IMG/VR virus record: IMGVR_UViG_3300018080_000105
Coordinates: 96,001 to 160,000 of that record
Origin: a virus
Length of the DNA: 64,000 bases
Reading direction: 5' to 3' (one strand)
In this document: positions 1 through 64,000 of the stretch, piece by piece
Numbering within the stretch: position 1 is the first letter of the stretch
Layout: the number at the start of each line of letters is the position of its first letter
Notes under the pieces: model-generated
What the model was told of the DNA's origin: nothing
The model's input: only the letters and a program-made list of their open reading frames with translations
Databases searched by the model: none
Program-made: the position numbers and the translations under genes

Positions 1-155
1 AGAATGGACCAACGATCCGGTTCCACTTCAAAAGTTACACCGGCTCTGGACAGCTCTTCCAGTTCACTTTCGTAGTATTCAGTCGCCTGAAGTAACGGAG
101 CCGCCTTGCTCTTGTAGTCAATCTTCAGCTCCGGTTTGTATCTCACAAAATCCAT
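1..155 (-). CDS. hypothetical protein (runs off window start)
   Basis: ATG at 155 with GGGAGAAG RBS-like sequence upstream; frame MDFVRYKPELKIDY... stays open to position 1; not in ORF track. Confidence 0.55.
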   Translation of the reverse strand, partial: MDFVRYKPELKIDYKSKAAPLLQATEYYESELEELSRAGVTFEVEPDRWSI

Positions 156-175
156 CTACGCTTCTCCCGTTGAGG

Positions 176-188
176 GTTCTTATTTACC
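176..188 (-). promoter_or_regulatory. GGTAAATAAGAAC motif copy
   Basis: exact 13-mer, ~20 nt upstream of ATG at 155. Confidence 0.6.
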
Positions 189-267
189 AAACACAACTGC
201 TTGTCATACACGGCAGTTGCCACCGTGCACACGCCTCCCAGGTCGTGAAGTTTCTTGGGTTGAGGGT

Positions 268-1311
268 TTAAGCGGGCGGTAAGTTACGCATTGCCGACAG
301 ACACATGCCCTCCAATGACGGCACGCAATAGTCAGGCGTGTGACAATCCAGAACATCCGGCGGAGCAACCAGGTAATAGTCGCAGAGGCCGAAGTCATTC
401 ATCATGTCGTAGATCTTCCCGGTGTTGCCGCCGTAACCGTATGCCGCGCCGCCAGCACACCATCTCGCAATGAGATAATGAAAACGCCCCAGCATGGCCG
501 CCTTTGGCTCAGCGATCATCTCCCACCAGGCCTCCAATGATGTAGCGTTGAGCATGTGCACACAGCTCTCATTCTCCACCATCCCCACGTCAACAAGCAC
601 AGCGTCGAGCCAGTTCTGCTCATCGATCGACGGATACGCAGGGGCTCCCATAGGCCAGTCTATGTCAGTATCGAACCGGTGGAGCATCGTCGTAACGATC
701 CCTCGCACATCCGATCCGGGGTCGCTGGTACCGGAGAACAGTATCGAGTCAGAGCATCGCAATTTGGGCGGCTCCAACTCTGACAACCACAGCGGCAGGC
801 AATCAAACGCCAACTCTGCTGTCGCACCCAGCTTCTCCACGGCCTTCTGCGATCCCGACTCCCGGACCGCAATGTAATCAGCCGCCTGATAGGCCCGGCG
901 ATACCACCGCACATAGTTGTACGACGCCGCATGAAACAGGGAGACCGTGTGATTCACAATCCACACAGTCTTCTTCAGGTGTGTCTTCGCGGCGTACGCC
1001 AGATACAAAAGCCGGCGAACACCCGCCTTGTCTCTGTGAAGCGTGCCCTCGCCATTGATCACAATGACATCAGACTCCACCACAGCATCGCCGCCTGACC
1101 AGCCAAGCAGGAACTGAGTAAACTTGCCAGCATGATCCCAGTCGTCGAATGTCGGGACCGGATGTGCTGGCCTCTCGTATGTAGCCAGGATGCTCACGGG
1201 CCGCACATCATCAAATCTCGTCAGCAACAAGTGCTTCAGGCCCAGCGAAGTCCCGTGACACCCCCAGTGATACCAGTCGGTGGTATCGTTCAACAGTGCC
1301 GCCACTGCCAT
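268..1311 (-). CDS. polysaccharide pyruvyl transferase-like protein
   Basis: NDTTDWYHWGC N-terminus, VIVINGEGTLH, ADYIAVRESGS, AFDCL and RFHYLI motifs typical of the PS_pyruv_trans family. Confidence 0.65.
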   Translation of the reverse strand: MAVAALLNDTTDWYHWGCHGTSLGLKHLLLTRFDDVRPVSILATYERPAHPVPTFDDWDHAGKFTQFLLGWSGGDAVVESDVIVINGEGTLHRDKAGVRRLLYLAYAAKTHLKKTVWIVNHTVSLFHAASYNYVRWYRRAYQAADYIAVRESGSQKAVEKLGATAELAFDCLPLWLSELEPPKLRCSDSILFSGTSDPGSDVRGIVTTMLHRFDTDIDWPMGAPAYPSIDEQNWLDAVLVDVGMVENESCVHMLNATSLEAWWEMIAEPKAAMLGRFHYLIARWCAGGAAYGYGGNTGKIYDMMNDFGLCDYYLVAPPDVLDCHTPDYCVPSLEGMCLSAMRNLPPA

Positions 1312-1324
1312 GTACTACTCCTCG

Positions 1325-1846
1325 TCAATACGGCCCTTCGTCGTAAGCGAAACGGATTGAAGCACCCATCTGCGCACCAGCAGCAAGCATCGGAGCCGCC
1401 CTCATTGGCTTTCCATCCGTGGGCGACAACGGAAAGTCATCCCGTTGAATCACCACCCAGGCCCAGAGATCCCCAGGCACCGGGTCGCTGAAGTATCCTT
1501 GTATCCAGGCCGTACTGCCCGGGAAGTTGGCCATAAGCCGCTCGAAACCAACGAGCTGCTCTTTGTACTCAACCAGGAACTTCTGGATTCTACGATTTGA
1601 CCCGCTCAACAACCAGCAACCCAACATGATGTGTTGTGGAAGTTTCTCCGAATCAATGGCGTAGTGCGTCCGCGGAATCCGCTGCAGCACCAATCCATTC
1701 CATTCAAACGAGTCAACCACTGGCTCTCGCGTACTAAGCGAGGCCGCCAGTGGGGATCCAATCATGGCAGCAGCGCTACCCGCCAGGAACTGTCTCCGAT
1801 TCACCAGGCACCTCCTGCATCTGACGACATGACTCGTGGAATTCAA
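1325..1846 (-). CDS. hypothetical protein with twin-arginine (Tat)-like signal
   Basis: CRRCLVNRRQFLAGSAAAMIG at N-terminus. Confidence 0.55.
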   Translation of the reverse strand: MNSTSHVVRCRRCLVNRRQFLAGSAAAMIGSPLAASLSTREPVVDSFEWNGLVLQRIPRTHYAIDSEKLPQHIMLGCWLLSGSNRRIQKFLVEYKEQLVGFERLMANFPGSTAWIQGYFSDPVPGDLWAWVVIQRDDFPLSPTDGKPMRAAPMLAAGAQMGASIRFAYDEGPY

Positions 1847-2219
1847 GACGCCTCGCCTGCTCCAGCTGCAGCATCTTTATCTTCGCCTCTTCCGGATGAA
1901 CCATCTCTTCCTGCTCCGCCATCTTGGTGAACCAGGCAAACAACTCGATCCAGATCTTGTTGCGGCCGTTGTCGCGTTTCTCCGCACACGGCAGGCACCC
2001 GTACTGCGTTCCAATGTACCCGATATGCTCAGACTTGCCAGCGTCGGGATGGTGGTTCGGAACCCGCGGCAGCCCACAATTCATACACGGGTGCTCTGGG
2101 TTATCCAGCAGCGTCTGCATGCGACCCCGAAGAGCGTCCAGATACTGGGGCCTGGCTTTCTCCGAATTGTCCACCGCATTCAGGTATTCCTGCAACAACG
2201 GCAGTAAACTGGGCATCAT
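1776..2219 (-). CDS. hypothetical protein, possible Zn-binding
   Basis: CMNC...CLPC pair; coupled to neighbours. Confidence 0.6.
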   Translation of the reverse strand: MMPSLLPLLQEYLNAVDNSEKARPQYLDALRGRMQTLLDNPEHPCMNCGLPRVPNHHPDAGKSEHIGYIGTQYGCLPCAEKRDNGRNKIWIELFAWFTKMAEQEEMVHPEEAKIKMLQLEQARRLEFHESCRQMQEVPGESETVPGG

Positions 2220-2614
2220 TCCTCCTCTGGGGTATTACGTGCCACAAAATTCAGTATGGAAACCGGAACAGCGTAGTCACGATCCCACGCTCGTTCATTC
2301 TCCACTTCTTCAAGCAAAGCGATGACCGGCTCAGGAGAGTAACAACTCATATCATTCCAAAGCCAAGGATAGCGGAGCTCAAACCGCTCTCGAACCAGTG
2401 ACTTTACCCGCCCGTAGAAGCTCCCTGGATCGTCTTCATCGCAGAAGAAACCGGACGCACGTATGGCCCCTTCCAGACACCAGCGGCAAGCGGTCGAGGC
2501 ATCCCAATCGACAGGCGCATTATCTCTGTTTCTGGCCATCTGCGACTGCGTCCAGCCCAGCCGAATCAACTGACTGGGACGGACAGGCATTCCTGTGAGT
2601 TGTGCCGTTGTCAT
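2216..2614 (-). CDS. GW..C..GA..WND family protein, paralog 1 (DUF6197-like)
   Basis: LGWTQ...CRWCLEGAI...WLWND; start trimmed to MTTAQ. Confidence 0.55.
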   Translation of the reverse strand: MTTAQLTGMPVRPSQLIRLGWTQSQMARNRDNAPVDWDASTACRWCLEGAIRASGFFCDEDDPGSFYGRVKSLVRERFELRYPWLWNDMSCYSPEPVIALLEEVENERAWDRDYAVPVSILNFVARNTPEEE

Positions 2615-3003
2615 ACCGCCCCTTCTTCCATCACGATCAGCGAACCCAGTCCTTCGCGTGCCAGCAACTGACACAACGCAGCATCGGCTTTGTCTTTCGC
2701 CAGCTGGATAGCCTCGTCAACCATGGCGGAATCATCCGGATCAGCCACCAGCACGTATTGTGAGATTTGAGTAGAACAGCCTGGCAGAGTCGCCCGATAC
2801 ACAATGATCGGAGGTTTATGAGCGTTCGGAGCCGCCCTGCGACTCACGTAAGCGAGTTGCTCGCCCATACCGTCCAGCCGCTCCCAGTTAGCCGGCACAC
2901 TGCCATCTTCCTGCCACGGCGTACAAAATCCTCGCAGAGTCTTCTGCAGTTGCGCGATTGTGTGTGGTGCTTCAACCAAAACACATTCCTCAATGAAAGT
3001 CAT
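2611..3003 (-). CDS. hypothetical protein
   Basis: coupled ORF in minus-strand operon; start trimmed to MTFIEE. Confidence 0.55.
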   Translation of the reverse strand: MTFIEECVLVEAPHTIAQLQKTLRGFCTPWQEDGSVPANWERLDGMGEQLAYVSRRAAPNAHKPPIIVYRATLPGCSTQISQYVLVADPDDSAMVDEAIQLAKDKADAALCQLLAREGLGSLIVMEEGAV

Positions 3004-3727
3004 CCGGCGTGCTCTCGGCATTTGTAGCCTGCAGCTCGCCATTCCCGTCACGGAAGTACACGTCAAACGGCGCAGCAAACTCCCGGCCGAAGCCAGTCAT
3101 AGCCGCATCCGCGTCAACGTACTCAGAGGCAAGAGCAAAGCCTACCTCTTCAATTGCGTCACCCTCAGCCGAGAACACCCAGCCACGCATATCACTGTCG
3201 ACAACAGATGTTGTCTGTTTACGACGCGCCACTTCGTCTTCACTCACGTACGTACCCAGGGAGCCATTGCGAACGTAGTAATGGAACCCCTCGCGGTCAT
3301 ACAGCATGCTGCCCGGTTGCAGCACCTCCACAACATAAACACCGTCACCATATACGAACGGGAACTCTACCCCGTGACGCGTCGCTTCAGGTTCCTGATT
3401 TACGAAAATCAAATGCTCACCGATCGCGTACTGCGACCGGGGCACAATCCCGTTGTAAATCATCGCCCTCGTGGCAATGGCCGCCAGCTTTCGCAACCCA
3501 GCCAGGGCGGAAGTAACCTGTTTGGTGTTGTTCACCTGCCATTCGGCTGCATTGTCAGCCCAGTCATCCTCCACCTTTCTCAGGTAGCGGCGAAGCAGCG
3601 TGCAGAAGCCAGGAATGTCCTTGGCTTCATCTTCAGTTCTACGTGACAGGTCGTCCTGGTATCGCAGCTCAGACCAAATGGCCTCAACCGCTTGCTCCAG
3701 CTCCTGTCTGTGCACGTTCCTTGGCAT
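2990..3727 (-). CDS. hypothetical protein, N-terminal helical domain reminiscent of MazG-like pyrophosphohydrolases
   Basis: EAIWSELRYQD...LRKLAAIATRAM helical pattern; family call is tentative. Confidence 0.45.
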   Translation of the reverse strand: MPRNVHRQELEQAVEAIWSELRYQDDLSRRTEDEAKDIPGFCTLLRRYLRKVEDDWADNAAEWQVNNTKQVTSALAGLRKLAAIATRAMIYNGIVPRSQYAIGEHLIFVNQEPEATRHGVEFPFVYGDGVYVVEVLQPGSMLYDREGFHYYVRNGSLGTYVSEDEVARRKQTTSVVDSDMRGWVFSAEGDAIEEVGFALASEYVDADAAMTGFGREFAAPFDVYFRDGNGELQATNAESTPDDFH

Positions 3728-3953
3728 CTCTTCTCCACAGTAAGTGATTACGTGTGTACATCATCAACAGAATGACGGCCATGGGCAGAAAGCCCCAGGT
3801 CTCACTGGCGATGATCCAGGTGAACCAGACGAACTGGTTGACGATCCTCGGTGCAAACGCCCACCAAACCTTATGGCCTGACAGCCACGTCGTCCATAAC
3901 GTGATCACCGACGCCACCCATGGCAGATACGTCGTCAACAGTTCCCTCGTCAT
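3684..3953 (-). CDS. small PnuC-like membrane protein
   Basis: three hydrophobic Trp-rich segments (WVASVITLW.., WWAF..NQFVWFTW.., WGFLPM). Confidence 0.5.
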   Translation of the reverse strand: MTRELLTTYLPWVASVITLWTTWLSGHKVWWAFAPRIVNQFVWFTWIIASETWGFLPMAVILLMMYTRNHLLWRRDAKERAQTGAGASG

Positions 3954-4189
3954 TTGCTGTCTCCACTGCGGTCGATCGCGACCGTGTACTCCGGACTTAC
4001 CGGCTTCGCCCTCAACAGACTGGGGCCGGCAATGAACTCGTATGTTCTTGTGTTGCTTGAATTGATGAAGCGGCAACGCTGAGCGTGAGCCTCAGCAACC
4101 TGCCGCTTGTTCTCGGTAGACAGTCGCCCGTCCACACGGATGGTGTTGTCCGACCCCAACCCGTCGGTGAAGTCGATGTAATGCTTCAT
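3950..4189 (-). CDS. hypothetical protein
   Basis: AAGGAGG RBS; overlapping stop/start with next gene. Confidence 0.65.
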   Translation of the reverse strand: MKHYIDFTDGLGSDNTIRVDGRLSTENKRQVAEAHAQRCRFINSSNTRTYEFIAGPSLLRAKPVSPEYTVAIDRSGDSK

Positions 4190-4198
4190 CAGCCCTCC

Positions 4199-4363
4199 TT
4201 AGAGCCAGTGCTGAAATGCGTGATCGAGGACAACGCAGGCGATGCCGCCGATCACCGCACCGAAAAACCAGCCAAAGACAATGACGAACGCAATCAATGC
4301 GTCCGGCGGTGTACAGTCTCGGGCTGGCGGAGATTCAAAGTCACAACGGTATGGATTATCCAT
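4199..4363 (-). CDS. small membrane protein with N-terminal NPY motif (54 aa, not in ORF track)
   Basis: MDNPYRCDFESPP...LIAFVIVFGWFFGAVIGGIACVVL; fills the gap exactly; GGAAGGAA upstream. Confidence 0.6.
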   Translation of the reverse strand: MDNPYRCDFESPPARDCTPPDALIAFVIVFGWFFGAVIGGIACVVLDHAFQHWL

Positions 4364-4380
4364 GGGTTCCTTCCCTTTGG

Positions 4381-4713
4381 TTAGTAGCCGTATTCTCCCT
4401 GTGCGGGCAGCTGCAACAACAACTCACGATACATTTTCAACCCGAAATCCTTCTCGACATACAGCTGCTTCAGAATCGCAGGCACAGCGTCGAGACTGGC
4501 TTCCAAATAGCCCTCACGATCGTTGATGCGCCCGTTATGCAACCGATGATGATACACGATCAGGAAGTAACCACGGGAGGTCTTGTAGACACCCAGCTCA
4601 CGAACCGAGTCAGCACCCGGTGCTGTGTACCAGGCCAGCCGATCCATTTCCTGTACATTACCGTAGATCGGCCGATCGTCAGTGATGTAAATCTTATCGG
4701 GTTCAGTCGTCAT
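4381..4713 (-). CDS. hypothetical protein
   Basis: operon-contiguous ORF; start trimmed to MTTEP. Confidence 0.6.
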   Translation of the reverse strand: MTTEPDKIYITDDRPIYGNVQEMDRLAWYTAPGADSVRELGVYKTSRGYFLIVYHHRLHNGRINDREGYLEASLDAVPAILKQLYVEKDFGLKMYRELLLQLPAQGEYGY

Positions 4714-4909
4714 TGGTGTCCTCATTGAATTCCCATTCGATCTTGATGTGGCGAGCAATCAACTGGTCTTCCACATCCATCATCGAGCGAGCAAATCCTA
4801 CTTTATCGTTGGGATGTTTTGCTTTCAGTACGCAGTCTGCTTCCAGCAACTTCTTCTTCTCACCCTCGAAGTGAAACATCAACGCGGCTTTGACTTCCGT
4901 CACGCTCAT
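4703..4909 (-). CDS. hypothetical protein
   Basis: coupled small ORF. Confidence 0.55.
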   Translation of the reverse strand: MSVTEVKAALMFHFEGEKKKLLEADCVLKAKHPNDKVGFARSMMDVEDQLIARHIKIEWEFNEDTNDD

Positions 4910-5751
4910 GAATCGTGCTGCTTCTTCATGCGACCGGCCTCGAACACTTGTCGAGTAACCGCCTGGGAGATGTTCAGTGTCTTACCGACTGCATCGTCCC
5001 ACTCTTTCCAGGTGGCATATTCGTACGCGTCTTCTTCCGTCTCGCCGTACAGCTGCAACAACGCAGACACATACGCATCATCTGCACGATGACCGTCCAG
5101 GTGCAGCATGAGAAGAGCATCTGCTCTCCCGTCTGCCGCCAGGCTGATAACCATACGCGTGGCATCTTCATCGTGCACAAGATCCGGAGCCGTCTCGTCC
5201 AATTTCTGGATCCGTAACACTCCCTCGGTGTTAAACAGCCCGATATGCAACGCTGCCAGATTGTTGAACGCCGGAATCTTCACGGGCGGTCGATCGTTCC
5301 GCTCGTCGCTCTCTGCGTTCGCTTGCCGCACCTGGCTGTTGATCGCACGCACCAGCATACGAAGAGAAAACGGCGTGTCACAATGGTAGACGCCGCAGCC
5401 CAACCCTTTGTACACGTCAATGGGTGCGGGTGCTGTGCAGTCACCACCAACACGGGCCGAATTACCCGCCATAACGTGTAGCCAGTTAGCGTATGCCAGG
5501 TCCAGCCCTGGCCCCTGACACGCCCAGTACCGCCATGCGCGAGTGAATCGCCAGCTGTGGAGCGTACCGAACACGCTTGTCTGTACTTCCCCCGGAACAG
5601 TTACCGGGAACTCTTGTATATCGATCTCCGCAGCTTGCAGCTCGCCCTTCACCTGTTCGTCAACGCCCGATAACCCTGCGAGGTTTCCAAATTGTTTCAA
5701 CTCATCCGCTGCGTAAGTAGGCATCTCAGTCGGCAGATTCACCTGCATCAT
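4906..5751 (-). CDS. hypothetical protein
   Basis: 281 aa ORF with overlapping start/stop junctions. Confidence 0.7.
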   Translation of the reverse strand: MMQVNLPTEMPTYAADELKQFGNLAGLSGVDEQVKGELQAAEIDIQEFPVTVPGEVQTSVFGTLHSWRFTRAWRYWACQGPGLDLAYANWLHVMAGNSARVGGDCTAPAPIDVYKGLGCGVYHCDTPFSLRMLVRAINSQVRQANAESDERNDRPPVKIPAFNNLAALHIGLFNTEGVLRIQKLDETAPDLVHDEDATRMVISLAADGRADALLMLHLDGHRADDAYVSALLQLYGETEEDAYEYATWKEWDDAVGKTLNISQAVTRQVFEAGRMKKQHDS

Positions 5752-6043
5752 CTTCAGTCTCTCCTGGTTTCACGAGTTGTGTCGCCGTAATGAGCCAGTC
5801 ACCTAGTGCAGTGCCTTTCTCGTCAATGCCGGCATCGAGCTGTAGCTCGATCTTCTCGGCACCGTTCATTATCGCCCCGTGGATCAGGAACACAGCTGCT
5901 GCCGTGAACCGCAGGGACGCTTTGCAGTCGGTATCATCATTCAAGATGTTGACCGTATGCTTCATCGCACGGCCCAGAGCCGCATCGTCCCACTGGTTGA
6001 ACGGTAGTTTCTTCTCTTCTTCAGTCAGCGTCAGGATGGACAT
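5726..6043 (-). CDS. hypothetical protein
   Basis: operon-contiguous ORF. Confidence 0.6.
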   Translation of the reverse strand: MSILTLTEEEKKLPFNQWDDAALGRAMKHTVNILNDDTDCKASLRFTAAAVFLIHGAIMNGAEKIELQLDAGIDEKGTALGDWLITATQLVKPGETEDDAGESAD

Positions 6044-6287
6044 CGAAATCCTCTACTTCTTCAAAATCCTCCGGGAACTGCCCGAAGATCTCATGGTCAC
6101 GTGATGGCATCAGGAAATGAGCCACACGACTGAATATCTGAGCGTGACGAACACTCACCTGTGCGAGCGGGTTCTGTGCCGCTCGTTGCTTCCTCGCCCA
6201 ATCCATCTCATGCCGGGCACTCTGAATGCACCAGTCACAAAACCGATTACGCTCTTCGGCAGAGAGCTCAATCTTCTGTGTCATCAT
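6021..6287 (-). CDS. hypothetical protein
   Basis: AAGAGGAG RBS; first gene after the tandem structured element. Confidence 0.65.
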   Translation of the reverse strand: MMTQKIELSAEERNRFCDWCIQSARHEMDWARKQRAAQNPLAQVSVRHAQIFSRVAHFLMPSRDHEIFGQFPEDFEEVEDFDVHPDAD

Positions 6288-6306
6288 TACTCCTCTTGGT
6301 TAAAGT

Positions 6307-6578
6307 GAGTGGCGACCCCTGAAGCCGCCGATAGGCATCGCCACTCATAGGAGAAAGGTCGAGGCTGCCAAACATAACCCCAGCGACCTTTCCGTCCCCA
6401 CCGTCGACTCAGCGGCGCATCATGACGGACAGGTACCGCACACTATGTGTTTCAAACGGGAGGCGACCCCTTGAACTGCCGATAGGCATCCCTCCCCGGA
6501 AAATGGACCAGCCAATGAATAAAACTGGCCCCGTCCCCACCGACGACTCAGCAGTGCATCATTGTCGGACAGGTACCG
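6307..6578 (-). ncRNA. tandem duplicated structured RNA element (two ~125-nt copies), unknown class
   Basis: copies 6307-6438 and 6458-6578 share GGCGACCCC..GCCGATAGGCATC and CCGTCCCCACCG.CGACTCAGC..GCATCA..CGGACAGGTACCG; compensatory stem change ccgtc/gacgg to ccgac/gtcgg; intergenic; strand inferred from flanking genes. Confidence 0.6.
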
Positions 6579-6596
6579 TAAGTATCGAGTAACCGG

Positions 6597-7880
6597 TTAG
6601 CCGCTTCTCAACTCCTCTCTTTTGGCCTTCTCAGCCAGAACTTCCTGCATTTCCTGCAGGAACAAGGATTTGTCGAACCCAGCACGCTGATAAGCACCCT
6701 GAACCTCCGCAGCAGTGTACCGCCCCTCCGGACAGGGCAGCAACTCACCGAAATACGACTCACAAAGCATATCCCACTCAGTGCGGGTCATGTACGTCAT
6801 CTCACACAACATATCGATCCTGCCCGGCCGTAGCAGAGCAGGATCCAGGCTGTCCACATGATTCGTTGTCACCAGGACGATTGCTCCGTGGCCGCTCTTC
6901 ACGCCATCCAACGCATTGAGGATCTCTCCCAGCGTGAACATCGTGGTCGTGCTGTCAGGCTCGTCGTCCGCCTTCTTCTTTTTCTTCTTCTTGCCGGACT
7001 TCACTATCAGAGCCTTCGACTCTTTCCGCTCCTTCACCACGCTGGACAGCGTGTCAATGTCTTCGACCAGGCACAGCCCGTTGTCCCCGCTGAGAATGCT
7101 CGGCAAGTCATTGTGCAGTCCTCTCTCGAACACCCGCAGGTCCCGCTTCAGGTAATTGGCCAGCGCGATGGCCAGCGATGTTTTGCCTGTGCCCGGCGGG
7201 CCATACAGACAGTATCCTCGCCGCCAGGGGATTCCCTTGCGGACATAGTCGTCTTCACGGGCCAGGAACGCATCCAGGTCCTCTTTGATCCGCATCGCCC
7301 AGTCCGAGTAGACGTTGTCGAATGTGCGACGTGGCAGCGGCACAGAGTTGTACCAGTAACCGTGCTGCCAGTCCTGCACATGCAGCTTACCGTGCTGCTG
7401 GGCCTTCCAATTGTGAATGGCCGCCTCCACCATGCCCTTCAATGTCTCTCGCTTCTTCCAGCCGTAAGCTGTCACTGAGAGCGTGAAGGTGGTGGCATTG
7501 TTGCGGTCACTGGAGTTGTTCAGCTCCCGCTTGCTGAGAATCGTGCGAATCAGGCAGCGGTCTCGGCGGTGCCAGCGGTTGCCCGTCGGCACCAACAACC
7601 CCGCCTCGCCGTCGTAGGACGGTACGTAGGCAAAGTTGCCCAGCTTGGAGTCCTTGTGCATCTCCAGCACCATCGAGAGCACTGCATCGAAGTCGGCTGA
7701 GCCCTGGTCAAACTCAACCAGGTAAGCTCCGTAGCGGTCCCACAGGCCGGTGAATCGCGACGGCAGCCCACGGGCCTGCATGACGATCCAGGTGCAGAGC
7801 GCAATGACGGCACCGCCTTTGAAGAACTCGTTCGTCTGGAATTCATTGACCAGCGCATCCTTGATCGCATTAAAGTCCAC
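6597..7880 (-). CDS. BCS1-like AAA+ ATPase with N-terminal TM anchor
   Basis: WRRGYCLYGPPGTGKT Walker A, LVEDID Walker B, TTNH...LDPALLRPGRID second region of homology. Confidence 0.85.
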   Translation of the reverse strand: MDFNAIKDALVNEFQTNEFFKGGAVIALCTWIVMQARGLPSRFTGLWDRYGAYLVEFDQGSADFDAVLSMVLEMHKDSKLGNFAYVPSYDGEAGLLVPTGNRWHRRDRCLIRTILSKRELNNSSDRNNATTFTLSVTAYGWKKRETLKGMVEAAIHNWKAQQHGKLHVQDWQHGYWYNSVPLPRRTFDNVYSDWAMRIKEDLDAFLAREDDYVRKGIPWRRGYCLYGPPGTGKTSLAIALANYLKRDLRVFERGLHNDLPSILSGDNGLCLVEDIDTLSSVVKERKESKALIVKSGKKKKKKKADDEPDSTTTMFTLGEILNALDGVKSGHGAIVLVTTNHVDSLDPALLRPGRIDMLCEMTYMTRTEWDMLCESYFGELLPCPEGRYTAAEVQGAYQRAGFDKSLFLQEMQEVLAEKAKREELRSG

Positions 7881-7889
7881 GGCTAGTTC

Positions 7890-7982
7890 CTATTGAAGTC
7901 TTCTTCTGTAACCGGCGGATCGAGTGGCACACTCAATGAACCGCAGGAGTTCGTCCTGCTCATCGTCTGTCAGCTCCTCCAT
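7890..7982 (-). CDS. 30-aa peptide (not in ORF track)
   Basis: ATG overlaps upstream TGA (TGATG coupling); MEELTDDEQDELLRFIE... Confidence 0.4.
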   Translation of the reverse strand: MEELTDDEQDELLRFIECATRSAGYRRRLQ

Positions 7983-8329
7983 CAACAGATCCCTTCTTCA
8001 GCCTGTTGCATAATCTTCAAAGCTGTACTCTGATCGGGGCAAACGTAGTCATTCCAAATCACGAAGGCCGATCCCGAAGTACCCACTTGCCCACGTGTCG
8101 CGGGCGTCAGTCGTGGCTTACACAGCTCGTCCAGCTTGTCTTCGATCCGATGCTGCTGAATGATATTGATCACCTTGTCGTTGCGAGCGGCACCCAAAGC
8201 ACCTGCCAGGCACCAACAAGCGGCTCGCCCGTCGCTCACAGGTACAACGTAGCCGTCTGCATTCTTCGCCCCGGCATTCTGGCACCAGCCCTGGGCAATG
8301 TAATCGCTTGGTTTCGTCTTCGTTGTCAT
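7982..8329 (-). CDS. GW..C..GA..WND family protein, paralog 2 (DUF6197-like)
   Basis: QGWCQ...CWCLAGAL...VIWND. Confidence 0.6.
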   Translation of the reverse strand: MTTKTKPSDYIAQGWCQNAGAKNADGYVVPVSDGRAACWCLAGALGAARNDKVINIIQQHRIEDKLDELCKPRLTPATRGQVGTSGSAFVIWNDYVCPDQSTALKIMQQAEEGIC

Positions 8330-8547
8330 GATCCCTCCGGCTCGGGAAGATGTGTGGTCGGATAACAGTATTCGTAATAGCGGGCCACCGCCTGCACATA
8401 CCACAGGCCTTGCTCACTACCCTTCACAATCAAATCACCATGCAGCGAGTAACCCTGCTGGATCTTTGCTCGTACCTCCGACGCTAAAGCGGTACGGCTA
8501 TGGCTGCCCAGCACTTCGTAGTCGTCAGGAGGCAGCGGCGTCATCAT
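8326..8547 (-). CDS. DUF1737-like small protein, paralog 1
   Basis: YEVL...EVRAKIQQGYSLHG...YVQAV. Confidence 0.6.
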   Translation of the reverse strand: MMTPLPPDDYEVLGSHSRTALASEVRAKIQQGYSLHGDLIVKGSEQGLWYVQAVARYYEYCYPTTHLPEPEGS

Positions 8548-8809
8548 CTGCTCCTGGTGACATGCTGGTTGGTCGTTCCTCCGTCATATCGATCGAACGG
8601 GATTGGCGGGAAGTCGGGATGACTGGTACCTCTTCTGCTTCGTATTGCACCAACGTCTGTACGAACAATGTGGAAGTGGCTTGGCCAATTGCACGACTAT
8701 CACCGTACAACGACCAACCCTTCCCGAGATGCTCATTGACCGAACGATCAAATGCCTGCACATCGGTATTCGTCAGCGTGCCATACGCAACGATCTTTGG
8801 TAGCGTCAT
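8525..8809 (-). CDS. DUF1737-like small protein, paralog 2
   Basis: SVNEHLGKGWSLYG...FVQTLV; start trimmed to MTLPK. Confidence 0.6.
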   Translation of the reverse strand: MTLPKIVAYGTLTNTDVQAFDRSVNEHLGKGWSLYGDSRAIGQATSTLFVQTLVQYEAEEVPVIPTSRQSRSIDMTEERPTSMSPGADDDAAAS

Positions 8810-9303
8810 GCCGGCTCCAGGACTTTCGCCTCGTTGCTCTCCAGGACACACTCCAGGCGCTCCTGGCAGTCTTGTCCGAAACTCTGAGAAATGGCCCACA
8901 CCAACGTGTCCTCGTAAGTCTCGCTGTCCAGTGCCAGTCGCTCCGCCACCTTCATCAGTTCGACCGCTGCCCGCGAGAACGAACACACTTCATCATTCCA
9001 GTGAATGATGGTAGCGATCTCGTCCTTCCTGCTCATAGCATGCCGGCCCAGCAAGCGCACCAGCGCGGCTTGCAGCAAACCAACATCGATCGCACTGATC
9101 GCCTTGTTGTACTCAGCGATCCGAATCGCCCCGTGCATGCAATAAGACGCCTGCCGTGTCGAGTTGAGCTGCACAGGCACTCGTTCCTTGTTGCGGACAG
9201 CGGCCCCACGGCTCCATCCATGAGTCTCCAAATACCAACTCGGTCGCCGAGTGTTGATCGATGGCAGGGTGGTTTTACTCTTCTGCTGCTCAGGCACTGT
9301 CAT
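8806..9303 (-). CDS. GW..C..GA..WND family protein, paralog 3 (DUF6197-like)
   Basis: HGWSR...YCMHGAI...IHWND. Confidence 0.55.
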   Translation of the reverse strand: MTVPEQQKSKTTLPSINTRRPSWYLETHGWSRGAAVRNKERVPVQLNSTRQASYCMHGAIRIAEYNKAISAIDVGLLQAALVRLLGRHAMSRKDEIATIIHWNDEVCSFSRAAVELMKVAERLALDSETYEDTLVWAISQSFGQDCQERLECVLESNEAKVLEPA

Positions 9304-9523
9304 CTCCTACGTTGAATCTGTGCGATTGTACGGGGATCTCTATCCGTTCTCGCAGGCGCCCGAGCTCCAGATGCCAGCCAAAACCCCAGATGTTGAATAC
9401 CCCTGTCAGGCCCAGTCCGAATCCGAACTGTGACCAATGCACTCGTTCCAGCCGCCAGTCCCACACACGCTTCTCCGTGTATTTGTAGTAGGCCCCTTTG
9501 ACGACCATCTGCTGTACGTCCAT
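9290..9523 (-). CDS. small Trp/Gly-rich hypothetical protein
   Basis: coupled ORF; start trimmed to MDVQQ. Confidence 0.5.
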   Translation of the reverse strand: MDVQQMVVKGAYYKYTEKRVWDWRLERVHWSQFGFGLGLTGVFNIWGFGWHLELGRLRERIEIPVQSHRFNVGDDSA

Positions 9524-9543
9524 CTTCTTTACTCCGGTAGCGT

Positions 9544-9579
9544 AAAAAGAGCACGGTAACACTCGTGCTGTTACCGTGC
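9544..9579 (-). terminator. intrinsic terminator
   Basis: perfect 10-bp stem GCACGGTAAC/GTTACCGTGC followed by TCTTTTT on minus strand. Confidence 0.75.
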
Positions 9580-9673
9580 CAATCAGTTGTTACTTCACGT
9601 GATTTACGTCCCGCCGGACAAGGGCAGTGGTACTACGCGTTCATCGCTGACGCGCACCCTGCATCACCTCCCA

Positions 9674-9772
9674 TCAACACAGCACACCCATCACTTGCAG
9701 CGTTGCGAAGATTCCGAGTACAAAACCCACCGCTCCGCCAAACAAGCATCCGTGCACAAACTCCAGATCCAT
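9674..9772 (-). CDS. 32-aa hydrophobic peptide (not in ORF track)
   Basis: AAGGAGG 5 nt before ATG; MDLEFVHGCLFGGAVGFVLGIFATLQVMGVLC. Confidence 0.6.
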   Translation of the reverse strand: MDLEFVHGCLFGGAVGFVLGIFATLQVMGVLC

Positions 9773-9801
9773 AGCAGCCTCCTTGCTGTTAAAGAACTTC
9801 G

Positions 9802-9814
9802 GTTGTTATTTACC
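9802..9814 (-). promoter_or_regulatory. GGTAAATAACAAC motif copy (1 mismatch)
   Basis: intergenic, ~30 nt upstream of the 32-aa ORF. Confidence 0.5.
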
Positions 9815-9906
9815 ACGACGCTGCCGACCTCCTTGCGACTGCTTCTACAGATTACCTTCGCGAACTCTGCGACAGAGAGCCACCCCGCAGAGAATTCTCA
9901 AAAATA

Positions 9907-11340
9907 TCAGGATCCGTCTTCTTCCACAGACTCCAGGAGCGTAACGCGCCGCAACACCATGCTCAGGATCGTGCAACGGAACCCTCGCCAGCCCCGCCGA
10001 GTCCCGCAATGGATACGCACCTTACTGCCCGCTTCTTCTGGCACCCACGCTGTTTTGTAGGTTGTCGACAGCCCCGCAGTGAGTGGTACCAGTGTCTGCC
10101 TGTCCTGCTTGTTGTTGTCCCCTTTGTTAGACGGGTTTTGAACCCAGGCGAGCAACACAGGCATATCCGAATCCACCAGCGGCGGCGCGTTCGTCACGTC
10201 GTCAGAAATAGTGAACACATCCATAGCCAGCTCAAAACGATCACCTGCGTTGTAATCGACGTCTGCGTCCAACGTAAAGAACGCCTCGGGCGTGCCACCG
10301 TTGAACGTCCAGATCGACCCCTCGCGGGTAACGCCCCGTACCAACTCTGCCCCGGGCATCCACACCGTAGGCAACAGGTTGGCCCCGGCAACAGCGACGT
10401 CCGTGTACAAAATGCGGGGTGGCCTCTTGTCGAAATAGCTCTCAACGCATCCACTTATAGCAACCTCGACGGAACCGCTGACGCGTGCAAAACCTTTTCT
10501 CGTCGTGTGTGACATGCAGCCGTGGATACTGCCACCATCGCAGTCGATGATGTCCAACCCCCAGGCCAGGCCCGTATTCCCTGTCACGGTACCGTGCGGG
10601 GCCACGAAGCGGCAGCCAGAGAAATCAAACCCCGTGCACTCTTTCAAGGTCACGACGGCGTTGTCGTTCAATTCCTCTCCACCGCACCGCTCTGTGTAGA
10701 GCGAACGCACCGAGAGACCGGAACACCGCTCAAACAACGCCGCTCCCGGCTTGCAGAGTGAAATATCCAGCGAATCGACCGACACGCTACTCGACGAAGT
10801 GACGTGTAGGCCGTAAGCGTTGTGCTTCTTGTTGTGGATCTTTCCCCCCACAATACGCAGCACATTTGCACGGTGGGCTCTGATCCCCGCCGTACGGCAG
10901 TTGCTGACGAAACAGCGACGGATCTCCCACTGCACAGGATCGACACCATCGAGGGCAATCCCTACGTCACCATTCCCGACGCGTACGTCCTCGATGACTC
11001 CGTGGTTGGCCCGCTCTATCTTGAAGACAGTATTGCCATTACCCCGCACTGTGCCGCCCTTCCACACGGGCTGCCATGGCTTGTGGTCGCCATCGCCCCA
11101 CTGGAACATGGGTGCCTCGTGCGGTATGTCGGACTCAATCTCCGCCCCGTCAGCAGTCACCCGCAGGCCATACTTGATCAGAATCGTATCACTGATCCTG
11201 TACTCCTTCCCTGCTAGGAACACGACCTCCGGCGATAGATTGACTGCGGCATGATCCGATACCGCGTCCATTGCTGCCTGGATGCCAGCCGTAGCATCCG
11301 AGTCAGTAGATTTGATGAAGTCATCAACCAGCACTTTCAT
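9907..11340 (-). CDS. right-handed beta-helix (pectate lyase 3-like) protein, probable depolymerase/tailspike-like
   Basis: DATAGIQAAMDA..VVFLAGKEYRISDTILI N-terminal motif; repeated I.NC/C.I strands; C-terminal beta-sandwich-like domain; AAGGAG RBS before MKVLV. Confidence 0.7.
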   Translation of the reverse strand: MKVLVDDFIKSTDSDATAGIQAAMDAVSDHAAVNLSPEVVFLAGKEYRISDTILIKYGLRVTADGAEIESDIPHEAPMFQWGDGDHKPWQPVWKGGTVRGNGNTVFKIERANHGVIEDVRVGNGDVGIALDGVDPVQWEIRRCFVSNCRTAGIRAHRANVLRIVGGKIHNKKHNAYGLHVTSSSSVSVDSLDISLCKPGAALFERCSGLSVRSLYTERCGGEELNDNAVVTLKECTGFDFSGCRFVAPHGTVTGNTGLAWGLDIIDCDGGSIHGCMSHTTRKGFARVSGSVEVAISGCVESYFDKRPPRILYTDVAVAGANLLPTVWMPGAELVRGVTREGSIWTFNGGTPEAFFTLDADVDYNAGDRFELAMDVFTISDDVTNAPPLVDSDMPVLLAWVQNPSNKGDNNKQDRQTLVPLTAGLSTTYKTAWVPEEAGSKVRIHCGTRRGWRGFRCTILSMVLRRVTLLESVEEDGS

Positions 11341-11465
11341 GGATGTCTCCTTTACGTTCGACCAACAATACGGGCCTGAATGGGTTTGTAAAATTGAATG
11401 TCTTTCCAGTACGACGCCTACGTCAATCCGCGGCAGTATCACCCAGTACCATCATCCCCGTTTGT

Positions 11466-12206
11466 TCAAGACGCGTCACTATACGGTGTACCGTTGCGCG
11501 CCGCTACGGCCACTTTCGCGTGCCCCACCAGTTCTTCCCAACTATCAAAACCCACAGCACGTATGCTCACACGGTCGTTAGCAGAGCGATACCACAACTG
11601 ATCAAGCCTCGCAGCCTCTGGCAACCCGCGGCCGTATTTCATCAAGTCCGCTGAAGGAGCAGATTGGTACAACAGCACATGCTCTGGCAACACACGCCAC
11701 TGAAGCGTCTTTTGCCGCCAACCATCGTAGTAGGCCTCCAGGAGATAACTGGTCTCCTCGTCCCGCAGCCGACGGTCCCTATCCAGAATGCCGCGGCAGT
11801 CCTGTAGAAACGCCTCATACTCAGTATCCGGCACCGCCACAAGCCCCTGCTGTATCGCTCTGGAATTCCAAACAAACGCCGTGGGCAACTCTGCCTCAAT
11901 GTTATCAACGACAACAGATAACAACTGGTAGGCAGCCTGTACATGTTCTGTCCGCATCTGGAAGCGGTCTGCATGCTCAATCACCTGCCACGCAGCCGCT
12001 ACCATCAACTTCCCGACGGTATCCACGCCCATGCCGTTACCCACCGCAGCGAGCACATCATCAATGACAGTCTCGGTATCTTCGCCACCATACGTTGCCA
12101 CACTCTCTCCGCGAGGATTCGTGACCTTTACAGTCATTTCCAGAACGGGAGAGTTCTCCACACAACCGTGAGAATCAGTCGTCATCAATACACCACTTTC
12201 TATCAA
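11466..12206 (-). CDS. hypothetical protein
   Basis: 246 aa ORF in operon. Confidence 0.65.
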   Translation of the reverse strand: MIESGVLMTTDSHGCVENSPVLEMTVKVTNPRGESVATYGGEDTETVIDDVLAAVGNGMGVDTVGKLMVAAAWQVIEHADRFQMRTEHVQAAYQLLSVVVDNIEAELPTAFVWNSRAIQQGLVAVPDTEYEAFLQDCRGILDRDRRLRDEETSYLLEAYYDGWRQKTLQWRVLPEHVLLYQSAPSADLMKYGRGLPEAARLDQLWYRSANDRVSIRAVGFDSWEELVGHAKVAVAARNGTPYSDAS

Positions 12207-12598
12207 AAGAGCGGGTCACTCTTATCGTTGAGCTGGTCTTTGTGTTCACGAAAGTAATGCAGGCAGCGACCCAGCCGTGTCAGCTGCCCGTGTTTGCATG
12301 TCTTCAGATCCAACTTCTGCATACAGGCAGCCTGCAGACCTGCCCGATGATCGCCGTTGAGGATCAGGAAGTATTCCTCCTGCCCCAAAACCAGGGCAGT
12401 CGTGTCAGAGCCGTAAGAAGCTCGATCGTAGTTGTTGTAAGACACATGCCAGTGCGAGCTCCCCGTGTCAACGTCGTCACATTTGTTGGGAATCACACAA
12501 GGCATACCTGCGATGTTACGCAGATGCGAGGTACACTCACTCATCGACTTATCCTTCCACCACACTGATGCCAGATAACCGTCACCATTCTCCTGCAT
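12203..12598 (-). CDS. hypothetical protein
   Basis: start trimmed to MQENG; contiguous. Confidence 0.55.
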   Translation of the reverse strand: MQENGDGYLASVWWKDKSMSECTSHLRNIAGMPCVIPNKCDDVDTGSSHWHVSYNNYDRASYGSDTTALVLGQEEYFLILNGDHRAGLQAACMQKLDLKTCKHGQLTRLGRCLHYFREHKDQLNDKSDPLF

Positions 12599-12983
12599 TA
12601 AACTGGCCACCATGGTATTGACGATCACTCCCGTTAGCCCCGCCACGCGTCCGATTGTTGCTGTAACGGTGTGGCTGTCCGTCCCCCCAATGGTGCGGAC
12701 GCGTCGCATCCACACAGGCCGAGCATAACGGCTCCACGCACACATCGTCCACGTGCAGCTCTTCCTGGCAACGAGCACAGAAATCAACCCGCACCAAATC
12801 GTCCGCAGACGACCACGGGTGCCGCAACACCTGTGTGCCAGCCCGATACCTCTTGTCGACAGGGAGGGCGTTCAATCGTGCATGTAATACACTGCTGCAC
12901 AGTTCGCGCAGCTGTGCAGGTGACAGCTTCTCTACTGTCTTGTGTTCCAAGTCCGGGGATAAACCAAGTTGGTCCCAAACCAT
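12582..12983 (-). CDS. hypothetical protein, CxxC..CxxC
   Basis: CARC...CSAC. Confidence 0.55.
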   Translation of the reverse strand: MVWDQLGLSPDLEHKTVEKLSPAQLRELCSSVLHARLNALPVDKRYRAGTQVLRHPWSSADDLVRVDFCARCQEELHVDDVCVEPLCSACVDATRPHHWGDGQPHRYSNNRTRGGANGSDRQYHGGQFNAGEW

Positions 12984-13183
12984 TAAACCACCGGCGAAGT
13001 AACCGGCTCGCTCGCTTCATACTTCACGACAGCCTGAGCAAACTGGACTTGCGACCCTCGCTCCACCATTGCCACGCCACCGATCGGCTCCCAGCCATCT
13101 TTCAGTCCCTTCTTCACTTCCTTGTCAACAATGTCCGCTGACACGTTGGCAACAATGCAATAATCCACCACGCGACGGCTCAT
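12983..13183 (-). CDS. DUF1737-like small protein, paralog 3
   Basis: YCIV...EVKKGLKDGWEPIGGV...FAQAVVK. Confidence 0.65.
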   Translation of the reverse strand: MSRRVVDYCIVANVSADIVDKEVKKGLKDGWEPIGGVAMVERGSQVQFAQAVVKYEASEPVTSPVV

Positions 13184-13422
13184 ACTTCCTCCTTCTGATT
13201 ATCCAACCATTGCTGTAGCTGTTTCTGCGCTTCACTTGCAGTCGAACTCTCCAGCTCCAGCCCTTCTTCCACTATCTCGGGGAGCTGCACCTTGCCCTCG
13301 CAGACATAGGCCGCTCCGTCGTTATTCCGGTAACGGAACAGGATCTCGTGCTCTGTCCGCTCCAAAATCTCCAGAAACATCATCCGCCAACTCCTTCGTT
13401 GTTCGGCGTGATTGGTAGCCAC
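13180..13422 (-). CDS. hypothetical protein
   Basis: coupled ORF. Confidence 0.5.
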   Translation of the reverse strand: MATNHAEQRRSWRMMFLEILERTEHEILFRYRNNDGAAYVCEGKVQLPEIVEEGLELESSTASEAQKQLQQWLDNQKEEV

Positions 13423-13856
13423 GGCGGCCCTGCCAAGCCGTTCGGGTTTCGCATGCGATAGACGTGCAGTCCGGTCTCTCCGACGCGTTGTCTGTCGATG
13501 ATCCAGCTGCCGTGTCGCGTCTTCCGCAGATGCCGCAGCTGCGCACTCACAGAAGGCTGCGGGTCACCAGTAATGGACGCAATGTCGACAATCGAGCGAT
13601 ACTGCCCATCAGACATGACATCCCAGACACGGCCCAGTTGTCGCTGCAGCCGGTCATCGTCGCGAGCAGGGTCGTACACAGCTCCGTCAAAGCCTGTGCC
13701 TTCCGCATCTGCCACTTCCTGCATGTATGTGTCCCAGACATCTTCCAGCTCTGCAAAGAGAACTGTCCAGTGCTGCGGGTCTGCAACGTCGTCACCCCAG
13801 GCTTCCGTCAGCTGTCGCACAACGTCAATCATGGCGGCTTGGGTGGCTGCTTTCAT
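13380..13856 (-). CDS. winged-HTH DNA-binding protein
   Basis: VWDVMSDGQYRSIVDIASITGDPQPSVSAQLRHLRK plus wing (IIDRQRVG..LHVYRM). Confidence 0.7.
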   Translation of the reverse strand: MKAATQAAMIDVVRQLTEAWGDDVADPQHWTVLFAELEDVWDTYMQEVADAEGTGFDGAVYDPARDDDRLQRQLGRVWDVMSDGQYRSIVDIASITGDPQPSVSAQLRHLRKTRHGSWIIDRQRVGETGLHVYRMRNPNGLAGPPWLPITPNNEGVGG

Positions 13857-13861
13857 GACTG

Positions 13862-14476
13862 CTACGCCACCTGTTCCAGCACAGGATTACGCGTCCAGTA
13901 ATTCTCACGGCCATTAACCGTGTTACCGATCAGCCGCAGGAACTGTCGCGGCTCAGTGCGGCGACAAGGCAGACACTCATGCGGATTCAAATGATTGATC
14001 CGCCAGATCTCTCCGGGCTCCAGCATGTGACCGTTTTCATACGGCCAGTAGTCAGCATGAGCACCCAGGTCACCCGTTCGAGTGGTAGTCGTACACTCTT
14101 CGGACCACACGCAGCAGGTGCCCGCTGAGTTGTTGGCAAGCAGGATCTGTGTGTTGTCAGCCAGCGCGATCTCAGGGTTGCCACCCCAACAGTACCTGTG
14201 AATGTAATGGCTCTCGTTCTGTGCCACGTAGCCCGCTTCTGTGTGCACGGCCCTCGCATGCTCAGAGCGAGCATTACGGTGAATCTGGCCAGCTTCCACG
14301 ATCTTCTCATCGATCGTCAGCCAGCCCGGTTCGCCACGCTCGAAGTAGTAGTTCTCAACGAACCCGGCGTAAGCACTGCACTCGCCCGGCAACGAGTCCG
14401 GGTCGCCCTGAATGATGGGCATCATCAACACACGCACCCCGCTGAACAACGGGAAGCGGAAGTGTCCTACTCTCAT
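13862..14476 (-). CDS. probable 2OG-Fe(II) oxygenase-fold protein
   Basis: HR..R..VHTE, late HECLP His and RQFLRL Arg pattern of the double-stranded beta-helix fold. Confidence 0.5.
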   Translation of the reverse strand: MRVGHFRFPLFSGVRVLMMPIIQGDPDSLPGECSAYAGFVENYYFERGEPGWLTIDEKIVEAGQIHRNARSEHARAVHTEAGYVAQNESHYIHRYCWGGNPEIALADNTQILLANNSAGTCCVWSEECTTTTRTGDLGAHADYWPYENGHMLEPGEIWRINHLNPHECLPCRRTEPRQFLRLIGNTVNGRENYWTRNPVLEQVA

Positions 14477-14494
14477 GGTTCTGCTCTTCTACTG

Positions 14495-15085
14495 TCACTC
14501 GACAGTAACGGGAGGACCGGCACTCGTTGCCTCACTGGGAGGCAACGGACCATTTTCGTATTGCTCTCGCTCCAGCGCTCGCACCCGTTCCCATTGAGCT
14601 GCGTTCACTGCAGCATTAACACCGTTATTCTCATAAACGCGGGTACTGATCGTTGCAAGTTGATCGCGATTGGCATCAACACGAAGACCTAACGCACTGA
14701 TCTGCTCTTCAATTCTTTCAGGATGCCCGTCACTGACATGGTCTACGAACTGGCGACCCATCTCCTCCAGGTATCTGGCTTGCTGCGCGTCATGCGCCGT
14801 CAACGGCCAATACGCCAGCGTGCCGACCGCAACGACAAAGGACAACAAAAAGCCACCGAACATAATCAGCACAGTGACCGCACCCACCAATGTGGGGGTC
14901 GAGATACCCTTGGGTTCGGTGTGTCTGGCCAGTGATTCTCTGTTGGAGGACACCACATCAGCAATCTTGGCGATCGAAGTTGCGTTGCTCTGCACCACAG
15001 GAGCCAGCTCATGGACAGCTGCTGCTGTCTGCTGGACTACGGCCTCTAAACGTTCAAACTCGCTGCGTGACACATCCATGGTCAT
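14495..15085 (-). CDS. membrane protein with coiled coils (holin/spanin-like possible)
   Basis: long hydrophobic segment LVGAVTVLIMFGGFLLSFVVAVGTLAYW flanked by heptad regions. Confidence 0.5.
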   Translation of the reverse strand: MTMDVSRSEFERLEAVVQQTAAAVHELAPVVQSNATSIAKIADVVSSNRESLARHTEPKGISTPTLVGAVTVLIMFGGFLLSFVVAVGTLAYWPLTAHDAQQARYLEEMGRQFVDHVSDGHPERIEEQISALGLRVDANRDQLATISTRVYENNGVNAAVNAAQWERVRALEREQYENGPLPPSEATSAGPPVTVE

Positions 15086-15168
15086 CTCAGCACTCCTTTA
15101 ACTGCGCGGGCTACCAGCCTGCGCTACAGGTTCTGTATCGGCCGCCAGTGAGAAATATACTAACTGTG

Positions 15169-15181
15169 GTTCTTATTTACC
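15169..15181 (-). promoter_or_regulatory. GGTAAATAAGAAC motif copy
   Basis: exact 13-mer overlapping the stop codon of the upstream gene. Confidence 0.6.
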
Positions 15182-17089
15182 AGACGACGCCCGAAGTGCA
15201 ATATCCACAGGATTCGTAGAGATCGCGTCCGGGTCTCGGCGCTTCTTCAGCTTTGCCAGTCGAACATCTTGACTGGCCCATGGCGACTTAGACGCTACAC
15301 TGCCTGCAGCTTTCAAAGTCAGCGGGGCAGACCGCCGCGTATTCGGCTCCTTCTTCGCATACAACGGTTTCTTTCTGTCTTCCCGTAACTGCTGCAAGCG
15401 AGTAGCAATATCTTGTAGCATGGGATTCTGCTTAGCTTTTTCAAGCTGTCTTAGCGCCTTCCGCTTATTGGCTCTCGCCCGCATGCGGCCCCACCAGCTA
15501 CCAAGCTGAGCACCGCCAGCAATCCCCAGCGCTCCGCCCCCGGCTGCCCCTAACCACGGAAGTAGCCCTGCCTGTCGCGGCACATGATCCATGGAGCGCA
15601 CCAACGCATACAGTGCGGCGAGTCCAGCGCCCGCACCCGCCAGCCCGCCGCCGGCAGCGCCAACATACGTACCAAATGCCGGATACTTACGAGCGTTGTA
15701 GCTCTCCATGTTCTTCGCGTACTGTGCCTTCCCTTCCGCTGTCTCCGACTCAGGAGAAGCCGCAAAGCCTTCCTGATACGCCTTCCGGCCCTTCTTCCAG
15801 GCGTCAACCTCTTTCCACAATGTCGGTTTCCAGTTTCGCCGCAGATACCGCCACAGTTTGCTTTCGCCTTTTCGCGGTGCTAGGTCAATCGCATGGCCAA
15901 GCTCGTGCATCAGCACACCCGGCGACTTCTTTTGCACAAGTACAGCGTTCGCATGGGGCAAATACATCGACCCAAGGTGCTCAGTTGACCGGTCCGGCGT
16001 AGAGGCGAACGCAGCCGCCAATTCGTCACGGGTGCCTTGCACCCGGTCAAGAAACGAGTCCTCGACCTGTCTGTCAGCAACTCTGTTCGCCATCTCTGCT
16101 GTATTGAACCGATTCCCGTAGACCTTGGCATCATTCAGCTGATACGGCCGAGCAGCTGTCATCGCGTCGCCGATAGCCTGCCACGCCGGAACGTCCGCCT
16201 TTGTGGGCGCCTGCAACTCCTTATCATCGTACACAACCCTCTCCATAAGAGAGTGCACGGGACGTGTCTCTCGTGGCGACACCTCGACGACGACAGCTTC
16301 CTTCTGGAGTTCCGGAATAAGCCCAACCTTATTTCTCAGCGACCCTATCTTGAAGCCTGTCGGAGCACCCAACGCACTGTTCCCGTCCACCGGGGCGTTC
16401 GGACTGTTGGACAGAGCTCCGTACGTGTCGAGCGGATTGGCGGCTGCCGAGCCGGCCATCCCTGGCAGATTGGCTGCCTGGTTCGAGACTCGGGAGGCCA
16501 GGCCATTGTTCAGCTGCCCGCTGCCGGCCATGCCTGGCTGCTGCGCCATGAACTGCTGGGCGCCCTGCTGATTCGGGACTGATGGCTGCGGGGTTGCCAC
16601 CCGCTGAGCATGCTGAACCGGCTGAGCGAGGGCCACAGGCCCCGCCTGCTGCACCGTCCCCAGGGCGGTCTTAATGAGCGTCAGGCTGTGGCCTCGTAGC
16701 GTGTTGCCGTCTGGGAGTCTCATTCCCGCCACGCCCTGCTCTTTCGCTGCCCGCTCAGCAACCTTCTCCATGAAATTCCGCTGTACAGCCGCACACAGCC
16801 GATTTTCTCCCACTCCCACCTCTCCGGCCCTCTTCTCCACGCTCCCACCCGTTAAATACGCTGTACGAGCACTCACAGCCGAATTACCGTTAATTCCGCT
16901 GTACACGCTCTCACACGCTATTTTCTGATTCTGGCTCTCCTGCCAGATCTGATCGATCACGGAGGGATCACCTGCCTGCCACACCCTATCACCCAACGAG
17001 ACAGAGGAACTCTTCACCCCTGGCGCTGAAGCAATCTTCTCGCTCAAACTCAGAGGCTGGTCACCAATCGCGACTTTTTGCCCAGACAT
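15173..17089 (-). CDS. large protein with HExxH metallopeptidase motif and Gly-zipper TM segments; possible virion/ejected protein
   Basis: VLMHELGHAID; GAAGGGLAGAGAGLA and GAAGGGALGIAGGA helices; start trimmed to MSGQK (GGAG RBS). Confidence 0.55.
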   Translation of the reverse strand: MSGQKVAIGDQPLSLSEKIASAPGVKSSSVSLGDRVWQAGDPSVIDQIWQESQNQKIACESVYSGINGNSAVSARTAYLTGGSVEKRAGEVGVGENRLCAAVQRNFMEKVAERAAKEQGVAGMRLPDGNTLRGHSLTLIKTALGTVQQAGPVALAQPVQHAQRVATPQPSVPNQQGAQQFMAQQPGMAGSGQLNNGLASRVSNQAANLPGMAGSAAANPLDTYGALSNSPNAPVDGNSALGAPTGFKIGSLRNKVGLIPELQKEAVVVEVSPRETRPVHSLMERVVYDDKELQAPTKADVPAWQAIGDAMTAARPYQLNDAKVYGNRFNTAEMANRVADRQVEDSFLDRVQGTRDELAAAFASTPDRSTEHLGSMYLPHANAVLVQKKSPGVLMHELGHAIDLAPRKGESKLWRYLRRNWKPTLWKEVDAWKKGRKAYQEGFAASPESETAEGKAQYAKNMESYNARKYPAFGTYVGAAGGGLAGAGAGLAALYALVRSMDHVPRQAGLLPWLGAAGGGALGIAGGAQLGSWWGRMRARANKRKALRQLEKAKQNPMLQDIATRLQQLREDRKKPLYAKKEPNTRRSAPLTLKAAGSVASKSPWASQDVRLAKLKKRRDPDAISTNPVDIALRASSGK

Positions 17090-17180
17090 TGCAGGCTCCA
17101 ATAATGACGTCCATGTGCTTGTTCGGTAGACTCCGCAGATAGTTCGGAACCCTACCATTTCACCAGCAGAAAGTCGAGCC

Positions 17181-18698
17181 GTGCCATCTGCAGCGCCCAG
17201 ACGCCAAGAAACCCGTGACGAGAACCGCACCAGTCCCGCTGATCCTGCCCTGTTGAATGCTCCCGCTCCTGACGAGCCTTGGGCTCGTGTCTGGCCCGGA
17301 GAGCGGATCCTCGAAGGTGACATCTTCTACGACGTCACCGCTGGCGAGGAGTCTCAATGGAGGCTCTGTCCTGACGAGTGGGCTGCTCAGCCTGTTCCCT
17401 CTGCCGGGTACGCCATTGCCCGGCTATCCCCTCCCGATGGTTACCGTGGGCTGGAGGGCAGTGATGTCCTGCGAAGCCGAGACCTGGCCTGGAGTGGAGA
17501 GAAGTGGGTGCTGATCCGGGATACCATGCTCAGTGACTTCATCGATCGACCCTTCTCATATGTTGTCGAACGATGGGAGGCAGAGCACAACACCCGGCCT
17601 ATGGTCTGCACCCGTAAGAACCCTGCTGCCAACCAAGTCATTGAGATTCCCACGCATCACCGGAAGCTCTGGGCCAGTGAGGCCATCCGCCGAGGGGACA
17701 AGTACGTTGTCGGGGCCAGTGATATGGATGATTGGGCTGATGTGCCCGTCAGCATGCACGGCCTGATCGTCGAAGACCCTGAAGAATCCAACGATTTCGT
17801 GCGATACTGCCGGCCGGTCAGTCCCAATGCCCAGATCTGGTACGTAGACCCGCTGGCCGAAGAAGGAGGCGTCGGAGGTCGCCAGGATCCATTCAAATCA
17901 CTGGACCAGGCCAAACACACCATTTCAGTGGCTGCTGAGGCCGCTGGGACGCCTGCGTTCGGTATCATCCTCAGTGTCAGTGGCAAACCGCTGCTGGTCT
18001 ATGACCTACCCGAGCCAGAAGCCGAAGAACCTCCTGCTCCCGAACTGCCCGTTGAAGAGATTCCCGATCGGGAAGAATCGACGGCTGAGGCGATTATGGA
18101 GGACCCGGAAGCCCTCCCACAACCGGTCGGTGATCCCGATCGGGAAAAATCAGATGAAATCGAAGGGGGTTTGTATGACATGCTCCGGGAAGACTCAAAC
18201 AAAGACACGCCGACCACAGAAGACACGTCTTTAATGAAAGAGTCAGCGCAGCTTATCCAAAGTGACCTGGAAAGTGAGCCCGAGCTCGAACAGCTGTTTC
18301 AGGACGCCCGCCAACACGAAGACCAGAAAGTAGAAGAAATGCTCACCGGCACCTGTGAACAGATGGCCGCTCACCTGGAAGTGGGCATGAAGGTCGTCAT
18401 GGACCAGTCGGAACGTGTCCGGCCCCCGCAATACACCCGGACCAACGTGTCTGATGTCATCGAAAAGGGCGATCTGTGGTTCGGCCCGATCGATGGTGAC
18501 TTTGAAGTGCTGATGTGGCAGCCTGTTCCCGCTACGATGATCGGCCAAAAGGCGGGAGATCTCCTTGAATACCTGCTCGCCCGCAAACGGACAACCAAAG
18601 CCCGCCTGCCTGCAGAGATCCGCCAACAGGTGGTTCTGCGACTCGAAGAGATCCATACTGCGATGGATCAACTCAAAGACCTGCTGAACCTGGAGTAA
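17181..18698 (+). CDS. hypothetical protein with four internal repeats
   Basis: repeat R.(L/V)..(G/S)(E/D).(I/L)..(G/R)D x4; acidic; one of only two plus-strand genes. Confidence 0.7.
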   Translation: MPSAAPRRQETRDENRTSPADPALLNAPAPDEPWARVWPGERILEGDIFYDVTAGEESQWRLCPDEWAAQPVPSAGYAIARLSPPDGYRGLEGSDVLRSRDLAWSGEKWVLIRDTMLSDFIDRPFSYVVERWEAEHNTRPMVCTRKNPAANQVIEIPTHHRKLWASEAIRRGDKYVVGASDMDDWADVPVSMHGLIVEDPEESNDFVRYCRPVSPNAQIWYVDPLAEEGGVGGRQDPFKSLDQAKHTISVAAEAAGTPAFGIILSVSGKPLLVYDLPEPEAEEPPAPELPVEEIPDREESTAEAIMEDPEALPQPVGDPDREKSDEIEGGLYDMLREDSNKDTPTTEDTSLMKESAQLIQSDLESEPELEQLFQDARQHEDQKVEEMLTGTCEQMAAHLEVGMKVVMDQSERVRPPQYTRTNVSDVIEKGDLWFGPIDGDFEVLMWQPVPATMIGQKAGDLLEYLLARKRTTKARLPAEIRQQVVLRLEEIHTAMDQLKDLLNLE

Positions 18699-18701
18699 CC
18701 A

Positions 18702-19610
18702 ATGACCCGGCACATGGATATGCACGAAGGACCGCCGCCTCCACCCGACACCTACAACGTGGAGGCCTACTGCCACAACTGTGAATACGAAGGCGAAGCG
18801 GAAATCCCCAAAGGGACCAAGGTCGACGATGCCGACTGTCCTCGTTGTGGCTGTGATTGCCTGCAGGTCAAAGCCAAATTCACTGACGACCGTGTAGAAG
18901 CCGCACCCGCTGAAGAAGTTATCGAAGATTTTCTCCGCTGGCCGCCATCACAGCTCCGCGGCCCGATTAGCCCTGCGGGAGTCCCTGCCGATAACACTCC
19001 GCAGCCGCAGTGGTACTACTGCAACGACGACAGCACGCTACGCCATGCAGATCTGCAACCACCAACTGGCGACAGAACCTTTGCTGAAAGCATTCTGCGA
19101 GCAGCCGGCGGCACAATCCACCATCAGGTTCATCCGGATGGGCGGCACACGCTGAACGGGCGGGAAATCACACTTGACCAACTGAATACCGTCACCAGTG
19201 TTGATACGCCTCTTAGCGAGCGTGTCGGCATTCTAGGACAGATTGGTGTCATTCCGCCTGGTTCACAGACAAGCGGCGACGTTGTTGTCGGGCATTACCA
19301 CAACTCGCCACCACCGCCTCCACTGGGCAGAGGCCTCACTGCTGCGCCTATGGACGCTCACGGTGTTGACAACGTACCCTCGGGCGAAGGCACGCTCGCA
19401 GTAGGTTCTCCACAGGTACCGCCAGGGCTCCTGGACACCGCTACGATCGACACCACGACGCTCGACACATTGCTGTCACTTATTGACGAAGCGGCAGAGA
19501 TCGACCCAACCATGAGCGAGCCGAGTGTTGATCCTGACGAACCGGAACCCGTCAACACAGATCCACGACTGGGTGATCCTGATGGAGTACCCTGGGAAGA
19601 CTTTCGGTAA
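18702..19610 (+). CDS. Zn-ribbon + Pro/acidic low-complexity protein
   Basis: CHNC...CPRCGC N-terminus; follows previous gene by 3 nt. Confidence 0.65.
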   Translation: MTRHMDMHEGPPPPPDTYNVEAYCHNCEYEGEAEIPKGTKVDDADCPRCGCDCLQVKAKFTDDRVEAAPAEEVIEDFLRWPPSQLRGPISPAGVPADNTPQPQWYYCNDDSTLRHADLQPPTGDRTFAESILRAAGGTIHHQVHPDGRHTLNGREITLDQLNTVTSVDTPLSERVGILGQIGVIPPGSQTSGDVVVGHYHNSPPPPPLGRGLTAAPMDAHGVDNVPSGEGTLAVGSPQVPPGLLDTATIDTTTLDTLLSLIDEAAEIDPTMSEPSVDPDEPEPVNTDPRLGDPDGVPWEDFR

Positions 19611-19618
19611 ATAAGAAC
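19606..19618 (+). promoter_or_regulatory. GGTAAATAAGAAC motif copy
   Basis: exact 13-mer overlapping the stop of the plus-strand gene, abutting a hairpin. Confidence 0.55.
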
Positions 19619-19650
19619 GAGGGGCGGCCCGGCACGGCCGCCCTGTTCTT
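19611..19650. terminator. bidirectional intrinsic terminator between convergent genes
   Basis: GGGCGGCCG-gca-CGGCCGCCC 9-bp stem with T-rich tails on both strands. Confidence 0.7.
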
Positions 19651-19658
19651 TCAGCAGG

Positions 19659-20315
19659 CTACGCCCACTCGACAACGCGGAACTTGCCGTAGCGACCACG
19701 CCAGGTTCCCAGGCCAACAGCGGTGCCACCTTCCTCGAAGATGTTCTTCACCTGCTGTTCCTGGATCTGATTGTTCGGCAGCAATGTCAGCTGGAACTCC
19801 AGAGCCCACGGCAGTGGCAGCACTGGTCGCACTTTGGGGTTAGGCACGCCGTCCTTCAACCGGGCGACGTTCCGCAGGATGTAGGCCCCTGTGGTGGGGC
19901 AGGTCTCCGTGTCCGGATCAAAGCCAGAAAACACCAGCGGCTCGTCATCACGCGTCAGTACCAGGTTCTCCCCGTGGCGGGGATCCGTCGACATGATCGA
20001 CACGAAGCTCCCGCACGCTTCCGTGAACTTCTTGTACTTCCGGGAGTCGAGCAGCCTCTTGGGTGCGGAGTCCGTATTCTTGGCGGAGAGGAAACTCATT
20101 ACGTTGTTCGACGGCAGTACGAGAGTACATCCGTCTGATGCGAAGTAGAATTTCTGTGATGGGGTCAACTTGGTGTCGTTGTCCCCGGGGTAACGATCGA
20201 ACATCAGAGGCGTCAGCCCCTCCAGTTTCACCGTTCTGCATACTACGTTCCTTGTGCCCGCTTCTGATCGGGTCGTTGGAGGTGTTGATGGAGTTGTTGG
20301 TGATACAGTCGACAT
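19659..20315 (-). CDS. stand-alone Cas7/RAMP-fold protein (Vipr-like)
   Basis: RAMP beta1 VKLEGLTPLMFDRY, DGCTLVLPSNNVMSFL helix, C-terminal Gly-rich loop EEGGTAVGLGTWRGRYGKFRVVEW; GAGGA RBS; adjacent pentamer array. Confidence 0.8.
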   Translation of the reverse strand: MSTVSPTTPSTPPTTRSEAGTRNVVCRTVKLEGLTPLMFDRYPGDNDTKLTPSQKFYFASDGCTLVLPSNNVMSFLSAKNTDSAPKRLLDSRKYKKFTEACGSFVSIMSTDPRHGENLVLTRDDEPLVFSGFDPDTETCPTTGAYILRNVARLKDGVPNPKVRPVLPLPWALEFQLTLLPNNQIQEQQVKNIFEEGGTAVGLGTWRGRYGKFRVVEWA

Positions 20316-20381
20316 AAAACATTCCTCATTCTATGAGGTCCTTGTGAGTGTGCCAGGGACCATCCCCGGCACAAAGTAACC

Positions 20382-20973
20382 ATGCCTTTCCTCGCCATGA
20401 TGTGCCGACCATGGGTGAAAATGGTAGCCTTGCCTTGCCACGCCACGCCACTCCTCGCCCCGCCGGTCCTTGCCCTGCAGAGCCGCGCCGAGCCGTGATG
20501 ACTCAACGTAAAAGAACACGCGAGCCTTGCCTTGCCTTGCCACGCCCCGCCCAGCCTTTCCTTGCCTTGCAGAGCCGCGCCGAGCCGTGATGGCTCAATG
20601 TAAAAGAACATGCTTGCCTTGCCTTGCCACGCCCTGCCCAGCCTGTCCTTGCCCTGCAGAGCCGCGCCGAGCCGTGATGGCTCAATGTAAAAAACATGCT
20701 TGCCTTGCCATGCTATTCCGCGCCGTGCCCAGCCTTGCCGCGACTCGCCTTGCCGTGATGGCTCAACGTAAAAGAACATGCTTGCCTTGCCTTGCCGCTC
20801 CTTGCCTGGCCAGGCCATGCCTGTCCTCGCCTTACCCTGCAGAGCCCCGCCAGGCCATGCTGGCTCAACGTAAAAGAACATGCTTGCCTTGCCTTGCCCT
20901 TCCCTGCCACGCCCTGCCACTCCTCGCCTCTCCTTGCCATGCAGCGCCGTACCTAGCCGGGCCTGGTTATGCT
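20382..20973 (-). repeat. array of GGC-NN pentamer tracts separated by a conserved ~27-nt linker (candidate guide-RNA array)
   Basis: six tracts (20425-20494, 20522-20586, 20614-20673, 20700-20754, 20782-20856, 20884-20963) with 14, 13, 12, 11, 15 and 16 in-register pentamers, 62 of 81 starting GGC on the minus strand; linker GCATGTTCTTTTACGTTGAGCCATCAC x5; partial tract 20382-20406. Confidence 0.92.
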
Positions 20974-21207
20974 TCAATAGCACTCCCAAGGAGGAGCGTT
21001 CCCTAGTTCCCTGTGCGTGGGGAACCGGGCTCTCAGGCGTTCATAGATCTCACGGTACTTCGCAGCCCGCTCTTCGTTGGCACCCACTCCCTTCGGGGCC
21101 TCGTCGGATTCACAATACTCTGCGTACTCTTTCGACACTGCCTCGGCCAGTCCTGGCCTTGCATCAGCGTTGAATACGAATGGTGGCGCAGACGGATAGA
21201 TCGAAAT
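20974..21207 (-). CDS. 77-aa hypothetical protein with non-canonical (ATT) start, not in ORF track
   Basis: AAGGAGG at 21213-21219, 5 nt before ATT; charged helical-looking sequence; stop abuts the array. Confidence 0.45.
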   Translation of the reverse strand: MSIYPSAPPFVFNADARPGLAEAVSKEYAEYCESDEAPKGVGANEERAAKYREIYERLRARFPTHRELGNAPPWECY

Positions 21208-21259
21208 CAGGTCCTCCTTTCAGTGAAGGCCGGCGACATGCCGGCCGGGGTGGTTTTTC

Positions 21260-23107
21260 TTAGCTATCAGGCGTGAACAACATGTCCAGAATGCTCCGCA
21301 CCATCCGCCGATAGGCTTGGATGTAGCGGACTCTCCCCGTCGTAACATGCGGCTCAGGGATATACACAATCTCGCGAGTAGCCACCTCAAAATCCCGGTA
21401 CCACTCTTCCTTGTTCTCAGGCGTCAACAGTGGTTCGGGGCTGTTTCCGAAAGGAGAGGCCGCCCCGTAATTGCTGTGCTGACACAAGTGGTCTACGTAC
21501 GGCGTTACGTACGAATCCCGCGGCCCCTCCGGGTAGTCCTGCTCCGCCTGCCAAACCACGAACGCTCGCACAAATGGCAGCAACACATTGTGAAACTGCC
21601 GCGGGTAAATCGGCGTATCTCGCCGCCAGTCCCCGTCGATACCGTAATTGGCAGCGGTATCGCCCACGCCTGCTATAGAGAAGTATGTGGAGATGAACCG
21701 GCGAAAAGCAGACACTCCCGAAACAACCCGAGAATTTACGGCGTCATGTAGATTTTGCGACAACGCCAGTTCATGGAATGCCAGGCCGTCCTCGTCAGAT
21801 TGCGAAAGCATTTCATCCAGCATGGCATTCAGCAACCGATTACATACCCGCCCAGCGTTATCTACTTGCAATAGCTCAGCAGCAACCACAACCCCCGGGG
21901 CCAGGAATCGCTGCAACCAGAGGTACCAGGCCCCGCTTGTCGGGTCAGTCCCTTCTATACGCGGGTCTCCTCCTCCCGGCCACAATTGTTCGAGAGCAGG
22001 CCGCAATGTGTGGAACGCCCTTACCCCTTCCGCCGACGCACGCGCCTCCACATAAGACTGAAAATACGACAGAAAGCACTCGCCATCAGCGTAATACGTA
22101 TGCGTGACAAACAGCTCCAGACACGTATTCAACATACCCATCTGGTCTTCTGTCACTTCGTCCGCCTGTTGCCGGTAAGCGAACTCCAGGACCTGCATCA
22201 GCGCGTCTGCCCGCCACTCAATGAAATCTTCATTTTCCCAGTTTGGCGGCGGATTGTTACACTCACCATACATCGGAGCATCTGCGTGACTTGGAGAGCG
22301 GAGAGACGCGACAGGCCGGGCAGCCTCACGATCCACCATGTCATCGAACGCGTCCATTGCGGCTGCTCTCGCTTCCCTTTCCTGCGCTCGTTGCTCCTGT
22401 GCTGCCTGCAGTTCTTCAGCAACCCAATCCTGCGAAACAGGTTCCAGCCCATCACCTTCACGCTCAAACTGGCCCCAGTAATCACTCGCAGGAGTTGCGG
22501 CTGCCCCGGTTAGGGCCGTATGTGCCAACTCTGTCAGTTCTTCTGAAGACAGAATGTTCTGCGCGGCAAGCAGGGCCGCAGACACGACCAGAGATGCCTC
22601 TCGCCGTGTCTGCTCGTCCCCCTGTGTTAAGCCGTCCAAAACGAACTGCACCTCTTCAGGAATCTCTTCAGGCACAGGCTCCGGGGAATCCTCCGCCCCT
22701 TCAGTCATATCGAGGTGGCGTGTCACCTGCGACTGTCGACGATTATCCAACAGCTCCTGCGTCGTTTCCTCCAGCAGTTCTTTTTGAGCATCTGCCAGAT
22801 TCTTCTCGTCGATCTCCCGCCACTCTTCATGGTAGATAGTAGCATTGCCACCCGTTCCCAGGTCCCCGCCATACCGCCGCAGAAACTGGTGAGCCGTTTT
22901 CTCGCACTGAAACACAATAATCGGCGACCAGTTCAGCACCCCGGCGTCTGTGCGGATATCAGGATAAACGACCTGCCCCACCACCTCCCACTGCCCTGGT
23001 CCGATCGCTACCACCTTCAAACCCCAGACGTTGAGCACCTGGTACTGTGTAAGGCTTTGAACACGCAACCTGTACGGTTTCGGCGTCTCGAAGGACGGCG
23101 TCGTCAC
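21260..23107 (-). CDS. large acidic hypothetical protein
   Basis: 615 aa ORF coupled to tmk stop. Confidence 0.75.
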   Translation of the reverse strand: MTTPSFETPKPYRLRVQSLTQYQVLNVWGLKVVAIGPGQWEVVGQVVYPDIRTDAGVLNWSPIIVFQCEKTAHQFLRRYGGDLGTGGNATIYHEEWREIDEKNLADAQKELLEETTQELLDNRRQSQVTRHLDMTEGAEDSPEPVPEEIPEEVQFVLDGLTQGDEQTRREASLVVSAALLAAQNILSSEELTELAHTALTGAAATPASDYWGQFEREGDGLEPVSQDWVAEELQAAQEQRAQEREARAAAMDAFDDMVDREAARPVASLRSPSHADAPMYGECNNPPPNWENEDFIEWRADALMQVLEFAYRQQADEVTEDQMGMLNTCLELFVTHTYYADGECFLSYFQSYVEARASAEGVRAFHTLRPALEQLWPGGGDPRIEGTDPTSGAWYLWLQRFLAPGVVVAAELLQVDNAGRVCNRLLNAMLDEMLSQSDEDGLAFHELALSQNLHDAVNSRVVSGVSAFRRFISTYFSIAGVGDTAANYGIDGDWRRDTPIYPRQFHNVLLPFVRAFVVWQAEQDYPEGPRDSYVTPYVDHLCQHSNYGAASPFGNSPEPLLTPENKEEWYRDFEVATREIVYIPEPHVTTGRVRYIQAYRRMVRSILDMLFTPDS

Positions 23108-23748
23108 GCAAATGCTCCCTGCAACAACTCGTTGAAGCGCTCATTTTCCTGACACACCTCCAGCACTTTGTGGCTGACGATTTGTACGTCCTGGCTGGCG
23201 TCAACCGTCTCGTAGTGCAACGAATCAGCCCAGACCTGATAGCCCTCAGAAATCCCTTTGTGCCAATCTTCCCCGCGGCTCTCAAAGCGATCCTGTTTCA
23301 GCGTGGCGCCCCGCTGCGATGCTTTCCTCGCCATCTTGGTCTCGTGATCCAGGTGCAGGTAGATCGAGATATCGGGCTCCAGGGCAGGCTGACACTGCTC
23401 AATGAACTCGCTGTCCACGCCACCCATGTGACACTGGTACACATACGTCGACAGATCCCAGCGTGTCCCGATGACAATGGTGTTCTGTAACAGCAAATCA
23501 TTGACGTGCCGAGCCAGCGAGTGGCGAGCGGCCGAATAGAGCATCACCTGCTCAATAGGCTCACACGCAATGTTGGCGTCCACCACCAGTCGTCGACAAC
23601 CCTGGCCCAACGGGGTCGTACCGGGATCTTCTACCTGCGCTACCTCGCCACCCATGCCCTGCAGAAAATCATGCAGTCGCGTTGCGATCGTCGTCTTACC
23701 ACATCCGTCACCGCCTTCCAGGACGATGAACACACCTCTGTCAGTCAT
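23104..23748 (-). CDS. tmk: thymidylate kinase
   Basis: FIVLEGGDGCGKTT P-loop, EDPG, LYSAAR, TRWDLST (DR motif variant), PDISIYL; start trimmed to MTDRG. Confidence 0.9.
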   Translation of the reverse strand: MTDRGVFIVLEGGDGCGKTTIATRLHDFLQGMGGEVAQVEDPGTTPLGQGCRRLVVDANIACEPIEQVMLYSAARHSLARHVNDLLLQNTIVIGTRWDLSTYVYQCHMGGVDSEFIEQCQPALEPDISIYLHLDHETKMARKASQRGATLKQDRFESRGEDWHKGISEGYQVWADSLHYETVDASQDVQIVSHKVLEVCQENERFNELLQGAFA

Positions 23749-23762
23749 TGGTTTCTCCAATC

Positions 23763-23804
23763 GGTAAATAAGAACGGCCGGCACCCGGTGTCAGGTGCCG
23801 GCCG
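23763..23804 (-). terminator. intrinsic terminator whose U-tract is the reverse complement of the GGTAAATAAGAAC motif
   Basis: 11-bp stem CGGCCGGCACC/GGTGCCGGCCG (23775-23804) followed on minus strand by TTCTTATTTACC (motif 23763-23775). Confidence 0.7.
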
Positions 23805-23897
23805 CGGGTCTGCGCCGTCCGTGGATTGTTCATCCTGAAAAAGTCAGTCTCCGTTCCGACCACCGCCACGGCCGTGTGGCGGGCTACAGGGGGAATG

Positions 23898-24236
23898 CTA
23901 CCCCGTAGATTCAACTGCGTCCATCATCGAACGAAATGCCTCAAACTCTTTTCGAGGCAGCTCAAAAATCGGTGACCCACTCAGCGTCGTCACCATAATC
24001 CCATCATCCGTGCTTTCGAGTTTCCTGTTGGTAAGCGAACACTCATGCGTGGCCATGCTGATAGACGGGACATGCTGCTCCGCCACTTTAACGCGGAACT
24101 GCTTATGAGGTGGAGCGAAGACAACCACAGTGTCTTGACGAACAGTAATGTCTTTCACGCCTTTGAGTTTACCAGTGGCCACCTGCCCGTGCAGGAAATC
24201 CGCCAGCTTCCGAACAAACTTGGTCGTGTCGAGCAT
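23898..24236 (-). CDS. hypothetical protein
   Basis: start trimmed to MLDTT. Confidence 0.6.
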   Translation of the reverse strand: MLDTTKFVRKLADFLHGQVATGKLKGVKDITVRQDTVVVFAPPHKQFRVKVAEQHVPSISMATHECSLTNRKLESTDDGIMVTTLSGSPIFELPRKEFEAFRSMMDAVESTG

Positions 24237-24243
24237 AATGCAC

Positions 24244-24735
24244 CTACGCTGTGATGATCCTGCGTACGTCGTGAAAGTAGATCCGGGCAATGCGATCATC
24301 AGACAGCCGCAGGTACACACCTTGCTCTCCCTGATGTTGGCTGCCCACGTACACGCCTTGCCACATGTGCCCTACGGCGTCGGTGACGCGGTATGTGTGT
24401 CCCTGGGTGAGTTGAGACATAGGCACCGAACGATAGTCGTGGGAGTCGTGAGTACCGCGGAGACGAAACCCTGTCAGGTCTCCAGTCTCATCCACCGTAG
24501 CCTCGATCATGCCATCTTCGCCCATCAAAGCCTGCAGCACGCCATTAACAAGGCCGAGAGCGCCAACAACCGGTTGATTCTGGCCGTCCAGTGTGCAGAT
24601 AACGTGTGGGTGTTCCAGCAGCTGCGTATTGCAGTTATGACGCAACCCAATGACTTTCATCATGGACTGCCAGTCAGCCTGCACAGCGAGGTTCAGAGAA
24701 TCAACTACTCGCTGAATGTCTGCTTGATCAACCAT
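24244..24735 (-). CDS. hypothetical protein
   Basis: operon-contiguous. Confidence 0.65.
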   Translation of the reverse strand: MVDQADIQRVVDSLNLAVQADWQSMMKVIGLRHNCNTQLLEHPHVICTLDGQNQPVVGALGLVNGVLQALMGEDGMIEATVDETGDLTGFRLRGTHDSHDYRSVPMSQLTQGHTYRVTDAVGHMWQGVYVGSQHQGEQGVYLRLSDDRIARIYFHDVRRIITA

Positions 24736-25015
24736 CGTCTACTTCCTGCGTGCCGGCTTCGTCCAGTATTTTCAACCCGCCTTTTGCGAGAGTCTCTCGA
24801 ATACGGAGTCCGTGTTGTTCAATCATAGACTCCGCAAGTGCCGTTGGGCGATCGTATGCCACAGGCAACTCTTCCAACGGCATCTGTATTGTTGCTATAC
24901 GGCCGTCCGACAGGAGAAACCGTGCGAATGTCTGAACAGCGTAGATACGCAGTGATTCGTTGTCAACTGTCTCGGCGTCAGACATCAAAAGTCCGCCCAG
25001 CCGCTGTGCGGCCAT
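24728..25015 (-). CDS. hypothetical protein
   Basis: operon-contiguous. Confidence 0.55.
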   Translation of the reverse strand: MAAQRLGGLLMSDAETVDNESLRIYAVQTFARFLLSDGRIATIQMPLEELPVAYDRPTALAESMIEQHGLRIRETLAKGGLKILDEAGTQEVDDG

Positions 25016-25313
25016 CGCCGTCGAGACCTGCGCGTTTACCCCGGCCCGCCATGCCTACGGCCCCGAAGTCATCTGTAACGCCTTCAGACTGGGTATTTAC
25101 TACCTGCAACGATGTACCATCCTGCAGGCGAACGCCCAGTCCACCGTGCAACGTGTCATGTGCGACGATTGCGTTCGTTGTAAGTGATTCCCGGGCGAAG
25201 TCGATGAATTCGTCCACAATCTTAACTTCGGCATCCAGGTGATTACGGGTGCGTCGCCACTCCCGTTTCAAATAGCCCAGCAAATCAACCGGGGTCGGAT
25301 TCTGATTCTCCAT
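24978..25313 (-). CDS. hypothetical protein
   Basis: GGAGAG RBS before MENQN. Confidence 0.55.
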   Translation of the reverse strand: MENQNPTPVDLLGYLKREWRRTRNHLDAEVKIVDEFIDFARESLTTNAIVAHDTLHGGLGVRLQDGTSLQVVNTQSEGVTDDFGAVGMAGRGKRAGLDGDGRTAAGRTFDV

Positions 25314-25557
25314 CTGCACTCTCCATATCTTCCAGCACCCGCCTGAGATCAAGGGGGTCTGCATGTTCTGCTGTCGTATGCACCGCCAAGCCGAATACTC
25401 CCCGTTTTTCAGGAGTGATCATCAGCATTTTGCAGGCGGCAGCGACGTCATGTTCGACGTCAACTGCCTTCACTGCGTCCATCACGGCCACCGAAAGGGC
25501 AACCAGTGTCTTCTCGTTCTCGGTCACGTCAGACTCCAAGGAATTCAGCCACCGCAT
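25285..25557 (-). CDS. hypothetical protein
   Basis: operon-contiguous. Confidence 0.5.
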   Translation of the reverse strand: MRWLNSLESDVTENEKTLVALSVAVMDAVKAVDVEHDVAAACKMLMITPEKRGVFGLAVHTTAEHADPLDLRRVLEDMESADGESESDPG

Positions 25558-26689
25558 CAGCTGGCTCGCCGGCTTTATGGGCCAGGTCTGTCAGCCGTTC
25601 TCGCGGAAACGGTAAGCCACCAATCATCGCAAGGATCTTGATAGCGTCATCGCCGGCCGCGGGGTAAACACCAGGGAACACAACCGAGTCTTTGGGCGTG
25701 AGGATCCGGTTCATCATTTCGATGCCGTGATCGATCACGCCCGTTTTCACGGAATTTGGGCCGTCCCAGGCCGCTCCGCTAACCACGTAAATCATACCGG
25801 CCGTGGTACCCTTTGACAGGTCCACGCTGGCCAGCACGTTACGTTTCAGCTGGTCACGGATCGGAACGGAGATATCCGAAGGCTCATCCCATTTCTGCAC
25901 AGTAGTTGCCGCAAAGGCCACCACTCCGCTGTCCAGGATCTTGGCGAAGTCTGCCGGGTCAAATGTCGTCCCGCCTTCGTCCTCCGAATCTGTGCCCGCC
26001 AGACGATTGAACGTATGCAACAGCTTCGCTGTGCTCGCGTTCGATGCCGGCTTCTCATTGCGAGCAGCCACACGATCGCCATACAGCTCCACGAACCGCT
26101 CGTTGTCAATGAAGATAATCGGACTCAGGTTCAGGCCCGGCAGCTGACGCATGGAGTACAGCACGTTCTTGGCACTGCGCTGTCCCTCTGCGTTCTTGGG
26201 CATCGCCATGATGACACCCACACGATTTGGCTTCTTCTTGGCCCGCATGTACTGCTTGGCCACTTCCGCCGCTTTCGCATAAGCACCTGCACCCGTGCCG
26301 CCCGCCCCAGAAAGGCAGACAAACACGTGATCCACGTCATCGCCCCAACACCGCGAATACAGGTCGTAAATATCTTCGCCCTTGTCTTTCGCGATAGCTG
26401 CAGCGGCGGCCGGATCTTTGCCCACACCTTGCTGGTCACCAATGTCCAGCTTGGAAGCCTCGGGGAACGTCTTCAGCTCTGCCAGGTCAGCCACGGCTGT
26501 GTTGATCGCACAGATGCGGTTGTACCCGAGTTCCTTGAACGTGCTCACAATACGACCACCAGCCTGCCCCACGCCCACGAATGCGAACTTGAAACCAACC
26601 GGGTGATCAAAACTGTCAGGGATTGCGCTGGATGCTGGACTTTCCGGGCTCTCGGAAATATCTCCAATATCGAGTTCAAAGTCACTCAC
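25529..26689 (-). CDS. tubulin/FtsZ-family GTPase (PhuZ/TubZ/CetZ-like)
   Basis: FVGVGQAGGRI T1 loop, AINTAVAD, GVGKDP, SGAGGTGAG tubulin signature, FIDNE, FDPAD T7-like loop. Confidence 0.9.
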   Translation of the reverse strand: MSDFELDIGDISESPESPASSAIPDSFDHPVGFKFAFVGVGQAGGRIVSTFKELGYNRICAINTAVADLAELKTFPEASKLDIGDQQGVGKDPAAAAAIAKDKGEDIYDLYSRCWGDDVDHVFVCLSGAGGTGAGAYAKAAEVAKQYMRAKKKPNRVGVIMAMPKNAEGQRSAKNVLYSMRQLPGLNLSPIIFIDNERFVELYGDRVAARNEKPASNASTAKLLHTFNRLAGTDSEDEGGTTFDPADFAKILDSGVVAFAATTVQKWDEPSDISVPIRDQLKRNVLASVDLSKGTTAGMIYVVSGAAWDGPNSVKTGVIDHGIEMMNRILTPKDSVVFPGVYPAAGDDAIKILAMIGGLPFPRERLTDLAHKAGEPADAVAEFLGV

Positions 26690-27210
26690 TCTGCGCCTCC
26701 GTCGTCCTTCAGGTAATCTTCCGTGGCAATGATGTCATCGGCCTCTTGGTCGATCACTGCCTGTTCTTCCTCAGTCCGGGGCTCTTCTGCCGCCAACTGT
26801 GATTCTTCACCACCCGTAGTCGCCTCGGCGTCGATCTGAGACTGACCAATTTCATCATCGGTGACTTCCTCCTCTGCGGCAGCGAGATTCTCGATCTCGT
26901 CACAGACCACAGCATACAGCGTTTCGTCCTCTGAATAGAGTCGCTGCATCTCAGCGTCGTACTCTGCCCCGTCCAGCTCCATCATCTGGGCAGCTGCTGC
27001 TGCTGCCTGCTCACGAAGCTGCTCAGGCGTACGCGCCGGGGTTGGCGGCGTCTCGACCGCTGATTCAGTAGACTTCGCAGGGTCAGTTACCGTGGCGGCC
27101 TCGGCCGGCTCTTCGGTCTTAACTTGGCGAAATGTGGAAAGGCGGCCTGTCTGTGTGTTTTCTTCCTTCTCACGCAGGCGCTGGCGATATTCGATAGAAC
27201 TCATGGTCAC
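26686..27210 (-). CDS. highly acidic hypothetical protein
   Basis: Glu/Asp/Ala-rich 174 aa; coupled to tubulin gene. Confidence 0.65.
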   Translation of the reverse strand: MTMSSIEYRQRLREKEENTQTGRLSTFRQVKTEEPAEAATVTDPAKSTESAVETPPTPARTPEQLREQAAAAAAQMMELDGAEYDAEMQRLYSEDETLYAVVCDEIENLAAAEEEVTDDEIGQSQIDAEATTGGEESQLAAEEPRTEEEQAVIDQEADDIIATEDYLKDDGGAE

Positions 27211-28280
27211 TCCTGTTCCTTCGACTTCTCGTCAAGTACGGAAGCCAACAAGTGGTCAAACTTCTTCTTCCGCTGCCTCGCGTCATCACAGATTGTGTTC
27301 TGCAGGCCTCGGACATATCCAGGTGAACGCAACATCCTGTAAAGAGCGTCGTCCAATCCGGCGTAATTCGGAGCAGCACACACCGCTCCAGCTTCGTTAA
27401 TGCTCTCGACACAGTCAACGCTGCACGAGTTGTCAGCCGTCAGTATCTCAGCTAAAGGCCGCAAATTGAAGCCTACAATGGGGGTTCCCATGTTGATCGA
27501 CGTGAGGCCGATCAACCCCAGGCTCTCGTGCAACGTGCACCATAGCGTTAAATCGTGATTCTGGAACAGTTGCAGGCGATCAAATTGATCCAGCCCTTTA
27601 GCCAGCCGCAGCTTATTTGGGTACCACCGCCGCAATCGTCGCAGATACCGAGAAAACACTGACGGAAGCGTACTGGACGAATAAGCCACTGTCACTCGCA
27701 AGTTTTTGTGTTGCTGTAATCGCTTCTCCAGTAACGGCAGAATGCCGGGGTCAATCCTGCGAATGTTACCATCCCACCACGGCAGCAGCACGTGCAGCGG
27801 CTCCACCAAATGATTGGGTGGCTTCTTACATACAGGGAAACCCGCCTCCCAAGGCACATATCGAGCATGTCGCATGCCTGCTGCGAACATCACCTCGAAG
27901 ACGTCACGGGTCGGGGCCAGTACGTTGTGAGCCAGCGCCGCTGTGTCCAGATCCCGAAAATGAATCGTATTCATCATCAACAACACGGAAGTCTTAGCGC
28001 CCTGCGATCGCACATAACGGATCTGCTCGGGATGCGGAATCGTCGTCCACACGACGTGCTCAACGTCTTTGCACCAATCCGTGAATTTCCCCTGCACAAC
28101 CTGGGCATCCCACTCTGGAGTTATATCGCGTTTATCCGTTGACGGGGTAAACAAGCTATAACTGTGCCCGTGATCTTTGGCCCACTGCGCGATACGGAGG
28201 CCAGCGTACGTCGCCTCGTGGTGACTGTAGCGAGTACAGATGCCAACCTTCGTCGTCCGTGGTAGATCCACGTTGGTCAC
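27207..28280 (-). CDS. GT-B fold glycosyltransferase (GT4-like)
   Basis: HDLTLWCTLHESLGLIGLTSINMGTPIV matches the E-x7-E donor-binding region; GTG start overlaps upstream TGA. Confidence 0.7.
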   Translation of the reverse strand: MTNVDLPRTTKVGICTRYSHHEATYAGLRIAQWAKDHGHSYSLFTPSTDKRDITPEWDAQVVQGKFTDWCKDVEHVVWTTIPHPEQIRYVRSQGAKTSVLLMMNTIHFRDLDTAALAHNVLAPTRDVFEVMFAAGMRHARYVPWEAGFPVCKKPPNHLVEPLHVLLPWWDGNIRRIDPGILPLLEKRLQQHKNLRVTVAYSSSTLPSVFSRYLRRLRRWYPNKLRLAKGLDQFDRLQLFQNHDLTLWCTLHESLGLIGLTSINMGTPIVGFNLRPLAEILTADNSCSVDCVESINEAGAVCAAPNYAGLDDALYRMLRSPGYVRGLQNTICDDARQRKKKFDHLLASVLDEKSKEQE

Positions 28281-29101
28281 GGGAATTTCCGTACAGCAGG
28301 AGCGATCACATACGGCGGGTGGGAATGATAACCCACGCGGCCTTTTTGGTGCCGATGCCATGACAGTTTCGGGCGAACTCGGGACTTGATCCCGATATGT
28401 TGCCCGACAAACGGCGTAACACAACCGACAAATAGTCCTTGGCGCTTCGCTGCGTGGCAAAGCGTATCATCAAACTTTTGTCGCTTCTTGTGCTCTCGTG
28501 CAAAGTATTTGTCATGCAATCGTGCCCAGCCTTCCCGGCTAATGAATAGGCACTGTGCAGTGATCCCGGATTCTACCGAGCGTTGATTCTTGTGAAACTT
28601 GAACGTGCTGTTCAATTTCATGCCGGCCATCACGCCTACCGGACGCTCACTGTGGTCATTGCGTCTCTCTACAGAGGCCAGCAGGCGAATCAACCAATTC
28701 TCTTTGAAAACAAAGTCATCCTGCAGCAGCACTACACCCTCGGCATCTGGTGCCTGATTGAACAACGCACGCACGGCGAGACAGGATGCCTGGACAACCC
28801 CGAGGGATTCCCCGTCGGACAGCCGCACGATGGGCACCTTACCGTGGATTCCTTTGGGCTGAACAGGCGGATCAGTGAGGATATCCAGTCCCAGATTTTT
28901 CCACTTGGGACCGGTGGGCCATGGCAACTCACAGTCAATCTCCTCGTTGGTCTCGTAATACCGCCGGGTGATTTCCTTCTTGCTGCAATCATCAAAAATC
29001 GTCAGTCGCGTATCTGCAGGCAACTCCGTCGCAGACAATGAGCGCAAAGTCGCGTCCAGGTATGTGACGCGATCCTGTGTCAGAATACCAATCGGAACCA
29101 T
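28277..29101 (-). CDS. GT-A fold glycosyltransferase (GT2-like)
   Basis: IGILTQDR..YL..TL.SL, IFDDCS, VVLLQDDFVF (DxD-type). Confidence 0.75.
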   Translation of the reverse strand: MVPIGILTQDRVTYLDATLRSLSATELPADTRLTIFDDCSKKEITRRYYETNEEIDCELPWPTGPKWKNLGLDILTDPPVQPKGIHGKVPIVRLSDGESLGVVQASCLAVRALFNQAPDAEGVVLLQDDFVFKENWLIRLLASVERRNDHSERPVGVMAGMKLNSTFKFHKNQRSVESGITAQCLFISREGWARLHDKYFAREHKKRQKFDDTLCHAAKRQGLFVGCVTPFVGQHIGIKSRVRPKLSWHRHQKGRVGYHSHPPYVIAPAVRKFP

Positions 29102-31161
29102 CAGGTCATATCCATCAATCGACGCACGGCACCGGGCTTCGGCCGCCGCAAAATAGATCGATCAAGAGCAGAGGCCACTTTGCCAAACTGCTGCTGCATT
29201 ACCATTTCCCCGCCTTCCATACGAGCTTGTCGCCGCATGTCGTCCATGATGGATTTCACCATCGCATGTACTGTGGGGTTCTCCTTTTTCAAGCGCTGAA
29301 GAGCACTGTCTTTCTGCGACTCAGGCATCGCCATGAACTGAGAAGCCAGCGTCTGTGCCACAGACTGGATCTCTTCAACCGTCGTGGGCGTATTCGGCAT
29401 AATCGGCTGGTTAGCCGCAAAGGACTGAGCAGCACCCATCGCCCCCATAGGCTGTCCCATCGGCCCAAGCGGTGGCGTGGCAGGCATCCCGCCGCCCGGC
29501 ATAGCGCCGGGCATCCCCTGCATCTGCGGCATAGCGGCAGCTCCTCCGCCACCGGCCGCTGCCGGGTCCATCGGCATCGCCCCGCCAGGAGGCATACCCC
29601 CAGGCATTTGCGGCATGGCCATTTCGTCCATCATGGCCGACTGTTCCATCTCGTTCTGCATGTCCTGCGTCGCCTCGGCCACCACGCGCTCTTCCTCCAG
29701 CTTCCGCCGCTCTTCCTCGGCAAAATCCAGGCCAACGCTGTGCAAGCCTGTGGTACGACTGATCTCGCCGCCACGCATAAGCTGCAATTTGGCCATCTGG
29801 CGGTTGAGGTCGTCGGCATGAGTGACGCGAGACAGGCGGCAGACAACAGGCTCCCACGCCATCAGCTGGGCCACCTTCTCTACGAGCTTGCCCAGGAAAC
29901 GATTGAGGTTGTGAACCAAGTGTGCCCAGTTCGCCTCAAACAGACGGAGAGCAGCCGGAGCCGCTTGAACGCTGAGAGAGCCCTTGTACATGTCCACCGG
30001 CACTCCGATGGCGTCCAGCAAGGACTCACCAGCCTGATTCAACAACTCAGTAGGGGCCAACTGATTGGCATCACCACCCAGTGCCTGGTATTCCATTGGG
30101 AACGGTAGCACATTCCAGCGAGCAGGGTCTCGGCGTCGCTGGCGGAGCATTTGCTCCACTCGCTGCACGAACCCGCCCAGATTGATGCTCATAACCGGGT
30201 CATTGATCTGGCCGCCAGCAGCAGAACCTGACGCCTTCGGCTGTGGTGTCAGCACCCGGAACGGCACAATGTAGTCCAGCACGATTGCCTCGTTGTAGCG
30301 GTGCAGGACTTGATAGTACCACGCTTGGCGAAAGTTGGTGAGCACGCGGCTCAGGCCCCAGCCCCGGTTACGGCGACCGGCGAGCGCTTCCTCCTTCATG
30401 TGGTAAATAACATCCGGATCGAACATCAAATCCTGGTTGTTTTTCACCGCATCTACAACTTCCCAGCTGGCGCGCTCCATGTGGAACAGGTGCCCCTTGC
30501 GAATCTTCTCACGGTACTCGTTAGGAATCTTCCAGATGAAAGCATTGTCGTTGCTGTACTGGTCATGCAGGATCTCAATCTCATGCGGATCCCAACGCTT
30601 GACCTTCAGCTGATCTGCTTCACCCGAACGTCGGTCGATGTGCTTCCACGCACCACGATACTTACACTTCGGACACGAGGCATTGAACTTAAAGTCTGAC
30701 CATGAGTACGCAAAGGCTCCGGTGTTCTGCACTTTCTTCAATGGAGCTTCAAAGCCACAGTCAGGGCAAGACAAAGCACGGCGGAACGGCACGAGGAGAC
30801 TGGTGAACGAATTACCGTACACCAGATAATCGAGAGCCACATCCTGCAGCACCTGCCGAATGCCCAGCGTCTCGTTCAGGAAGTCGAGGTACTTCTGCTT
30901 TTCCTCTCGACCAACCCGATCATCCCCATCACCTCCGCCAGGCGCGGCAATCTCCACATCAGTGATGAAGTAAGAGATGATGCGCCGAATCGCCTCTCGA
31001 TACGGACCGTTGGCGTCAACGATGTACTCACACCACCACAACGCTTCCTGCATTGTGGTTGGCATGGCCGTTGAAGCCATATCACAAAACGGATCAGGCC
31101 AACGATCATCCGCTAAGGCAGACGTATTGGCGTTCCAGCGACTCTTGGTCAAGACGCTCAT
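29101..31161 (-). CDS. probable portal protein with Zn-ribbon insertion
   Basis: 686 aa; DYLVYGNSF, IYHMK..GWGLSR, N-terminal helical portal-like pattern; CPDC..CPKC insert; M/P/G/Q-rich C-terminal linker. Confidence 0.55.
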   Translation of the reverse strand: MSVLTKSRWNANTSALADDRWPDPFCDMASTAMPTTMQEALWWCEYIVDANGPYREAIRRIISYFITDVEIAAPGGGDGDDRVGREEKQKYLDFLNETLGIRQVLQDVALDYLVYGNSFTSLLVPFRRALSCPDCGFEAPLKKVQNTGAFAYSWSDFKFNASCPKCKYRGAWKHIDRRSGEADQLKVKRWDPHEIEILHDQYSNDNAFIWKIPNEYREKIRKGHLFHMERASWEVVDAVKNNQDLMFDPDVIYHMKEEALAGRRNRGWGLSRVLTNFRQAWYYQVLHRYNEAIVLDYIVPFRVLTPQPKASGSAAGGQINDPVMSINLGGFVQRVEQMLRQRRRDPARWNVLPFPMEYQALGGDANQLAPTELLNQAGESLLDAIGVPVDMYKGSLSVQAAPAALRLFEANWAHLVHNLNRFLGKLVEKVAQLMAWEPVVCRLSRVTHADDLNRQMAKLQLMRGGEISRTTGLHSVGLDFAEEERRKLEEERVVAEATQDMQNEMEQSAMMDEMAMPQMPGGMPPGGAMPMDPAAAGGGGAAAMPQMQGMPGAMPGGGMPATPPLGPMGQPMGAMGAAQSFAANQPIMPNTPTTVEEIQSVAQTLASQFMAMPESQKDSALQRLKKENPTVHAMVKSIMDDMRRQARMEGGEMVMQQQFGKVASALDRSILRRPKPGAVRRLMDMT

Positions 31162-31197
31162 GCGAGCACTCCCGTTTCATCCGTGAGGGAACCGTGA

Positions 31198-31440
31198 CTA
31201 CTCTGCGTCTTCCTTTGACAGCTTTTCAGCCGCCAGGTCGCTGGCTCGTCGTGTGATGTCGTCGTCGAGAGCTTGCTCTTGGGACTGTTTGTCCCCGGCA
31301 CGCTTTTCGCTTTTCAAACGACCTTCCGTATCGTGTGTGTCTCGTACTGAGACGACGCCTCGTTTTTCCATGACAGTCTCCGTTACTGAGGCTGAGCGTT
31401 TCCATCCAGTTCGGCGGTATTTTCTACCATCAGCAGACAA
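31198..31440 (-). CDS. small charged hypothetical protein
   Basis: 80 aa directly upstream of portal. Confidence 0.55.
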   Translation of the reverse strand: MSADGRKYRRTGWKRSASVTETVMEKRGVVSVRDTHDTEGRLKSEKRAGDKQSQEQALDDDITRRASDLAAEKLSKEDAE

Positions 31441-32315
31441 TACTCCAGATCATTGTGGATGTACTGGACGCCTGTTGTGTGAACCTGGTGGACTTGCGTA
31501 GTCCCATGAATGTGAATTGCCATGGCCGGCGTGACCGTCCCCGGCGGTGGTGGCTCCGGAAAATACTTGATACTGCCCACATGCCGGGTGTCGTAAACCA
31601 GTACGACGAAACCACTCCGGACAATCACGTCGTGATATGGGGCATCCATCCGGCCAAAGTGCTCCCGCTCAATCGTCACGAGCTGGAGGGGCGGGCCAGG
31701 GTCTCCCTGGACCTTGCTGACGTTAGGAACGCCTGTGTCTGATTTAGCCGGCGGAGTCTGTCGGGACGCAGCACTAAACGCGCCCAACGGACTGATCGAT
31801 TGGAAGCCACCGCCAATGTTCGGCGCCGCTGCTGGAACATGGGGAGCCTGGGCAGGCGCAACTGTCGGAGCTGCGGTCTGTTGGACCACAGGAGCCGGCG
31901 GCGCGTCGGGGGCAGGTTCAGTTTGAGGAGCTGTTGGTTCTTCTGTCTGCATCTGCGAAAACCTCTCCATAACGCGAGCGGCAAGTTCCCGCTGCTGATT
32001 GATGTCCTGAGCCTGTCCGTGTGTGAAGCCCATCTCCCGCTCAACTTCGCGAGTAGCTTTGTCCAGCGCTGTCTTTGACAACGCCTGCAACGGGACACGT
32101 TTCCCGCCGTCTTCACCTTTGGGATCGATCCGTACGACGATCCCAGATGTATCATGGGGTTGTGTACCTGATGGAATTCCTCCCGGAGTCGCTTTTGGCA
32201 CAATGACTCCTGTCAACCCATACTGACTGGGTGGCGGTGTTGCGGGTCGAATATCCTGGGGCGTAGGGGCCGGCTGATACTGTGGCACCGAAGCCGGAAC
32301 GATTGCTGGGGGCAT
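31383..32315 (-). CDS. Pro/Ala/Gln-rich hypothetical protein
   Basis: AAGGAG RBS before MPPAIV. Confidence 0.65.
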   Translation of the reverse strand: MPPAIVPASVPQYQPAPTPQDIRPATPPPSQYGLTGVIVPKATPGGIPSGTQPHDTSGIVVRIDPKGEDGGKRVPLQALSKTALDKATREVEREMGFTHGQAQDINQQRELAARVMERFSQMQTEEPTAPQTEPAPDAPPAPVVQQTAAPTVAPAQAPHVPAAAPNIGGGFQSISPLGAFSAASRQTPPAKSDTGVPNVSKVQGDPGPPLQLVTIEREHFGRMDAPYHDVIVRSGFVVLVYDTRHVGSIKYFPEPPPPGTVTPAMAIHIHGTTQVHQVHTTGVQYIHNDLEYCLLMVENTAELDGNAQPQ

Positions 32316-32402
32316 GAGACACTCCTTCGTCGGCGATATCGCCTGACATACCTTATCTGTCCCGCCAGGAATCCGCAACACGTGGTGAGAATTGCGGATA
32401 GC

Positions 32403-32440
32403 TAAAAAGAAGAAACCAGCGCGGGGTACGCCCCCGCGCC
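32403..32440 (-). terminator. intrinsic terminator
   Basis: GCGCGGGG/CCCCGCGC stem followed by TGGTTTCTTCTTTTT on minus strand. Confidence 0.6.
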
Positions 32441-32674
32441 GGCGTTCTCTTATGGGTTCCGAACAAAGGCCACGAACCTTGTCCGGCTGGATACTCACAT
32501 TCAAATGTATCCAGCCGGGAAAGGCCAGTCAGGGCCAGGATCTGCTTCCCGGCTTTGCAGGTGATCGCCAGGTGACGGCGACCACGATGTGTGCACCCGA
32601 CTGATTTCGTGGATCAGTCGACGGAACACAAGGAAAAGAATACAACTGAAAATCATCATCTCCTCCATAATCTG

Positions 32675-32965
32675 CTAGTCAGACAGGTCCAGCATAGCAG
32701 TCGGGATTGTGAAGAACAACGTTGCGGCAGGATCCTCCGCACTAAACCTTTCGCGGCAAAACTGATTAACCAGCTCTTCCGAAGGCAAATGATACAAACC
32801 CCGGCCCTCCTGCCCCACCCGCACGCCCACAAGGGTCATGCGGGTTGAAGCAGGTATCCGAGGCAGCAAAAGCGGCTTCGGATCCTGACCTACCAACCAG
32901 GCGACTTCGTCAATCCCGTCGGGGCCATAGAGTCGGTGTTCCTCCCATTCATCGGGATTCCACAT
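32675..32965 (-). CDS. hypothetical protein
   Basis: start trimmed to MWNPDE. Confidence 0.55.
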   Translation of the reverse strand: MWNPDEWEEHRLYGPDGIDEVAWLVGQDPKPLLLPRIPASTRMTLVGVRVGQEGRGLYHLPSEELVNQFCRERFSAEDPAATLFFTIPTAMLDLSD

Positions 32966-34391
32966 GCTGACGTTTCCTTTTTGCAGGCCGACGACGCCGT
33001 CGTGGCGAGCCGGCAGGCTTCCAGTCCTCTGTAGCCCAGAGGCTGGCACTGACATCCCACCGGCCCAACTCGTGAGGTGCAAACTGGAAGAACTCTTCCG
33101 GAGCAGTCTCACAATCCATGGCCAGTGCCTGATTGATGCAGATGTTTGAGGCGAACAGCGGGTCACGAGGAGACAACGCGGCTTCCAGGAGATCCTGGTC
33201 CGTTGTGCCTGCCTCGATCAGCGGACGAGATTTGCGGAGCAGCTCTCGCATCGCCCGAACAGCATCGTCCGGTTGGATCGCGTTGACAGGGTCTTTGACC
33301 CGCACCACGATCGGCTTATCCCGATGACGCATTGCATCGAGCAACACTTCATCACTTGCCAGCTCGGCATAAGCTCCGAGCCATTCACGCATGGCGTCCA
33401 TTACCACCTGAATCCGTGCTTCCGCTTCTCGCGGATTGCACAGTGTGCCAGACGAGTCGGCTGTCTGCGCATCGCAGCCAGTCTCGTTCGCGGCATCCAG
33501 GGCTTTCAGCGTCTCAGGGAGATCGATTCCTTTGCTGCTGGAAACAGCACTGGATCGATTCTCGAAAGACAGGGTCTTCAGGTCACGCACGGGGTTGTAG
33601 GTATGCACCCCTTGCATTTCACTGAAGTCTGTGAGCAGCTGATGTGCCTGCCCCTTGTCACCGAAGTATTCGGTGGGCAGCAGGTACAGATGCGTGTTGT
33701 TGATCCCTTCGCCAGGGGCCAACCACTTGTCAGCCCACAGTTCGTGAGCCAGGGCGGGGAAATCCTCTGTGGGGATCCCCATCACTTTGTCCCGGGTTTC
33801 GCCGCTCTCCAGAATGTAGAGCGACCGCAGAGCCGGAGTGTCCGGACAGTCCAGATGGGCTGGATCCGGTACACCTGCCCAGTGCCGGGGCATCGTAGGA
33901 ACTGCGCTCAAAGCCCACTGCTGCGTGGCAGCTTTGGCCAGTTCCCGGTCAAGTCCCAGACCCAGACGAGTCCACTCGCCGGCCGGGCGAGCTTTGGGAT
34001 CAGTGACCGTTCCTTCGTCGCGAGGATCCAGCCGACGTCCGAACGCCCCCTTCTTCGGGTTCTGCTCGAAGTCATGGACCATGCGAATCTGGTCGTAACA
34101 AATCACGTTATCAACCACACGTGCGGTTACGCACCTCAGCTCAATCGACTCCCCGCGTTTGGCTCTCGGGTTGTCATGCCGTGACATGACCATCATGGAC
34201 ACCTTCCCAACAGGGAGGAGTGTCTCACCCCGAGTGTTCCAGGTCGCACCCCAGACGCCGCGCATAGCGGCACGCTGTTCGTCACTACGACGGACAACCT
34301 GGTAGTAGTGCTTCTGGGACAGATCTTCTTTTCTGGTACGGCTGCGGTTCGACATCGTTGACTCCATAGTATGGGCCATAAAAAAATCCAT
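32949..34391 (-). CDS. hypothetical protein
   Basis: ~470 aa ORF; start uncertain (34391/34370/34355). Confidence 0.75.
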   Translation of the reverse strand: MDFFMAHTMESTMSNRSRTRKEDLSQKHYYQVVRRSDEQRAAMRGVWGATWNTRGETLLPVGKVSMMVMSRHDNPRAKRGESIELRCVTARVVDNVICYDQIRMVHDFEQNPKKGAFGRRLDPRDEGTVTDPKARPAGEWTRLGLGLDRELAKAATQQWALSAVPTMPRHWAGVPDPAHLDCPDTPALRSLYILESGETRDKVMGIPTEDFPALAHELWADKWLAPGEGINNTHLYLLPTEYFGDKGQAHQLLTDFSEMQGVHTYNPVRDLKTLSFENRSSAVSSSKGIDLPETLKALDAANETGCDAQTADSSGTLCNPREAEARIQVVMDAMREWLGAYAELASDEVLLDAMRHRDKPIVVRVKDPVNAIQPDDAVRAMRELLRKSRPLIEAGTTDQDLLEAALSPRDPLFASNICINQALAMDCETAPEEFFQFAPHELGRWDVSASLWATEDWKPAGSPRRRRRPAKRKRQHVESR

Positions 34392-34643
34392 GAGCAGTCA
34401 AACTCATGGACGTCCACTTGGGACAGGAAGGGTGCAACTAAGTTGCGGTTCTTCTGCGGGCAATACGTAAAACAACCCCAGCTCGAAAGCTGGGGTTGCC
34501 GAAGCCCGGTCGCGGGGCGACCAGTCTCATTGAATCGTGTGCGAGAGGATCAACATTTCATAGTAGAGCTCCTTGGGGTTACGAGAATCAATCTCTCACG
34601 TGGTAACACGTCGCATGTTACATGCCGCAAAACGGCAGTCAAT
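34379..34643 (-). promoter_or_regulatory. hairpin-dense intergenic leader with two terminators and an SD-led MKC minigene
   Basis: stems at 34387-34410 (8 bp + T7) and 34473-34498 (11 bp + TTTT); AAGGAG-7nt-ATG AAA TGT TGA at 34550-34561. Confidence 0.55.
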
Positions 34644-35459
34644 TTAGCTGCCAAACATCGGCGTATCTTCGCCACTGGTGGCGGCTGGCGGAGGTGGCGG
34701 AGGTACCGGTAAAGCTGCCTGCTCTGACCCAGGAGGGCCTTCCTCCTCGTCATCCACAACAGCTTCCAGTTCGGCTTCCTCAGACTCCTGTTCTGCCGCT
34801 TCCGGATCATCAAGCGGATCACCCACCCAACCAAAAGTTGCAGTGCCCGCCTCTGACGGATCGGGAATATCGAACAACGGAATGTTTCCAAACGGCGTCG
34901 TCAGGAACTTGTTGACTCCCTCGGTAATGCCCAATTGAGCTCCAAGAAACGGGAACAGGCAAACGTCCTGCCCGATCAACTCTTTGATCCGTGAAACCAA
35001 TCCTTCCACAGTAGCGAACCGCTCACACGTCGGCCACTGATCATCAAACAACACAACCAGCAGAAACTCCTGCCCAGCCGCCCGACTATGATTAGCAACC
35101 TGTGCGATCAATGACTGTGTCGCGGCGTCCGCAATCGGCGTAGGGGCCGGTTGCACAGGTTGTTGACAAGGGGCGGGCGAGCCAGAGGGCAGCGTGGCAG
35201 AATCCGCAGGCACGGACTGCGGTCTTCGCCGAGGTGGGCGTCGCGGAGGTGGCGGAGGGGGCGCTGCGCCTTGCTCCTGCGACGAGTCGCCGTCGTCATC
35301 CAGCCCGCCCGCTGTACCGGTCCGCGGAGCCGCCGCAATGGCCCCCTCTGCAGGGAGTGCCGGCGCCGGTATCCTCTCGACCTGTATCGCTGTTGTGTCC
35401 GATTCATTCTGTTCCGTTGTCATCTGCTGGTCCCTCCTGGTACAGCACAACCAATCCAA
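34644..35459 (-). CDS. Pro/acidic-rich hypothetical protein
   Basis: operon-contiguous. Confidence 0.65.
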   Translation of the reverse strand: MDWLCCTRRDQQMTTEQNESDTTAIQVERIPAPALPAEGAIAAAPRTGTAGGLDDDGDSSQEQGAAPPPPPPRRPPRRRPQSVPADSATLPSGSPAPCQQPVQPAPTPIADAATQSLIAQVANHSRAAGQEFLLVVLFDDQWPTCERFATVEGLVSRIKELIGQDVCLFPFLGAQLGITEGVNKFLTTPFGNIPLFDIPDPSEAGTATFGWVGDPLDDPEAAEQESEEAELEAVVDDEEEGPPGSEQAALPVPPPPPPAATSGEDTPMFGS

Positions 35460-35688
35460 AGGTCAGGCACTTCAGCTGCAAACGATCTTCCACGCTGCCG
35501 TGCCACTGTGTGTGCATGCCCAGTTGCCCGGGATGAACGATCACATTGCCAGTCTGCTCCACCCACTTATCAATCTGGGCGTCGAGTTCCTCGGAGTTCG
35601 GACCTTCTTCGATCCGTTCCGCAAAGGAACCATCTTCCTGACGTTCAAACCAACGATTCTGCGTAAAGGTCTTGGTGCGGATCATCAC
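35404..35688 (-). CDS. hypothetical protein
   Basis: coupled. Confidence 0.6.
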   Translation of the reverse strand: MMIRTKTFTQNRWFERQEDGSFAERIEEGPNSEELDAQIDKWVEQTGNVIVHPGQLGMHTQWHGSVEDRLQLKCLTFGLVVLYQEGPADDNGTE

Positions 35689-36059
35689 TCGTTTCCTGAA
35701 ATAGGCGGATGACTTACGGGGTCAGTTTGATTCGCGTCCACGTGGCCGCGATCGGGATCTGAATCAATTAACGAATGCACGTGGTGGTCCGGCCCTGTGC
35801 CCGGCTGAATGGGCGAGTCAGTGGGCTTGTCGAAATCGAAAGCGGTCGCCTCCGCATTCAACATACGCACACTGAGCGCCCCTGTCTCAGTGTTTACGTT
35901 CAATACGCCACACACTTGTTTACCGCCGTCGCCCACGATGCGGACGTACGCAACCGGTGTCACTTTCTTCGTGCCACGGGGAACTACTGTCAGCGAGGTA
36001 TCATCGCCGGACGACATCATGGCCTCGACAGGGCCAGGGGCTTCCAAAACTACCTGCAC
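35685..36059 (-). CDS. hypothetical protein
   Basis: AGAGGAG RBS. Confidence 0.6.
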   Translation of the reverse strand: MQVVLEAPGPVEAMMSSGDDTSLTVVPRGTKKVTPVAYVRIVGDGGKQVCGVLNVNTETGALSVRMLNAEATAFDFDKPTDSPIQPGTGPDHHVHSLIDSDPDRGHVDANQTDPVSHPPISGNE

Positions 36060-36061
36060 TT

Positions 36062-36754
36062 CTATTCTCCTCTGCTTGGGGTAAACAACCTCCTGGACTC
36101 TTCCAGGATAGCTGCGTCCGGATCTACTTTCACCAGCTTGGGAAGATTCGGATATTGCACTTCGAGAAGGTAAGCCGTCTCTCGATTCGATGATACGCCG
36201 AAAACCGTAACTGGGACTTTCATGTCCTTTGTGATCACGGTTGCTTTCTTCAAAGCAAAGATGTCTGGGATGGTGGTTTCATAATAGAGAATACGGGCAT
36301 AGTACGACAACTCCTGACTCACAATACCGATGCCGGCGATCGTATCACGGAGAAGTTCCCACCGATCTTTCACGATGGCGTACAGTCGGCAGTCATAGTT
36401 AATGACGTCCTGCCCCACCAGTCCTGTGCCCAGCCCCCGGAAGAATGGTTCCTGAGAATCAATCACCACCGGCCAGAGTTCCTGCTCATCAGTGGGGTGT
36501 TGTCTTTGGAACTCCACCACAGGGTCGCGATCGAACGGCGTGGTGGCGCTAATCACAGCTGGCGTGAAGAACACATAATCGTCCAGCATATCAGTCAACG
36601 TGCTGGTTTGCTTCTTCTCCGGCTGCGGGAGATCGTCCGGAGAACCCGCGTCATGCGTTTCTGACGTGATAGGTTTACCGACACGGTCGAACTCCGATTC
36701 ATCGTAGTCCGCCATCAAATCCCGCGTCGTGATATCGAATCGCGGGTCAGTCAT
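36062..36754 (-). CDS. hypothetical protein
   Basis: start trimmed to MTDPRF. Confidence 0.65.
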   Translation of the reverse strand: MTDPRFDITTRDLMADYDESEFDRVGKPITSETHDAGSPDDLPQPEKKQTSTLTDMLDDYVFFTPAVISATTPFDRDPVVEFQRQHPTDEQELWPVVIDSQEPFFRGLGTGLVGQDVINYDCRLYAIVKDRWELLRDTIAGIGIVSQELSYYARILYYETTIPDIFALKKATVITKDMKVPVTVFGVSSNRETAYLLEVQYPNLPKLVKVDPDAAILEESRRLFTPSRGE

Positions 36755-37154
36755 CTGTAGCCGGTTCCTCTTCCGGAGTTCCATCCGCAGCTCTGCGTGC
36801 TGCCTCCAGCTCCATCTGACAGAAAATGTCAACCACAGGCAGAACAGATTCCAGGACCTGTTTTCGCAGCTCTGCAGCAGGCGTCGGCGTCTGAGCCGCG
36901 TAGCCCTCGGCAGACCTGCCGAGGACTTTCTCGACCATATCGGGGTTAGTGACTTCCCAGCCGTTTTGCAGCTCCACATGGATCCCATTACGAACCATGA
37001 GGAACAACTGCCGAGCGATCACGTCCACCTGAAACAAATGATGCAGAATTGGGCTCTCTTTCAACAGAAGTTTGGCGTCCTCCGCCGCATCCTCCATTTC
37101 TTTCCGAGCCTGATCTGCTGCGCCTGCCCCGCCAATGATCGGTACGTTTTGCAC
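36747..37154 (-). CDS. hypothetical protein
   Basis: operon-contiguous. Confidence 0.6.
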   Translation of the reverse strand: MQNVPIIGGAGAADQARKEMEDAAEDAKLLLKESPILHHLFQVDVIARQLFLMVRNGIHVELQNGWEVTNPDMVEKVLGRSAEGYAAQTPTPAAELRKQVLESVLPVVDIFCQMELEAARRAADGTPEEEPATDD

Positions 37155-37163
37155 TGCCGTCTC

Positions 37164-38066
<903 letters not shown>

Positions 38067-38673
38067 ATGGAATCCGCAATGTTGTCAACGCCTGTGCTCT
38101 CGTAATCCTCGGTCTCAAACTCAGTCCCGTGGGTCGCGTTGCAGGCTTTAATCATATCGACCTTGTTGGCATTACCTTTCCCGGTCGCAAACTTCTTGAT
38201 TGTTCCGATCGGGATCGCCTGGCAGGGAATGTTTCGTTCCTCTGCCCATGTCACCAGAATGGCACACAAACCCTGCACCACCTGCGCCCCTGTCACTGCG
38301 CGAGCGACAATGGCCTGAATGTTGTTTCGCATCCCTGGCGGCACCGCCCCGGTGAACTTCACTTCTTCGTAGAAGATCAGATCCGGTTCAATCACCTCCA
38401 GGAACTTCTTTAACCGCACATAACGAATCGATTGCGTATCGTGCGTCCCGACGCTCAGGTCCCACTGCCCCCCAATGATCGGCGCGTCCGTCACCGGCTG
38501 CCCCGGCACAATGTCGCAATACGACACCCCGCAGGAACTAGCCAAATCGAGACCAACGAGACGCCGATAGTCGGGCTCAATACGCGAAAGAGCCCTCGCG
38601 TAAACACGAGGGTCTTTAGTCAGGGCCAGCTTACCGGTCGGCAACTGGAGCGGTTCCTTCTTCGACTTTGCCA

Positions 38674-39516
38674 TTAGGCGGCCACCTGCACATCAAACAA
38701 TTCAGAAGGCTCACCATTGACATGCCGAAGCATCTCTTTGAACGTCTGCAACATGTGATGCCCCAATAGGCAGTCAAACACAGCTGTATGCCCCGCCTCG
38801 GGGTTCAGCCCGAACCGTTCACTCAGCTGGTACTTGCCATCACAGTGATTCTGCAGACTCCACTTCACGCCCCTAATGCGACGACCGTTCACACTGTTGA
38901 ACCAAGTATCCAGGTCATCACTTGGATGCGGTACCAGCTGTGCCTGGATGGCTTTCTCCACCAGCCCGGTGTCGATAACCCGTCCATGTGCCCACGGCAA
39001 CGCGTAACCCTGCAGATACAGTTCCGTATGCCGGTCGATCATCGGGCGGTCGAACGAACGAAACCCATGACCGATGATGGCGGTGTCACTGTTTATCAAG
39101 TGCTCGTAGATCATGTTCGAGAACTTGTGCAGCACACCACAAGGTTCTTTGCCGTCTCGTAGCAACCGCTCCCACGAGTAGTAGAGCGGGCGGCCCTCTT
39201 TGCCGTATGACTCAGCCAGCCGGCCTAATCGCTCCCGCACGTATTCGTCCGATACATCAGGATGCTGCGACCAGTCCAGCTCTTCGTTTCCATAGTCCAC
39301 GATCTCGTTGTTTGCCACTTTGACAAAGCCAAGATCCAGAATGAAGTCACCCCCATCCCGTTTGAACCCAGTGGTCTCGCAATCGATCACCAGGTAGTCG
39401 TCCGGCAGGCGTAGCAATGGTGAAATTGCCTGCATGGTATCCAGCTCATGCTGGGCGACTTTGATCACAGTTTTCTCCCTGTGTAAATATAGAACGCCAG
39501 CTTCACGGCCATCCAA
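38674..39516 (-). CDS. DEDDh 3'-5' exonuclease (DnaQ-like)
   Basis: VIDCETTG, IIGHGFRSFD, HTAVFD. Confidence 0.85.
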   Translation of the reverse strand: MDGREAGVLYLHREKTVIKVAQHELDTMQAISPLLRLPDDYLVIDCETTGFKRDGGDFILDLGFVKVANNEIVDYGNEELDWSQHPDVSDEYVRERLGRLAESYGKEGRPLYYSWERLLRDGKEPCGVLHKFSNMIYEHLINSDTAIIGHGFRSFDRPMIDRHTELYLQGYALPWAHGRVIDTGLVEKAIQAQLVPHPSDDLDTWFNSVNGRRIRGVKWSLQNHCDGKYQLSERFGLNPEAGHTAVFDCLLGHHMLQTFKEMLRHVNGEPSELFDVQVAA

Positions 39517-40274
39517 AGACGGCGAAGCCAGCCTGCTTCTCGCAATTCCTTGATGTACGCACGAAGACCATACAGCTTCTCCAATTTCGCTGCGTCGGCC
39601 TTGGCTACCTCTCGCACGACTTCAAGCTGATTCTCCAGCTTGCCCTTCTGCTCTTTCAGGTTATTCACCTGATCAGCAGTCGTCGTGACCAACTTACGCG
39701 CATCTTCGGTAGACTGCGTCAGCACTCGCTGCAGCTCTTCCACCTCCGCACGTAGTCGGTATTCCGTGTCATCGTCAAGCTCTTTCGATTCGTGGCCGCT
39801 CAGCCTGGCAGCAGTAGCGCGGCCTGCCGCAATCATGCTGGTGAAGTCAGCGTGAATGTGTGAAGGCTGCCCTCGCATCGTGACATCTCGCAATGCCACG
39901 AAGAAGCCACCCATGACCACCACACCCACACGCTCAAAGAACGCTATGCGAGCCAGCGGATGCAAGTCATGTCCTTCCGCAGCCTTGGCAAGCGCGAATG
40001 CCGGCGTATCCACTTCTGCATCACGCACGTACAGCCGGTGCGCCTCAGTCAATACCGCAACTGTTACGCTAACCTGTTCCTGCGTGACACCTGCAGCTTC
40101 CAACATGCTCTTCATCGGCTCGGCCCAGTTATCCTGGTCAAGACCGGCGAAGACTTCACGCATCATCGGAACGTAGATGTTGACCAGGTCTCGCTGGGGA
40201 GCATAAACCATGGCGTTGGGGTCATCCCCCGGACGTACTTGTTGAAGGGATCTCTTCACGTGTAATCTCCACAA
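39465..40274 (-). CDS. hypothetical protein with C-terminal coiled coil
   Basis: heptad-rich C-terminus. Confidence 0.65.
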   Translation of the reverse strand: MWRLHVKRSLQQVRPGDDPNAMVYAPQRDLVNIYVPMMREVFAGLDQDNWAEPMKSMLEAAGVTQEQVSVTVAVLTEAHRLYVRDAEVDTPAFALAKAAEGHDLHPLARIAFFERVGVVVMGGFFVALRDVTMRGQPSHIHADFTSMIAAGRATAARLSGHESKELDDDTEYRLRAEVEELQRVLTQSTEDARKLVTTTADQVNNLKEQKGKLENQLEVVREVAKADAAKLEKLYGLRAYIKELREAGWLRRLWMAVKLAFYIYTGRKL

Positions 40275-41301
40275 CGATCAGTTCGATGGCCATCCGCCCC
40301 TGCACTGGTCGCAGGGTACCGACTTTAATTGTCGGAGCACCACCTGGGAAAAACTCTTCATCACGGCGAATCCATTCCGCCGCAGCTGACTGCTGTTTGT
40401 CGCGCAAGTTACTGAGTGCGTGTGACACATACCGGCCATCGTACTCAATCGTCTTCTCGACTGATGTCACCACATGGGTGTCAGCAGCCATCTCTACCTC
40501 AGCTGTAGGCGGCAGTGCTTCCGAGGGGAATCCCTGCTCCGGCTCCAGCATCGTAATCGTTAGTTCGTCTGCCGGAGGGTCGGCGGCATTGTACAGCGCT
40601 TCAATGTCAGCCTGCTCGATCTCGTCGTCGTCGAATTCCAGCGACAGATCTTCACCGAGTTCGTCATTGTCCAGGTCCAGTTCTTCCGGAGCCTGGAAAC
40701 CTGCCCGCACCACTTCCGGAGGAACCTCCACAGGCACTACCTCAACCGGCGGCGGTAGTTCGTACGATTCACCTGTACTGTCTTCTTCCACTTCATCAGT
40801 CGACGCAAAACCGTCTTCTCCTCGGACAGTCGCAGGCAACACATCCACGACCGGGAACTCTGCCTCAGCGCGTTCCTGGAAGATCACTTGCACGATCTTA
40901 TCCCCGGGCTCAAAAGTTCTGGCTTCCTGTGACAAGTTTGTCACACCCACCAGTATCTCGCCACGGTAATCGGCATCAAGCACACCGCCAGTACGGTGGA
41001 CCTTCTGCACTACCCCCAGACCGCTACGATCCCACAGCAACCCGACGTAGTTATCATCGATCGCCATCCGTATGCCCGTGCGGAACACACAAGACTCGTT
41101 AGGCTGCAGCGTGATCATCCCTTGGACACTGAACCGCAACCAATCGATTACCCACTCGTCAGGGTAATCATGCGTCGCAATACCCTCGATACCTGAAACG
41201 CAATAGAGATCATGCCCTGCTGCGCTCTCAGAGCCCCGTGTGGGTACTTTGGCTTCGGGATGGCAAAGGACCACGGGACATTGAATCTGCTGAACCATCA
41301 A
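40222..41301 (-). CDS. dut: trimeric dUTPase with long acidic C-terminal extension
   Basis: AGHDL, DRSGLG, GVLDADYRGE, GDKIVQ, RGEDGFAST motifs 1-5. Confidence 0.92.
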   Translation of the reverse strand: MMVQQIQCPVVLCHPEAKVPTRGSESAAGHDLYCVSGIEGIATHDYPDEWVIDWLRFSVQGMITLQPNESCVFRTGIRMAIDDNYVGLLWDRSGLGVVQKVHRTGGVLDADYRGEILVGVTNLSQEARTFEPGDKIVQVIFQERAEAEFPVVDVLPATVRGEDGFASTDEVEEDSTGESYELPPPVEVVPVEVPPEVVRAGFQAPEELDLDNDELGEDLSLEFDDDEIEQADIEALYNAADPPADELTITMLEPEQGFPSEALPPTAEVEMAADTHVVTSVEKTIEYDGRYVSHALSNLRDKQQSAAAEWIRRDEEFFPGGAPTIKVGTLRPVQGRMAIELIVVEITREEIPSTSTSGG

Positions 41302-41315
41302 ATCACCTTTCGTCG

Positions 41316-41328
41316 GTTCTTATTTACC
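41316..41328 (-). promoter_or_regulatory. GGTAAATAAGAAC motif copy
   Basis: exact 13-mer overlapping upstream stop, ~15 nt before dut start. Confidence 0.6.
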
Positions 41329-41809
41329 GCGGCTCTTTAGCCGGGCGTATCATTTCTTCACGGGCCTCTTCGTCCGCCAGCAGGTATTCCTGGACGGCGA
41401 CTTTGTAGGCCTCGACATCCTCCTCAGAGTAGGAGGCCTCGTTCGCAGTTGTGATGCGGTTGCCTGTCTTCATGTAGGCATGCACCTGTTCAGGTGAAAT
41501 GCCCGCGTCCAGCATTGCGGACGCAGCAGCATTCCGCGGGTTAGTCACTGTCTTCGGCGAACTCAGCTCAGCCCCCTCCAACTGGGGCACAGGGCGGGGC
41601 CGACGATGTGGTTTGGTATTGTTCGCCGTTTGCATCTTCAGCAGACAGCACTTCTTGTACTTCTTCCCGGAGCCACAAGGACAGGGGTCATTACGACCAA
41701 CCTTAACGCCGCGGCTATAGTGGATCCGAGGAACGTCCCGTGCTGTGATGGGCGGCCCTGTGGCGACTCGTTTCTTTTTCGGACGCTGCGACTGCTGGTT
41801 CTTCTGCAC
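41324..41809 (-). CDS. SEC-C motif protein
   Basis: [20 protein letters not shown]. Confidence 0.85.
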
Positions 41810-42311
41810 AGATCTGTTCCTTCAGTAACTGCTGGACGAAATCCATCAATGTCGGGTAATCGTCAGGGACGTGAGCATAATGCAGACCCACCCGATTTGC
41901 AAACTCCCGATCACAGGCGGAATTCCCTACCATCCAGCTATGGTTGTGGCAACCTCCTGGGAAATACTGCAAAACCTGCGTCCGCAGCCCAGTCATCGGC
42001 TTCCGGCACCCGCACTCGTCCCCGGGCGCGTGAGGACAGTAAAACGTAGGGGGCCAGCAATACACTTTCTGTGACCAATTCAGGTGCATAGCTGCCTGCG
42101 CATGGACGTAGTGAAGCTGAACCTCAGTCATCATACCCCGCCCGACCGCCGACTGATTAGTCACAATCACCGGCTGATAGGCAGAACGATGCAGCAGTGC
42201 GAGGGCCTCGGGAGCGCCCTCGCACCAGTGCCACTGCTTCGCAAAATCTGTCAGATAACCAACATCTTCGTTGATGACACCATCGCGGTCCAGAAAAACA
42301 AACTTACGCAC
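41715..42311 (-). CDS. HAD-IIIA phosphatase, GmhB/histidinol-phosphatase-like
   Basis: [18 protein letters not shown]....C.CRKP; GTG start overlapping upstream stop. Confidence 0.85.
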
Positions 42312-42663
42312 TGGTCGCCCTTTCGAGCGGAGACTGAACCAGCCGCCAAACACGGGCTGGTCTTGCATGTGTACCTTCAGGCAAAAATCTGACAAATTCC
42401 CACAGATCCTTGTCCTGAAAAACCGCACCCATAAATCGCTTATCGACCACAGCCAGGTCGGCCGCGATCGCCGGGTGCATCCCCATGACAGCCAGCACCC
42501 GAGGCCCGGTCACCTCACCATCCTGCATTGCAAGATGGTAGGCGACATATTTGGCCTCTGAGATCAACAACTGGCGAGTCGCCCGCAGGCGTGCCAACGC
42601 CTCATCACGAAGTCGGGCCTGTTCTTCCGGGTCGGGAAGATGTTGTGACGCATCTGTCATCAC
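42304..42663 (-). CDS. hypothetical protein
   Basis: coupled to thyX. Confidence 0.65.
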   Translation of the reverse strand: MMTDASQHLPDPEEQARLRDEALARLRATRQLLISEAKYVAYHLAMQDGEVTGPRVLAVMGMHPAIAADLAVVDKRFMGAVFQDKDLWEFVRFLPEGTHARPARVWRLVQSPLERATSA

Positions 42664-43709
42664 ATTTCCTTAGTGAGGCCAAGGGCCACCAGCTTGTCCC
42701 AGCACTCGTCACGTTCACGACACCGGTCGAGATTCATCCACTCCTCCGGCTGTGCGTCTGTAAACTGAGCCCCATCACAAGGCAAGCTACCACTATTGGC
42801 TAGGTTTCCGATCACCTGCTGATCCAGCGAGGTCAGCAGTGTCGCGTGCAATCTGTAATCACAGAAGGCTTCCCAGGTCAGCGGGAACAGCTCAGCAACA
42901 ATGTCATTGCCGATGATGTCCGCGTACTCCCGAATCTCCTTCTGTGCATGAGAATCCATCCGCAGGCCAAGGAAGTGCAGCAGGTTGTGCAGGTCACACT
43001 TCCAGTATGCCTCGGTGAATGTGGACAGCGGTAGGTCCTTGCGGGCCTGCTCTTTCGCCACACCGAAGTGCAACCGCTCGTTGTACACCTCCTGCGCACG
43101 GACGTGCAGTTCCTTCTCTTGCTTGGTGAGATACTCCCCTGGAGTCTCCACGCCATGCAACGCATGACAGTTCAACGCGTCTACTGGAGACTTCGTGACG
43201 TAGTAGCCGTCAAACGTCTCGTCCGGAAACTCAGTCACATTGTGACCGCTGCTGCCCTGCCGGTTGCTCTTGGACTGCAATCGCCAATCCCAGGGCTGCG
43301 TAGCCATTCGATCATCGATCGCCGGAGAATACCGTGTGCTGTACTCGTTGACACTGGCCGTTCGGTGACGAATCCACTGCCGCCACACGTCCATCGGGAC
43401 GCGTACGTGTAGCTTCAGCTCCGCAAACTCGACCGGCGTGCTGTGCCGGTGTCGCATCAAGTACCGCAACAAGTTCCTGTCTGAGCCAAGCGCTCGACCC
43501 TCGGACTGAGCGGTTAAGCGGGCAGCTTCTACGATGGCCGCGTCGTCGCCCATCACGTCCACCACTTTGATGAAACCCTGGCCACCGAACACCTCAAACG
43601 TCTGCTCACGAAGCGCCCAGAGCTTCTCCAGCCGCTGCAGGTCATTCTGTTTCCTCTGATCCTCCGCACAAAGTTCGCTCTCGTACAGTTCCTGTAATCC
43701 AGCTGTCAT
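42660..43709 (-). CDS. thyX: flavin-dependent thymidylate synthase
   Basis: RHRHSTPVE, WIRHRTASVNEYSTRY ThyX motif, EQARKDLP, LRMDSHAQKEIR. Confidence 0.95.
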   Translation of the reverse strand: MTAGLQELYESELCAEDQRKQNDLQRLEKLWALREQTFEVFGGQGFIKVVDVMGDDAAIVEAARLTAQSEGRALGSDRNLLRYLMRHRHSTPVEFAELKLHVRVPMDVWRQWIRHRTASVNEYSTRYSPAIDDRMATQPWDWRLQSKSNRQGSSGHNVTEFPDETFDGYYVTKSPVDALNCHALHGVETPGEYLTKQEKELHVRAQEVYNERLHFGVAKEQARKDLPLSTFTEAYWKCDLHNLLHFLGLRMDSHAQKEIREYADIIGNDIVAELFPLTWEAFCDYRLHATLLTSLDQQVIGNLANSGSLPCDGAQFTDAQPEEWMNLDRCRERDECWDKLVALGLTKEM

Positions 43710-44587
43710 GAATGCACTTTCATTCGATTAGCCGCACTGCATGCGACACAAAATTCGCCAGGATCTTCCGGGTCAAACGCAGCACGTTCCATACCGCACC
43801 CTTCACAAGCCCCAACCTGATAATTCAACCGATGCGTCCCTGCCACACACTCCTCATAGCCCACTGCACAATTCCAGCAGGCGTGAGTGTACTCTCTCGG
43901 GCAACGTGTACGGTCAACGCGAAGCCGCAGCTTCAATACATTCTTCCGGTTCCATGCCACCATCGAGGGGCTGCACGCCACCTCGAAGAAGCCTGGAGCA
44001 TCCCGTGAGCGGGTTGGCTCCAAGTGCCCAAGCATCCGCAGACCCACCATGGCTGCAGAATTCAAAAACGGATACTTACCGCCTCGACGGGTAAATCCTA
44101 CTCGCATCGCCACCGCGCCGATGGCCGTGTGTTTCCAGAAGTGCCGAATCAGCATGCCGGCCGGCGTACCTGCCAGCACCCGAAACTCGCCCATGTAGCC
44201 CATGGCATTCCGACTGTTTCGACCTTTGACCAGTCGCTCTACCATCAGCGGCACCCATTCCTGCGTCCGCTGGATTGACCACGGAGGCACGCTAATGCCT
44301 TGCCTCAACCTGGTCGAGTTGCCTGCTAGTCGCCAGGCCAGTTGATCCGCCTCTGTGACGGTCAGTTCTCGCCCGGACAGATACCGGACGGACTCATACG
44401 CTGTATCGAACTGAATGTTCATCGAGGCGGCAATGTTGCCAGCCAGAGAGTCCAAATCAGGGACAGTCTCAACGCTGTTATTGACAGCGTTGTTCAGCAG
44501 CTTGTGCTTGGTCCTTTCCACCTGCGTCAGATTGAAGGACGGCAGCTTGGTCATTCGCGCCTCCCAGCCGATATTCATAGCTGCCAC
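43706..44587 (-). CDS. hypothetical protein with Cys-rich C-terminus
   Basis: C..H.CWNC..C..CEGC..CVAC. Confidence 0.65.
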   Translation of the reverse strand: MAAMNIGWEARMTKLPSFNLTQVERTKHKLLNNAVNNSVETVPDLDSLAGNIAASMNIQFDTAYESVRYLSGRELTVTEADQLAWRLAGNSTRLRQGISVPPWSIQRTQEWVPLMVERLVKGRNSRNAMGYMGEFRVLAGTPAGMLIRHFWKHTAIGAVAMRVGFTRRGGKYPFLNSAAMVGLRMLGHLEPTRSRDAPGFFEVACSPSMVAWNRKNVLKLRLRVDRTRCPREYTHACWNCAVGYEECVAGTHRLNYQVGACEGCGMERAAFDPEDPGEFCVACSAANRMKVHS

Positions 44588-44647
44588 ACTGCGGGCAGCG
44601 TGCCTGATTATCAGCGTACACGTGATTACAGCGGTTACAGATCTTCA

Positions 44648-45037
44648 TCATTTCACGGCGACTGCAACACCAAGGAAGAATCGCCAGAAAATCTCCTGTG
44701 TCTCAGAGTTTTGAACCTGGTCAGTCGGTTCACCAATCGCCAGGTGAAGACGGCGGGCAACTCCAGGGACTTGCGCCGCCGCCTTGAAACCCAGCTGGAA
44801 AAGAAACCCGAACGCATCGGTCGGATGATTCTTCACCAAATACGGGAACATAGGAACGTAGACATGTTCCTCTTTACGAATGACGCGGAAGTCCACGTCT
44901 TTCTTCTCGTCAGGGTCCACTGGACCAAAAGCCGAGTACCAAACCTCACCAGCTCGCTCTTTTTTTACCAAGTCAGCTGGGGGCTGTTCCCGCTCCTCAC
45001 AGACGGCCAAATCGATTTTGTGGTAACTGAGTTCCAT
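44648..45037 (-). CDS. hypothetical protein
   Basis: TAGGA RBS. Confidence 0.6.
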   Translation of the reverse strand: MELSYHKIDLAVCEEREQPPADLVKKERAGEVWYSAFGPVDPDEKKDVDFRVIRKEEHVYVPMFPYLVKNHPTDAFGFLFQLGFKAAAQVPGVARRLHLAIGEPTDQVQNSETQEIFWRFFLGVAVAVK

Positions 45038-45046
45038 GGCACAGTC

Positions 45047-45820
45047 CTACGTCAATGGCTGCGTCGCGACATGCAACGCATCTGTGGGAGAAGTTTTCGT
45101 TTCCTTTGCGACACCCAGGGGCACCCCTCCAGTGATGCCACGGCGCGGAGCTTTACTCTCACGCCCCTGATCGTCCGCATTGATTCGTACGCCGGTCCGG
45201 AAATTTTTAAGCCGCAGATCTTGCTGGAAACACAGCTCACCGAGCATCGTATCACCACCGTTATGGTGCAATGCCGGCCACGGGTAGTTGAATCGTCTCA
45301 ACACATCCGTGCGTGCCGTCCACCAGCCTCCCGTAGCAAACTTAATACTGCCACGTTCCGCGGGAGATTTACCGCCGTACCAGGGCTGCTGCATGACAAA
45401 CTCACGCTGCTCGCCCATCCACCGCATAGTATAAATGCTTCCAATCACGTCAGCATTTTCCATTGCGTCACTGACGACCGACAGCCACGACTTCTCAGGA
45501 TGATCCTCCGTCAACGAGAATCCTTTCAGGAAGCTGTCATCGTCGAACCACATGAAGTACGGAGTCGTCACAAGATCCGTCTCATGGAGAACCCGCCGCA
45601 TGAGCGGGTATTTCCCCGGATTGTCCGATACTTCAAGAATCTGTTCATCAGGCACCCAACTCCGCACCCAGGCGGAGACGGCCGGAGTCACTGAATTTAA
45701 GATCACGACAAGATTGAGATCGTCACGAGCCACCGTAGCAGTGATCGAACGAAGACACCTGTCTGCCAACTCTGGGTAGTCGCCATACAGCAACACGCAA
45801 ATCGTGAACTTATTCTTCAT
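45047..45820 (-). CDS. GT-A fold glycosyltransferase (GT2-like)
   Basis: ICVLLY..Y..L..RCL.SI, LVVILN, MWFDDDSFL, ATGGWW. Confidence 0.75.
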   Translation of the reverse strand: MKNKFTICVLLYGDYPELADRCLRSITATVARDDLNLVVILNSVTPAVSAWVRSWVPDEQILEVSDNPGKYPLMRRVLHETDLVTTPYFMWFDDDSFLKGFSLTEDHPEKSWLSVVSDAMENADVIGSIYTMRWMGEQREFVMQQPWYGGKSPAERGSIKFATGGWWTARTDVLRRFNYPWPALHHNGGDTMLGELCFQQDLRLKNFRTGVRINADDQGRESKAPRRGITGGVPLGVAKETKTSPTDALHVATQPLT

Positions 45821-45832
45821 GACTCTGCCTTC

Positions 45833-46744
45833 TTAGCTACTGGCCATGTCCAGTGCACGCGCACCACGCCCGCCGCGGGAGCCGCCCCGCCGACTAGCTG
45901 CTGGTGCAGGTTCAGATTCTACTTCATCAGCCTGTGCCTGTTCCTCCAAAGCACTTCGGAGGTACTCTTCAGCACGGTCCAGCTTCGCGAGGTTGTCGGA
46001 CGCAGCAGTGGCGATGCCCTGCATATAGTCACGAATCTCGTGAATCTGATCCACCATTGTTGCCTCCACTTCACCAGTGGGGACAGTCATGACGTTGCTG
46101 AACACAGACTCTGTGGAGCCGTTCCAGATGTTGTCGTTCTTCCCTACCCAGGTACGGCAGACGCTGTGCATCTGTCGAATCTGTGCCGAGACAGTAGCCG
46201 GCATAGCATGAGAACGACCGTGGGTACCGCCCCTGTTGAACCGTCGTTTGATCAGGTCATGCAGAGCATTAGGATCGAGCATCTTCTCGACCGCTTCCTC
46301 TGCATACTTGTTCCGCTGATTCTCGGTGTTCAGCGTCATCAGGAAGCCGACGTGGCCCCAGTTCAACCGGAAGTCTGTATCTGTGTTGTGCCACGAGATC
46401 AGCTCTTCCATCTGGTCCTGATCATACAGACCCGCAAACTGCATTGCTTTACGGATCGTCCGGGCCTGTGTGGAGAGAGCCTGCTCAACCAGTTTGAGCC
46501 CTTTCTCTCCATTGTTGCCCAGGTATTTCGTTTCGTCCGCTTCGATCTCGTTACAGAGAGTTCCGATTCTCCAGTAGTACCGGATGTTCTCGGATCGAAG
46601 GTCGTTCATCGTCTTTTCAAGACGCTTGAACTTCCGGTGGAGTTGCGCGTTCATCTGCGAGATTGCATCGGTACGCGCTTTGGTAATAGCAGCAGGACTG
46701 TTCCCTGAACGTTCGGCCCTGACTGCAATCGACTGTCTTGGCAT
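45833..46744 (-). CDS. DUF1016 N-terminal (YhcG-N)-like DNA-binding protein
   Basis: YYWRIG, MQFAGLY, LNWGHVGFLM...QRNKYAEEA..ML...LHDLI pattern; lacks the PD-(D/E)XK C-domain. Confidence 0.6.
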   Translation of the reverse strand: MPRQSIAVRAERSGNSPAAITKARTDAISQMNAQLHRKFKRLEKTMNDLRSENIRYYWRIGTLCNEIEADETKYLGNNGEKGLKLVEQALSTQARTIRKAMQFAGLYDQDQMEELISWHNTDTDFRLNWGHVGFLMTLNTENQRNKYAEEAVEKMLDPNALHDLIKRRFNRGGTHGRSHAMPATVSAQIRQMHSVCRTWVGKNDNIWNGSTESVFSNVMTVPTGEVEATMVDQIHEIRDYMQGIATAASDNLAKLDRAEEYLRSALEEQAQADEVESEPAPAASRRGGSRGGRGARALDMASS

Positions 46745-46753
46745 AACTGCCTC

Positions 46754-47908
46754 CTAGAGTACAAATTTCCCTGTCAACAAAGCATACGCGGCTTGTTCTA
46801 GTTTCTCCCGCCGCGAGGAGTCTACCTGTCGTGCAACCCACATGAGCGGAACGAACAGGTCATAAAGTTTACGCGAAGCGTAGCGAGCGGCCAGGTCATG
46901 GGTCTGAAATTCTGCGGCAGAATGCCGCCCCAAAGCACAGGCACGATCAACTACGTCGCGAGCCAGTGTACGGCCCACGCCCAACAAGGTTACCGCGCGG
47001 ATCAATCTCTTGCGATGCTCACGACGTGATTCATCAGAATTGCAGGCGTCAAATCCCATGGACTCGCCCTGCAGTCGGAGCAAGCCTTCGGTAATATCGT
47101 CACGACTCACAGATCGCTCAGCCACTTCACTCACCATGGCGGCAAGGCGAAGATGGAAGTTTTTGCCGGCGTGAGTCACCCGACCACCGTGCTTACGGTA
47201 GGAACCCAAGCACACACCAACAGGAGTAAAGGCCGCCACAGTCCCTCGGACTGACGTCCCTGTAGCTTCTCCATTGGTGAAATAATACCCGTCATAGACG
47301 TTGAACGCGTTACCGGCCACTGTGGTAGACGTCAAAGGATCACGCGATCGAAACCAAACCGTGAACTTTCGGCCCACCAGCATCGCTGCGTACACATCCA
47401 CGTCAGGCCGCACATCCGCCAACTCCTGCGTCGTGATTCCGAACAGCTCGAAATTACCGAGATACTGATGGGTCTTCCCAATCAGCCCTTCGATAGTCTT
47501 GGAGTCACGGTTCTTCAACAGGAGATACTTAGAAACCAACGGAAACCGCAACTCAACCAGCCAATTCCAGAACTCAATAGCGACCGTGCCGTCGGTCAGC
47601 AGTTCTTTCTCGGGTGGAAGTGTTATGGTCCCGCAAATATCAGGCATCATCTTGCTGAGGCCCGGAGCCAGCACCTGGGCAATCTGACTGAAAGCAGCTG
47701 CCGTCATCCGATAGCCACCATCAATCGTTTTACCCTGCAGGTCCAACTGCAACTCTGCTGGCTTTGACGGACTACGCCGCTCCGTGGTGTCATCCATGTG
47801 GCGGAGAGCCGCCTGCAACTCACCACGTTGCGCGTGATTAAACTGTATGACACGAGACGCCTCATACAGCTGCACGTTCCCATCTGTGCGCTCGTTATTC
47901 GTAGCCAT
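46754..47908 (-). CDS. hypothetical protein, possibly DUF932-like
   Basis: FTNGEATGTSVRG...VGVC segment resembles the DUF932 core; tentative. Confidence 0.4.
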   Translation of the reverse strand: MATNNERTDGNVQLYEASRVIQFNHAQRGELQAALRHMDDTTERRSPSKPAELQLDLQGKTIDGGYRMTAAAFSQIAQVLAPGLSKMMPDICGTITLPPEKELLTDGTVAIEFWNWLVELRFPLVSKYLLLKNRDSKTIEGLIGKTHQYLGNFELFGITTQELADVRPDVDVYAAMLVGRKFTVWFRSRDPLTSTTVAGNAFNVYDGYYFTNGEATGTSVRGTVAAFTPVGVCLGSYRKHGGRVTHAGKNFHLRLAAMVSEVAERSVSRDDITEGLLRLQGESMGFDACNSDESRREHRKRLIRAVTLLGVGRTLARDVVDRACALGRHSAAEFQTHDLAARYASRKLYDLFVPLMWVARQVDSSRREKLEQAAYALLTGKFVL

Positions 47909-48491
47909 CCTGCGGCGCCCAATCCGTGCCCACCGTCTGCATGAAACTCTTGAAGGACTCCAGCACGACTGTAGTACCTTCCCTCGCCATCGGGAATATC
48001 GTGCGAGGCCACGGATCTTCCCGTTCCTCTGCAGGCGTGAACACCTGGTTCTGAATCGGCTGGTTGTGGAGAGTCATCAAGAACGCATCTTTCGCATGGG
48101 GTAAGTTGAAAATCAACGCCGCCCGTTCTGTCCGCAGATCCACGCCGGCCAGATCAGCCTGTTCCATGTACTGCTTCCACCACGAAAGTTTACGAAAACG
48201 AGACTGCCCGTAAATATCAGCCATCTTGATCGTGTGCGTGAACTTAATCTTTTCCGACATCAAATGCACCGGGAACCCAGGAAAGTGCTCGGCAAACCAT
48301 GTGAAGTCGAGATCGTCATGCCCATGTACCGCAATAGCCTGCTGCTTACACAGCGACACATTGAACGGCACATTGGCATACCGCAAGATCTGTTTAACAA
48401 TCCGCTCCTGGAAAGACAGCTGCCGTTGTTGTTCAGCCTGCTGCCTATCAGAAGCGTCCAGCTTTTTGAAGAAGTCGTCCACACCGCTCAC
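47895..48491 (-). CDS. hypothetical protein
   Basis: coupled to recA stop. Confidence 0.65.
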   Translation of the reverse strand: MSGVDDFFKKLDASDRQQAEQQRQLSFQERIVKQILRYANVPFNVSLCKQQAIAVHGHDDLDFTWFAEHFPGFPVHLMSEKIKFTHTIKMADIYGQSRFRKLSWWKQYMEQADLAGVDLRTERAALIFNLPHAKDAFLMTLHNQPIQNQVFTPAEEREDPWPRTIFPMAREGTTVVLESFKSFMQTVGTDWAPQDGYE

Positions 48492-49789
48492 GAGTCAGTC
48501 TCCTCTGCCTCTGCTGCGGCATCTGTCACACCCTCAACAATCTGAGAATGCTCAGCAGCGGCTGCTTTCGCAGACATGTAATCCACACCAGGCTGGAACG
48601 GATACCGTTCCGTAATCCCTAGCATCGGATACAACTGCCGCAACTTGTCCGGGTGATTCTCCAGTGTGGCGGCCAGTGTACGGTAATCAACAGCGTCTTC
48701 GAGACCGATCTCCGTCGCTGCACACTTTCTGTTTGACCGCTGTGGTTTCAAACCCAACAAGTCCCTGATGTTGTTGTACAGGGTCTTCTTGCCTGAGACG
48801 TTCTCCAGCTTCAACAACATTTCGGTAGAAGCTGAATGCCAGTCCCACGCGGTATGTTGCCGCCATTCGCCCGAAGCGTCTTCCGCCATCCACCACTGCA
48901 ACTCCGCAGTGATCATTTTGCGACTTGGCCCCAGTGAGTTCTTCCGGGCCTTCATGTCCACCCGTAGACCTTGATACTCGGCTTTGTCGATATCGGCACC
49001 TGTCGATGCCTTCTTCATACCGATCTCGTAGGTCTCCATGAACTTGACAGCCTTACCCCCTGGCACACTCGACGTCGGTATCCCGCGAGCATCCGTTCCC
49101 GGTTTCTCGTGGTTCGTGCCGATGACCGTGAACGGATAGTCCTGGATACGGCGCGGCATCGTCCGCATGTACCTCGCAATCATGTTAGCCGCCAACGCGT
49201 ACCCGCGGACTGCGTGCCCATCTTTCTCGACCTGTTCGATCTCTGCTTGCGGCGCTGTAGCCATCAGAGAGTCGACCGCAATCGCAAACGGGAACGTCCG
49301 GCCAGGACCGTCTGCTGCGTCCATGGTCTTGGCCATGTTCTTCGAGAAATAGGTGAAGACGTCCTGCCACTCTTCGAGGCTGTGTGTCTTCTTAACCATC
49401 AAGCGATTGATCCACTCTTCATTCCACATCAACAACGAGTGACGTAGTTCCGGAGAGTCTTTGTTTTCGTTCTCAGCCAGTACCGCCCCACCACCGTAGA
49501 ACATGTGCCAGCGGAAGACCTCGTACAGGAAGGCCGACTTTGCCGAACCTTCCTGCCCAATGATCTGTATGATCCGCGATAGAGGAAGCATGGTTGACTG
49601 AAACAAGTATCGCAAAGACAGCGCTGGCAACGGCAGTCCCACGAGACTGCTCTGTGCTTCCACGCCGATCGATATCTCGTCTCCCATGTCCGCCTGGGCC
49701 TGATCTCGCATCGCTGCGAACATCCCATTCAGATTCTGTTCCCGTACTTCCCCTGCCCACTGATCAGCCTTACGGCGTCGCTTTGCCAT
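48488..49789 (-). CDS. recA: RecA/UvsX-family recombinase
   Basis: IIQIIGQEGSAKS Walker A, IAVDSL Walker B, VIGTNH, PGGKAVKF, KARKNSLGP. Confidence 0.85.
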   Translation of the reverse strand: MAKRRRKADQWAGEVREQNLNGMFAAMRDQAQADMGDEISIGVEAQSSLVGLPLPALSLRYLFQSTMLPLSRIIQIIGQEGSAKSAFLYEVFRWHMFYGGGAVLAENENKDSPELRHSLLMWNEEWINRLMVKKTHSLEEWQDVFTYFSKNMAKTMDAADGPGRTFPFAIAVDSLMATAPQAEIEQVEKDGHAVRGYALAANMIARYMRTMPRRIQDYPFTVIGTNHEKPGTDARGIPTSSVPGGKAVKFMETYEIGMKKASTGADIDKAEYQGLRVDMKARKNSLGPSRKMITAELQWWMAEDASGEWRQHTAWDWHSASTEMLLKLENVSGKKTLYNNIRDLLGLKPQRSNRKCAATEIGLEDAVDYRTLAATLENHPDKLRQLYPMLGITERYPFQPGVDYMSAKAAAAEHSQIVEGVTDAAAEAEETDS

Positions 49790-49805
49790 TCGTGTATGCC
49801 TCCAC

Positions 49806-49838
49806 ATAGAAAGAGGGGCGAGCAGCGCCCGCCCCTCT
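49806..49838 (-). terminator. probable terminator hairpin
   Basis: AGAGGGGCG/CGCCCCTCT 9-bp stem between SSB-like gene and recA. Confidence 0.5.
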
Positions 49839-49858
49839 GAAGTAATCCGTTACGGGCG

Positions 49859-51448
49859 TTACTGCCCTGCGGCGGTTGCCGCTGCCGCCAGCGCTGCTGC
49901 GGCTCGTCCTGTGGGCGCAGCTGCAGGCGCAGCTGCAGGCGCTGCCGGGGCCGCGCCTTCAGTCCCCGGCTGCTGAACAGCAACCGGTGGTGCTGCCGGG
50001 GCTGCGGCCGGAGGTGCTGCCGGCGGTGCTCCTGCCGGAGTGCCAGGCACCGCTGCAGGCGTCGCTGCTGCCGGCGGGGCCGCAGCGGCCGGCGGAGCAG
50101 CCACAGGAGGCGGTGCTACGCCGGGGACAGCTCCTGGTGCAGCATCCGCAGCATACGGCGACGGCGGTGCCGTAGGCGTAGCTGGGGCCGCCGGAGCGGC
50201 CGGAGGCGCTGCCGAAGCAGGGGCAGCTGGCGTGGCAGGCGGAGCTGCTGCAGCAGGCGGAGCAGCAACCGGAGGGGCTGCTGCTGCGGGAGGTGCCGCG
50301 ACAGGCGGGGCAGCTGCCGGCGGAGCTTCAGCAGGCGGATAGTACCCACCTGTCTGAGGTACCGCCACCTGGTGAGCCTGAACAGCCGCTTCACGCGTAC
50401 CTTCTGGGATCCAGTCCGGATGATCCGCCCACGCATACAGAATCAAATTGGCCGGGAAACCGGGAGCGATCGCGAACGCTTGCTCCTGGAACGTCGGGAA
50501 CCAGAAGATATCTTCCCAACGCATGATGCGCTGGCGGACAAATTCTTCATACCCAGACCAGTCAGCTGTCACACCGCCTGTCCCACCATAGTTGTCGGAC
50601 AAGAAGCAACCGTAACCCTTCGGAGCATTGGCCTGCTGAGCCTGCCCTGGCAGAAATGCCCCGGCCACAGGGGCCGTAGGGGCCGTAGGCGCTGCAGGCG
50701 CGCCGGGGGCGGCGGCCCGCGACCAGGCTTCCGGCCCACGCGCCTGCGGATCGCCATCTTCCAGCCGATAGAACGACACGTACTTACCCGTCGCCAGCGG
50801 TAACGGGTCACCATTGGCGTAGATTGCGTCCCAGTCACCAGGCGCAGCAGCACTGGCTTCCGGACTCAACAATTCCAACTGTTCCAGCAGTGCGTTACAC
50901 GCTGACGTCGAAAGACAAAACAGCACCGTACGATCCTGAAGACCAACCGGCAACTCTGCGTGCGGGTTCCACGCCTTGGTGTCGTTCTGCACCAACGCAC
51001 CCTGCACGAAGTACGCCGTCTTGGGCGCTGTCAGTTCCGCAGAGCGGCCAGCCCCGCCGTCCAGCAAACCAGCCCACCCTGGCTGTTCCTGCTTGTTCTT
51101 CTTGGCGCGACGACACGCCTCGTAGAGCACACTAGCCGGGCTCGGAAGGGATGTCATCGTAGGATCCATCGGATCCTTAGTAATCATGTTCAGCTGATTG
51201 GAGCCGAAACTGCGAATCGTCTCGTACCCGCGAATCCAGTCTGAATAATCGCGTTCTTCACTGCTGTTGCGGAACGGAAGAAACTGCCCCGTCTCGACGT
51301 CAACCGCCGGAAAGATTCTCACCGTCGTCACTGCATTCTGCTTCCACGACGGCTTGTACACTGACACGTCGGATCGCAACGTGTAGTGATTGTAGCGCTC
51401 CCCTTGGGTCGCATGCCCGTGTTGGGCGAAACTATAACCAGTCATCAA
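49859..51448 (-). CDS. probable ssDNA-binding protein (gp32-like) with Ala/Pro tail
   Basis: position between polA and recA; TVRIFP motif; ~170-aa APPAAA low-complexity C-terminus. Confidence 0.5.
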   Translation of the reverse strand: MMTGYSFAQHGHATQGERYNHYTLRSDVSVYKPSWKQNAVTTVRIFPAVDVETGQFLPFRNSSEERDYSDWIRGYETIRSFGSNQLNMITKDPMDPTMTSLPSPASVLYEACRRAKKNKQEQPGWAGLLDGGAGRSAELTAPKTAYFVQGALVQNDTKAWNPHAELPVGLQDRTVLFCLSTSACNALLEQLELLSPEASAAAPGDWDAIYANGDPLPLATGKYVSFYRLEDGDPQARGPEAWSRAAAPGAPAAPTAPTAPVAGAFLPGQAQQANAPKGYGCFLSDNYGGTGGVTADWSGYEEFVRQRIMRWEDIFWFPTFQEQAFAIAPGFPANLILYAWADHPDWIPEGTREAAVQAHQVAVPQTGGYYPPAEAPPAAAPPVAAPPAAAAPPVAAPPAAAAPPATPAAPASAAPPAAPAAPATPTAPPSPYAADAAPGAVPGVAPPPVAAPPAAAAPPAAATPAAVPGTPAGAPPAAPPAAAPAAPPVAVQQPGTEGAAPAAPAAAPAAAPTGRAAAALAAAATAAGQ

Positions 51449-51516
51449 ACACTCCTAAAAGACAGCGGCGGACACCCCGCCGCGAACCATAAAGTTTACC
51501 AGCATTCTGCCGGTAA

Positions 51517-54500
51517 TCACGCGCACACCAGTACCTCTGGCTGAATTCCGAGAGAACTCAGAAGTTCGTCAGAGGGATCTTCGCCCCAGTTGACTTGGAC
51601 GTCGTAATCGATGCCGAAATGATACGGCTCCGCGACATTCATCGGGGTATTGTCAAGGTACCGGGGCCATATCGGTACGCGCTGGACCATGTGCTGTCGC
51701 AACACGTTCTGCAGGAAATCCTGCAGCTCGGAAATTGGCACCTGAAACAGCAAAGCATCATGAATCTGCAGCAACAGTTTGTAACCGTACTGCGGATTAT
51801 CCTGCTTATGCTTGTGAAAATTGTAGATCGCCAGCCAGATCGCATCAGCGACCATGTTCTGAATCGGGAAGTTCTGCGACTGGCGCTCCTGTTCGCCAAT
51901 CACGCCCCTGTCGTGGGCAGGGATGAACCGCCGCATACGGCCGAACGAACCAGCCATCCAACGATCCTCCTGGGATCGCCGACGACATTCTGCCAGGAAC
52001 GCAGCAGTTCCCGGGTAGCGTACGAAATACTGGTCGATCATCGCCTGACAATCATCGACGGAGACTTCAACACCCTCTTCCTTACACTGCCGTGCGATCG
52101 CCTCTGCGGATCGCCCGTAAGGAATACCGAAGTTCACGTTCTTCGCCGCCACTCGTAAAGGTGAGTGTCCGGCATTCTTCAGTCCCTTCTTGGTCGGGTC
52201 GCACTGAAGTTGGAACGTGTCAACGGCCGTGTGAGAGTGGATATCGTAGTGAAGAGGATCAGACTCGGGCAACGCATTACGTCGCACGTGTTCGATCATG
52301 TTGGGGTCGTCAGCAAGCCAGGCGATCCCCGCCAGCTCCGCCCCGGTGTAGTCAGCCTCGACCAGCACATGCCCCTCTTCCGCACAAAAGATCGTACGGA
52401 TGGGCGAGAGATACAGTGCCTGCTCAAAGACGTCAACGTAATCACCACGTACCGTGGTTACGCCTTCCTCGTTGGTAACTTCGGTACCCAGAATACGAGA
52501 GTAGTCACCTTCACGACGTTTGGAGATATTCTGCAGCGGCGGACGGGAAGACGCCCCTCGCCCAGTTTCTTTGTTCTGGGAGATATGCGTATGGACCTTC
52601 CCGTCATGTTGTGCCGCCGCTGCGAGGCCTTTGTCATAGACAAGTGCCCCTTGGGCGTCACGCTTCCAACCCGTCCCGTCCTCATTCAGTACGGGTGGTC
52701 GCAACGGACCCTTCAAAACCTGGGTGATGAACTTTAGGTCGCGGAGCATCATCGCCAGGGGATTCTCATGGCCTAAAATCCCCAGTACCTCCTTGTCGGA
52801 ACTCGGAGTGTACTTGTGCTGTTCTCCGCGGGTGATGATATCAGCCCACAGCTTCGACCGACGGCCGGTGCTTTTCACCGGTGTCAGTCCCAACGTTATA
52901 GACCCAGGCGGTCGAATGGAAATCCGCTGCCCTGTTGTTTTGTCAACTTTCTTGGAGTAGTCATCCCCAAACAGGAATGCAACACACTGAGGAGTAGATT
53001 CCGGATTGAAGTCAGGCCACCCAATCTGCTCCCTGAAGTGGGCCAACAGACGGTCACGTGCATAAATGAACAACGTGGTCAACCGGTCCACTCGATCACG
53101 GTCCAACTTGATCCCAGTCATCTCCATTTCCAGCACACCGAGACTGGCACAATGAGATCGCCAATATGGCTCCCAGGACGAAATACCGTTCCAGTCGGAG
53201 TCCAGCAACCCGCCGTCTTTCATGTGCTCGATAGCGATGCGTCGCGTCACATCCGGGTCATACTGGGCGTAGTTATCGCCCCACTCAGGGTCGGTCGGCT
53301 CTGGGTGCAGAATCCACTGCGGAAGGAAACCATACCCCTCCAGATCCTCCTTCTTGATATTGTGCGCCGCACAGTACCCGGTAATGTGCGCTTTCAGCCG
53401 GGTGTCATACACAGGGGCCGACGTCAGCCGTACAGTCATGTCGGTCAATCGGTACGAAGCAGTCTCGTTGACTGCATGGTATTGCAGTCCCGTGTCGAAC
53501 CCGCCCTCTGTGCGGCACAGCTCTGGGGAGTCCGGCGGCGCGTACTCTTCACGAATGTCCAAACCTTCTGCAATCAGCCACGGAAGGTCAGCCCGCAAGA
53601 AGTGACCACCAGGCCGAGGAAACCAACCACGATCCGGGTCGCGTTTCAAAAGACGCGTCAACTCATGGATTGCGTGGCCGATAGACGGCTTGAACGCCGG
53701 CTCCCCGCCCTGGTGGCGTAGCACAACATTGATACCCTCGCCGTGCTTGGAACTGAACTGAATGTTCCGTAAATAAGAACCAGGGTTCCCCGGGTGTTCC
53801 CCTTCCCACTCGCCGTCGACCGCAATCACCCGACGCCATGGGTCAGGATCAGCCATGATCTCATCCACAATCGCCTTCAGTTCGCGATGCTTGTAGATAT
53901 TGCGGTGATCAATGAACGACTCCTGCTTCCCGATATCCGCGCCACGAGTCAGGGCAATGAACTGCCCGACCTGCGCACGGAACTCAGGATAAGTCTCAGG
54001 GGTACGCCACACAGCGCCTGGCGCTGTCGCGGCCATCACCTTGATCGTGTGATAGCACGGCTCTTCATCCAGCGTACTATGCAGCGGGATGATGATTTCC
54101 TCCACACGACCAGTCATCGCCTGCACACCGTAACTCGTCCCCAGCAGCCACTTCGAGGCGTCGGAGCCGAGGCACAACAGATACTTCGGACGCACCAGTC
54201 GCAGGGTCTGCTGCAGAAGAACGTTGCAATCTTTCTTGTGGGCCATTGGCAACGAGTCAGACTGCGGATCCAGCTGCGGCCAGTGAACCAGATTATCAAC
54301 GTAGAACGCATCACGTTCCCGTCCAACATCCCACTCGTCGAGAGCATCCATCAAAATCTGGGCACTCTCGCCGACAAAGTTTCGCCGTTGTGCGACGTCG
54401 TCTTTGCCGGGCATCTTCCCGAGGATCATCACATCCGCCGGCCGCGGGCCGCCCATGCCGTTCGCCGTATCAGCTCCCAACAAGTGGCCCGGAACCATCG

Positions 54501-54801
54501 GAGCATTCACCACGCCAGATTTGATGCTGACCGGCATAGTGAACTGCTCGTCGTAAAGTGCTCTGTGATACAGATAGGGCAGATTCACTCCGCACGCGAT
54601 CAATGTCTTATCAGACTGTCGCTGCCCCTCGTACACAGGCTCGTCATCACCCTGTCCGACAGCGGCGGCCACAAAGTTTGGGCCAGGTAGCGGCATCCCA
54701 GGGGCTGTCAGCGGGTAAAACGGAAACTGCTCTGCAGCCTGCTGGCTCATTCTGCCGTTGCGCAATTCCTGCAACAGCGCTGCTCGATGGATCATCTGCA
54801 T
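51517..54801 (-). CDS. polA: family A DNA polymerase with N-terminal uracil-DNA glycosylase-like domain
   Basis: UDG4-like VMILGKMPG..D..FVG.S, RPKYLLCLG; exo AVDGEW; pol motifs A (EADYTGAEL), B (RVAAKNVNFGIPYG), C (LQIHDAL). Confidence 0.92.
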   Translation of the reverse strand: MQMIHRAALLQELRNGRMSQQAAEQFPFYPLTAPGMPLPGPNFVAAAVGQGDDEPVYEGQRQSDKTLIACGVNLPYLYHRALYDEQFTMPVSIKSGVVNAPMVPGHLLGADTANGMGGPRPADVMILGKMPGKDDVAQRRNFVGESAQILMDALDEWDVGRERDAFYVDNLVHWPQLDPQSDSLPMAHKKDCNVLLQQTLRLVRPKYLLCLGSDASKWLLGTSYGVQAMTGRVEEIIIPLHSTLDEEPCYHTIKVMAATAPGAVWRTPETYPEFRAQVGQFIALTRGADIGKQESFIDHRNIYKHRELKAIVDEIMADPDPWRRVIAVDGEWEGEHPGNPGSYLRNIQFSSKHGEGINVVLRHQGGEPAFKPSIGHAIHELTRLLKRDPDRGWFPRPGGHFLRADLPWLIAEGLDIREEYAPPDSPELCRTEGGFDTGLQYHAVNETASYRLTDMTVRLTSAPVYDTRLKAHITGYCAAHNIKKEDLEGYGFLPQWILHPEPTDPEWGDNYAQYDPDVTRRIAIEHMKDGGLLDSDWNGISSWEPYWRSHCASLGVLEMEMTGIKLDRDRVDRLTTLFIYARDRLLAHFREQIGWPDFNPESTPQCVAFLFGDDYSKKVDKTTGQRISIRPPGSITLGLTPVKSTGRRSKLWADIITRGEQHKYTPSSDKEVLGILGHENPLAMMLRDLKFITQVLKGPLRPPVLNEDGTGWKRDAQGALVYDKGLAAAAQHDGKVHTHISQNKETGRGASSRPPLQNISKRREGDYSRILGTEVTNEEGVTTVRGDYVDVFEQALYLSPIRTIFCAEEGHVLVEADYTGAELAGIAWLADDPNMIEHVRRNALPESDPLHYDIHSHTAVDTFQLQCDPTKKGLKNAGHSPLRVAAKNVNFGIPYGRSAEAIARQCKEEGVEVSVDDCQAMIDQYFVRYPGTAAFLAECRRRSQEDRWMAGSFGRMRRFIPAHDRGVIGEQERQSQNFPIQNMVADAIWLAIYNFHKHKQDNPQYGYKLLLQIHDALLFQVPISELQDFLQNVLRQHMVQRVPIWPRYLDNTPMNVAEPYHFGIDYDVQVNWGEDPSDELLSSLGIQPEVLVCA
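53768..53780 (+). promoter_or_regulatory. CGTAAATAAGAAC motif copy (1 mismatch), intragenic
   Basis: inside polA; may be incidental. Confidence 0.3.
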
Positions 54802-54807
54802 GCCTTC

Positions 54808-55902
54808 CTAACGCGTTGGCAGGGATACTCCACATGCCGCCGCGGAACTGTAAATGATGTTCCAGATGGTTTGGCGATCGTAATCACCAACATCGAAACC
54901 GTCCGGCAACCGCACCTGGATCGGAATCAGGTGATGTTGCTGCAGCATCGCCACAGTGGCCGCTGTCTCTTTCTGTGCGTCAGGGTCCAGAATCAGAATC
55001 ACAGGCTTCTGCGGCCACGTGTTCACAATCCGGTTCAGATGAAACGGCGAAATCTTCTTGCCCAGAATTGGCATCGCCGCGTCACCGATTACGTGTTGGT
55101 CCGTCACACCTTCCACAATCACCGGAAACGGTTGATACCGTGCCGCGTCGTAGTTGTGCAAAAACCACTTCTTCTTCATACCCGGCATCCCGTAATACTT
55201 CGGAACCCGGGACCAATCCGCGTCCCCGATGAAACGACCCTGCCAACCTTGCAACTCCCCGTCCATACGGAGGGGGAAGATCACACGGTTATTAGCAGGG
55301 AAGAACTTCGGTAGAGCGTGAGTGCAAAAACTGATCTCGTGCTTGTCAAGGAGTGCCGGTGTGTAACGCCGATCATCGCACATGTACCTGACTGCCGGGT
55401 GATTCGGCATGCTCTGGATCATCTGTGTCAACGGCACCAAAGTGCCCGGCATCTCGACTTTTACCTGTTGAGTGTTATCGCCCCAGGCTTCGCTGTGTTG
55501 TTCCACATTGAAGACAGGCAAGTGCCTGACGTTCGCGTTCCGGAAACCGTACACAGTGTCCTTCAGCTTCAACCAATTCTCGGGGTTCGACAGGCAATCC
55601 TCGTTGTAACAGGTTGCCAGGAAGAACATCCGATGGCCGTCATCATCCGGCTGTCCGTAACGATGATTCACCCACAGCCTGTGTCTCGTGTCCTCGCAGA
55701 ACGGGCAATTCACGCAGTAGTATTCACCCGGTTGGACGATCTGCGTCGAATACGTTCCGTTGTTAAGCCGCGTACGGCTCGCGTAAAACTCTTCTCCCTC
55801 GTTGGCGATCTGTACGCCCCCGGGAAAGTGCCGATCCAGCTGTGTGTACAACGCGGGAGTGAGCACCGATCGGTTTTGGTTGTGATAGAGAAGATCTGTC
55901 AT
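54808..55902 (-). CDS. dnaG: DnaG-like primase (Zn finger + TOPRIM)
   Basis: VNCPFC..CYNEDC; IVEGVTD; LILDPDA; DVGD. Confidence 0.85.
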   Translation of the reverse strand: MTDLLYHNQNRSVLTPALYTQLDRHFPGGVQIANEGEEFYASRTRLNNGTYSTQIVQPGEYYCVNCPFCEDTRHRLWVNHRYGQPDDDGHRMFFLATCYNEDCLSNPENWLKLKDTVYGFRNANVRHLPVFNVEQHSEAWGDNTQQVKVEMPGTLVPLTQMIQSMPNHPAVRYMCDDRRYTPALLDKHEISFCTHALPKFFPANNRVIFPLRMDGELQGWQGRFIGDADWSRVPKYYGMPGMKKKWFLHNYDAARYQPFPVIVEGVTDQHVIGDAAMPILGKKISPFHLNRIVNTWPQKPVILILDPDAQKETAATVAMLQQHHLIPIQVRLPDGFDVGDYDRQTIWNIIYSSAAACGVSLPTR

Positions 55903-57533
55903 TGCTCTGCCATCGGCGACCCGCCTACGCGTTCCACCGCGTTTTCCAATCCACCCACCTCACGACGATCGCTCGGCGACATAAACTGCCGATTCATTTC
56001 GTCAGCGGTGTAGATGGTGGACACATCCTCCATACGAGAAAAGTTACTGTGAATTTTCAAGGTAGCTGGAGGAGCTTCCTCGTTTGGCCGATACCGCACC
56101 TTAGAGAAGTTCATCAACCGGCAGCCAGTGGCGGCGTCCGCATTCCCCAGGCACAAACACGCGGCCATATTCACCGCAAAGTCTCGTGATTCTGCCGCAT
56201 CAGTATGTTTCATCAACTTGAAAGGCGACGCATTTCCGGCGTCGCCTTTAAGTTGATGGATCACCCATGTAGTGCAATTGAACCGTGAACTGATTTCCAG
56301 ACGGCAGCGATCCCCGAACGTTTTCAGCAGGTTACGGTAGCTACTCTCGTCCATCCCTTGCGCCTGCATCCATCGCTCACAGACAAGACCTGCGTAATCG
56401 ATGAACACACTACGAATACGGCGAGGCTCGTACCGCGACAAGTAAGCCACGATTTCAGGAACAAAACCATTACCGGCGTTAGGGAAGTCATCAGAACCAG
56501 ACATATCCACCAGCTTCAAACAGTCTTTCAACTGTTGATGGTGCAAGCGATAACGATCCGCCTCTGACAAAATGTCATCCTGGTTTTGCTGCATAGCCCG
56601 CTCATACGGAGCAAGATTCTCCTGCGTGGTGAGCTCACCCCAGTCAGCCATCGTCTCCAGTTTGGCCCGGTCAATATCGAAGAAATCTGACCAGATACGC
56701 GGGCGAATCTTCAAACCAGACTCTTCATAACTGAAGTACACCGACAGCGCCGGTGCTTCATCCAGTTCCTGTGCTTCAGTCCACGCCTGTTTCGCCGCAG
56801 CAACTGCCATCTGCACACCAAGCGTGGTCTTACCACCACCGGTCGGGCCAAGCAGGCCATTACAGTCGCCAGGGCGTTGCCCCTCCAGTGGCGTATCAAT
56901 GAAATCGACTCCAGTTTTCAAAAACACAGATGCCTGTTCGATCTGCGTACCGAACTCGGGAGCTATATCCACTTCAGGGATGGCTTTCAGCGTCGACAGT
57001 CTGTCACGCTGTTTGCTGATCACTTCCAGGAACGCCCCAATTTCAGAAGGTACGCCTGGTGTGTTGCTTGGGTTCATCACCCGTCGCAGCGGATCGACAA
57101 CCGTTCTCTCATTAACGAACTTCTCCAGCAGCTCACGCCCCAGAGCTTCGTTCACGCTGTTAAACTCAACGCCAGGATTCACGACTTGATAAAACAAGCC
57201 ATTCTCGTCCTGCCGATACAGAATTTCCATCTGCTGCTGCGTGAACCCGTATGTCGGGTCATTCTCCAGTTCCTGGGACGCCAGCGATGCCAGCGTCTCC
57301 CATGTCACACCGTCATACCGGTCTACACTCGCACAAAGCACAATGTAGAGCAGCTTCAACGGGGGCTCGTGAGTAAAGTGATGCGGTTGTACCAACGCGC
57401 GCATTTCCTGCAGGAATTGCGGACAATGCGCTGCACAAATAAGCATCCATTCCAAAGCCGCCGGTTCAATACGGGCGTGCGTAGCCTGCGGCTGCTGAGC
57501 AAGCAGCGCAGGGTCTTGTACAGTCTGAGTCAT
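55899..57533 (-). CDS. dnaB: DnaB-like replicative helicase
   Basis: GPTGGGKTT, YFSYEES, VFIDYAG, HQL, KVRYR. Confidence 0.85.
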   Translation of the reverse strand: MTQTVQDPALLAQQPQATHARIEPAALEWMLICAAHCPQFLQEMRALVQPHHFTHEPPLKLLYIVLCASVDRYDGVTWETLASLASQELENDPTYGFTQQQMEILYRQDENGLFYQVVNPGVEFNSVNEALGRELLEKFVNERTVVDPLRRVMNPSNTPGVPSEIGAFLEVISKQRDRLSTLKAIPEVDIAPEFGTQIEQASVFLKTGVDFIDTPLEGQRPGDCNGLLGPTGGGKTTLGVQMAVAAAKQAWTEAQELDEAPALSVYFSYEESGLKIRPRIWSDFFDIDRAKLETMADWGELTTQENLAPYERAMQQNQDDILSEADRYRLHHQQLKDCLKLVDMSGSDDFPNAGNGFVPEIVAYLSRYEPRRIRSVFIDYAGLVCERWMQAQGMDESSYRNLLKTFGDRCRLEISSRFNCTTWVIHQLKGDAGNASPFKLMKHTDAAESRDFAVNMAACLCLGNADAATGCRLMNFSKVRYRPNEEAPPATLKIHSNFSRMEDVSTIYTADEMNRQFMSPSDRREVGGLENAVERVGGSPMAEQ

Positions 57534-57555
57534 AACGGGAATGCTTCCTTGTAGA

Positions 57556-58260
57556 TTACCGAGCCATGAGCGACTTCAACGCGGTGGCTTCCGCCCGGAA
57601 ATCTTCCGGGACCAATTCGCCGAGCAATGCGTCAAAATCATCCATCTGAAACAGGTACTGTTTGAGTGCCATTCCCCTCAACTGATCCGCAACTGGTAGT
57701 AGCTCGCCGATAGCGGCGCAGTAACGGATCATTGGTGAAACGGGGCATGACCGATCCTTCAGTACGTAGTTCAGAGCCCTTCGATACTCCCAACCCATGT
57801 TCTTTGTCAACGGTAGTACGCGAACACGAAGTTGGTTGTAGTCAGATTCAATCTTTCGTTGTAGTGTCTCCCGTGATTGATACCGGAAAGCCTCCCATCG
57901 CGCCAAGGCGCTTTCGCCATAAAGTTGATTAGCGCGAGGAGGTCGGGAGGGGACGGCTCCCACAAACTGAGCTTTTACGTAGGCCAGAGGTGGTGCGTCG
58001 CACGCAATAATTCTTCTGGCAATTTTCACCCAGTCCGGCTCGGTCTTTCGCCGGCCGTAAGCATCTTCGCCAGCGTCGCCGGCAATCCGTCGCTCACCGT
58101 AAGCCTGGCGGCCTGTCAACTGCTGATAGCAGTCACAGTAAGCAGCTCGCACAAGTTCTGCCAGTTCCTGGAGATACGTGTGAGCTTTAGTTGAGAGTGT
58201 AATTGCAGGAGGCCCTGTATGTTGGGTCTCCCCCATTTCCAGTACGCGTTGTCTAGGCAT
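57556..58260 (-). CDS. hypothetical protein
   Basis: start trimmed to MPRQRV. Confidence 0.65.
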   Translation of the reverse strand: MPRQRVLEMGETQHTGPPAITLSTKAHTYLQELAELVRAAYCDCYQQLTGRQAYGERRIAGDAGEDAYGRRKTEPDWVKIARRIIACDAPPLAYVKAQFVGAVPSRPPRANQLYGESALARWEAFRYQSRETLQRKIESDYNQLRVRVLPLTKNMGWEYRRALNYVLKDRSCPVSPMIRYCAAIGELLPVADQLRGMALKQYLFQMDDFDALLGELVPEDFRAEATALKSLMAR

Positions 58261-59755
58261 CGAATCGACTCCTGGCAGGCCAGTTCTGCGTCCAACCACG
58301 CTCTGCGTAGTGCCGCTTCCTGTTCTCCGACTTCCGCCTGAAGTTCTTGTTCCAGCCGTCGTAACAGTCAACTACCTCGCCAACCTCCTTACCTGTGTCG
58401 GGCGAGATGCGACTCACACGGCCAGGCCCCTGCGCATCCATGATCTCCGACTCCCTCGCGTCTACACGGTAGAGAACCTGCAGTGGCTGGAAGTCAACAC
58501 CTGTCGCCCAAACATCCGTCGCAATGACGCGTTTGAGGCTCCCGGCCTCGAAATCCTGCCGCATCTCCTCTCGCCGCTCTGAGGTCGTCGGTACAAAGTT
58601 AGGTGGAAGATACCCATTTCGCTGAAAATATGCCAGATCATCGTCTTTCATTGCCCCATAACACAGCGCAAATTCAGGCAAATACTGCCAAAGCCTCACA
58701 GCATGCTCCACTGTCGCCACCAAGATCAGAATCTGCGTATCCGGATCCGGGTAATGCGTCCGCACATCCTGTGCAATCTGGTAGTTTCGCTGGTCATTCC
58801 GCCAGATTCCGTGCTTCATCCGCCGAGTGCCGTGCAGCCCCGACGCCGGATCGTTTGGCAAGTTGATCGACAGCCACCGCACATTGATTGGCACCACCAG
58901 CCCCAGCTCCACGGCTTCCTGATAGGTCAACTTGAAAATCTCACGACCAAAGAACAGCTCCAACTGAGCGTCCGCCCCGTCCATTCGCCCTTTGGGTGTC
59001 GCAGTGAACGCAAAGTTCCTCGACTGCCGCCAGGTCTCCCCCAGCACACGAGACGTCTTATCAGTCATCAACTGGTGAGCTTCGTCGCACAGTAGGAAAT
59101 CCGCGTCACCCTCAGCCCGGTGCGCAGAGCCGGCAGTGTACACGGTCACTCGCTCGCCAGACAATTTCTGTCCGCCGCCAATGTGCCCTACGTTGGGAAT
59201 CGTTCTCGATATCTGTCGCACCATCCTGGCCACCACATCCTTTGACCGAGTGACGATGTCAATACGGGCTCGTGGGTACAGATGGCAGATTGCCTCAATC
59301 AGGTGCGTTTTGCCAAAACCCATTGTCGCATTGATCAGGCCACATTGATTGCCTGCGATGTATTGCAGACACTCTTCCTGCTTAGCGCGGAACTCGATGT
59401 GTTGACGCACATTGTCCCAGTTAGGTTCATAGACGTCCGCGATCTCTTTCGCCGGACTCAGGTCGTGATACTCGACTCCAATGCCGCGGGCCTGCAAAGC
59501 CTCTACGATCGAAGTCAGGAAGCCGAAGCCAGTCACCAACCGCCCCTCCTCCATAGCGTACATCGTCCGTGTCTCCACAGACATTGTGTCACGCATACCG
59601 TCAGGGCCGTATTGCTGATGGCCTCTGAGCAACGTTTTGTGCTCGTACGACAGAAGGGGGTGTAACAGCTGTGCGACATTCAACGGCAGCGGGCTCTGAC
59701 CGTCAGGACTCAAATCAATCAAAGTCCCGGATCGCCGCACAATCAGGTTGTTCAT
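58253..59755 (-). CDS. SF2 DEAH helicase (UvsW-like)
   Basis: ATMGFGKT, LCDEAH, FTATP, TGVDF, QGPGRVSR. Confidence 0.9.
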   Translation of the reverse strand: MNNLIVRRSGTLIDLSPDGQSPLPLNVAQLLHPLLSYEHKTLLRGHQQYGPDGMRDTMSVETRTMYAMEEGRLVTGFGFLTSIVEALQARGIGVEYHDLSPAKEIADVYEPNWDNVRQHIEFRAKQEECLQYIAGNQCGLINATMGFGKTHLIEAICHLYPRARIDIVTRSKDVVARMVRQISRTIPNVGHIGGGQKLSGERVTVYTAGSAHRAEGDADFLLCDEAHQLMTDKTSRVLGETWRQSRNFAFTATPKGRMDGADAQLELFFGREIFKLTYQEAVELGLVVPINVRWLSINLPNDPASGLHGTRRMKHGIWRNDQRNYQIAQDVRTHYPDPDTQILILVATVEHAVRLWQYLPEFALCYGAMKDDDLAYFQRNGYLPPNFVPTTSERREEMRQDFEAGSLKRVIATDVWATGVDFQPLQVLYRVDARESEIMDAQGPGRVSRISPDTGKEVGEVVDCYDGWNKNFRRKSENRKRHYAERGWTQNWPARSRFDA

Positions 59756-60264
59756 GTATGTTCCTCAGCATCAGTAAGCCGTGGTGCTCTGATCGTAGGC
59801 AACACGGAAACAACATCAAACGTACCGTACGTCTCTCCCTCTTTACGAAACGGGGAGATTCCTTTGTACGTGCCCATCACTTCCAACAAGTTTGTGAAGG
59901 CATCAATGCCCATGTCCTTCGGCAGGACGGCGTTCACCCGGATTTCCGTCCCCGGGCGAAACGCCTCGTGTAGTGCGTATCGGGCTCGTTTCTTACCGTT
60001 GCCAGGAGTAACAATCCTTTTCCACTCTTTCAACGGGCCGTCGACCGGGGCTGCCCAGGCGACGTTCTTCGCGCTCTTTCCATGACGTCCCACTACTGTA
60101 GCCGCGAATTCCAGATTCTCCCTCCACCACGACGGGAGAAACTGGATGCGACCTTGGGAGTCACGAGGCATGCGATAAATCACGCCTTTGCCTCGGCGAA
60201 CCGGTTTCTTGGCGAAACCAAGACACGGCTGTGTGAAACGTAACCTGATCGTCACTTCCTGCAT
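59752..60264 (-). CDS. second, compact Cas7/RAMP-like protein
   Basis: EVTIRLRFTQPCLG beta1, RDSQGRIQFLPSWWRENL, HEAFRPGTEIRVNAVL, Gly-loop GTYKGISPFRKEGETYGTFDVV. Confidence 0.6.
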   Translation of the reverse strand: MQEVTIRLRFTQPCLGFAKKPVRRGKGVIYRMPRDSQGRIQFLPSWWRENLEFAATVVGRHGKSAKNVAWAAPVDGPLKEWKRIVTPGNGKKRARYALHEAFRPGTEIRVNAVLPKDMGIDAFTNLLEVMGTYKGISPFRKEGETYGTFDVVSVLPTIRAPRLTDAEEHT

Positions 60265-60279
60265 CGGTGGTCATCCTGA

Positions 60280-61215
60280 CTAAGCCGGGCTGGGGAATCC
60301 CTTCACGTGGTCACGAAAGGCCTGCACCTCCGCGCCCTTCAGCAGGCTTTCTGCATCAAACAACTCCAGCTTTTGAGGGTTGTTGATCAACAACGACTGC
60401 TGCCAATTCCGGATAAAGTACACCAGAAAGGCACGCGTCGCCAGTAAGTCTCCCTTAATGCCGCCGCCGGCTGCTCGCCATCGCCGCCAGAGAAAATTCT
60501 CTGGCCGCTCATAACTCGCGTTGCTCGGCTCACGACCCTTCCAGGCGCGCAGAACAGTACAAAACCGATCCCGCCGAGAGATATCCCGCGGGGTCTTCAC
60601 ATCACCAGCTGCGTACCGCGGCAGAATGCCCAGGTACGATCGCAGACGAGCCAATCTGTTCGGTCTCTTCGGATCCACAAACCAACGAGGATCCAAGATC
60701 ATCGCAATCAACATCGCCATGCTCTCGTGGTGCACGTTAGGAATAAACCGCCAACGGGCATAAGCCGGGTGGCGCGTCAGAAACCGCATCGAAGATGTGG
60801 CTGTCCCTTGGGCGCTCGCAATCTCTGCTGCAATTGCGTAAGCAGGCATGTCCAGCTTTGTCAGTGGATGCCAGCCTCCGAGAACCGCAGCAAGTCGCAG
60901 TTGCCGCATTCGCCAGAGCACTTTCTCCGGATCGGAGAGTTCTTCTGTATCTGCGACGCATTTTCGCGGAGACGCTATTTCAACACGACTTTTCTTCAGC
61001 TCGACGAGCTGGTGATAAAGATTCGTGATCAAACGAGCATTTCCGTGGGTTCCGAGTACGCGAACGTGAGGATCGCCATACGCAGAACACTCTGTCAACA
61101 ATTCTGCCAGATCACCGGAAAAGGGCGAAGGTCGTTCGACACCAATAGCCTGCCACACAGTGCCATGACTGTCGGTGTGAAGTCTCAAAACACTTTGTTC
61201 CGGGACAATTTTCAC
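60280..61215 (-). CDS. IS110-transposase/Tas(Nop)-like protein with degenerate RuvC domain
   Basis: HPAY..WRFIPNV..SMAMLIAMILDPRWF..RLRSYLGILP matches the IS110 C-terminal/Nop helical motif; N-terminal strand/helix order fits RuvC-DEDD but the acidic catalytic residues are mostly absent. Confidence 0.65.
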   Translation of the reverse strand: MKIVPEQSVLRLHTDSHGTVWQAIGVERPSPFSGDLAELLTECSAYGDPHVRVLGTHGNARLITNLYHQLVELKKSRVEIASPRKCVADTEELSDPEKVLWRMRQLRLAAVLGGWHPLTKLDMPAYAIAAEIASAQGTATSSMRFLTRHPAYARWRFIPNVHHESMAMLIAMILDPRWFVDPKRPNRLARLRSYLGILPRYAAGDVKTPRDISRRDRFCTVLRAWKGREPSNASYERPENFLWRRWRAAGGGIKGDLLATRAFLVYFIRNWQQSLLINNPQKLELFDAESLLKGAEVQAFRDHVKGFPSPA

Positions 61216-63329
61216 AGGGTGATCACCGAATCGAACAACGGGGCCAGCTCAGTCTCGTGTGTCACGATCATGCACTGTAACCCACGCGAGGCGGCAAACT
61301 CACGAAGCCTCCCCAGCACAGGTTCAAACCCACGGATATGATGTTCGTCGAGATACGCCGTCGGTTCGTCGAGGTACAGTGCCCCGATATTCTCTGCCAA
61401 CAGCAAGTTAATTGCCAGACGGAACGTCAAGGCAAGGATCACCTTTTGGCCACCTGACAGCCTTTCAGCCGGCTGTACAGTGCCATCCTGAAATGTTGCC
61501 ACGAAGGACAAGCCCTCATCCGCATGTACGCGATAGTCAGTCTCAAATAGCTCCAGGAACGCATTCATATCGGACTGGATCACCTCCAGATTCCGTTGCG
61601 CCACGAATCGCGGAGCCGCATCTTTGTGCACCAAAGCACGCATTTCGGTAGCCAGGTCACGCCATTGCCGAAATTTTTCAGCCTGTTGCTGAATCGCTTC
61701 TGCGTCCGAAATCTGCGTACGCAAGCCGGCAGCCTTTGTCTCGGCGATCGCCAAAGCTGTCTCCGCGTCACGACGAGTCTGTTCGTGTTCATTCCACGAT
61801 TCGATGTACGTAACCGCCTCGCCCCGCTGCTCCGCAGTGTAATTCGGCATCGCCTGCAATGCGGTTTGCAACTCGTCCACGCCTTTCGTCAAGCTCTCCA
61901 ACCGGCCTTCCAGATTCGCCACAGCCGACTGCTGAGCATTCCTCTGGCGAACCTGCGCATCGTGCAACTGTTGCTGCTTCTGCTCGTCCGCGATGATGGC
62001 CTGTTGAGCACCTACGTCCACATCGATTTCTTCAGCCGAGGGCAAATTTTTCAACATGTCCTCATACTGCGCAATCGAGCGTGTCGCGCTGTCGTAATCA
62101 GTTTGGTAGGAAGACTGCAACGAGCCGTACTCATCCCAAGCATCCACCAACGGGGCTATCTCGGCCCGCCGTGCCAGCAACTCAGGAATCCGTACCTTGG
62201 CCTGTTCCACTTTCTGCGCCAGTGTCGTAGCCGGTGTACCACAAGTCGGGCACTCAGCGACTCCGTCAGCCATGGTTCCGACAAACGCTTGTAAGTTCGC
62301 CAGTTCCGCGTCAATCGCTACCACTTCCTGCCAGTACGTCTCGCGATCACCGGACGGAACCGGAGGAGCGACCAGATTACCCAGTACAGCTCTCCACTTT
62401 GCCAGTTCAGCCTCGACGTTATCGCGGGCAGTCTGTGCCTTCTTATTCTGATCCCACACAGTCAGTAGCCGCTGAGCTTCCGAAACATCACCAGCCACTT
62501 TCGACAGTGCCTCTTCCAGCTCCCCGAGCAACGTATCCAGGTCGCTGAGCGTCTGCCTTGCTGTGCTCAACTCACTTGCAACCTGGTCTCTCTCCTGCTG
62601 TGCCGAAGCTACTGCACTGATTGCTTGCTGTCGATCGTCGTACTTTCGTATCACATCCTGGTTAGAGTTACGACCCTCCGCGATCTGCTCGTAAGTCGCG
62701 ATCGTGGCCAGGGATGTACGCAATCGCTCTATCTCTGTTCCCGCCGTCACAAGCTCTGCGCGGCACTGATCCAGATCTGTTGCAACCGTAGGGATCTCCA
62801 GACTCTTCAGCTTGTCACCGATGGTCTTATGAACAGACGCGGCCTTCTGCGTGCGAAACAGTCGTTGAAACTGCTCCGCTCGCTTAGCCGGCGTCTTTGA
62901 AATAAACCCAAAGATATCTTCCTGGGAAACAATCACGAGATCGTTGATGATCGACGTGCTGACTCCCAGGATCTCTTCGATACGAGCCGTAATATCGCGA
63001 TCACCTTCAATCACCTCGCCCGTGCTCAGCGTCATTGTCGCTTTGTGGCTCGCGGGTTTCAGCATTCTCCGAATCGTGCCGGAGATCTCTCCGTGCGTGA
63101 AGTCCATCTCGACGAAAGACTTCTGAGTAGGATCTGCGAGCACACGAACGTTATCCGCCTTTGTGCCCGAGTTTGTATTCTCACCTGTCAGCGCGAGGCG
63201 TATGCCGCCCAGGAAGTTCGACTTCCCGGAACCGTTCGCCCCCATGATCGCCGTCAAGCCCTCTGAAAAGTGTTCAGTTCTCTGCGAGTGCTGACAGAAG
63301 TTCAGCAGTTGCAGACGTTCCACACGCAT
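61212..63329 (-). CDS. sbcC: SbcC/Rad50-like SMC ATPase with Zn hook
   Basis: GANGSGKS, CPTC hook, LSGGQ, LYLDEPT; start trimmed to MRVERL. Confidence 0.92.
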   Translation of the reverse strand: MRVERLQLLNFCQHSQRTEHFSEGLTAIMGANGSGKSNFLGGIRLALTGENTNSGTKADNVRVLADPTQKSFVEMDFTHGEISGTIRRMLKPASHKATMTLSTGEVIEGDRDITARIEEILGVSTSIINDLVIVSQEDIFGFISKTPAKRAEQFQRLFRTQKAASVHKTIGDKLKSLEIPTVATDLDQCRAELVTAGTEIERLRTSLATIATYEQIAEGRNSNQDVIRKYDDRQQAISAVASAQQERDQVASELSTARQTLSDLDTLLGELEEALSKVAGDVSEAQRLLTVWDQNKKAQTARDNVEAELAKWRAVLGNLVAPPVPSGDRETYWQEVVAIDAELANLQAFVGTMADGVAECPTCGTPATTLAQKVEQAKVRIPELLARRAEIAPLVDAWDEYGSLQSSYQTDYDSATRSIAQYEDMLKNLPSAEEIDVDVGAQQAIIADEQKQQQLHDAQVRQRNAQQSAVANLEGRLESLTKGVDELQTALQAMPNYTAEQRGEAVTYIESWNEHEQTRRDAETALAIAETKAAGLRTQISDAEAIQQQAEKFRQWRDLATEMRALVHKDAAPRFVAQRNLEVIQSDMNAFLELFETDYRVHADEGLSFVATFQDGTVQPAERLSGGQKVILALTFRLAINLLLAENIGALYLDEPTAYLDEHHIRGFEPVLGRLREFAASRGLQCMIVTHETELAPLFDSVITL

Positions 63330-63339
63330 AGAAGTCCTC

Positions 63340-64000
63340 TCAGGACATAAATTCTTCAAAAAGCCGGTCATACTCGGCAGCCTCATCCTCGGCTTCGAGC
63401 ATCCGAACGGTATTGTCGTGGAGCAGGGTGCCGGGCGGCCGCAGCTGTCCCACTGCATTAACCAGCCCAGCAAACGCATCTTTCGGACGAAGCGCGGTGT
63501 CCACCACCACGTCATCTGTTACACGCAACGGCTCAGCAAACAAATGACCACTCTCACCCACAACGGCAGTCAGCCGTGCCAGTGCGTCAGGCAGATTATC
63601 TGCATACTGCATCCGTAGAATCGGTTTTGCGATCTCCCGATCATCTGGAGCCGTCTCCTGCAATGTCGTCAACTGCTGCGGCAACTCTCGCACAATGCTG
63701 TCGAGCTGCTCTGGTGTCATGATGCGGGCAGACGAGTAAGCACGTGTACGAATCTGCACCCATTCAACCCGCCTATCTTCGTGCAGGACACCCAGATACT
63801 TATTAGCGTTCTCGCCCAACGACTGCATCGCCGTCGACCCCGGTGAGTAGAAGTCCACAGGATCACCGTTAGCTGCGGGACTTTGGTAATGCCCGGTGAC
63901 ATGGAAATCGCCAGTGAGCACCTTCATCGCCCGAGGGAAGTGCTCCGCATGCCCGTCAACCAATCCCACTGGCTGCAATGCGTCCCAGGACTGGTGACAC
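63340..64000 (-). CDS. sbcD: SbcD/Mre11-like metallophosphoesterase nuclease (5' part outside window)
   Basis: LTGDFHV, YSPGST; frame open to window end; directly upstream of sbcC. Confidence 0.75.
   Translation of the reverse strand, partial: CHQSWDALQPVGLVDGHAEHFPRAMKVLTGDFHVTGHYQSPAANGDPVDFYSPGSTAMQSLGENANKYLGVLHEDRRVEWVQIRTRAYSSARIMTPEQLDSIVRELPQQLTTLQETAPDDREIAKPILRMQYADNLPDALARLTAVVGESGHLFAEPLRVTDDVVVDTALRPKDAFAGLVNAVGQLRPPGTLLHDNTVRMLEAEDEAAEYDRLFEEFMS

What the first reader, a model, noticed from the sequence alone, without database searches (positions are those of the whole stretch)
19659..20973. Stand-alone Cas7/RAMP protein with a GGC-NN pentamer array: candidate non-CRISPR RNA-guided system
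Seen: a 218-aa RAMP-fold protein (Gly-rich loop GLGTWRGRYGKF) whose same-strand upstream 590 nt is strictly 5-periodic. There are six tracts of 11-16 pentamers, 62 of 81 being GGC-NN, with GGA (10), TGC (5), GGT (2), AGC (1) and GTC (1) variants. A near-identical U-rich 27-nt linker separates them, and a terminator follows the gene. No cas1/2/3/5/6 is nearby. Known: Cas7 polymerises on RNA with fixed periodicity. Inference: each tract is a guide RNA whose constant triplets bind one subunit each while the variable dinucleotides read a gapped target, plausibly in competing phages or the host. From memory this matches the recently reported VIPR (Vipr + GGY/NN vrRNA) architecture, which I cannot verify here. 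The frequent GGA/TGC triplets and the linker may define a variant.
Basis: partly seen in the sequence, partly recalled or inferred. Interest (0 to 1): 0.95.

Follow-up and report, generated by a model that had tools for sequence, protein, structure and literature searches.

The report
Phage VIPR locus: Vipr plus six vrRNAs
A 184-kb uncultured phage carries a genuine example of the VIPR system described in 2026 (a lone Cas7-like protein plus six guide RNAs built from GGC-NN five-base repeats), so it is a real RNA-guided system of a kind already known, and I could not find what its guides target.

Summary
On the minus strand, 20963-20425 holds six tracts of 11-16 pentamers. I count 82 units: GGC 62, GGA 10, TGC 5, GGT 2, AGC 2, GTC 1. 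Near-identical U-rich linkers of 22-27 nt separate them. A 218-aa gene (20315-19659) follows, then a terminator hairpin.

The protein models confidently as a minimal Cas7-type RAMP. Its family profile matches the solved SUSP1 Vipr protein over the thumb arginine and G-loop. All 80 related viral loci fetched carry same-strand GG-N-NN tracts beside the gene. In them GG and C are conserved and NN is variable.

The window lies in an IMG/VR virus record with no Cas1 and no other pentamer array.

Features particular to this clade:
- no conserved accessory (vap) gene;
- a constant GGCAA-GGCAA-GG 3' end plus a short U-rich tail, with no supported folded tail;
- Thr where SUSP1 has the G1-reading Asp177;
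- here, six tandem guides, three of which share their first five or six units.

Searches under the 1-nt-skip rule found no natural target and no self-target. This scan has already noted VIPR-type loci in at least 268 genomes. Verdict: new member of a known kind, modest interest.

The parts
19659..20315 (-). vipr gene, 218 aa: minimal Cas7-type RAMP. Thumb hairpin at about residues 145-166 with R163. G-loop at residues 201-212 with T204, W205 and R206.
19621..19644 (.). Two-way terminator hairpin between vipr and the convergent gene 18702-19610
   Evidence: Consensus scan: 8-9 pairs, followed by a T-run on both strands.
20884..20963 (-). vrRNA 1 repeat tract, 16 units. NN read-out: CC TA AC GC AT AA GA GA GT AG GT AG AG, then AA AA AA.
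20782..20861 (-). vrRNA 2 repeat tract, 16 units. NN read-out: AT CT GG TC AG AA GA CA AT CT CA AA GC, then AA AA AA.
20700..20754 (-). vrRNA 3 repeat tract, 11 units
20614..20673 (-). vrRNA 4 repeat tract, 12 units. Its first five units have the same NN as vrRNA 6. It differs from vrRNA 5 at three NN positions over the 12 shared units.
20522..20586 (-). vrRNA 5 repeat tract, 13 units
20425..20494 (-). vrRNA 6 repeat tract, 14 units
20495..20883 (-). Span that holds the five U-rich linkers or tails (20862-20883, 20755-20781, 20674-20699, 20587-20613, 20495-20521), 22-27 nt each, together with tracts 2-5 between them
   Evidence: The motif is unique to this array in the genome. The predicted hairpin GAGCC/GGCUC across the linker-tract boundary is no better than shuffles.
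20377..20396 (-). Short four-unit remnant (GGCGA GGAAA GGCAT GGTTA, then CTTT). It resembles the clade's 3' handle and may be the relic of an older guide next to the gene.
   Evidence: relatives keep one guide ending 20-40 nt before the start codon. Inference only.
20328..20356 (-). Weak sigma-70-like promoter match between the array and the gene
   Evidence: 9 of 12 positions, and the count equals that in shuffles. Not evidence of function.

Best explanation
This is a VIPR (Viral Interference Programmable Repeat) locus of a large uncultured phage. It consists of the vipr gene and, upstream on the same strand, six tandem vrRNA genes.

By analogy with the SUSP1 system, the array is transcribed and cut or terminated in the U-rich linkers into RNAs of roughly 80-110 nt. 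One Vipr protomer binds each pentamer and the protomers form a helical filament. Each GGC triplet is flipped out and held by the thumb arginine and the G-loop. The NN dinucleotides are left exposed to pair with double-stranded DNA that matches NN-x-NN-x (one base skipped per unit). This forms an R-loop triplex that blocks transcription of the bound gene, most likely in a competing phage, prophage or satellite of the same host.

In this clade the last two or three units (GGCAA GGCAA GG..) and the U-rich run are constant. They probably act as the 3' handle or cap rather than as guide.

Shown here: fold, homology, array anatomy, family-wide linkage of gene and array, viral context. Inferred from the literature: transcription, processing, filament formation, the 1-nt skip rule, repression. 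Unknown: the targets.

For: Homology. The family profile hits PDB 36pp_D 'SUSP1 Vipr protein' at E 5.2e-5. hhalign against the Felixounavirus Alf5 homologue gives 95% probability, E 3.4e-8. The alignment places R163 on thumb R138, and W205 and R206 on G-loop W178 and R179, which are RNA-contact residues in the cryo-EM paper.

Array. 82 in-phase units, GGC in 62 of them. It is the only such locus in 184 kb.

Family linkage. All 80 viral loci encoding relatives have same-strand tracts within about 2.5 kb of the gene. Over 197 tracts, position 1 is G in 96%, position 2 is G in 98%, position 3 is C 86% / A 7% / T 5%, and NN is variable at 3.7-3.9 bits of a possible 4. The same holds in the Planctomycetaceae and Pirellulales MAG loci and in the cultured Burkholderia phage vB_E436.

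Scaffold selection. Guides 4 and 5 differ at 3 of 24 NN positions, 3 of 27 linker positions and 0 of 36 scaffold positions.

Context. IMG/VR virus record, CheckV 89%. No Cas1. No self-target of 80% or more under any skip rule, as the VIPR paper reports for its systems.
Against: There are no expression or binding data.

Only the C-terminal 51-53 residues align to a characterised Vipr at sequence level.

SUSP1's D177, which reads G1 and whose alanine mutant is dead, is Thr204 here, invariant in the clade alignment.

GGA units occur although the SUSP1 pocket excludes purines at position 3.

No structured or pseudoknotted tail is supported, and no Rfam family or hammerhead matches.

No conserved accessory gene was found.

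No natural target was found: IMG/VR exact 9-10-unit windows of guides 1, 2, 4 and 6; one metagenome and one genome-collection scan; 401 Planctomycetota genomes at up to 3 mismatches.
Confidence: 0.9

Rival explanations
1. The RAMP protein and pentamer RNAs do form a complex, but in this clade it works differently from SUSP1 VIPR. It might bind RNA, use another skip register, or regulate host or phage genes rather than silencing rival elements.
For: The G1-reading Asp is replaced by Thr. GGA units are tolerated. There is no vap gene. The 3' end is constant and built from repeats rather than a folded tail. No 1-nt-skip target was found in any collection searched.
Against: The thumb Arg and the G-loop Trp-Arg are kept. 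The published survey already allows relaxed units such as NNNGG within VIPR. No self-match appears under skip 0-3 either. Failure to find targets is expected if the rival elements of an uncultured host are unsampled, and my collection scans needed 9-10 perfect units.
Confidence: 0.07
2. The repeat region is protein-coding (ORF 20243-20989, 248 aa, Gly/Ala/Arg/Gln-rich) and is not an RNA gene.
For: One frame is open across the whole array. Gene callers in public data have translated such arrays as N-terminal extensions of homologues P0001, P0115 and P0117.
Against: The period is 5, not 3, so the frame rotates through the units. Conservation follows the pattern G-G-C-N-N rather than codon positions. 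Tracts occur upstream or downstream of the gene, with varying lengths and phases. The open frame is expected in G+C-rich GGCNN sequence.
Confidence: 0.01
3. The pentamers are a structural DNA or RNA element (for example G-quadruplex-prone GGNNN runs or a recombination hot spot) unrelated to the neighbouring protein.
For: Runs of GG spaced by three bases could in principle form two-tetrad quadruplexes (my own reasoning, not tested).
Against: Strict co-occurrence with the vipr gene, always on its strand, in 80 of 80 viral loci and in the three further relatives' loci examined (two MAGs, one marine contig). There is no other such tract in 184 kb. The protein has the RNA-binding fold of Cas7 and the G-loop of a proven vrRNA binder.
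Confidence: 0.02

Closest known systems
VIPR systems, with type II VIPR of Escherichia phage SUSP1 as the characterised example (bioRxiv 10.64898/2026.04.26.720920, 10.64898/2026.04.26.720927, 10.64898/2026.10.15.759431; PDB 36pp)
   Same: Phage-encoded lone minimal RAMP with thumb and G-loop. The thumb Arg and the G-loop Trp-Arg are kept. Same-strand guide genes made of 11-16 GGY-NN pentamers, followed by a constant 3' part. No cas genes or CRISPR array. No self-targets.
   Different: Only about 35% identity, and only over the last 51 residues. Thr replaces Asp177. GGA units are tolerated. The 3' part is constant repeat units (GGCAA GGCAA GG..) plus a 22-27-nt U-rich run rather than a pseudoknotted tail. 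No vap1-like neighbour. Six guides lie in one upstream tandem array and none downstream. The host is probably Planctomycetota, not Enterobacteria.
VIPR array variants listed in the first VIPR paper (staggered arrays, hammerhead-interspersed arrays, single-vrRNA systems; seven types, six vap genes)
   Same: A multi-guide tandem array with short spacers. Because there are seven types but only six vap genes, a vap-less type is possible.
   Different: No hammerhead or other Rfam family in the spacers. The guides do not overlap by 1 nt; discrete linkers separate them. I could not assign a type, because the paper's supplementary tables and figures are not held.
Cas7 backbone subunits of class 1 CRISPR effectors (Csm3, Cmr4, type VII Cas7)
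   Different: The step is 5 nt with three bases sequestered, not 6 nt with one flipped. The guide is itself repetitive. There is no repeat-spacer array, no Cas5, Cas6, Cas10 or Cas1, and no adaptation.
Burkholderia phage vB_E436 (PQ789831.1) gene vBE436_00039, annotated hypothetical
   Same: Same Vipr clade (52% identity over 89% of the protein). It has one 15-unit GGC/GGA-NN tract ending GGCGA GGCGA GGGCT just upstream of the gene.
   Different: A single upstream guide in a 45-kb phage of a cultured host. It is useful as an experimental stand-in for the clade.

Membership tests
VIPR (Vipr + vrRNA) | Homology to a characterised Vipr protein | tested here: met
   Profile vs PDB 36pp_D SUSP1 Vipr: E 5.2e-5. 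hhalign 95%, E 3.4e-8. The match covers the C-terminal 51-53 residues only.
VIPR (Vipr + vrRNA) | Tandem YNNGG / GGY-NN pentamer tracts (at least 4 units, typically 9-16) in the non-coding DNA flanking vipr, on its strand | tested here: met
   Six tracts of 11-16 units; 64 of 82 units are GGY.
VIPR (Vipr + vrRNA) | GGY conserved and NN hypervariable across related systems | tested here: met
   197 tracts in 81 loci: G 96%, G 98%, C/T 91%; NN entropy 3.7-3.9 of 4 bits away from the 3' end.
VIPR (Vipr + vrRNA) | Invariable 3' tail after the repeat tract | tested here: met
   Near-identical 22-27-nt linkers and a clade-wide constant GGC[AG]A GGC[AG]A GG.. end. Whether the tail is structured is a separate question: no supported fold.
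VIPR (Vipr + vrRNA) | Minimal locus outside any CRISPR-Cas context, usually viral | tested here: met
   IMG/VR virus record. No Cas1 in 184 kb. Neighbours give no Cas family.
VIPR (Vipr + vrRNA) | Accessory vap gene (typical, not universal) | tested here: not met
   No protein cluster other than Vipr itself is shared by more than 10 of the 81 loci, and none includes this locus. The paper says 'typically', so this does not exclude membership.
VIPR (Vipr + vrRNA) | vrRNAs are expressed and co-purify with Vipr | not testable with these tools
   Needs small-RNA sequencing and a pull-down.
VIPR (Vipr + vrRNA) | Guides match natural DNA targets under the 1-nt skip rule (at least 80% of NN), with none in the own genome | tested here: inconclusive
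   No self-target. No external target beyond chance. The collection scans needed 9-10 perfect units, so weaker real targets would be missed.
Type II VIPR (SUSP1 / P. fulva clade) | SUSP1-type GGY-reading residues (D177, W178, R179, R138), a pseudoknotted tail and a vap1 neighbour | tested here: not met
   R138, W178 and R179 are kept as R163, W205 and R206, but D177 is T204. No fold of the tail was supported; pseudoknots themselves were not tested. No conserved neighbour. So this is a different clade or type from SUSP1.
Class 1 CRISPR-Cas | Repeat-spacer array plus Cas5/Cas6/large subunit and an adaptation module | tested here: not met
   No Cas1. No Cas families among the neighbours. The repeats are 5-nt units, not 25-40-nt repeats with spacers.

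The most novel reading that the evidence does not exclude
This large Vipr clade has at least 617 protein clusters and spans Planctomycetota, Burkholderiales, methanotrophs and others. It could be a VIPR type that has not yet been characterised. Its guides would be capped by constant repeat units (GGCAA GGCAA GG + U-run) instead of a folded tail, G1 would be read by a threonine, purines would be tolerated at position 3, and no accessory protein would be needed. It might therefore differ in filament nucleation or termination, or in targeting register, from the SUSP1 paradigm.
Probability: 0.2. Interest if true: 0.45.

Novelty: new member of a known kind. Interest (0 to 1): 0.3.

Why it matters
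VIPR is a very recent discovery and only Enterobacterial and Pseudomonas examples have been studied at the bench. This locus extends it to a roughly 200-kb phage whose closest Vipr relatives lie in Planctomycetota MAGs. It also documents a large vap-less clade with its own 3' handle and a changed G-reading residue.

That is useful for annotation: public gene calls translate these arrays as bogus N-terminal extensions. It is also useful for choosing diverse Vipr proteins to test. It does not change the picture of how such systems work, and the biologically interesting part, what the six guides silence, remains open.

Tried and rejected
Pfam gave nothing for the protein. PHROGs gave only an unnamed family, phrog_4652. 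Rfam at E up to 1 gave nothing over 19000-22000, so there is no hammerhead between the guides.

The linker hairpin GAGCC-AUCAC-GGCUC is no more stable than shuffles (z from +0.9 to -1.1) and is present at only three of five boundaries, so I do not claim a structured tail. The linker motif is not a general promoter or terminator of the phage, because it is unique to the array.

Target searches, all negative or at chance level:
- own genome at skip 0-3, with full and trimmed guides;
- 80 related vipr loci;
- IMG/VR exact windows of guide 6 (units 1-10), guide 1 (4-13), guide 2 (1-9) and guide 4 (1-9), all with no hit;
- guide 2 (5-13): one 18/18 in-frame hit in L105, but only 3 of 14 flanking positions match, so it is chance;
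- metagenome scan with guide 1 (3-11): 24 hits, best full-guide score 25/32;
- genome collection with guide 2 (3-11): 11 hits, best 24/32. By my rough estimate the hit numbers are about what chance gives, and repeated peptides among them reflect protein families rather than targeting;
- guide 1 (13 units, up to 3 mismatches) in three MAGs that carry vipr and in 401 Planctomycetota genomes: none.

The second RAMP-like protein of this phage (59752-60264) shows no sequence relation to Vipr (hhalign probability 0.6%), so I do not count it as part of this system.

The supplementary tables of the VIPR paper are not held, so no type could be assigned.

Full report
**What is in the sequence.**
The minus strand of 19659-20315 encodes a 218-aa protein that ends in the glycine-rich loop GLGTWRGRYGKF. 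Directly upstream on the same strand, 20963-20425 consists of six tracts of 16, 16, 11, 12, 13 and 14 pentamers. Of the 82 units, 62 begin GGC, 10 GGA, 5 TGC, 2 GGT, 2 AGC and 1 GTC.

The tracts are separated by linkers of 22, 27, 26, 27 and 27 nt that are almost identical and U-rich in the transcript. The small differences are 82 rather than 81 units, and that the 5-nt phase holds inside tracts but is reset by each linker (three phases are used).

A G+C-rich hairpin with a T-run on both strands lies at 19621-19644, right after the stop codon. Between the last tract and the start codon there is a four-unit remnant (20396-20377) that looks like the 3' end of an older guide.

The array is not a chance feature. 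Every run of four or more GGYNN units on either strand of the 184,021-bp genome lies in this locus, and the linker word occurs nowhere else.

**The protein.**
Pfam finds nothing. A search of the large protein collection finds at least 617 related clusters, all unnamed. With an alignment of 34 of them (A1), AlphaFold2 gives a confident model: mean pLDDT 88.4, pTM 0.81.

The family profile also hits one solved chain by sequence: 36pp_D, 'SUSP1 Vipr protein', E 5.2e-5. A profile comparison with the homologue in Felixounavirus Alf5 gives 95% probability, E 3.4e-8. The aligned stretch is the last 51-53 residues: the base of the thumb, the second helix, the G-loop and the last strand.

Using the residue roles given in the cryo-EM paper, thumb R138 corresponds to R163 here, G-loop W178 to W205 and R179 to R206. 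D177, which hydrogen-bonds the first G, corresponds to T204, and this threonine is invariant in the clade alignment.

**The gene-array link is a family property.**
A scan of IMG/VR found 149 viral stretches encoding relatives, and 80 loci were fetched. Every one has same-strand GG-N-NN tracts within about 2.5 kb upstream or downstream of the gene.

Over 197 tracts the composition is G 96%, G 98%, C 86% (A 7%, T 5%), followed by two variable positions. The median tract has 16 units. NN entropy is 3.7-3.9 bits of a possible 4 at the 5' end and in the middle, but falls to 2.2-3.1 bits in the last three units. These are mostly GGCAA or GGCGA, followed by GG and a short U-rich run. This clade therefore has a constant 3' end built from repeat units. 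The GGCAA GGCAA GGCAA + GCAUGUUCUUUUAC ends in the window are its local form.

No protein other than Vipr is shared by more than 10 of the 81 loci, and none of the shared ones is present here. The commoner neighbours are phage recombination and replication genes: YqaJ, ERF, AAA_24, DUF669 and a helicase.

**Context.**
The window is part of an IMG/VR virus record of 184 kb, with a CheckV completeness estimate of 89%. Near the locus lie a thymidylate kinase and a tubulin/FtsZ-like gene. There is no Cas1 in the genome.

The closest genomic relatives of the protein are in a Planctomycetaceae MAG (71% identity), a Pirellulales MAG (61%) and other Planctomycetota. More distant ones (47-50%) are in Paraburkholderia, Candidimonas, Castellaniella, methanotrophs and others. 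One cultured phage, Burkholderia phage vB_E436, has a 52%-identical copy with a 15-unit tract just upstream.

**What it is.**
The VIPR papers describe this architecture. It is a phage-borne minimal RAMP (Vipr) with vrRNAs of 9-16 GGY/NN repeats and a constant 3' tail. One protomer binds per repeat. The GGY bases are sequestered by the thumb and G-loop, and the NN bases pair with double-stranded DNA while skipping one target base per unit. The result is transcriptional silencing of rival mobile elements. Seven types are described, with varied array layouts and relaxed repeat consensus in some.

A later survey recovered 99 VIPR-like clusters of intergenic regions. The locus meets every membership feature that sequence analysis can test (see Membership tests). 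I therefore file it as a VIPR system with confidence about 0.9.

It is not of the SUSP1 (type II) clade. The differing features are Asp177 replaced by Thr, no vap1-like neighbour, and no supported folded tail. I could not assign a type because the paper's supplementary data are not held.

**How it most likely works here.**
This part is inferred. The array is transcribed on the minus strand, possibly together with the upstream genes, since the first tract starts 11 nt after the stop codon of a 54-codon ORF. Six guides are released by cleavage or termination in the U-rich linkers. Vipr polymerises on each.

The 9-13 variable units read the target, and the constant terminal units with the U-run cap the filament. 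Guides 4, 5 and 6 share their first units: the NN read-out TC GC TC AG AA, with AA instead of AG at the fourth unit in guide 5. Guides 4 and 5 differ at only three positions over their 12 shared units, all of them NN positions. Their linkers differ at 3 of 27 positions and the GGC scaffold at 0 of 36. This fits recent duplication, with selection keeping the scaffold and with related guides perhaps covering variants of one target.

**Targets.**
No guide matches the phage's own genome better than shuffled guides do under skip 0, 1, 2 or 3. This agrees with the published absence of self-targets.

I found no convincing external target. The searches and their outcomes are listed in full under Tried and rejected. 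The collection scans demand 9-10 perfect consecutive units, so real targets with scattered mismatches would be missed. The rival elements of an uncultured host may also simply be unsampled.

**Rivals.**
A coding reading of the array is excluded by the 5-nt period and the G-G-C-N-N conservation pattern. However, public gene calls do translate such arrays as false N-terminal extensions (P0001, P0115 and P0117). A purely structural repeat is excluded by the strict, strand-specific association with the gene. The only rival worth keeping is that this clade departs from SUSP1 in register, substrate or purpose (about 7%).

**Novelty and score.**
The kind is known from several 2026 preprints, and this scan has already noted VIPR-type loci in at least 268 genomes. 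The same stretch was also flagged in another window of this genome. This is a new member. Its clade-level peculiarities (repeat-built 3' handle, Thr for Asp177, no vap) may or may not already be covered by the published types. Interest 0.3.

Noticed in passing
window 59752-61215 (-): The same phage encodes a second small RAMP-like protein (59752-60264) beside a TasR/IS110-like protein (60280-61215) in its replication operon, as earlier notes of this scan report. hhalign shows no sequence relation between that RAMP and the Vipr family (probability 0.6%), and no pentamer array lies near it.
   Followed up: partly
window 25529-26689 (-) and 23104-23784 (-): A tubulin/FtsZ-family GTPase (Pfam Tubulin, E 6.7e-11) and a thymidylate kinase (E 5.7e-30) lie 3-6 kb from the VIPR locus. 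A phage tubulin fits a large phage.
   Followed up: no
window 20377-20396 (-): Four degenerate units (GGCGA GGAAA GGCAT GGTTA, then CTTT) lie between the sixth guide and the start codon. This is where close relatives keep their single upstream guide's 3' end. It is possibly a relic guide.
   Followed up: partly
L012:6775-7578, L019:6764-7567, L071:6667-7467, L078:5053-5853 and six more loci: In ten related viral loci a roughly 266-aa protein with no Pfam match sits next to vipr, and in the four loci named here it lies between two vrRNA tracts. It is a candidate accessory (vap-like) gene of a sub-clade and is absent from this window.
   Followed up: partly
proteins P0001, P0115, P0117 (homologues from public gene calls): Their N-terminal extensions (for example ...GKARQGFFTW...) are translations of upstream GGC-NN arrays. 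Public annotation therefore mis-calls vrRNA DNA as coding sequence.
   Followed up: no
window 18702-19610 (+): The convergent 302-aa neighbour has an N-terminal four-cysteine zinc-ribbon-like motif (CxxC ... CxxC) and a Pro-rich, acidic tail, with no Pfam or PHROG match. It is not conserved next to vipr in relatives.
   Followed up: no
L105:7443-7468 (-), IMGVR_UViG_3300045988_140603: A perfect 18/18 match to units 5-13 of guide 2 under the 1-nt skip rule, in frame with a coding sequence (…SKDQMLQKA…). Only 3 of 14 flanking guide positions match, and by my rough estimate about one such hit is expected by chance in a collection of this size.
   Followed up: yes

Follow-up and report, generated by a model that had tools for sequence, protein, structure and literature searches.

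A probable six-guide VIPR array with GGCAA-ended guides in an uncultured tubulin-encoding phage of 184 kb

VIPR (Viral Interference Programmable Repeat) systems have been described in preprints since April 2026 (bioRxiv 10.64898/2026.04.26.720920, bioRxiv 10.64898/2026.04.26.720927 and bioRxiv 10.64898/2026.10.15.759431), and the VIPR-related literature also includes a language-model survey (bioRxiv 10.64898/2026.10.21.760802). According to the text of these preprints, a VIPR guide RNA (vrRNA) is made up of 9-16 GGY/NN repeats, with a conserved tail after them (bioRxiv 10.64898/2026.04.26.720920), and one protomer of Vipr, a minimal RAMP protein, is bound per repeat (bioRxiv 10.64898/2026.04.26.720920 and 10.64898/2026.04.26.720927). 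The NN bases pair with DNA, every third base of the target being skipped, and binding silences the transcription of rival phages, satellites and prophages (bioRxiv 10.64898/2026.04.26.720920). The criterion used for natural targets is a match at 80% or more of the NN bases, self-targets are absent, and the text of the same preprint reports no PAM-like requirement. An accessory vap gene is "typically" present in the vipr operon, and stand-alone vipr genes are reported as well (bioRxiv 10.64898/2026.04.26.720920). The closest system for comparison is that of Escherichia phage SUSP1 (type II VIPR, KT454805.2), which contains Vipr, Vap1 and four vrRNAs. Engagement of DNA by the SUSP1 complex begins at the 3'-proximal subunits and goes 3' to 5'; once the complex is complete, each of the 12 units is paired, and purines are described as being excluded from the third-base pocket (bioRxiv 10.64898/2026.04.26.720927).

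The DNA studied here is a stretch of 64,000 nucleotides (positions 96,001 to 160,000 of IMG/VR record IMGVR_UViG_3300018080_000105), referred to below as the window, from a genome of 184,021 bases. Its minus strand carries, from 20963 to 20425, six tracts of 11-16 GGCNN pentamers each, arranged head to tail. The start of a gene on the same strand, which we designate vipr, follows 110 nt downstream of the end of the array. The features of the region are as follows, with names in VIPR terms.

20884..20963, minus strand: predicted vrRNA tract T6, 16 GGYNN-type units, with three GGCAA at its end
20857..20883, minus strand: conserved tail after T6, 27 nt, which includes TTCTTTTAC
20782..20856, minus strand: predicted vrRNA tract T5, 15 units, three GGCAA at its end, unit 4 being TGC
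20755..20781, minus strand: conserved tail after T5, 27 nt
20700..20754, minus strand: predicted vrRNA tract T4, 11 units, three of them imperfect (GTC, GGA, AGC), two GGCAA at its end
20674..20699, minus strand: conserved tail after T4, 26 nt, short by one T
20614..20673, minus strand: predicted vrRNA tract T3, 12 units, three GGCAA at its end
20587..20613, minus strand: conserved tail after T3, 27 nt
20522..20586, minus strand: predicted vrRNA tract T2, 13 units, three GGCAA and then GGCTC
20495..20521, minus strand: conserved tail after T2, 27 nt, three differences from the tail after T3
20425..20494, minus strand: predicted vrRNA tract T1, 14 units, with a GT-GT-GT run, two GGCAA and then GGCTA
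20316..20424, minus strand: degenerate T1 tail and vipr leader
about 20360-20406, minus strand: possible decayed seventh array unit (weak alignment only)
20324-20338, minus strand: small hairpin and U run over the vipr ribosome-binding site
19659..20315, minus strand: vipr, encoding a 218-aa minimal RAMP (Cas7-like) with a glycine-rich loop, G-L-G-T-W-R-G, near the C terminus
19622..19644, no strand assigned: bidirectional terminator-like hairpin directly past the vipr stop (from a consensus scan only)

A pentamer caller applied to both strands of the 64-kb window returned six tracts, all of them in the minus strand; for T4 it gave 7 units, which we lengthened by eye to 11 across two imperfect units. 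The first three positions of the units are nearly always GGC, and positions 4-5 are variable. The census of the 81 units is 62 GGC, 2 GGT, 10 GGA, 5 TGC, 1 GTC and 1 AGC, that is, 64 GGY, 10 GGA and 7 otherwise degenerate units, and the NN bases are AA in 26 of the 81. When the genome was searched for six consecutive GGCNN units with at most one mismatch, 18 matches were obtained, all within the array and on a single strand, and the control search with the reversed pattern gave none; the pentamer pattern is far beyond chance. The minus-strand reading and the pentamer caller matched, unit for unit, the six tracts and all six NN strings given in the first-pass annotation. The other regularities that it had listed were also recovered: two or three GGCAA at or adjoining the 3' end of every tract (3, 3, 2, 3, 3 and 2 from T6 to T1, followed by GGCTC in T2 and by GGCTA in T1), the common start of T1, T2 and T3 (GGCTC-GGCGC-GGCTC-TGCA), and a TGC at position 4 in four tracts (T1, T2, T3 and T5). 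In T6, the TGC is unit 5, and T4 has a GTC at unit 3. Assemblies from four DNA runs break at the array, and among the public runs no RNA run is listed for this stretch.

An AF2 model of the 218-aa Vipr had a pLDDT of 90.8, and a Foldseek search with this model gave 30 PDB matches at E<=1e-3; all among the matches listed are Csm3, Cmr4, type VII Cas7 or Cas7-11. We then compared the PDB with a family profile consisting of Vipr (P0001) and 33 of its 53 IMG/VR relatives (those left out include L168, which has a stop in its translation, and L181). The sole match at E<=1 was "SUSP1 Vipr protein" (36pp_D, E 2e-6). An hhalign comparison with the SUSP1 Vipr protein (from KT454805.2) had a probability of 95.9% and an E of 5e-9, over only 51 C-terminal columns that include the glycine loop. 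R163, W205 and R206 of Vipr are aligned with R138, W178 and R179 of SUSP1, and T204 is aligned with D177, the residue of the first-G contact in SUSP1; near the N terminus, the correspondence of SUSP1 H17 with D40 is a by-eye reading. The Pfam and PHROGs searches assigned the vipr product to phrog_4652, whose function is listed as not known.

Relatives of the locus were first met by pattern: eight GGCNN-type units (seven full units and a final GGC) are present in at least 139 IMG/VR stretches, and in many of them the tract lies directly upstream of a gene resembling ORF 19659-20315. The set of Vipr relatives comprises 72 loci, 53 from IMG/VR and 19 from GTDB. Protein identity in this clade is 34-71%, and the mark of the clade is an invariant FDRYPGDN motif; the closest GTDB relative, from a Planctomycetaceae MAG, is 71% identical, and that of Burkholderia phage vB_E436 52%. 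Members of the clade are carried by large phages that encode tubulin and by phages and prophages of Planctomycetota and Burkholderiales. A tract of at least 8 units on the same strand and within 1.2 kb of vipr was found at 68 of the 72 loci, and one on the opposite strand at none. Altogether, 173 tracts lie near vipr, versus 8 in the 283 kb of outer flank of the 72 loci. The comparison with relatives that had been proposed in the first-pass annotation showed that the GGYNN grammar recurs at the 72 loci; AA-rich last units are also found in the clade. The arrangement differs: in most relatives vipr is flanked by one long tract or by two, and at least three upstream tracts are present at only 5 of the 72 loci, whereas six are upstream here. 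Tail sequences also differ, and neighbouring genes are not common to the relatives and this locus. Short U-rich tails are present in relatives of the clade, and contigs of 235 and 191 kb have a CTTTTAC-like tail start in common.

No accessory (vap) gene is conserved beside the vipr of this clade, and no neighbour of vipr in the window is common to any of about 70 relative loci; vipr alone is shared, at 69 loci, and the commonest non-vipr neighbour family is present at 15 relative loci. Pfam and PHROGs searches of the 26 neighbouring ORFs identified only thymidylate kinase, tubulin, a beta-helix protein and PHROGs of unknown function. The hairpin at 19622..19644 is common to vipr and the convergent plus-strand gene 18702-19610. 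An Rfam scan of the 64-kb window at gathering thresholds gave no matches, the window has no tRNAs, and BLAST of the array region and of 5.4 kb of adjoining DNA gave no match among 50,697 phage records. The 615-aa upstream gene had no IMG/VR relative by the pattern method, and the small ORF 20974-21198 had none in the fetched loci. A scan for sigma-70 promoters found one site, against 0.6 expected.

Searches for the hallmarks of CRISPR-Cas were negative. No Cas1 (PF01867) was matched in the genome by a search that was positive in 7 of 14 control genomes, and TRF, which found only periods of 5 nt and of 87-102 nt, detected no CRISPR-type repeats. A CRISPR-Cas array was therefore rejected as a candidate, there being no Cas1 and, by TRF, no direct repeats of 25-40 nt with unique spacers. 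The Vipr homology, the tract grammar, the strand-linked tracts in relatives and the absence of Cas1 and of CRISPR repeats led us to file the locus as VIPR. It is very probable that it represents the guide-RNA array and the vipr gene of a VIPR system in an uncultured, tubulin-encoding phage of 184 kb. The absence of a vap gene does not exclude membership, because stand-alone vipr genes have been published. Two suggestions of the first-pass annotation are in line with this assignment. Guide genes without CRISPR adaptation are supported by the identity of Vipr and by the absence of Cas1 from the genome, and the gapped NN-x reading corresponds to the published VIPR code with its 1-nt skip (bioRxiv 10.64898/2026.04.26.720920). 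We counted several observations against the VIPR reading: no credible target of the guides was found in the collections searched; there is no conserved vap; the tail is 26-27 nt long instead of about 40 and lacks a convincing fold; the T1 tail is degenerate; 10 of the 81 units are GGA, versus a third-base pocket in SUSP1 that excludes purines; and D177 is replaced by T204.

As in SUSP1, whose Vipr is likewise a small RAMP (about 200 aa) and has the same glycine loop at its C terminus, the tracts here are made up of 11-16 units of five nt, in which two G's are fixed and followed by a pyrimidine. They are located on the vipr strand, and five of the six have a conserved block after them in the position of the SUSP1 tail. 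Both systems also contain occasional degenerate units, for example TGY, and neither has a self-target. The units, however, are GGC here and GGT in SUSP1, and 12% of those here are GGA. All six guides are upstream of vipr, whereas SUSP1 has one upstream and three downstream. The tail of 26-27 nt is U-rich and without a demonstrable fold, in contrast to the SUSP1 tail of about 40 nt with its pseudoknot, and the guides end with two or three GGCAA, while the four SUSP1 vrRNAs lack an AA run. Moreover, there is no vap1-like neighbour, T204 stands where SUSP1 has the first-G contact D177, and, unlike SUSP1, the phage is a tubulin-encoding one of 184 kb. The likeness to Csm3, Cmr4 and type VII Cas7 is that one subunit is used per fixed step of guide RNA and that a thumb breaks the duplex periodically, as described in the text of the preprints (bioRxiv 10.64898/2026.04.26.720920 and 10.64898/2026.04.26.720927). 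Unlike in class 1 CRISPR effectors, where the step is 6 nt with 5 pairing bases, it would be 5 nt with 2 here; there are no repeats and spacers and no Cas1, and the guides are hard-wired and apparently change by duplication and point mutation.

The history of such changes can be read most clearly in T1, T2 and T3, which TRF detected as copies with periods of 87 and 92 nt and identities of 78-84%. Between T3 and T2, none of the 36 fixed positions and 3 of the 24 NN positions differ, and the tails differ at 3 of 27 positions. By our own count, units 1-9 of the three tracts have undergone 6 substitution events at 18 NN sites and 1 at 27 fixed sites. T1 has two extra GGCGT units, and T6 has one extra GGCAA in the contig of a related strain from another sample (one contig, depth 2.8). 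The simplest history to be read from these alignments is that T1-T3 are paralogues that arose by whole-unit duplication, followed by point changes, mostly at NN positions, and by whole pentamers being gained or lost. The first-pass annotation had proposed that the guides multiply by duplication and then diversify by point change or recombination. Duplication and point change are supported, the former by the 87-92-nt paralogues and the whole-pentamer differences in length, and the latter by changes that fall mostly on NN positions (6 of 18, versus 1 of 27 fixed sites).

Searches for targets did not identify a credible one. In the phage's own genome, with skips of 0-3, the best NN match was 17/22, and no guide reached 80%; compared with a null of permuted unit order, the guide cores gave no signal (for example, the 17/22 of T1 was equalled by 13 of 60 permutations). 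Exact searches gave no matches for five gapped patterns of 10-11 units in IMG/VR, for two gapped patterns in metagenome contigs, or for one gapped pattern in GTDB genome contigs. No credible target was found in the three genomes with the closest Vipr relatives, and two patterns had no match in five related viral records. The order to which the closest cellular Vipr relative belongs, searched in 401 genomes, gave one match, with 3 mismatches, in a ribosome-binding-site region and with 0 of 6 AA-tail positions matched; it looks like chance. A Candidimonas prophage guide, used as a check on the AA run, gave no matches in 4 genomes and none in 121 genomes of the family. A comparison of 479 guides with the fetched loci (956 kb) gave 32 runs of at least 8 perfect units with a skip of 1, 2 with a skip of 0 and 11 with a skip of 2. 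These runs are nearly all of low complexity, with one non-repetitive run of 10 units (L136 on L067), by a guide without an AA run. The fetched guides gave six (skip 1), four (skip 0) and seven (skip 2) matches of at least 20/24 to this phage, which amounts to no signal. The gapped-match check put forward in the first-pass annotation was thus negative, in that no matches above background were obtained in the own genome, IMG/VR, metagenomes or GTDB, the collections having been scanned for exact matches only. Because of this restriction, and because the DNA of the competitors may be in no collection, the missing matches do not refute the gapped-guide reading. The first-pass suggestions that the AA tail is a non-targeting handle and that T1-T3 track variants of one target are conjectural, no target having been found.

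The GGCAA run sets these guides apart from those of SUSP1. In the IMG/VR relatives (112 unique tracts), the share of AA is 36%, 54% and 53% in the three units at the end and 5-11% in the first four. With other caller settings (114 IMG/VR tracts), two or more AA are present in the last four units of 57 tracts, in the middle four of 11 and in the first four of 4; the corresponding numbers for 43 GTDB tracts are 20 for the last four units, 0 for the middle four and 1 for the first four. The tracts with AA runs come from related loci, and the counts are therefore not independent events. In a mixed set obtained by pattern only (359 tracts), the enrichment is weak (14%, 21% and 17% of the last three units). 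On sequence comparison, the GGCAA run belongs to this Vipr clade as a constant module and is not a quirk of one phage. No mention of it was found in the text of the VIPR preprints (figures and supplements apart), and a literature search for vrRNA together with GGCAA found the string only in an unrelated consensus. The term "A-rich" is absent from the text of bioRxiv 10.64898/2026.04.26.720920 and 10.64898/2026.04.26.720927, and "adenine" from that of the former.

The "tail" of a vrRNA in VIPR terms is the conserved block of 26-27 nt, not the GGCAA run. This block, containing TTCTTTTAC, is present 3' of five of the six tracts; the T1 copy is degenerate, and T1, being without a good tail, may be decaying. 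None of the folds of the tail was convincing against shuffled sequences (z +0.7, +1.4, -1.3, -1.2 and -2.1, for six near-identical copies). The TGC-type units are, judging by the likewise scattered units in SUSP1 and the relatives, ordinary degeneracy.

The array could in principle owe its repeats to something other than RNA guides: it might encode a repetitive protein, form a two-tetrad G-quadruplex element, or be a set of protein-binding sites at the DNA level. A 248-aa ORF does run across it, and the GG-N3-GG spacing might permit two-tetrad quadruplexes. However, the periods that TRF reported at the array (87, 92 and 102 nt) show that the copies differ in 5-nt steps, which puts the repeats in different frames and disfavours a coding repeat; the base composition leaves ORFs open on either strand, and the 248-aa ORF is an accident of the same kind. 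That tracts are strictly strand-linked to a Vipr homologue (68 of 72 loci) and that repeats of this type have been characterised biochemically in the preprints further argues against all such explanations, which we consider scarcely credible. Coding repeats, G-quadruplex elements, CsrA-type sponge RNAs, iterons and pac sites were dropped as candidates on the Vipr link. A different question is whether we are dealing with a remnant, an array decaying or orphaned, in which some or all guides are without targets and the changes reflect slippage and drift instead of selection. The lack of a target in any collection searched, the degenerate T1 tail with a possible eroded seventh unit beyond it, the GT-GT-GT and AA-AA-AA unit runs, which look like slippage, and the extra GGCAA in one strain-level contig would all fit a remnant. 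On the other hand, vipr is intact and belongs to a well-conserved family (30 invariant columns among 34 sequences), the GGY positions have been kept (0-1 change per 27-36 sites) while NN positions change, and the same grammar is present in the 72 relatives, and we therefore regard a remnant as improbable.

Within the reading of the locus as a VIPR array, two parts of the tracts might have a role other than the one assigned to them. If the guide includes the GGCAA run, the AA units of the run would pair with TTxTTxTT, providing an A:T-rich entry, and AAxAA(xAA) would be needed beside every target. The engagement of DNA from the 3' subunits and the pairing of all 12 units in SUSP1 (bioRxiv 10.64898/2026.04.26.720927) are in line with this, as is the AA enrichment, which falls exactly on the 3'-proximal units. 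SUSP1 itself, however, is without an AA run, the text of bioRxiv 10.64898/2026.04.26.720920 reports no PAM-like need, and target choice would be sharply narrowed if six guides needed Lys/Asn- or Phe/Leu-type codon triplets beside their sites; AA units as guide are possible but doubtful. The conservation of the AA run across the Vipr clade argues for a guide-independent role, although, because all units pair in SUSP1 and engagement starts at the 3' end, the alternative of an A:T-rich entry site deserves the same weight. We infer that the GGCAA run does not encode target choice; next to the short tail it would act as a cap or anchor, or else it would provide an A:T-rich entry for unwinding. Tentatively, the vrRNAs of this clade may be built of three parts: a variable core, an invariant set of two or three GGCAA that does not choose the target and acts as filament anchor or stop, and a short U-rich tail replacing the SUSP1 pseudoknot. 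They would be combined with a rebuilt first-G pocket (T204 for SUSP1 D177; D40 for H17 by eye) and with a third position relaxed enough for GGA to be tolerated. The second part is the common 5' block of T1-T3, which may reflect the recency of duplication, guide sequence for related targets, or junction structure. In the last case, this block and the similar block of T5 would be an inter-guide structure or processing signal, and the mature guides would be shorter than the tracts. RNAfold pairs GAGCC of the tail with the first GGCTC of the next tract, and the AA-run region with units 3-4, at the junctions before T3, T2 and T1, and a C-to-U change in the junction pairing keeps a G-U pair. In addition, each of the six tracts has one irregular unit (TGC in five, GTC in one) at unit 3-5, followed by GG(C/T)AA. 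The energies, though, are overall no better than those of shuffles (z -1.2 to -2.1 at the three junctions of recent duplicates, +0.7 and +1.4 at the other two), and irregular TGY-type units are scattered in SUSP1 vrRNAs and in relatives. Moreover, for the 6 substitution events in T1-T3, the chance that none falls in the first three units is estimated at about 18%. A junction signal is thus unlikely.

By analogy with SUSP1 and P. fulva, transcription of the array and cleavage of the transcript would yield RNAs of about 80-105 nt, and each pentamer would be bound by one Vipr protomer with GGY hidden. The exposed NN bases would pair with double-stranded DNA, every third target base being skipped, and the resulting filament would block transcription of a competing phage, satellite or prophage.

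The array is a further example of VIPR, a kind already described in the 2026 preprints, and is ordinary in kind. The new points are modest: a clade-wide GGCAA module, a short tail, no accessory gene, an altered first-G contact, and a large tubulin-encoding phage as the carrier. The locus places a six-guide VIPR array in a phage of about 184 kb that encodes tubulin; the word "jumbo" is absent from the VIPR preprint text searched for it. As a natural variant, it combines the lack of an accessory gene with a very short tail. If the GGCAA units are a handle or cap, they would offer a smaller scaffold for guide engineering, and if they are an A:T-rich entry site, they would impose a hidden constraint on targeting. 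Finally, the T1-T3 paralogues would provide a small and clean case of hard-wired guides diversifying without an adaptation machine.

The stretch between the six guide-RNA (vrRNA) tracts, T6 to T1, and the vipr gene, together with the region upstream of T6, contains the following features, all on the minus strand of the window.

20324-20338, minus strand: hairpin with a 6-bp stem, then a U run, immediately 5' of the vipr start codon
20360-20406, minus strand: possible eroded seventh vrRNA, weak alignment only
20974-21198, minus strand: open frame of about 75 codons, ending 10 nt short of T6
23104-23784, minus strand: thymidylate kinase gene
25529-26689, minus strand: gene for a tubulin/FtsZ-family protein (PF00091, E 7e-11)

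Three further GGYNN-like units are present downstream of the degenerate tail of T1, and the stretch beside them bears a loose likeness, in a weak alignment, to the start of the conserved tail. Judged by these sequence features, a seventh vrRNA, now eroded, may have closed the array on the vipr side, at 20360-20406. The ribosome-binding site of vipr, GAGGA, falls within the hairpin and U-run element, which could terminate array transcripts or act as a gate on vipr translation.

At the other end of the array, a strong AAAGGAGGA site lies ahead of the open frame; ATG, GTG and TTG starts are absent nearby, CTG or ATT being possible, and a search for relatives among the fetched loci found none. The thymidylate kinase and tubulin/FtsZ-family genes lie further out on the upstream side, at 3-6 kb from the VIPR locus. 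Within T6 itself, a near relative from another sample has one CTTGC (one GGCAA unit) more in the run of GGCAA units at the 3' end of the tract (window 20882), as observed in a single 190-nt contig with a depth of 2.8.

Vipr homologues with upstream arrays were also found on two very large viral contigs:

L195, 3402-3987: 235-kb contig; Vipr homologue with 50% identity
L198, 3451-3644: 191-kb contig; Vipr homologue with 35% identity

The tails of both open with a motif similar to GCTCTT(C)TTAC or GCTCTTTAC, resembling the tail of the window phage, and L198 has a T5orf172-like ORF between its array and vipr.

GGA units are common in this Vipr clade, accounting for 10 of the 81 units in the window array and for 5 of the 14 in a tract of Burkholderia phage vB_E436 (L148, 2868-2937). 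In contrast, the third-base pocket of the Vipr of Escherichia phage SUSP1 is described in the structure paper as excluding purines (bioRxiv 10.64898/2026.04.26.720927).

The pentamer pattern alone is not specific, because it also matched L028 1501-1545, which was rejected as a vrRNA, being a simple repeat in which a (GGCCC)n microsatellite adjoins a (CCCCTG)n run. GGCNN tracts flanked by tRNA-like T-arm sequences of the GGTTCGA type were seen in three unrelated IMG/VR viral contigs (L031, L012 and L037).

Among the 479 fetched guides, one, the non-repetitive guide L136 (340-439, minus strand), matched another viral contig, L067, near 2567 (minus strand), with 10 perfect units in a row, when read by the 1-nt-skip rule, in which the variable pairs pair with the target and every third target base is skipped. 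The number of such matches expected by chance is estimated at about 0.01. From this complementarity, L136 and L067 are a candidate for a natural guide-target pair outside the window phage.

Follow-up and report, generated by a model that had tools for sequence, protein, structure and literature searches.

ORF311, a compact TasR- and IS110-related protein without a conserved catalytic set, in the SbcCD-helicase operon of large uncultured phages

ORF311 is a compact relative of the TIGR-TasR proteins and the IS110 recombinases that is encoded in the SbcCD-helicase-replisome operon of a 184-kb uncultured phage. It combines a RuvC-like N-terminal domain, in which the catalytic positions are not conserved, with a Nop-type helical C-terminal domain, and thus agrees with an earlier reading made from the sequence alone (the sequence-only reading), which had described a non-cutting two-domain protein of the Tas/IS110 type. 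Its reading here as a non-catalytic accessory is drawn from its fold, its dead site, the lack of a coiled coil and of an array, and its position in a core operon. The favored interpretation, held with modest confidence, is that it binds nucleic acid without cutting it and assists SbcCD and an XPB/UvsW-like helicase.

The window is the 64,000-nucleotide stretch analyzed here (positions 96,001 to 160,000 of the virus record IMGVR_UViG_3300018080_000105, which spans 184,021 bp and has a CheckV completeness of 89%). Nearly all of its genes lie on the minus strand. The features that frame ORF311 are the following, in window numbering:

51517..54801, minus: family A polymerase with a UDG domain (Pfam/PHROG), part of the replication block 51517..57533
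54808..55902, minus: primase of the replication block (Pfam/PHROG)
55899..57533, minus: DnaB-like helicase of the replication block (Pfam/PHROG)
58253..59755, minus: XPB/UvsW-like SF2 helicase (Pfam ResIII and Helicase_C; PHROG 16)
59752..60264, minus: ORF170, putative RAMP-like protein with no Pfam or PHROG match, downstream of ORF311, frequent but not obligatory
60280..61215, minus: ORF311, 311 aa, GTG start, TAG stop; TasR/IS110-like, predicted nuclease-dead, array-less
60301..60810, minus: Nop/IS110-Tnp-type helical C-terminal domain of ORF311, basic (residues ~136-305)
60811..60882, minus: short linker of ORF311 (residues ~112-135) in place of the ~80-100-residue IS110/Tas coiled coil
60886..61215, minus: RuvC/RNase H-like N-terminal domain of ORF311 (residues ~1-110), without a conserved acidic site; from the AlphaFold2 model and VIA
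61212..61215, minus: GTGA start/stop overlap of ORF311 with sbcC, consistent with translational coupling
61212..63515, minus: SbcC/Rad50-like ATPase, immediately upstream (Pfam SMC_N and AAA_23; PHROG 77, E 4e-43)
63340..64000, minus: 3′ part of an SbcD/Mre11-like nuclease gene whose full extent reaches 64419

Operon position and spread of the family

The junctions of ORF311 are tight. Its GTG start (61215-61213) and the TGA stop of sbcC (61214-61212) share the word GTGA, an overlap that the sequence-only reading had already noted, and a gap of 15 nt lies between its TAG stop and the following ATG. Because the flanks amount to a 4-nt overlap and these 15 nt, the locus has no space for insertion sequence (IS) ends, a bridge RNA, or an array, again as first proposed. 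ORF311 is present as a single copy in the genome. The genes of the block follow each other in the order SbcD, SbcC, ORF311, ORF170, SF2 helicase, ORF271, DnaB-like helicase, primase, and family A polymerase. The SbcD-like gene is assigned on the basis of matches to Metallophos (E 7e-7) and PHROG 100 (E 1e-9), both obtained on L047:341-1420:-, and the SF2 helicase aligns over nearly its full length with the profiles of archaeal XPBII (E 1e-20) and T4 UvsW (2oca, E 3.5e-12). A normal SbcD-like gene upstream of sbcC rules out ORF311 as a substitute for SbcD.

This gene order is conserved well beyond the genome in question. The ORF311 profile retrieves 46 loci in IMG/VR, and the order SbcC-ORF311-SF2 helicase-DnaB-primase-PolA is kept in all 46 of them, including those in which the match to ORF311 falls to 27-30% identity; SbcD is detected upstream in most, and ORF170 in 42. 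A second survey, anchored on the helicase alone as a guard against circularity, comprises 80 loci, 79 of which have upstream DNA. An ORF311 homologue lies between sbcC and the XPB/UvsW-like helicase in 77 of these 79 phage loci, while in the remaining two lineages (L117 and L143) ORF311 is missing and SbcC abuts the helicase; thus, the gene is not strictly essential. ORF170 is found in 53 of the 80 helicase-anchored loci and is missing in 27, so the constant trio consists of SbcC, ORF311, and the helicase, with the RAMP-like neighbor as an optional addition. The sequence-only reading had placed ORF311 as fixed between the RAMP-like gene and sbcC and paired it with the former. The placement is correct here and in most relatives, but the RAMP-like gene is missing in about one-third of related loci and the pairing is not obligatory. 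A record in which ORF311 and ORF170 appear fused (P0172) was rejected as evidence of interaction, since it stands alone, is short, and has a break in the reading frame at each of its two joints. In 10 relatives the operon is likewise dense and an intergenic gap around ORF311 is not conserved. The clade consists of uncultured phages with genomes of roughly 150-235 kb.

ORF311 is a real and strongly conserved gene. An exhaustive HMMER search recovers 724 clusters at 50% identity (E < 1e-10 for 562), while a word-indexed search returns 24 relatives of ~300 aa each. A profile built from 125 representatives reached no other family, and the matches that it added are further members with no Pfam domains and no names; judged by sequence, the family is a discrete island. 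No match to ORF311 was found in Pfam or PHROGs, by Foldseek in BFVD, or in a profile search of the PDB with E-values allowed up to 10; at the same cutoff, Pfam likewise gave nothing for any of the 25 close members, PF02371 included. The cultured-phage collection holds no DNA or protein match, and the closest helicase there is 25% identical.

Almost all members with inspectable DNA are carried by phage contigs. Among prokaryotes, sampled as one genome for each of 185,579 species, only one locus was recovered, L048, on a contig of a Planctomycetota metagenome-assembled genome (MAG). There, the family member is preceded by no more than the final ~17 codons of an sbcC-like frame, and bacterial genes lie further upstream; L048 represents a chimeric contig or else the remnant of a phage.

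Domain architecture and the state of the N-terminal site

The full-length model of ORF311, obtained with AlphaFold2 from a 25-sequence alignment, has a pLDDT of 91.5 and a pTM of 0.90. Foldseek ranks IS621, ISCro4, and TasR at the top with probabilities of 0.90-0.98, although the E-values are weak. When VIA-align was run with the full model on the Foldseek candidates, the best match was TasR (9mty_B; Z 11.2 over 238 residues, rmsd 5.3, model residues 8-305), followed by TasH (Z 8.9 over 133 residues, rmsd 2.8, model residues 128-304) and by ISCro4 and IS621 (Z about 8). For the C-terminal domain, residues 109-311 were modeled separately (pLDDT 88.8) and compared, independently of Foldseek, with 48,161 PDB representatives. 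The top five matches are TasR (Z 9.7), TasH (8.7), ISCro4 (6.4), and two Nop5 structures (4.5 and 4.4); Prp31 (Z 3.8), Nop56/58, and further Nop5 entries follow at lower ranks, and everything outside the Nop superfamily stays at Z < 4. The C-domain thus gives a clean signal for the Nop superfamily, with Tas as the nearest match. A structural search had been suggested as a check on the sequence-only reading, and IS110, TasR, and Nop5 were all matched.

The same domain is linked to IS110 by sequence profiles, which bears out the assignment of its C-terminal motifs to the IS110/Nop domain. With 11 IS110 transposases from Planctomycetota genomes as the comparison set, hhalign aligns residues 136-297 with IS110 Tnp columns 208-356 (probability 84%, E 7.5e-6, 141 columns), pairing FIxxL...A..LL..IxDPRW...YLGLxP with the IS110 region IxGvG...DPxRF...YxGLvP. 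Conservation within the family is highest in the C-terminal motifs HP.., FIP.., ILDPRWF, and YLGxxP. In the C-terminal helix, 98% of members have an aromatic residue at position 300 and 72% have His 303. In the nearest ESM Atlas clusters, PF02371 is annotated in 19-26% of members. The residue that aligns with the catalytic serine of IS110 is G203, at a position that varies across the family. The domain is basic, with a pI of 10.6 in ORF311 and a family median of 9.1.

What separates the two domains is short. About 80 IS110 coiled-coil columns correspond to only ~24 residues of ORF311, and therefore the coiled coil is missing. The long paired helices are absent from both the full-length and the C-domain models, and the comparison of the C-domain with TasR aligns 162 residues across TasR 60-322 while leaving ~100 TasR residues of that region unaligned. 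In the linker that takes this place (residues ~112-135), GGWH, D122, and Y126 are nearly invariant.

The N-domain is modeled in the order strand-strand-strand-helix-strand-helix-strand and resembles RNase H-fold proteins, including integrases, with VIA scores of Z 5-7; individual values are Z 6.5-7.3 for the YqgF domain of Spt6, 6.9 for a poxvirus resolvase, and 6.0 for the chloroplast resolvase MOC1. The likeness of this region to the IS110 RuvC domain had been proposed from an alignment by eye. The RuvC/RNase H-like fold stands, but the alignment itself finds no sequence support: hhalign gives no profile signal between the two N-domains, the only correspondence being lEvaSP against VxvanP at E 0.48, and Pfam finds no PF01548 match anywhere in the genome.

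Residue counts over 125 representatives, with the catalytic positions placed by strand order and not by superposition, describe the state of the site. At the end of strand 1, position 13 is H/T and position 15 is D in only 46%. At the end of strand 4 (positions 54-56) there are zero acids in the 125 sequences; the region instead conserves R52 (91%), G55, and N59 (96%). Position 79 is E in 67% and Q in 21%, whereas acids occupy position 92 in 58% and position 95 in 54%. The position of D122 is acidic in 96%, and H116 is a conserved polar residue. These counts point to a family that would have no conserved DEDD-like set; the loss of acidic residues first seen in ORF311 itself extends to the whole family, and neither an intact DEDD site nor IS-like flanks are present.

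Known relatives and the search for a guide

TIGR-Tas systems were defined by Faure et al. 2025 (PMC12045711), who linked them to IS110 and Nop proteins. In TasR, a coiled coil forms the dimer that reads two spacers and contacts the guide-target duplex (PMC12045711). The Tas seed alignment of the same work (Data S1) already contains AF-A0A3M1VGY1, which is identical to the family member of the Planctomycetota contig L048 (all six row strings checked occur exactly in its protein). TaTasR, a dual-repeat TIGR-TasR (PDB 9MTY, PMC12045711) and the best structural match, shares with ORF311 the succession of a RuvC-like and a Nop-type domain. Unlike ORF311, it has four conserved acids, cuts DNA, dimerizes through the coiled coil, and is adjacent to a TIGR array.

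A second study, by Xu et al. 2026 (bioRxiv 10.64898/2026.09.09.750476), shows that nuclease-dead TasR and TasA are RNA-guided repressors and describes a long branch, the "divergent tas clade", of compact TasR proteins that have no coiled coil or array and occur in densely packed viral genomes. All four of these descriptive features (Extended Data Fig. 1) apply to ORF311. The ORF311 family is likely to be this clade, a match by description since the clade sequences are unreleased. The function and the guide source of the clade are left open in that preprint (10.64898/2026.09.09.750476), which mentions an 'alternative guide RNA source' and gives no gene context; ORF311, in contrast, is fixed in an SbcCD-helicase-replisome operon. 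With the array-less branch already known (10.64898/2026.09.09.750476), gene context is what is added here, as ORF311 and its 700-plus relatives show an array-less TasR-like protein in its genomic surroundings.

The dead stem-loop TasRs PateTasR and CsTasR are similar to ORF311 in retaining a RuvC fold whose catalytic positions carry other residues. Their pocket is filled by Arg; the ORF311 family has R52 in 91% and an acid-free strand 4. They differ in having a coiled coil, stem-loop tigRNA arrays, and RNA-guided repression of transcription. The IS110 bridge recombinases (IS621, 8WT6/8WT9; ISCro4, 9T56) share the two-domain plan and the C-domain profile homology, but ORF311 is without their DEDD set, catalytic serine, coiled coil, bridge RNA leader, ends, and mobility. 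The likeness of the C-domain to Nop5/Nop56/Nop58 and Prp31 is weak but specific (1nt2_B, Z 4.5; 3nvm_A, 4.4; 2ozb_B, 3.8) and far weaker than that to Tas, and in contrast to Nop5-type proteins, ORF311 has no coiled coil and its genome no L7Ae. Tex and Spt6, in which an inactive YqgF RuvC-like domain accompanies a helix-hairpin-helix domain, offer a working analogy for a dead RuvC-like fold and a helical nucleic-acid-binding domain used as a scaffold, although they represent a different family with different partners and the structural matches cover the N-domain.

The sequence-only reading had envisaged a guide encoded in trans and had suggested scanning the rest of the genome for TIGR-like arrays. 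Tandem-repeat (TRF) and periodic 7-mer scans detect no TIGR-like dual-repeat array in this genome (G000) or in three complete relatives (G043, G052, and G053), a result to be read with the proviso that stem-loop tigRNAs are poorly conserved and may sit within coding sequence, where such scans could miss them. The tandem arrays that are present are 5-nt-periodic (20429-20948 here, 186663-187790 in G052) and resemble the guide arrays of a separate system, VIPR (10.64898/2026.04.26.720920); besides these there are a 36-nt repeat close to the beginning of G052 and short repeats, which are taken as coding and of which several are collagen-like or acidic. A blastn comparison of G000 with the three genomes gives long matches in stretches taken as conserved genes, plus short weak ones, and, judged on the hits as a whole, no sign of a shared non-coding element.

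The RNA candidate put forward as a possible partner (6307-6578, within 6300-6590) is a tandem pair, each copy of which has a UGAUG...CUGA hairpin on the coding strand with a box C/D-like word pair. A covariance model of this RNA has no match in 22 related phage records, 10 of them ≥ 90% complete, and because the RNA is not distributed with the protein it was rejected as the partner of ORF311. A search of the genome for an L7Ae-type K-turn partner was negative, and the window yielded no tRNA or Rfam family. One related locus (L035) has an antisense terminator within a 103-nt gap beside the gene pair, a gap that the window does not have. An 88-nt antisense RNA candidate was also discarded: it is not in G000, G043, or G053, and its pairing with the DnaB leader is no better than that of shuffles.

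Possible roles of ORF311

Because ORF311 is near-universal and fixed between SbcCD and the helicase, a part in DNA handling during replication and recombination is most likely. The synteny is evidence of where the protein acts, not of what it does. Two analogies can be drawn: R-loops and branched DNA are acted upon by T4 UvsW, and in archaea the Mre11-Rad50 operons include an RNase H-fold partner, NurA, together with the helicase HerA. As an accessory of SbcCD and the helicase, ORF311 would no longer cut or recombine but would bind nucleic acid non-catalytically. It would be made together with SbcC and may recognize intermediates that are branched or hybrid (forks, D-loops, R-loops, or hairpin ends). 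In recombination-dependent replication, SbcCD and the helicase could be its partners; the role would not be that of a programmable, array-guided effector. In large uncultured phages, the gene belongs to the SbcCD-helicase-replisome operon almost without exception and is coupled to it in translation, unlike an interference locus that stands on its own. Should ORF311 function unguided, it would be a clear example of how an RNA-guided scaffold has been taken up into housekeeping DNA metabolism.

An unlikely alternative is that ORF311 is a non-cutting, RNA-guided DNA binder of the Tas type, guided either by an RNA encoded at another locus or by a fixed phage transcript and perhaps acting with ORF170. 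The nearest structures are those of RNA-guided proteins, and since the published dead TasRs are still RNA-guided binders, the loss of nuclease activity is no argument against guidance. Dead TasR and TasA are proven RNA-guided repressors, and an 'alternative guide RNA source' is considered for the array-less clade (10.64898/2026.09.09.750476). The aromatic residue at position 300 and His 303, kept in 98% and 72%, can be compared with the tyrosine of the C-terminal helix that stacks on a box C/D base in PateTasR (10.64898/2026.09.09.750476), and the phage encodes structured RNAs, such as the one with the box C/D-like word pair at 6300-6590. That RNA, however, occurs in 0/22 related records, neither an array in the four genomes nor a non-coding element conserved with the three relatives was found, and ORF170 is missing in 27/80 loci. 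ORF311 also has no coiled coil, the element that in Tas mediates dimerization and contact with the guide-target duplex, and its fixed place in a core operon differs from the patchy spread that would be expected of interference systems. Binding guided in trans, as the sequence-only reading had it, is thus a possibility of low probability and not the best reading. A more specific version, in which ORF311 loads a fixed phage RNA (such as a primer or origin transcript, or part of the operon mRNA) and marks a DNA site or R-loop for SbcCD and the helicase, is somewhat less probable again. Function with a fixed guide would be a new use of RNA guidance, and if the phage RNA takes this part, an RNA-guided step would lie within phage replication or recombination instead of defense.

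Slimmer still is the chance that ORF311 binds RNA without targeting DNA, recognizing a kinked or structured primer, an origin transcript, or an mRNA leader and so controlling priming or expression. The C-domain is basic and of the Nop type, which is the RNA-binding domain in other Nop-superfamily proteins (Nop5, Prp31, and Tas), and the primase and helicase genes are close by. Against this, the genome has no L7Ae-type K-turn partner, no conserved RNA was found in the 22 related records or by blastn against the three genomes, and the persistence and conservation of the dead RuvC domain fit better with binding of a duplex or junction.

It is improbable that ORF311 is an active nuclease or junction resolvase that acts after SbcCD through a non-canonical site (e.g., E79, E92, D95, H116, and D122). 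The RuvC/resolvase-like fold and the recombination operon are compatible with such an activity, and the conserved polar residues R52, N59, E79, H116, and D122 remain in place. The N-domain, however, has no invariant acidic pair or triad: the strand 4 acid is found in 0/125 representatives, positions 92 and 95 are acidic in only 54-58%, and the position of the IS110 serine is variable.

That ORF311 is an ordinary or decaying IS110-family insertion sequence, for which the homology of the C-domain speaks, is refuted as a mobile element by synteny and missing ends, in accord with the earlier reading: it has no DEDD set, no serine, and no Pfam IS110 match, and it is a single-copy gene that overlaps sbcC, precedes the next gene by 15 nt, and holds the same position in 77/79 loci across deep divergence.

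Gene loss, insertion and gene boundaries in the ORF311 block

The gene for ORF311, the nuclease-dead TasR/IS110-like protein, is naturally lost in two related phages. Both loci, L117 and L143 (helicase at 5001), lack an ORF311 homologue, and 25-300 nt separate the end of the SbcC-like gene from the helicase. The otherwise fixed block also carries insertions of ~1.2-1.4 kb, which in three loci separate the Cas7-/RAMP-like gene (ORF170) from the detectable portion of the helicase and in one lie between ORF311 and ORF170:

L024, L043, L044 (9418-10842): insertions
L029 (8807-10004): insertion

These may be homing-endonuclease or intron-like inserts.

One family member, P0172 (477 aa, from a single 3.2-kb NCBI contig), appears to be a read-through fusion, with the ORF311 homologue occupying residues 1-301 and the ORF170 homologue beginning at residue 318. 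Because the sequence diverges at both joints, the apparent fusion is probably the product of frame errors. The SbcC reading frame, taken at its longest, shares 176 nt with the SbcD-like gene (window 63340-63515), and the Pfam match within it does not start until residue 62; the true sbcC start probably lies further downstream.

The ORF311-family member that was included in the seed alignment published for Tas lies on a Planctomycetota MAG contig:

RFHO01000106.1, 5486-6690 (L048): ORF311-family member, Planctomycetota MAG

Ahead of the gene, an sbcC-like frame is represented by no more than its final ~17 codons, beyond which are bacterial genes (LRAT/NlpC-P60, glucose/sorbosone dehydrogenase, and cytochrome c). 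Either the contig is chimeric or the locus is what remains of a phage in a bacterial genome.

Structured and candidate RNAs

The window holds a pair of structured RNAs, and locus L035 of a complete related phage holds a candidate RNA:

Window 6300-6590, minus strand: tandem pair of structured RNAs, ~145 nt each, with a hairpin in both copies
L035, 9539-9641: 103-nt gap from the ORF170 homologue to the helicase

The hairpin common to both copies of the tandem pair has the form CCGWC-AUGAUGC-NNN-GCUGAGUC-GWCGG and carries the box C/D-like words UGAUG and CUGA, and its closing stem shows a compensatory change. The pair has no Rfam match, and no counterpart was found among 22 related phage records. 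In the L035 gap, the antisense strand contains a G+C-rich hairpin and a U-run, with a promoter-like site ~88 nt upstream. The element is a candidate antisense small RNA. Its counterpart was not found in the record of the present phage (G000) or in two other complete related genomes (G043 and G053).

Periodic arrays and a 36-nt repeat

Arrays with 5-nt periodic words, as well as a shorter repeat, occur in the window and in G052, the complete phage record that includes L035:

Window 20429-20948: array of 87-102-nt units
G052, 186663-187790: two similar arrays of 87-102-nt units
G052, 381-693: 36-nt unit in 8.7 copies, with an internal period of 12 nt

The window array fits the YNNGG-repeat description of the VIPR preprint (10.64898/2026.04.26.720920). 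In both phages, the arrays stand apart from the ORF311 operon. The 36-nt repeat is close to the start of the G052 record, which has direct terminal repeats.
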